A DNA stretch of 7,049 nt from Acaryochloris thomasi RCC1774. Its GTDB lineage: Bacteria > Cyanobacteriota > Cyanobacteriia > Thermosynechococcales > Thermosynechococcaceae. Shown here one piece after another: positions 1 to 7,049 of the stretch. Numbering within the stretch: the stretch's first letter is position 1; the number at the start of each line of letters is the position of its first letter. The translations under genes and the position numbers were made by a program. Location: contig NZ_PQWO01000051.1 of the NCBI RefSeq assembly GCF_003231495.1, forward strand, positions 1-7,049, in the 5' to 3' direction. The notes beneath the pieces were generated by a model. It had not been told where the DNA came from and did not search any database. It worked only from the letters and a program-made list of their open reading frames with translations.

Positions 1-1
1 G

Positions 2-24
2 GGCACTGTCCAGCTAAGAAGTGA
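2..24. repeat. Terminal inverted repeat of the IS1-family element (transposase-distal end)
   Basis: Pairs with the reverse complement of 1047-1069 at 16/23 positions, including the identical terminal heptamer GGCACTG. Confidence 0.6.
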
Positions 25-658
25 CGCATCTAAAACTTCTGACCACCAATATCTCAGCAATTTCAACTGGCCGCTGGATGAATCCCAACACCATCGCAGG
101 GGTGCGCTTGTGTCGGTGGCCCCAGTGAGGACGGCACCAATTGTGGATCAATCTCTGTACGTTCAATGCTCTCTGTAGTCCCTCAACCTTTTTGGCATAG
201 TGATTCTGGCGTCGGCGATAGCCACTTGCCCGTCGTCTCAAGGAACTGTTGAGTGCTTCATTGTGATTTGCATGGACCTCGCTCTTGGGGCTAATGGCCG
301 TGTAAGGATGCTCTCGATTCACCCACTCTACCCGAGGTTTTCCCTGAGAGCCTTTGATTTTCATTGCCACCTCTAATCCCGCTCGCCACACTTTTCGGAA
401 AGGGTACGCCTGTGTCGTTGCACTCCCTGGCAGGTAGACACTCGCTAGCTTCCACAACTCGTTTGAGTATCGACGTTCTCCATCGGTAAACCAACGAATC
501 GATAAACTCGGTTTAGCCCAATCCCAAGCGGCTTTGACACTCTCTTCAAATAACGCCCCATTCTTGAGACCGGCGCGGGCCTCTAACCAATAGCGACTGT
601 CACGTTCGATGAAATGAATCGTCCAGCCTTCACTGAGCCAGGGGGGGATAATTCTCAC
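14..658 (-). CDS. IS1-family transposase, C-terminal (DDE catalytic) part, +1 frame relative to the upstream part
   Basis: The translation continues the DDE domain: ...PPWLSEGWTIHFIERDSRYW..., WFTDGERRYSNELW, HANHNEALNSSLRRRASGYRRRQNHYAKKVEGLQRALNVQRLIHNW. The last segment resembles the IS1 InsB [21 protein letters not shown]...HYLN region. Removing one C from the coding-strand C7 run (641-647) would fuse it to the 630-1010 frame as ...GENYPPWLSEGW.... Confidence 0.8.
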   Translation of the reverse strand: MRIIPPWLSEGWTIHFIERDSRYWLEARAGLKNGALFEESVKAAWDWAKPSLSIRWFTDGERRYSNELWKLASVYLPGSATTQAYPFRKVWRAGLEVAMKIKGSQGKPRVEWVNREHPYTAISPKSEVHANHNEALNSSLRRRASGYRRRQNHYAKKVEGLQRALNVQRLIHNWCRPHWGHRHKRTPAMVLGFIQRPVEIAEILVVRSFRCVTS

Positions 659-1010
659 CTACGCGAGTGTACACTTCATCACCTTCAATCGTGATATCTG
701 ACTCCTCTGAAGAAGGGGGTGACCAGCTTGATAATTGAGCCGATAAACGCTCTTCCCAGCGGATGATACTGCTGGGGGATTTCCCTAGCACTCTCCCGGC
801 GGCTCTAATACCAAGCCCTTCGGTGCGGGCATTGATGGCCATCGATATTGTCTCGACTGGGGTTCTCAGTCTCGCCATCGGTGTCCCACTGCGCTCGTTA
901 AAGCGACGACCGCAATCTGTACAGAGGAAGTACTGAACCACCTGAGCTGTTTTCAAAGTCTTGGTCCCGTTCTTGACCACATTCTCGTGATGACAATAGA
1001 TGCACTGCAT
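630..1010 (-). CDS. IS1-family transposase, N-terminal part (InsA-like zinc finger + HTH, running into the first DDE motif); frame ends at a C7 run
   Basis: The translation MQCIYCHHENVVKNGT...LCTDCGRRF is a CxxC-x(n)-CxxC zinc ribbon, followed by an HTH-like helix region and IEGDEVYTRVGEN. I place the start at the ATG at 1010-1008 because it sits just before the zinc finger. The ORF track extends to a TTG at 1046, which follows an AAGGAG only 3 nt upstream, so that start is possible but less likely. The frame terminates at 630-632 just after the homopolymer. Confidence 0.75.
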   Translation of the reverse strand: MQCIYCHHENVVKNGTKTLKTAQVVQYFLCTDCGRRFNERSGTPMARLRTPVETISMAINARTEGLGIRAAGRVLGKSPSSIIRWEERLSAQLSSWSPPSSEESDITIEGDEVYTRVGENYPPLAQ

Positions 1011-1046
1011 TAGCCTGAAACTTATACTGAAATTACATTCTAGCAA

Positions 1047-1069
1047 TCACTCCTTAAGGAAGCAGTGCC
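1047..1069. repeat. Terminal inverted repeat of the IS1-family element (transposase-proximal end)
   Basis: The reverse complement GGCACTGCTTCCTTAAGGAGTGA matches 2-24. The DUF29 homology resumes immediately outside it, at about 1070. Confidence 0.6.
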
Positions 1070-1341
1070 TAATCGAGGAAGTTGAGGATTTGGGCGGGCG
1101 CCATCGAGACCGGGTTGAAAGCTATTTGAGTAATTTGCTCCTGCGCCTGCTTAAGCGCGAGTATCAAGCCGATAAGCGAACCACCAGTTGGGACGTAAGC
1201 ATTAAGACATCAGCCCTAAATATTCGTAAAGAGATTAAGCGCCATCCCTCATTACGTCGTCATTGTATTGAAAGCTTTGAAGTGACCTATCAGTATGCAC
1301 GAGAACTAGCGTCGATTGAGTCTCAACTCGACCGACCTTGA
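1070..1341 (+). pseudogene. DUF29-family protein gene, 5'-truncated by the IS1-family insertion
   Basis: The translation from about 1072 is IEEVEDLGGRHRDRVESYLSNLLLRLLKREYQADKRTTSWDVSIKTSALNIRKEIKRHPSLRRHCIESFEVTYQYARELASIESQL. This follows the DUF29 pattern as I recall it (IEEIESLGrsekrel.s.l..Ll.HLLKw.YQp.krsrSW..TI.eqR..I..ll...PSLk..l...)). The roughly 45 N-terminal residues typical of the family are absent. The first 23 codons of the 1000-1341 ORF are antisense IS sequence, not DUF29. Confidence 0.75.
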
Positions 1342-1348
1342 TTTAAGA

Positions 1349-1362
1349 AATATGCGCATATT
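1349..1362. repeat. Perfect 14-bp palindrome AATATGCGCATATT in the convergent intergenic region
   Basis: It is self-complementary by direct reading. It lies 8 nt after the DUF29-remnant stop, at the point where base composition switches to AT-rich. No T-tract follows, so it is not a convincing intrinsic terminator. Confidence 0.2.
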
Positions 1363-1453
1363 CTACACTATCAAAATCAAATTCCATAAGAAATAATATA
1401 TTTGAGCAGATAGGTTGTGCACATCCCTATTATTGTTCTTATCAGCAAATAGT

Positions 1454-3742
1454 TTATAGTGCAGAGATATTGAAGATTTTTTGTAAATGCATTTCAACCA
1501 TTGCTTTTTCTCTGCCAGTCAAATCAGATTGGGTGGCAGTCGATAACCGAAGATAATTCAGGTAAGAAACCCAGTCCTTATCTTGCAACCAGTCTTTACT
1601 CGAATTATTGCTATTAATGATCCAATATGACCAAACAACCGTGTCAAGAATAATAATTGGCCAGTCTTTTACGTGGTTGTGAATTCGCTTTTGACACTCA
1701 ACTAATCTACGTATATCTCTTTCTATCTCCTGAATATGATAAGTATACTGTTTTGACTCAATATAGTAGTTCAATCGATAAACTACTATTTGCGAAATCA
1801 AGACCGGGTCATTAAAGGCAAGTTTCTCAGCTTTCAAAAGATCAGAAAAGCCATTCTCCGCGTAGGGAAATCTAAAGTCAGGTTCTCTGTTTATATCATC
1901 AGCGCTAAGAAGACAATTAAGTATTAATGTTTGATTACCTCTTTCAAGATAATATCGAGACTCATCTGAATCAATATGCTTTCTTCTTAGATCAATAGCT
2001 CTGTCGATTAACCTTAGGCTTTCTCTCAGGCCGAGAACTGAGTAATTTGTTTTTCTAACACAGATAGACAAAAAGTAGAACCCTTCAGATGGATATACAA
2101 ATGTCATATTCTTAGGAGAAGATGTTAGAGCCAGCTCGCAATATCTTTTCGCCAGCTTCCATTCACCTAAAGTACTTAATACAAATGACAGTGCAAGAAT
2201 TCTTTCGTACTTTGCATCGCTACTCAAATCCTTCTGAGTATTGAATGAATCTAGTATTTCCCACCACTGGACGGACAAAACTTTGGAGTAGTCCTCAATG
2301 AATTTCTTCGCTTCATTTGAATAAAAGTGCAAAGAATAGAGTGATATAGCTTTTTTGCTATGCAGCTCATGTTTCGTATCTGAGCTAACCACTTGTATAT
2401 CGAGGTTGGATTTAGAAGAGGCTGTTACAGCCTGTAGAGATACTCCCAATGTATGATGAGCCTTTTTCCACTCATCTGCTATGTTATCAACTCTTACTTC
2501 CAAGCGATGTCCTAGGTCTTCATTATTTCTAATGAACTTCATTAATCGATGAACGGACAACTGGCTAGGACGATCTGTCGGAATAATAGATCTGCTATGT
2601 GCATCATATTGCTCTGATTTACTTACATCTACTATGGTGGCAGCATTGATCCAAAATTTCCTGATATTTTGAAGCTTCTCAAAATTCTTTTTGAGAAAAT
2701 CATGAACCTCTAATTCTCCCTCTTCCTTTCTCCGTGATGCTTTGTTTGAAGACTCAATAAAATTTGTTACGGTATAAAGATGCTCTTTTAGTTCGTCGGT
2801 TGTGGTGCGCCGATAAAAATCGAGGAAAATCCTCGGATGTCTCAAAGATGACAAAGAAGGTTTCTTTTTAGGATGCTCACTTTCACTCAATCTGTGCATT
2901 GCTTCGCTTCTAGTAACCAAAACTATCTTTATTTGGCGTTGACTCAATACCTGATTCATCTTGTCAATGGTTCCTAGTGCTATCGCATCCAGATAGCACG
3001 AGTTGGAGCTTGACTCATGCCGCCTCAAAGTAATCAGTTTTTTGTATCTTCTCAATACTGGCTCACTAACCTTCTCTTCGTGGGAAAAATTAAAACTTGA
3101 ATCATAGTTTTGGATAAATGATGTAGCATCCTGAAATAACTCATCACTTGTCAAGTTCATTAAGCGCTGTAGAGGAAGTGAGTGCTGCAAAAAAACACCT
3201 AGTAATGTTGAGGAGTGTTCGGTCAAGAACTCCCATGCTTTATTGAACTCACTATCATTTAAGTCTTTACTATTATCTGTTCTTTTAAGTAAGTCTTGAA
3301 ATGTAGAGTTTTCTTGAAGATATTTTAATTCTTTTGCTATTTCATAGTCGGATGATAGTATCTTGGAAAGTTCTTCTTTTGAGAGATTGGAAAGCAAAAA
3401 ATCCCATTCTTTTTCGTAGGATTGTAGTAAAATGCATCTCTTTGATTGATGAAATAAGAAGTGTAATGCATTGTACTGTAAAGCTAAAGCAACGCTATCC
3501 GGTATGTCTTGAAATATTGAAAATTCTTTAGCAGTTTTTTCCCTAAATACATATGCATATATTTCAGAGAAATCAACTGCATAAACATATTCAAAGTGTT
3601 CTTCTTCCCGATCCTCAATTACCTGTGATAATTCCCTTTTTAGTATTCGACAAAGATTCGTGTACTTCTTTATCCCTATTTTGTCAGGTATCTTTATCTC
3701 ACCAGCAAAGTTAGTTTCATAGGAAGTATCATAAGAAAACAT
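1454..3742 (-). CDS. Hypothetical 762-aa protein (operon gene 3); the C-terminal half looks like TPR-like/alpha-solenoid repeats and the N-terminal region is unassigned
   Basis: This is an uninterrupted 2.3 kb ORF in AT-rich DNA, where random stops would be frequent. An SD-like GCAGG sits about 8 nt upstream of the ATG (minus-strand sequence AAAAGCAGGTTTATTATG). Only 15 nt separate it from the upstream gene. Residues ~465-660 contain TPR-like amphipathic segments (for example AKYERILALSFVLSTLGEWKLAKRYCELALTSSP and ESLRLIDRAIDLRRKH). I could not spot a Walker A/P-loop motif. Confidence 0.85.
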   Translation of the reverse strand: MFSYDTSYETNFAGEIKIPDKIGIKKYTNLCRILKRELSQVIEDREEEHFEYVYAVDFSEIYAYVFREKTAKEFSIFQDIPDSVALALQYNALHFLFHQSKRCILLQSYEKEWDFLLSNLSKEELSKILSSDYEIAKELKYLQENSTFQDLLKRTDNSKDLNDSEFNKAWEFLTEHSSTLLGVFLQHSLPLQRLMNLTSDELFQDATSFIQNYDSSFNFSHEEKVSEPVLRRYKKLITLRRHESSSNSCYLDAIALGTIDKMNQVLSQRQIKIVLVTRSEAMHRLSESEHPKKKPSLSSLRHPRIFLDFYRRTTTDELKEHLYTVTNFIESSNKASRRKEEGELEVHDFLKKNFEKLQNIRKFWINAATIVDVSKSEQYDAHSRSIIPTDRPSQLSVHRLMKFIRNNEDLGHRLEVRVDNIADEWKKAHHTLGVSLQAVTASSKSNLDIQVVSSDTKHELHSKKAISLYSLHFYSNEAKKFIEDYSKVLSVQWWEILDSFNTQKDLSSDAKYERILALSFVLSTLGEWKLAKRYCELALTSSPKNMTFVYPSEGFYFLSICVRKTNYSVLGLRESLRLIDRAIDLRRKHIDSDESRYYLERGNQTLILNCLLSADDINREPDFRFPYAENGFSDLLKAEKLAFNDPVLISQIVVYRLNYYIESKQYTYHIQEIERDIRRLVECQKRIHNHVKDWPIIILDTVVWSYWIINSNNSSKDWLQDKDWVSYLNYLRLSTATQSDLTGREKAMVEMHLQKIFNISAL

Positions 3743-3757
3743 AATAAACCTGCTTTT

Positions 3758-4780
3758 CTATACAATTTCATGAAAAAGGCCTAGTTTCTCTGGATCGGTA
3801 ATCGATGCCACTAAGTCTTCACGAATAAATTTTCGAGTGCGTTCGGCCAGAGTGTTTAGGCCTTCTCCTCTAGATTCTCTAAGCTGTTCAAATAGTTCAA
3901 AAACTGTCTGAAAATAGTATATTGACTCCTGGTCCTCTTTTACTAAGACAGCTTCGCAATTATTGAGTGGATTAGTTGATGAAATAGCGATTTCGCGATT
4001 ATGGTAACTTAAGTGTATTGCTGGAGTGGAACCTGAGCAGAGCAATTGAATGAATGGCTTCCAATAGTCTGAATTCATTCTAAAAAAAACATCAGCTATC
4101 GTAGAGATAGAGACAATTCTTACAAACTCTGACATTGTTATAGAGTAATTGTTAGCTATTTCATCTGTAATATTTGTGCCTTTGGATACGTCAATACTAT
4201 TGGCAAAAATAGGGAAGTATATATAGTAATCTTCTGGTTCACACGTGCAGAGACCTAGAAAAATAATTGGAGCATAGTTCTTAAAATGCTCTTTTCTGCT
4301 CAGCTCTAAAAAAAGTTTCTTCACTTTGGGTAAAGGGGCAAAACCGGCGATTGTAGAAAGCAAGATGGCTGTAGTTCTATATTCTTCGTCTAAGCTCAAT
4401 CTATGTAGCTTCTGCTGTAAAAAAATCACTCTGAACTGCTCAATAGATTTTGATGCTCGAAGATAGGCTGCGAGATAAGAAAGCCGTTGAAGAGTTATGC
4501 CTCGATGTGCTGAAGGGGACCATTCACATATAGCTGTTACTGTTGCAGCCTTGAATTCCTCTTGCTTGCGAGGCTCGAGATTCTTGAAAAGATTTTGAAG
4601 CTGTAAAAGTGCTGAACTTCTATGGCTAAGTTCTAGATCATCAAACTTGATACCATCAGGATTAGAAAAGGCTATAAGGAGAGCTGTAGAAAGAGTCTCT
4701 TCTGTATGCGAGTTTATCCATTCTAGATTTGCCTGATCAGCTTCAGTTATTGTGTCTTCCTTTTTTTGTATATCTTGCAT
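3758..4780 (-). CDS. Hypothetical 340-aa protein (operon gene 2), predicted mostly alpha-helical, no recognisable catalytic motif
   Basis: This is an uninterrupted 1 kb ORF, co-directional with its neighbours, 34 nt downstream of gene 1 and 15 nt upstream of gene 3. The sequence is leucine- and helix-former-rich with no motif I recognise. It contains T8 (4082-4089, read on the coding strand) and A7 (4761-4767, read on the coding strand) runs without frame disruption. Confidence 0.8.
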   Translation of the reverse strand: MQDIQKKEDTITEADQANLEWINSHTEETLSTALLIAFSNPDGIKFDDLELSHRSSALLQLQNLFKNLEPRKQEEFKAATVTAICEWSPSAHRGITLQRLSYLAAYLRASKSIEQFRVIFLQQKLHRLSLDEEYRTTAILLSTIAGFAPLPKVKKLFLELSRKEHFKNYAPIIFLGLCTCEPEDYYIYFPIFANSIDVSKGTNITDEIANNYSITMSEFVRIVSISTIADVFFRMNSDYWKPFIQLLCSGSTPAIHLSYHNREIAISSTNPLNNCEAVLVKEDQESIYYFQTVFELFEQLRESRGEGLNTLAERTRKFIREDLVASITDPEKLGLFHEIV

Positions 4781-4814
4781 AATTTCTAAGAAAAGCTTAT
4801 CCTACGTAAATTTA

Positions 4815-5810
4815 CTAATCTCTTCTCAGGTTGTCGAGGACTTCATCTAGCAAAATGCCGAGCTTTATATTGCTTCCTTCTGGAAAATTTATTTCTGTGA
4901 TTTTTTCTTGATTGTGATTGCTGCTTCGTCTTATCCTCCCTAGATTTCGTAATGAGTATTTATTAGAAAAATTTATTTTTGGATGTATAACCTCAGGAGC
5001 ATCAGGCTCACAAGTAGAAAGATTTATGGTTCTACCACAGCCGTCATCCGTCATTACTGAACAATAAACAGAGTCCTTTGTACAATCGCTATCCAAAAAA
5101 GTTGGTGCTTTTAACTCATCTATATTTACTGCTTGAGTTGGGTATTGTATTTCAAGAATACTCTCTCCCGATTGGTAGGCAACAAGACCTAGGCGATCTC
5201 TGACTATGGATCCCAAATCATCGTTTTTTTCAATTGAACTCACCTCCATGATTTCTTGAATAAAGCTTGATTTAGTGATCCAAGCAAACGGACGCCTTGT
5301 CTGCATATAGCTTTCCGCATTATACTTCGTCTCCCAACGCACTAATATGTCTGCAATTTGTTCATCGCTTGGACCCTGATCGTCAAAAATCAAAGTCCCT
5401 TCTTTGATATGATATTTTATGAAACTTTTCCAAGACATAACTCGTGAGACATTAAAATTACTGCTTTTATTTGGGCCATAACTGCATTGACAAAAAAAAG
5501 ATTTTTCATCTAAATCTTTTGTCTTTATTACTTCGTTAAAAATTTTATATGCTTCGATATTTTTTTGAGAAGGGCTCATTTCTTCAAACCTATCTTGGCA
5601 TCTTAGGAATGCCCACTTTTTTGCTAGCTCTTCAAAAAAATCAGATAATGCCTCACCCGGTAAACGATTATTGTCAATATCATGATAAATATTCTTGAGT
5701 GTGAGCCTTCCCTCTATTGATAGATCCATGATTGCTCTCCACTCTTTGATGTAGTCTTTCATTAAAGAACCCCTATTTCTGTGAAAAGTGAATGCTTTTA
5801 GTTGACGCAT
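4815..5810 (-). CDS. Hypothetical 331-aa protein (operon gene 1); possible nuclease-like D...ExK motif; start codon uncertain (alternative ATG at 5762)
   Basis: This is an uninterrupted 1 kb ORF. The ATG at 5810 has no obvious SD. The internal ATG at 5762 (Met17) is preceded by AGGGG about 7 nt upstream and may be the true start. Motifs noted are TLIFDD (aa 139-144) ... ILVRWETK (aa 155-162), and a C-terminal block RDRLGL...KAPTFLD...GCGRTINL...APEVIHP. Confidence 0.8.
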   Translation of the reverse strand: MRQLKAFTFHRNRGSLMKDYIKEWRAIMDLSIEGRLTLKNIYHDIDNNRLPGEALSDFFEELAKKWAFLRCQDRFEEMSPSQKNIEAYKIFNEVIKTKDLDEKSFFCQCSYGPNKSSNFNVSRVMSWKSFIKYHIKEGTLIFDDQGPSDEQIADILVRWETKYNAESYMQTRRPFAWITKSSFIQEIMEVSSIEKNDDLGSIVRDRLGLVAYQSGESILEIQYPTQAVNIDELKAPTFLDSDCTKDSVYCSVMTDDGCGRTINLSTCEPDAPEVIHPKINFSNKYSLRNLGRIRRSSNHNQEKITEINFPEGSNIKLGILLDEVLDNLRRD

Positions 5811-5881
5811 GACTTGAAGTTCAGAATACTTTACGGTTGGCGTTATTGTTTGATTCTTTACTAAGATCTTATGTCTTCTGG

Positions 5882-5899
5882 ACAGGGCTGTTTTAAATT
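5882..5899. repeat. Left terminal inverted repeat (IRL) of the ISAs1-family element
   Basis: Matches the reverse complement of 7032-7049 at 16/18 positions. Confidence 0.8.
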
Positions 5900-5918
5900 T
5901 CCCGTAGAAAAATTAGGA

Positions 5919-5945
5919 TCAATCCACATCACGATAGTGGATTGA
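5919..5945 (+). promoter_or_regulatory. Stem-loop (9-bp perfect stem, 9-nt loop) ending 3 nt before the ISAs1 transposase ATG; possible occlusion of the translation-initiation region
   Basis: TCAATCCAC (5919-5927) is the exact reverse complement of GTGGATTGA (5937-5945), with loop ATCACGATA. The only SD-like purines (GGA, 5939-5941) lie inside the 3' arm. The ATG is at 5949. Confidence 0.4.
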
Positions 5946-5948
5946 CCC

Positions 5949-6512
5949 ATGAGCACCCTTATAGAAGAACTGAAACAAGTCCCTGATTTCCGCAAATCCC
6001 ATGGCAGATCTCACCCGCTGTGGATTCTGCTGCTATTGATAGTCATGGGCATCCTAGCCGGATATCAGGGGTATCGTCCTCTACACACATTTGCCGAAGA
6101 GCATCAACATGCTTTGTGTGAACTATTTGGGCTTAAGCAGTTGAAAGTCCCTTCCCACTCAACGTTTCGGCGCGTGATGATGGGCATTGACTTCCTTGCC
6201 CTCTCTCACCAATTCGAAGCATGGATGCTATCGCAGCAACAGACTCACTCACCAGATAATCATATTGCCTCCATTGACGGTAAACGTATTCGTCAGCGTC
6301 TTACTGATGAGAACGGTAAGCAGCGCTTTGTCGGATTGGTTAGTCTATATGCCGTCGAAGCGGGCATCACGCTCAAGCTTGAGGCACTCACTCAGCAGGA
6401 CAATAGCGAGATTAAGGTGGTTCAGACTCTGTTAGAAACGCTGCAGGTAGAGGGATTGCTACTCACGATGGATGCCTTACACGCACAAAAAAACGCTTCA
6501 ACAAATCCTTGA
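5949..6512 (+). CDS. ISAs1-family transposase, N-terminal part (DDE_Tnp_1-associated domain plus the first half of the DDE domain); frame lost at an A7 run
   Basis: Family motifs are as listed for the element. The frame reads ...TMDALHAQKNASTNP* after the A7 run at 6487-6493. Confidence 0.85.
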   Translation: MSTLIEELKQVPDFRKSHGRSHPLWILLLLIVMGILAGYQGYRPLHTFAEEHQHALCELFGLKQLKVPSHSTFRRVMMGIDFLALSHQFEAWMLSQQQTHSPDNHIASIDGKRIRQRLTDENGKQRFVGLVSLYAVEAGITLKLEALTQQDNSEIKVVQTLLETLQVEGLLLTMDALHAQKNASTNP

Positions 6513-7038
6513 TTCAGACAATGACTATTTAGTGGCAGTCAAAAGTAATCAGGGTCGTCTTTACCAGCACCTACAGACCTATACTCAATACCTCAAGCCG
6601 ATAGCTGAGCACACCCATCGCCAACACCAGAGAGGGCGAAACGAACATCGTTGCATCAAGGTCTATCGTCCAGTGGGTTTAGCGTTAGAAGAGTGGGAGG
6701 CGATTGAGTCTGTACTCTGTGTCGAGCGATGGGGCACTCGTAAAGGCAAGGACTATCACCACAGGGCCTATTACATCAGTTCGGTATTGACCTCACCTCA
6801 ACAGTGGCAATCGCTAGTCCGCGAGCATTGGGGAATAGAGAACCGGTTGCATTGGCCAAAGGATGTTGTCTTTGGCGAAGATGATTATCGACTTGAAGAT
6901 GAACAAGCACTACTCAATTGGTCGTTGCTCAGAACAATTGTGATTAATCTGCTGAGATTGAATGGCTTCCAATCGCTCAAAGCCGCTATGACAAAGCTTG
7001 CTAATCGGGTTGATGTTATTTTTTCGCTGTTAACTTAA
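6472..7038 (+). CDS. ISAs1-family transposase, C-terminal part (+1 frame relative to the N-terminal part)
   Basis: From the A-run onward the translation reads ...KKTLQQILDSDNDYLVAVKSNQGRLY...REHWGIENRLHWPKDVVFGEDDYRLEDEQALLNWSLLRTIVINLLR, a typical IS4/ISAs1-type C-terminal DDE region. Deleting one A from A7 gives the continuous sequence DALHAQKTLQQIL. The ATG at 6472 is probably not a genuine start. Confidence 0.85.
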   Translation: MPYTHKKTLQQILDSDNDYLVAVKSNQGRLYQHLQTYTQYLKPIAEHTHRQHQRGRNEHRCIKVYRPVGLALEEWEAIESVLCVERWGTRKGKDYHHRAYYISSVLTSPQQWQSLVREHWGIENRLHWPKDVVFGEDDYRLEDEQALLNWSLLRTIVINLLRLNGFQSLKAAMTKLANRVDVIFSLLT

Positions 7039-7049
7039 AACAACCCTGT
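7032..7049. repeat. Right terminal inverted repeat (IRR) of the ISAs1-family element; coincides with the window end
   Basis: Matches the reverse complement of 5882-5899 at 16/18 positions. Confidence 0.8.

Follow-up and report, generated by a model that had tools for sequence, protein, structure and literature searches.

The 7,049 bp window analysed here, which is the whole stretch of Acaryochloris thomasi RCC1774 DNA available at this locus and constitutes an entire contig, carries a cassette of three genes, A, B and C, at positions 1454-5810 between two insertion sequences (IS), raising the question of what kind of system their products might form. The original prediction, made from the sequence alone, saw in them an IS-bracketed, AT-rich operon of unrecognizable proteins and proposed that they act as a conflict- or defence-type system.

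The cassette and its surroundings

An ORF listing recovered exactly the arrangement that had been described, with three co-directional ORFs of 331, 340 and 762 amino acids on the minus strand, separated by 34 nt between A and B (4781-4814) and by 15 nt between B and C (3743-3757). The features of the window are as follows.

14..1046, minus strand: IS1-family element with two overlapping ORFs, inside which the contig ends
1000..1341, plus strand: DUF29 gene remnant, which converges on C and has lost its 5' end to the IS1 insertion
3742..1454, minus strand: gene C, 762 amino acids
4780..3758, minus strand: gene B, 340 amino acids
5810..4815, minus strand: gene A, longest ORF of 331 amino acids, with a probable start at ATG 5762 giving 315 amino acids
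5811..5948, no strand: divergent intergenic stretch separating A from the ISAs1 transposase, presumed site of the operon promoter and of the end of the IS
5949..7038, plus strand: ISAs1-family transposase, two overlapping ORFs (frameshift)

All three ORFs are intact and complete in length by comparison with their homologues. A reading frame of 762 codons is very unlikely to arise by chance in DNA of 36% GC, which, together with the existence of homologues of A, B and C elsewhere, argues that the ORFs are not random. A probably starts at its second ATG (5762), which agrees with the NCBI model (P0006) and with the N-termini of homologues and is preceded by an AGGGG element. The intergenic stretch that separates A from the ISAs1 transposase showed no convincing consensus promoter. 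The gene remnant adjoining C is of a kind, DUF29, that is typically cyanobacterial.

The cassette is foreign to its host by composition, as had been noted from the window itself, with a GC content of 36.4% against 51.3% in the IS1 flank, 47.4% in the ISAs1 flank and 50.2% in the A. thomasi draft genome (PMC6002478). Its description as bracketed by two different IS and adjacent to an IS-disrupted gene is accurate with regard to the IS1 and ISAs1 elements and the truncated DUF29 gene, but since the window is the entire contig the bracketing is in part an assembly break at repeated IS copies. The two flanking elements belong to different families, so the cassette is not a composite transposon, and no long terminal repeats were found around it.

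Conservation and distribution of the trio

At least 15 independent loci, distributed over Cyanobacteria, Anaerolineae and Acidobacteriota, show the order A-B-C, with overlapping A-B junctions in nine of the 15 and a 4 nt overlap at the B-C junction in five (L007, L008, L011, L017 and L012, the start in the last being inferred). The pairwise identities of the three proteins are correlated (Mantel coefficients of 0.86 for A-B, 0.90 for B-C and 0.82 for A-C; p = 2e-4 in each case), and the closest relative, locus L001, shares 43-47% identity with the A. thomasi trio. A, B and C are thus one conserved and co-inherited module, as had been supposed from their tight spacing, and its recurrence with an unchanged gene order across three phyla indicates a real, uncharacterized and probably mobile protein machine. 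Its core protein is C, the family of which is not tiny: clustering at 50% identity gives at least 558 clusters, almost all of them 700-800 amino acids long. C-like genes that keep the motifs of the N-terminal head domain have different partner genes in three further loci (L016, L019 and L022), and a lone C-like gene is found in L005.

The distribution of the trio is patchy across phyla, as judged from two seed-limited searches: a word-indexed search of 5.8 billion clusters, which retrieved four relatives of C, one of A and one of B, and a scan seeded with motifs, which retrieved five loci from 185,579 species genomes. No relatives of the trio were found on 72,556 plasmids, 50,697 phages or 2.9 million viral contigs. 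In 12 of 13 loci, from hosts with GC contents ranging from 28% to 64%, the triad has a lower GC content than the flanks adjoining it (p about 0.003 in a sign test).

The other loci lack flanking IS elements and have ordinary chromosomal neighbours. The majority of 115 neighbouring ORFs across loci are housekeeping or regulatory genes, including plsX/fabH, an E1 dehydrogenase, QRPTase and DAHP synthase, as well as genes recognized by eye from N-terminal sequences that we take to be lptB, rpoN and rapZ. By raw counts, defence-type genes are sporadic, and few of the 115 proteins match defence models (AbiEi/Eii, SNF2 DpdE/ZorD-like, PNP effector, PDC-S01 and PDC-M05A). These and similar neighbours comprise CHAT and FHA proteins in L003, a SNF2 DpdE/ZorD-like helicase in L008, a PNP-type effector protein in L009, PDC-S01 in L011 and AbiE in L019, along with three ORFs that have a PIN domain, those in L008 and L012 resembling VapC in sequence. 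Among the loci examined, no conserved neighbours link the trio to a pathway. Enrichment in defence genes, which the original prediction had expected and the lack of which it would have counted against itself, looks weak on these counts, and the neighbourhoods seem close to showing none.

Properties of the three proteins

The products of A, B and C, of 36, 39 and 90 kDa, respectively, are all acidic and have no predicted transmembrane segments. The claim that they are unrecognizable holds for sequence and profile searches of Pfam, NCBIfam, PHROGs, PADLOC and the PDB, which gave no match for any of the three apart from the C-terminal half of C, where a tetratricopeptide-repeat (TPR) array is recognized. 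Even at E <= 1, the 5,027 models of PADLOC-DB v2.0 yield no match to any of the three proteins. The predicted lack of a P-loop is borne out: the Walker A motif is found in none of 14 A, none of 14 B and one of 56 C sequences, the latter being a chance match, and there are no NTPase matches in Pfam or NCBIfam for any member of the trio. A STAND, AAA+ or other NTPase-driven sensor (Avs, NLR-like) was rejected because the trio has no P-loop NTPase domain, and a type II toxin-antitoxin system was likewise rejected given three genes of this size with no match to a toxin-antitoxin family.

Protein A consists of a helical N-terminal part followed by a β-rich C-terminal domain with the motifs RDxLGL, APTF(L/I)(D/E)G, DGWGRT.NL and PEAVH. 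In the alignment (315-residue numbering) Gly192, Pro208, Thr221 and Glu257 are invariant, and Trp8, Asp28, Cys91, Ser106, Trp161, Arg188, Gly243 and Gly275 are nearly so. Searches of Pfam and the PDB with A gave no match and its structure model is poor (pLDDT 39.6). Protein B, the least conserved of the trio (mean pairwise identity of 21%), has only two invariant residues, Trp87 and Phe147, with Leu100, Arg108, Gly146 and Pro149 nearly invariant and an FLGLCxCxPxxY motif kept among closer relatives. It is predicted to be helical, as had been anticipated, and its family consensus, although not its single members, gives a signal with HEAT_2 that stays below the cutoff (E = 8.9e-4; 19.9 bits against 27.7), so that on sequence grounds B is probably an α-solenoid adaptor.

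Protein C combines an N-terminal head, a central linker and a C-terminal repeat array, laid out along the gene as listed below.

2807..3607, minus strand: head domain, residues 46-312, an alpha/beta domain
3572-3574, minus strand: Asp57 of the head, invariant
3563-3565, minus strand: Glu60 of the head, invariant
3407-3409, minus strand: Glu112 of the head, invariant
3017-3382, minus strand: helical insert of the head, residues 121-242, poorly conserved, about 120-130 residues that split the domain
2987-2989, minus strand: Asp252 of the head, invariant
2333..2806, minus strand: central linker, residues 313-470, helical, low confidence in the model
1457..2332, minus strand: TPR array, residues 471-762, supported by profile, model and Foldseek

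The TPR-like half that had been read from the translation is supported by several lines of evidence. The family consensus just passes the TPR_12 cutoff of 30.1 with 30.3 bits (E = 4.8e-7), single members giving only sub-threshold matches to TPR profiles; residues 476-761 are all-helical in the AlphaFold2 model, with pLDDT values of 75-90; and the best Foldseek matches of C, a whole-chain search dominated by this half, are TPR proteins (LGN, PilF, KLC1, IFIT5 and subunits of the APC/C) with probabilities of 0.99-1.0 and modest E values of about 3e-3 to 3e-2. By profile and model, then, the C-terminal half of C is a TPR array, probably serving as a scaffold or partner-binding groove. Its charged residues Glu513, Glu553, Arg563, Arg596 and Glu600 are invariant or nearly so; a phage sensor would be expected to show a diversifying pattern instead.

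The head is the best conserved region of C and the linker the least (17% mean identity). In the head, Asp57, Glu60, Glu112 and Asp252 show no variation across 56 diverse members, forming the only fully invariant acidic cluster of the trio; Asn263, Arg278, Ser279, Arg301, His302, Pro303 and Arg304 are nearly invariant, with Ser279 kept in 55, Arg278 in 53, Asn263 in 52 and Arg304 in 51 of the 56. The corresponding motifs are YAVDFSEIYAY, LLxPYAxEL, LDAxA, LVTRS and LRHPRxF. In the structure model of C, which is mediocre overall (pLDDT 62), these conserved residues sit where strands end or helices begin in a β-α-β scaffold. The acidic site of the head is accordingly proposed from sequence as a candidate metal-dependent catalytic or ligand-binding site, and its residues could also bind a ligand or metal without catalysis. 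The original prediction had placed possible nuclease-like motifs in A, in which searches revealed no resemblance to a nuclease by family, motif or structure; the invariant acidic cluster lies in C instead.

The fold of the head was compared with several candidates, and neither a significant fold or family match nor any hit in PDB profile searches was obtained. The order and predicted placement of its conserved residues resemble those of PIN domains (VapC-like Mg2+-dependent ribonucleases), with what we take to be equivalents of the Asp ending β1 (YAVDFSE), the Glu in the helix after β2 (PYAxEL), the Asp opening a helix (LDAxA), the strand ending in Thr-Arg-Ser (LVTRS) and the final strand followed by Pro (LRHPR). 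Asp57, Glu112 and Asp252 fall at strand ends or helix starts in the predicted secondary structure, the strand order not being readable from the model; unlike PIN domains, however, the head has a Ser (Ser279) at the fourth acidic position, a helical insert and no profile similarity. No PIN match was found in Pfam or NCBIfam with full proteins, the 56 members or 40 spliced cores, and hhalign against the VapC proteins of L008 and a five-sequence VapC profile gave probabilities of 0.1-0.6%, the same as the reversed control, so a PIN assignment finds no support at the profile level. The only recurrent profile signal is to STAS, seen in eight of 40 members with E <= 10 (3.8e-4 at best) over LDAxA...LVTRS..MH, some 41 residues corresponding to profile positions 49-89 of 106. 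This assignment was also set aside: the best score on the consensus core is 18.9 bits against a gathering threshold of 22.6, and hhalign against solved SpoIIAA gives a probability of 5.5% with P = 0.007, marginally over controls (P = 0.085-0.66). The STAS/SpoIIAA fold includes the RNase Csx3, unified with STAS by Kaur and coworkers (PMC7159879); the head of C differs from STAS proteins in lacking a phosphorylatable Ser where these have DSSG, and in carrying the acidic quartet, which is foreign to STAS. A HEPN RNase (Rx4-6H) was rejected as well, given that Arg278 is conserved but His283 occurs in just 31 of 56 members, at a strand-helix junction and not in an all-α domain.

Possible roles of the module

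The preferred reading, to which we assign a probability of about 0.4, is that the trio is an accessory conflict module devoid of NTPases, in which C would be a hydrolase that depends on a metal and is built on a TPR scaffold. That the trio serves conflict or defence is a plausible working hypothesis, and the original interpretation is in this respect partly supported: the module is conserved, foreign and unmatched by known families, but the weakness of the enrichment in defence genes, the failure to find relatives on plasmids, phages and viral contigs, and the non-diversifying TPR groove speak against it. Conflict systems of these phyla typically mount an N-terminal effector head on a TPR array, and C resembles TPR-terminated conflict proteins, including those of the STAND/Avs type (Kaur, Burroughs, Iyer & Aravind, 2020; PMC7159879), in its effector-like head and C-terminal superstructure. 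The trio also occurs in similar bacteria (Cyanobacteria, Chloroflexi and phyla like them), with a patchy spread suggestive of horizontal transfer, and sometimes adjoins CHAT, FHA or PNP-effector proteins. In contrast to those proteins, it has no NTPase (STAND, MoxR or GTPase) either of its own or as a conserved neighbour, C is co-inherited with two dedicated partner genes, the head lies outside the catalogued effector domains, and the TPR groove is conserved.

A possible, though somewhat less likely, explanation is a regulatory or assembly complex unrelated to conflict, built on two repeat scaffolds (the TPR array of C and a HEAT-like B), in which the head of C would be a STAS-like nucleotide- or ligand-binding domain of the partner-switching kind and not a nuclease, serving some niche physiology of environmental bacteria. 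The recurrence of STAS as the sole profile signal, the invariant charged groove expected for a constant partner, the housekeeping or regulatory neighbours, the lack of plasmid, phage and PADLOC matches and the size and uniform length of the C family all fit such a machine. On the other hand, each STAS signal is sub-threshold and short, the four invariant acidic residues are no STAS hallmark, no conserved neighbour ties the trio to a pathway, and the patchy spread, low GC relative to flanks and IS context are those of accessory mobile genes and not of a lineage-typical function. The division of labour originally envisaged, with A as a nuclease-like effector, B as an adaptor and C as a purely TPR sensor, is unlikely. 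The conserved C-terminal domain of A (with invariant Glu257 and Thr221), its nearly invariant Arg188, Asp28, Cys91 and Ser106, and a small, helical and large-with-repeats gene order that would resemble known tripartite systems are compatible with it; it is countered by the lack of any nuclease match for A, by the location of the sole invariant acidic cluster and by a TPR array that is conserved and not hypervariable. Moreover, C-like genes persist with unrelated partners or alone, which makes C, and not A, the indispensable catalytic candidate.

It is similarly improbable that the trio is a selfish, toxin-antitoxin-like addiction cassette that travels with IS and is maintained by post-segregational killing without benefit to the host. 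IS on both sides with a disrupted gene adjoining, the lowered GC in 12 of 13 loci, toxin-antitoxin-type genes near some copies (VapC in L008 and L012, AbiE in L019) and the tight translational coupling typical of such operons would suit it, but three large proteins are unlike type II pairs, the flanking IS are of different families, plasmids and phages, on which addiction modules flourish, yielded no copies, and the other loci are free of flanking IS and set among ordinary chromosomal genes. Least probable by far is an artefact, whether a contaminant contig or decaying pseudogenes without function in A. thomasi. A short contig (7 kb) of odd composition ending in IS copies, a frameshifted adjoining transposase and a draft genome filtered only by BLAST matches to cyanobacteria (PMC6002478) might raise this suspicion; the ORFs are nevertheless intact and complete, the flanks (about 47-51% GC, DUF29) fit the host, and L001 is too diverged for recent between-sample contamination.

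Returning to the conflict module, the cassette would represent a horizontally acquired accessory unit of three genes inherited together, the products of which would be soluble and cytoplasmic and probably assemble into one complex. The acidic quartet of the C head, together with the conserved Arg, Ser, Asn and His residues, may form a divalent-metal-dependent site of the phosphodiesterase or nuclease type, connected by the variable helical linker to the TPR array, whose conserved charged groove would dock a constant partner. With B as an α-solenoid-like adaptor and A as a putative regulatory or sensing subunit, A, B and the TPR part might keep the hydrolase head inactive until a trigger frees it, as in an NTPase-independent module of the defence or abortive-infection type. 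Like the anti-phage systems of PADLOC-DB v2 (Avs, Olokun, Azaca, Menshen and the PDC candidates), the trio is a multi-gene operon of foreign composition with a repeat-bearing large subunit.

Gene arrangement and sequence context

The window spans an entire contig of 7,049 bp from Acaryochloris thomasi RCC1774. The three genes of the AT-rich cassette (A, B and C, in the order of transcription) and the elements that flank them are arranged in the window as follows.

Features of the window
14–1046, minus strand: IS1-family element with two overlapping ORFs (profile matches); the contig end falls within the element
1000–1341, plus strand: DUF29 gene with its 5' end absent, beginning within the IS1 element (profile match)
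3742..1454, minus strand: gene C, ORF of 762 aa (C1752_16969)
4780..3758, minus strand: gene B, ORF of 340 aa (C1752_16970)
5810..4815, minus strand: gene A, longest ORF of 331 aa
5949–7038, plus strand: ISAs1-family transposase in two overlapping ORFs (NF033564 profile positions 2–151 and 148–314)

The original prediction had described three long co-directional minus-strand ORFs separated by 34 and 15 nt, and the ORF listing of the window matches this exactly, with spacers of 34 nt between A and B and of 15 nt between B and C. Translation of gene A probably starts at the second ATG, at position 5762, which would yield a protein of 315 aa (the numbering used here). This start is the one in the NCBI model, fits the N-termini of the homologues and has an AGGGG element upstream. 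According to sequence analysis, the products of all three genes are acidic and soluble and contain no transmembrane segment. The G+C content of the cassette is 36.4%, compared with 51.3% in the IS1 flank and 47.4% in the ISAs1 flank; that of the A. thomasi draft genome is 50.2% (PMC6002478).

One ORF of the IS1-family element (630–1046, 138 aa) encodes an IS1/IS1595 Zn-ribbon and a helix–turn–helix, while the 214-aa ORF downstream (14–658), which has no match in Pfam or NCBIfam, presumably represents the catalytic part. The DUF29 gene, convergent with gene C at a distance of 112 nt, lacks approximately 27 N-terminal profile positions and takes its first 21 codons from the end of the IS1 element, and was therefore truncated by insertion of the latter. 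The split in the ISAs1 transposase may reflect a pseudogene disrupted by a frameshift, programmed frameshifting or an error in the sequence. No RNA genes (Rfam), tRNAs, tandem repeats or informative long repeats were found in the window, and scans for consensus promoters and terminators gave matches at chance level.

Conservation, co-inheritance and mobility of the triad

The firmest conclusion of this analysis is that A, B and C form a conserved, co-inherited and horizontally mobile operon. A word-indexed search of 5.8 billion clusters recovered no more than four C relatives, a single A relative and a single B relative, with an identical gene order on every contig; another 17 loci came from scanning 185,579 species genomes and JGI metagenomes with motif seeds. 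Using HMMs of the three proteins, an intact A→B→C triad was recognized in 15 independent loci.

Independent loci containing the triad (MAG, metagenome-assembled genome)
The window; L001; L002 (contig end cuts A); L003 (same locus as L004)
L006: Anaerolineae MAG
L007, L008, L009 and L010 (same locus as L021): Acidobacteriota MAGs
L011, L012, L015, L018, L017 (contig end cuts C) and the diverged L014

Genes A and B overlap in nine of these 15 loci, and a 4-nt overlap between B and C is found in five, in one of them (L012) with an inferred start. Across the 13 complete triads, the pairwise identities of the three proteins are strongly correlated (Mantel r of 0.86 for A–B, 0.90 for B–C and 0.82 for A–C; p = 2e-4 in each case), indicating that the genes travel and diverge together; as shared ancestry feeds this correlation, it demonstrates co-inheritance and not physical interaction.

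C is no singleton: HMMER retrieved 558 clusters from 1.84 billion representatives at E <= 1e-3, of which 156 reach E <= 1e-30, nearly all of 700–800 aa; none of ten sampled clusters carried an informative name. In three loci (L016, L019 and L022) a distant C-like gene retaining YAVDFSEI, LxSRS and the TPR half is preceded by two small genes not recognizably similar to A or B (hhalign probability <1%), which suggests that partners have been swapped around a constant C core. A full-length C homologue of 777 aa is also present in L005:1-4218 with neither A nor B within 1.7 kb upstream, where the only features are an ORF-free gap of 850 nt and a 173-aa protein whose N-terminus resembles a signal peptide; this locus possibly holds a solo C or a decayed operon. 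Taken together, the distant units with other partners and the isolated C point to C as the core of the module and to its partners as replaceable.

In 12 of 13 loci the triad is poorer in G+C than the DNA that flanks it, typically by 5–9 percentage points and in hosts ranging from 28% to 64% G+C (sign test, p ~0.003). This deficit, together with the patchy phyletic distribution and with the IS elements around the cassette in A. thomasi, argues for an accessory, horizontally moving module. In one Acidobacteriota MAG (L007:2426-14225), the triad and one or two extra genes lie between lptB–rpoN and a rapZ-like gene, identities that we presume from N-terminal sequences only, recognized by eye. Since the lptB–rpoN–rapZ cluster is usually contiguous and is split here, the triad appears to have been inserted into a conserved housekeeping locus. 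No relatives were detected among 72,556 plasmids, 50,697 phage genomes and 2.9 M viral contigs.

Domain organization of the three proteins

A and B have no match in Pfam-A, NCBIfam, PHROGs or PADLOC, in which C has only a sub-threshold TPR match. A Pfam rerun with 56 sequences of C, ten over-long C proteins, 14 sequences of A, 40 spliced head cores and the family consensuses gained only TPR_12, which passes its threshold, and weak HEAT_2 and STAS signals. Alignments of four to 56 sequences of A, B, C and the head core gave no meaningful match in profile searches of the PDB, and an in-register Walker A motif, HExxH, GAGxS and GIY-YIG are absent from all members of the three families. The proteins had been called unrecognizable, and this negative statement holds for the libraries, the PDB and simple catalytic motifs, the TPR repeats of C being the exception. 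Assignment of the trio as a PADLOC system, PIN, STAS (at threshold), HEPN, TA or a composite transposon was tested in each case and found no match; TPR was the sole class assignment obtained. Literature searches revealed no description of such a system.

The alignment of C comprises 56 members with 17–44% identity to the window protein, and only Asp57, Glu60, Glu112, Asp252, Glu553 and Arg596 are invariant. The first four belong to the N-terminal head (residues ~46–312), in which Ser279 (55 of 56), Arg278 and Pro303 (53 each), Asn263 (52), Arg304 (51), Arg301 (49) and His302 (47) are also highly conserved, the conserved residues lying within YAVDFSEIYAY, LLxPYAxEL, LDAxA, LVTRS and LRHPRxF. 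In the AF2 model of C (pLDDT 62 overall and about 55–82 in the head), Asp57 ends strand 51–56, Glu112 is located early in the helix that follows strand 103–105, and Asp252 lies near the start of helix 246–269, which is followed by strand 271–276 ending in Thr-Arg-Ser; another short strand is formed by LRH. Conservation within C is highest in the two halves of the head core (30–32% identity); the helical insert that separates them, between Glu112 and Asp252, is poorly conserved (18%). The simplest reading of the carboxylate quartet, with its accompanying Arg, Ser, Asn and His residues, is that of a putative divalent-metal site.

In their order and predicted placement, the conserved residues of the head are reminiscent of PIN-domain nucleases, which are metal-dependent RNases. 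At the sequence level this reading was ruled out: hhalign gave a probability of 0.1% against two VapC proteins from L008, with or without the insert, and of 0.4–0.6% against a five-sequence VapC profile including the solved 6nkl, 3zvk and 3tnd, with scores no better than those of a reversed-sequence control, and no Pfam PIN family was matched even by the spliced cores at E <= 10. A HEPN-like Rx4H motif (Arg278...His283) was likewise discarded, as the histidine is present in only 31 of the 56 members (55%). The sole recurrent signal was STAS, detected in one full-length member (E = 3e-3) and in eight of the 40 spliced cores (best E = 3.8e-4), always over the same 41 residues (LDAxA...LVTRS..MH). 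It is weak and sub-threshold (18.9 bits on the consensus core, with a threshold of 22.6), and the profile–profile comparison with three solved SpoIIAA proteins (probability 5.5%, P = 0.007) is slightly above the controls (P = 0.085–0.66) and far from significant. Csx3, a metal-dependent RNase, has been unified with the STAS fold (Kaur et al., PMC7159879).

The head is followed by a helical linker (residues 313–470; 17% identity, low confidence in the model) and by an all-helical TPR array (residues 471–762, window 1457–2332), which is modelled with confidence (pLDDT 75–90) and matches TPR proteins in Foldseek with a probability of about 1.0; TPR_12 scores 30.3 bits on the family consensus, above the Pfam threshold of 30.1. 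Foldseek searches with the whole of C against the PDB and BFVD returned TPR, Sel1 and SNAP repeats and a few glycosyltransferase matches; the latter cannot be located within the query and are probably owed to targets that contain TPRs. Five charged residues spread over successive repeats, Glu553 and Arg596 (56 of 56 each), Glu513 (55), Glu600 (53) and Arg563 (52), hint at a conserved groove that binds a peptide or ligand; such conservation is the pattern of a groove for a constant partner and not that of a rapidly diversifying sensor surface.

B is the least conserved of the three proteins (mean identity of 21%), with Trp87 and Phe147 as its sole invariant residues and a weak HEAT_2 signal in its consensus, a profile that would suit a structural adaptor better than an enzyme. 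A is helical in its N-terminal part and β-rich in its C-terminal domain, where the motifs RDxLGL, APTF(L/I)(D/E)G, DGWGRT.NL and PEAVH are found; the AF2 model of the whole protein, from a two-sequence alignment, was of little confidence (pLDDT 39.6), only residues 1–80 reaching 54–85. Across 14 sequences, Gly192, Pro208, Thr221 and Glu257 are invariant and Trp8, Asp28, Cys91, Ser106, Trp161, Arg188, Gly243 and Gly275 nearly so. Neither its members nor its consensus matched Pfam, nor was a match found in the PDB, and the nuclease-like motifs once suspected in this small protein could not be substantiated.

Neighbourhoods and possible function

Many of the 115 neighbouring ORFs examined with Pfam are housekeeping or regulatory, including plsX, E1 dehydrogenase, QRPTase, DAHP synthase, response regulators and ABC transporters. 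The neighbourhoods of the triad are not classic defence islands and defence-type genes are sporadic. Only in L003, a MAG (GCA_965193725.1) judged cyanobacterial from neighbouring gene families, were genes directly adjoining the triad clearly of conflict or signalling type: a 1,106-aa caspase-like CHAT protein (L003:3634-6954), on the same strand 244 nt upstream of the triad, and a convergent FHA-domain protein (L003:11566-12111) directly after it. Elsewhere, the distant C-like unit at L019:6425-10313 adjoins a ParB_N protein and an AbiEi/AbiEii pair, a SNF2 DpdE/ZorD-like helicase lies 7 kb from the triad of L008, and a PDC-S01 ATPase lies near that of L011. A 912-aa PNP-type effector protein (L009:16921-19659), located 4.8 kb downstream of the triad and matching the PADLOC 'PN-superfamily effector' and PDC-M60C over residues 152–239, is a candidate separate conflict gene. 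Three PIN-domain ORFs also occur among the neighbours, VapC-like by sequence in L008 and L012.

The three proteins probably form a cytoplasmic assembly around C, with its acidic α/β head, linker and TPR scaffold. The best-supported reading of its role, to which we assign a probability of about 0.4, is that of a C-centred mobile operon acting as an NTPase-independent conflict module: the head of C would be a metal-dependent hydrolase, gated by the solenoid B and by A docked on the TPR groove, and the trio would serve in defence or abortive infection. The defence-context signal is only lukewarm. The main rival, somewhat unlikely as it seems to us, is a complex for regulation or assembly with no part in conflict, in which the head would bind a ligand in the manner of STAS; it is favoured by the housekeeping genes in the neighbourhoods, by the conservation of the TPR groove and by the lack of copies on mobile replicons. 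The scheme put forward originally, with A as effector, B as adaptor and C as sensor, is improbable in view of the unsubstantiated motifs of A and the constant TPR surface of C. We consider an addiction cassette scarcely more than a slim prospect, VapC-like neighbours in two loci standing beside the failed TA assignment, and an artefact very improbable.

A bolder form of the conflict reading, which we regard as doubtful, would see in the trio the first example of an undescribed, horizontally spread NTPase-independent immune or conflict system of Cyanobacteria, Chloroflexota and Acidobacteriota. As effector this system would have a metal-dependent nuclease/phosphodiesterase, either of a new fold or related very distantly to PIN or STAS/Csx3 and bearing a large helical insert. 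A TPR scaffold would carry the effector, and two co-evolving partners dedicated to it would control its activity, A among them being a wholly new domain.

In design, the module resembles the conflict proteins combining an effector head with TPRs described by Kaur et al. (PMC7159879) as well as the STAND/Avs sensors; unlike these, it lacks their defining NTPase, the head of C is no catalogued effector and it relies on two private partner families. Should it prove to be a conflict system, its NTPase-free, TPR-scaffolded architecture would be new to the prokaryotic immune repertoire and might also bring a new hydrolase fold and two new protein families. Acidobacteriota, Chloroflexota and Cyanobacteria have barely been sampled by defence screens centred on E. 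coli and Bacillus. Even if unrelated to defence, this TPR-scaffolded multi-gene accessory module is a well delimited, cross-phylum orphan operon, a conserved three-protein machine left unannotated by current databases, in which C alone accounts for at least 558 clusters with no Pfam or NCBIfam model. Residues Asp57, Glu60, Glu112 and Asp252 of C, its charged TPR groove, and Glu257, Thr221 and Arg188 of A provide handles for experimental work.

Follow-up and report, generated by a model that had tools for sequence, protein, structure and literature searches.

Gene C of Acaryochloris thomasi RCC1774, the third member of a compact three-gene cassette (A-B-C) that lies within the window (the whole 7,049-nucleotide stretch of DNA analyzed here), encodes a 762-aa protein whose N-terminal part is predicted to adopt a PIN-like nuclease fold and whose C-terminal part is modeled as a TPR-like solenoid (Table 1). 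The reading we favor, and consider reasonably probable, is that A-B-C constitutes a mobile conflict or defense module in which C would be the PIN-TPR nuclease effector, a function that we infer from fold, conservation and gene context. The protein belongs to a large family: a profile search recovered 558 representatives at E ≤ 1e-3, of which 156 reach E ≤ 1e-30. Most members are 700-800 aa long, and the only name given to any of them is “hypothetical protein”. Searches of Pfam, NCBIfam, PADLOC and PHROGs gave nothing above threshold for gene C; A, B and C were all without a match to any defense model of PADLOC-DB 2.0.0 at E ≤ 1, and the plasmid and phage collections searched returned zero matches. 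The PIN-type nuclease fold predicted at the front of gene C was previously unannotated.

Table 1. Positions of the cassette genes, of the modeled parts of gene C and of the flanking elements within the window.
Feature	Residues	Nucleotides	Strand	Basis
IS1-family transposase remnants, island boundary		14..1046	-	ORF 630-1046, NCBIfam IS1 transposase (E 7e-13)
Gene C, 762 aa (PIN-like domain, linker, TPR-like solenoid)		1454..3742	-	ORF and translation
TPR-like alpha-solenoid	476-761	1460..2317	-	Model and Foldseek
Helical linker, poorly modeled	314-475	2318..2803	-	Full-length model
PIN-like domain	47-313	2804..3604	-	AlphaFold2 model of residues 24-340
PIN-like domain strands	~51-56, 103-105, 203-205, 271-276, 299-301		-	Model
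RHPR motif after strand 5, family-specific		2831..2842	-	Conservation
LVTRS motif, end of strand 4		2906..2920	-	Conservation
LDAIA motif with D252		2978..2992	-	D252 119/119, A255 109/119
Helical bundle inserted after strand 2	~120-200	3143..3385	-	Model helices
E112, start of helix after strand 2	112	3407..3409	-	Conservation, position rule PMC5499597
YAVDFSEI motif of strand 1 (D57, E60)		3560..3583	-	Conservation and model
Gene B, 340-aa helical protein		3758..4780	-	ORF; directly upstream of C at all informative loci
Gene A, 331-aa ORF		4815..5810	-	ORF; first cassette gene everywhere
DDE transposase split in two ORFs, other island boundary		5949..7038	+	Pfam DDE_Tnp_1_assoc E 3.6e-21, DDE_Tnp_1 E 5.9e-12

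The assignment of the N-terminal fold was obtained from an AlphaFold2 model of residues 24-340 (pLDDT 84.5, pTM 0.79), which was compared with 48,161 PDB chains by VIA-align. PIN domains or PIN-fold proteins occupied 25 of the 26 top rows in one, unbiased search (Z 8.7-6.2) and all 21 in a second (Z 9.0-6.0). The matches include VapC15 (4chg_A; Z 8.7, rmsd 3.2, 127 of 133 residues) and, in the second search, the Rrp44 PIN domain and VapC11 (Z 9.0 each), together with AF1683, VapC21, FitB, Nmd4, SMG6, SMG5 and Nob1, and further RohQ, Utp23, HARP and EST1A (SMG6). Overall, the top PIN matches aligned over 127-137 residues with an rmsd of 3.1-3.6, covering the target chains almost whole. The model agrees with the Rossmann-like core of the PIN superfamily (five strands, five helices and the crossover helix H4), and its matches in both searches support residues ~47-313 as a PIN-like Rossmannoid domain of VapC-like structural type, in agreement with a preliminary description of this DNA that had proposed an N-terminal PIN-like domain joined to a C-terminal TPR-like scaffold; the predicted folds of residues 24-340 and 476-761 uphold both halves of that proposal.

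Alternatively, residues at the N-terminus could form a Rossmann-like alpha/beta domain of generic type, its PIN likeness being an artefact of a common arrangement in a predicted model. Z scores of 8-9 barely exceed the level that the tool describes as common for unmatched models, Foldseek on the N-terminal model returned nothing significant (E ~1), a “PIN like domain” row from a viral structure library had a probability of only 0.47, and support from sequence profiles is absent: Pfam and NCBIfam contain no PIN family matching gene C at E ≤ 1, nor does Pfam for any of 17 homologous N-terminal domains; a PDB profile search with gene C yielded spectrin and KLC noise only, with no PIN match; and when the N-terminal alignment was compared by hhalign with 12 VapC PIN domains of the same genome, E values were 0.5-0.9, not significant with or without the insert. 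Nevertheless, all top rows but one are PIN or PIN-fold proteins aligned over nearly their whole chains, other alpha/beta folds (Z ≤ 4.7) fall more than 4 Z units lower, and invariant residues occupy the PIN catalytic positions, a point that is independent of the fold search; we regard the generic domain as quite improbable. The resemblance to PIN domains goes beyond chance: outside the motifs this large family has no invariant column, and the fold searches single out PIN proteins.

Conservation was counted in 119 full-length gene C homologues of 17-44% identity. D57, E60 and D252 are the sole invariant columns (each 119/119), and E112 is Glu in 118 of the 119. In the model, D57 directly follows strand 51-56, with Ser or Thr at position 59 in 107/119; E112 is preceded by strand 103-105 and lies in a helix that starts at 107; and D252 is found in the first turns of crossover helix 246-269, ahead of strand 271-276. 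PIN-like nucleases carry acids after S1, after S2 and at the N-terminus of H4, a further acid usually being located downstream of S2, in the H2' insert of VapC-like members, for a total of at least four (PMC5499597). In gene C, D57 is directly downstream of S1, E112 downstream of S2 and D252 in the N-terminal turns of the crossover helix; with E60 the acid count is four. As modeled, D57, E112 and D252 sit at PIN catalytic acid positions, and the E112 site would be that of the VapC-type catalytic Glu. Judged by alignment offsets, D57 also coincides with the first catalytic Asp in several of the VapC matches. The two PIN-like segments singled out in the preliminary description are present, and conservation across the family peaks in them, with position 277 Thr or Ser in 116/119; among the acids it had named, D57 and D252 are retained throughout, whereas E280 is Glu in just 20/119 and is dropped from the candidate site. 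The conserved acids E60 (119/119) and E112 (118/119) had been missing from it.

The end of strand 4 carries the conserved triplet T277-R278-S279 (Thr or Ser at 277, as above; R278 in 114/119; S279 in 116/119, with Asp at 279 in 2). Ser279 occupies the place of the canonical post-strand-4 acid, and an Asp or Glu downstream of S4, described as “almost always invariant” across the PIN superfamily (PMC5499597), was not found as a trait of the gene C family in the 119 homologues. Several VapCs of the same genome read LVTRN where gene C reads LVTRS, and M282 stands where “TRNxxDF” VapCs carry Asp. The RHPR motif is conserved at R301 (101/119), H302 (99/119), P303 (110/119) and R304 (106/119); four members with Asp at 279 lack the complete motif. 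The putative active site would probably comprise D57, E60, E112 and D252, aided by T277, R278, S279 and RHPR.

A real PIN-like fold need not be a nuclease: it could be a binding-only pseudo-nuclease, as SMG5 and Nmd4 are described to be, or serve as a scaffold for other chemistry, as in the RohQ cyclodehydratase, and all three of these proteins are among the fold matches. The replacement by S279, in 116 of 119 homologues, of an acid that is almost always invariant elsewhere (PMC5499597) points in the same direction. However, the (near-)invariance of D57, E60, E112 and D252 at 17-44% identity resembles a metal site and is unexpected for a mere binding module, and four acids are the minimum cited for activity (PMC5499597). 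A non-nuclease role is in our judgment unlikely, and the domain is treated below as a candidate nuclease.

D57 and D252 are separated by 195 aa in gene C, as compared to roughly 85-90 aa between the corresponding Asp residues of small VapC proteins. In the model, the extra length is made up of a helical bundle after strand 2 and of helices after strand 3, into which the single helical insertion of about 190 aa first proposed between the two segments is resolved; model residues 97-177 alone match helical bundles in both fold searches. Gene C shares with its PIN-like neighbors (M. tuberculosis VapC15, VapC11 and VapC21, FitB, AF1683 and the Rrp44 PIN domain) the core fold, an Asp that follows strand 1, a Glu within the helical stretch behind strand 2, an Asp where the crossover helix begins and the Thr or Ser that ends strand 4. 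It differs from them in that sequence similarity is undetected, ~80 aa of helical bundle are added, Ser replaces the post-strand-4 acid, and an extra invariant Glu (E60) and RHPR are present. DUF4935 (PF16289) is described as carrying an extended helical insertion behind S2 and a further two helices behind S3; the gene C domain has both, and the structural neighbors 1w8i and 1y82 are common to the two; DUF4935 proteins, however, are ~350 aa and mono-cistronic, and the PF16289 Pfam model did not match gene C or the 17 homologous N-terminal domains at E ≤ 1. VapC, for its part, is a toxin of 130-150 aa, as opposed to a PIN domain set within 762 aa, and the small DNA-binding antitoxin is absent here: the layout of a VapBC type II toxin-antitoxin pair was not found, the protein encoded upstream of C being B, with 340 aa, helical and without a match to a DNA-binding family.

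The PIN-like domain is followed by a linker with pLDDT mostly below 50 in the full-length model, its first helix (315-339) being confident in the domain model. Residues 476-761 form 13 consecutive helices (pLDDT mostly 70-92) arranged as an antiparallel helix-pair solenoid array, as is typical of TPR proteins. Foldseek with the full-length gene C model returned TPR proteins only; the top matches that align compactly, PilF, KLC1, LGN and CTPR, had a probability of 1.0, E values of 4e-3 to 1.7e-2 and target-normalized TM scores of 0.45-0.56. TPR sequence models did not reach their curated cut-off (best Fis1_TPR_C, 16.9 bits against 25.3), and the KLC1 TPR appeared in the PDB profile search with a weak signal (E 0.2-0.9). 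The models support residues ~476-761 as a TPR-like solenoid; helical repeats of this type had been recognized before, in a span (465-660) that is corrected here.

The coexistence of both domain types evokes the TPR / GreA/B-C / PIN systems, predicted counter-invader proteins with a TPR array and a divergent PIN domain that also occur in cyanobacteria (PMC8195603). Their published architecture consists of a variable N-terminal effector, TPR, GreA/B-C and a C-terminal PIN domain, encoded mostly by a standalone gene (PMC8195603). Gene C could be envisaged as a rearranged member of this family (Kaur et al. 2021), with which it shares TPR and a hard-to-detect PIN domain, the archetype itself being cyanobacterial (PMC8195603). 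Its domain order is nonetheless the opposite, with PIN first and TPR last; it is without the variable N-terminal effector; a GreA/B-C domain was not detected in it, the linker being modeled as helical; and it occurs in a strict three-gene cassette and not mostly alone. Gene C does not show the published architecture, which sets the two apart (PMC8195603), and such membership is highly improbable.

The cassette has the constant order A (~300 aa), B (~320 aa), C; the genes are tightly packed and C is always third, with overlaps of 1-11 nt at loci L001-L005, L007, L008, L011, L013, L014, L017 and L025. It was found in Anaerolineae, Acidobacteriota and metagenomes; two phyla were sampled, and in each a single genome out of 401 carries it. 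Co-occurrence is strict: the copy numbers of A, B and C agree in five genomes (1, 3, 1, 1 and 1), every copy adjoins the others, and one cassette copy of the three-copy genome is decayed. Surroundings vary from locus to locus. In the window, the island between the two transposase elements has a GC content of 36.4%, against 50.2% for the genome, and is matched in this respect by only 0.08% of 4.5-kb genome windows; scans of the island for promoters, terminators and repeats were at background level. The cassette was horizontally acquired and recurs across distant phyla. Its neighbors are mostly housekeeping or unknown genes, and at L008 a ThsA-Macro gene lies 140 nt downstream. Membership of gene C in a three-gene cassette was absent from the preliminary description.

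The prevalence of housekeeping neighbors, together with the presence of SMG6/EST1A, Nob1, Utp23 and HARP among the fold matches, would suit an accessory RNA-processing or regulatory complex in which TPR and PIN elements are combined in the manner of SMG6/EST1-type enzymes or of the RNase P-like HARP, and not a conflict system. This explanation is improbable in view of carriage by 1/401 genomes in each of two phyla, of the three copies in one genome, one of them decayed, and of the foreign base composition, insertion-sequence flanks and neighborhoods that differ by locus. Because A, B and C move as one unit between distant phyla, they are instead read here as a mobile conflict module.

Both partner genes are devoid of annotation. 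Across 11 gene A sequences, 13 columns are invariant, among them those of D44, S122, R204, T237 and E273, a pattern of conservation that appears enzyme-like; homologues, among other indications, suggest that the gene probably starts at M17 (nt 5762). Sequence libraries (Pfam, NCBIfam, PADLOC and PHROGs) gave no usable match for A, and longer fused forms of it were looked for and none found. Three leads for gene A were set aside: a PDB profile match to 6xi1 (E 2.8e-6) was an artefact of four weak tandem-repeat matches summed, a HEPN Rx4-6H motif was rejected as its His is not conserved, and ADP-ribosyltransferase families in ESM Atlas (0.85-0.87) were below the trust level of the tool and were not adopted. 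Gene B, the least conserved of the three, matched no family in Pfam, NCBIfam, PADLOC or PHROGs; its ESM Atlas leads, assorted DUFs, were sub-threshold and likewise not adopted.

In the mechanism that we propose for the conflict module, the N-terminal part of C would be a metal-dependent nuclease of PIN-like fold, enlarged by the helical bundle after strand 2, and its substrate would be nucleic acid, with RNA the likeliest. For its part, the solenoid at the C-terminus may hold partner proteins or a trigger and so control the nuclease, in which case gene C would be the sensor-effector fusion initially suggested. A and B would be co-transcribed with C as probably translationally coupled partners, A being a well conserved, enzyme-like protein and B a fast-evolving helical one that may function as adaptor or inhibitor. 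The three genes, traveling together among distant phyla, could serve in phage defense by abortive infection or in toxin-antitoxin-like addiction, with C as the effector. PIN domains have been validated as defense effectors in DS-3 and DS-5 (DefensePredictor, PMC13092281), where a PIN ribonuclease is the essential effector; in DS-3 the PIN domain is split by a large insertion, and DS-5 needs a partner other than an antitoxin (PMC13092281). As described, DS-3 and DS-5 nevertheless belong to E. coli and comprise one and two genes, against the three of the present cassette, which also includes a TPR module. A bolder view, advanced tentatively and with some doubt, would make A-B-C a system of immunity or addiction with three components and no described counterpart: C would be the first member of a new family of PIN-like proteins whose site is non-canonical (D-E-E-D, with Ser and RHPR replacing the post-strand-4 acid), TPR-gated by two partners. 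One of these, A, would be an enzyme of a new kind, perhaps a modifier resembling ADP-ribosyltransferases.

These data provide a predicted fold and a probable catalytic center for a sizeable unannotated family (558 representative clusters, 0 family names) that is always accompanied by two other unannotated genes. The pairing of a PIN domain with a TPR scaffold is a recurring design in predicted bacterial immunity, of which the gene C combination is a separate invention, with an altered active site and obligatory partners. Gene C offers a natural test of a PIN site working without the canonical fourth acid, and, should the cassette turn out to protect from phage or to serve in addiction, a new type of system would be added to those described.

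Sequence comparison places C, the 762-aa product of the three-gene A-B-C cassette, in a real protein family. A word-indexed search returned only four relatives (26-43% identity), and an exhaustive profile search recovered 558 representative homologues at E<=1e-3, 156 at E<=1e-30, nearly all of 700-800 aa and aligned end to end. Few carry a name, in each case 'hypothetical protein', and nothing in Pfam, NCBIfam, PADLOC or PHROGs matched C above threshold. Alignment of 119 full-length homologues, which share 17-44% identity with C, leaves D57, E60 and D252 as the only invariant columns; E112 is present in 118, T/S277 and S279 in 116 each (with D at 279 in two), R278 in 114, M282 in 95, and the residues of the RHPR motif in 101 (R301), 99 (H302), 110 (P303) and 106 (R304). 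These counts identify as the family signature both N-terminal segments that a preliminary description had proposed to be PIN-like; two of its three key residues, D57 and D252, are thus retained throughout, whereas its third acid, E280, occurs in only 20 of the 119, and E60 and E112 had been overlooked.

A full-length model of C based on five sequences was of mediocre quality (pLDDT 63). Modeling of residues 24-340 together with 16 homologous N-terminal regions from the fetched loci reached a pLDDT of 84.5 and a pTM of 0.79, and displays a first strand at 51-56, helices, a second strand at 103-105, an extended stretch of helix and strand 203-205, followed by helices, helix 246-269, strand 271-276, a helix, a short strand at ~299-301 and helix 315-339. 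When this model was compared by VIA-align with 48,161 PDB representatives, PIN domains or PIN-fold proteins occupied 25 of the 26 top rows, covering model residues 28-290; the best example was VapC15 (4chg_A; Z 8.7, rmsd 3.2, 127 of 133 residues), and others included AF1683 (Z 8.6), VapC11, VapC21, FitB, Rrp44, Nmd4, SMG6/EST1A, SMG5 and Nob1. A second look, in which VIA-align was run over Foldseek's candidates, placed the Rrp44 PIN domain and VapC11 first (Z 9.0 each), then VapC2, RohQ, FitB, HARP, PAE2754 and PRORP, with non-PIN alpha/beta folds at Z <=4.7 only; the remaining rows matched the inserted helical bundle alone (model residues 97-177). Foldseek by itself gave no significant match for the N-terminal model, and profile-profile comparison of this region with 12 VapC domains of the same genome was not significant (E 0.5-0.9). 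A PIN-like N-terminal region is supported by the modeled fold and, independently, by the location of the family's invariant residues at PIN catalytic positions.

In the PIN-like site as defined by Matelska et al. (PMC5499597), S1 is followed by an Asp and S4 by an acid, another acid sits at the N-terminus of H4, and one more usually comes after S2; activity requires at least four acids. In C, the Asp directly after S1 is D57, the helix that succeeds S2 begins with E112, as in the VapC-like arrangement, and the crossover helix carries D252 at its start; the post-S4 position is occupied by T277-R278-S279, and the third 'almost invariant' acid is therefore absent. E60 brings the conserved acids to four and may reach the metal site. 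Four divergent members (P0127, P0148, L005 and L018; alignments A2/A3) have D in place of S at 279, and all lack the complete RHPR motif (301-304), which, in this very small sample (n=4), hints at compensation, or covariation, within the active site. C shares with DUF4935 a long insert after S2 and two helices after S3; the DUF4935 Pfam model matched neither C nor the homologous N-terminal domains.

Beyond a poorly modeled helical linker (residues 314-475), residues ~476-761 form 13 helices of good confidence in the full-length model and match the TPR proteins PilF, KLC1 and LGN as well as designed CTPRs (Foldseek probability 1.0, target-normalised TM 0.45-0.56, E 4e-3 to 1.7e-2), while sequence models of TPRs remained below threshold. 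The charged residues E513, E553, R563, R596 and E600 are at least 90% conserved in this half, a pattern that would fit a constant partner better than a variable ligand.

The candidate partners are A and B. A is well conserved, and its 13 invariant columns in 11 sequences, together with motifs that include RPFAW.T, RD.LGL, APT, VYRS, DGWGRT and PEAVH, suggest an enzyme. It matched no family or solved structure; ESM Atlas returned several ADP-ribosyltransferase families at 0.85-0.87, leads only by the tool's own rating. B is helical and weakly conserved.

C homologues were drawn from one genome of Anaerolineae, four of Acidobacteriota (including Thermoanaerobaculia and Pyrinomonadaceae) and 12 metagenome contigs; genomic context is known for ~15 of several hundred homologues. 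Wherever enough upstream DNA was available, A and then B precede C in the same order, mostly with stop/start codon overlaps of 1-11 nt; the exceptions are L010 and L018, with marginal matches only, and the divergent locus L015, with two unrelated small genes upstream of C. In the latter (L015:4425-5890, plus strand), two overlapping ORFs, 231 and 258 aa long and without similarity to A or B, precede an 800-aa C homologue and may represent an alternative partner set. In five genomes, A, B and C occur in equal copy number (1, 3, 1, 1, 1), all copies being mutually adjacent. In the three-copy Acidobacteriota genome, G402, one cassette has truncated B and C; this decayed third copy (L028, G402:C2:4443149-4446923) retains a full-length A, its B matches only profile positions 7-180, and its C lacks the strand-1 motif. 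The cassette is rare: of 401 genomes sampled from the phylum of A. thomasi one carries it, as does 1 of 401 from that of G402. It had no match in phage and plasmid collections. Flanking genes vary and are mostly housekeeping or unknown. At L008, a Thoeris ThsA-Macro-like gene (8372-9229, plus; Pfam E 1.2e-34, PADLOC ThsA E 3.5e-40) lies 140 nt downstream on the same strand, and PIN toxin-antitoxin, PDC-S01, MADS and AriA-like matches lie within 7 kb at other loci.

In A. thomasi RCC1774 (5.93 Mb), A, B and C are single-copy, consecutive ORFs on a contig that spans 7,049 bp in its entirety. Their G+C content is 36.4%, against 50.2% for the genome, a value as low being found in only 0.08% of its 4.5-kb windows. 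Homologues and database records of A begin at M17 (nt 5762), and the listed ORF thus probably includes 16 extra codons at its start. One flank carries remnants of an IS1-family transposase and a short DUF29 gene, the other a DDE transposase that is split into two ORFs and probably frameshifted or decayed. The DUF29 and IS1 ORFs share 47 nt, and the DUF29 match is confined to profile positions 28-117 of 138; the insertion may therefore have truncated this gene.

Features of the contig carrying the A-B-C cassette
Feature	Position	Strand	Description
IS1-family transposase remnants	14-1046	minus	N-terminal ORF 630-1046, then a 214-aa ORF with no family match
DUF29 ORF	1000-1341	plus	113 aa
Gene C	1454-3742	minus	ORF, 762 aa
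Gene B	3758-4780	minus	ORF, 340 aa
Gene A	4815-5810	minus	ORF, 331 aa
DDE transposase	5949-7038	plus	DDE_Tnp_1_assoc + DDE_Tnp_1; overlapping ORFs 5949-6512 and 6472-7038

C would be the effector of the A-B-C module, its PIN-like pocket most likely cleaving RNA in a metal-dependent manner, and its control through A and/or B would fall to the TPR array and the helical insert. Precedents for PIN effectors in defence are DS-3, whose PIN domain is split by an insertion, and DS-5, which pairs PIN with a non-antitoxin partner (PMC13092281). The modeled structure suggests that C works as VapC-type PIN proteins do; its size, its partner and its sequence, by contrast, all place it outside VapBC. Its ingredients resemble those of the TPR/GreA-B-C/PIN conflict proteins that Kaur et al. 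described (PMC8195603), but the domain order is reversed, partners are obligatory, and neither an effector head nor a GreA/B-C domain was detected in C. The cassette lies outside the coverage of PADLOC-DB 2.0.0. C appears to define a new PIN-like family in which the site is altered and the domain is joined to TPRs, within a three-gene arrangement that is also new; the A-B-C module behaves, like defence and addiction systems, as a self-contained mobile unit.
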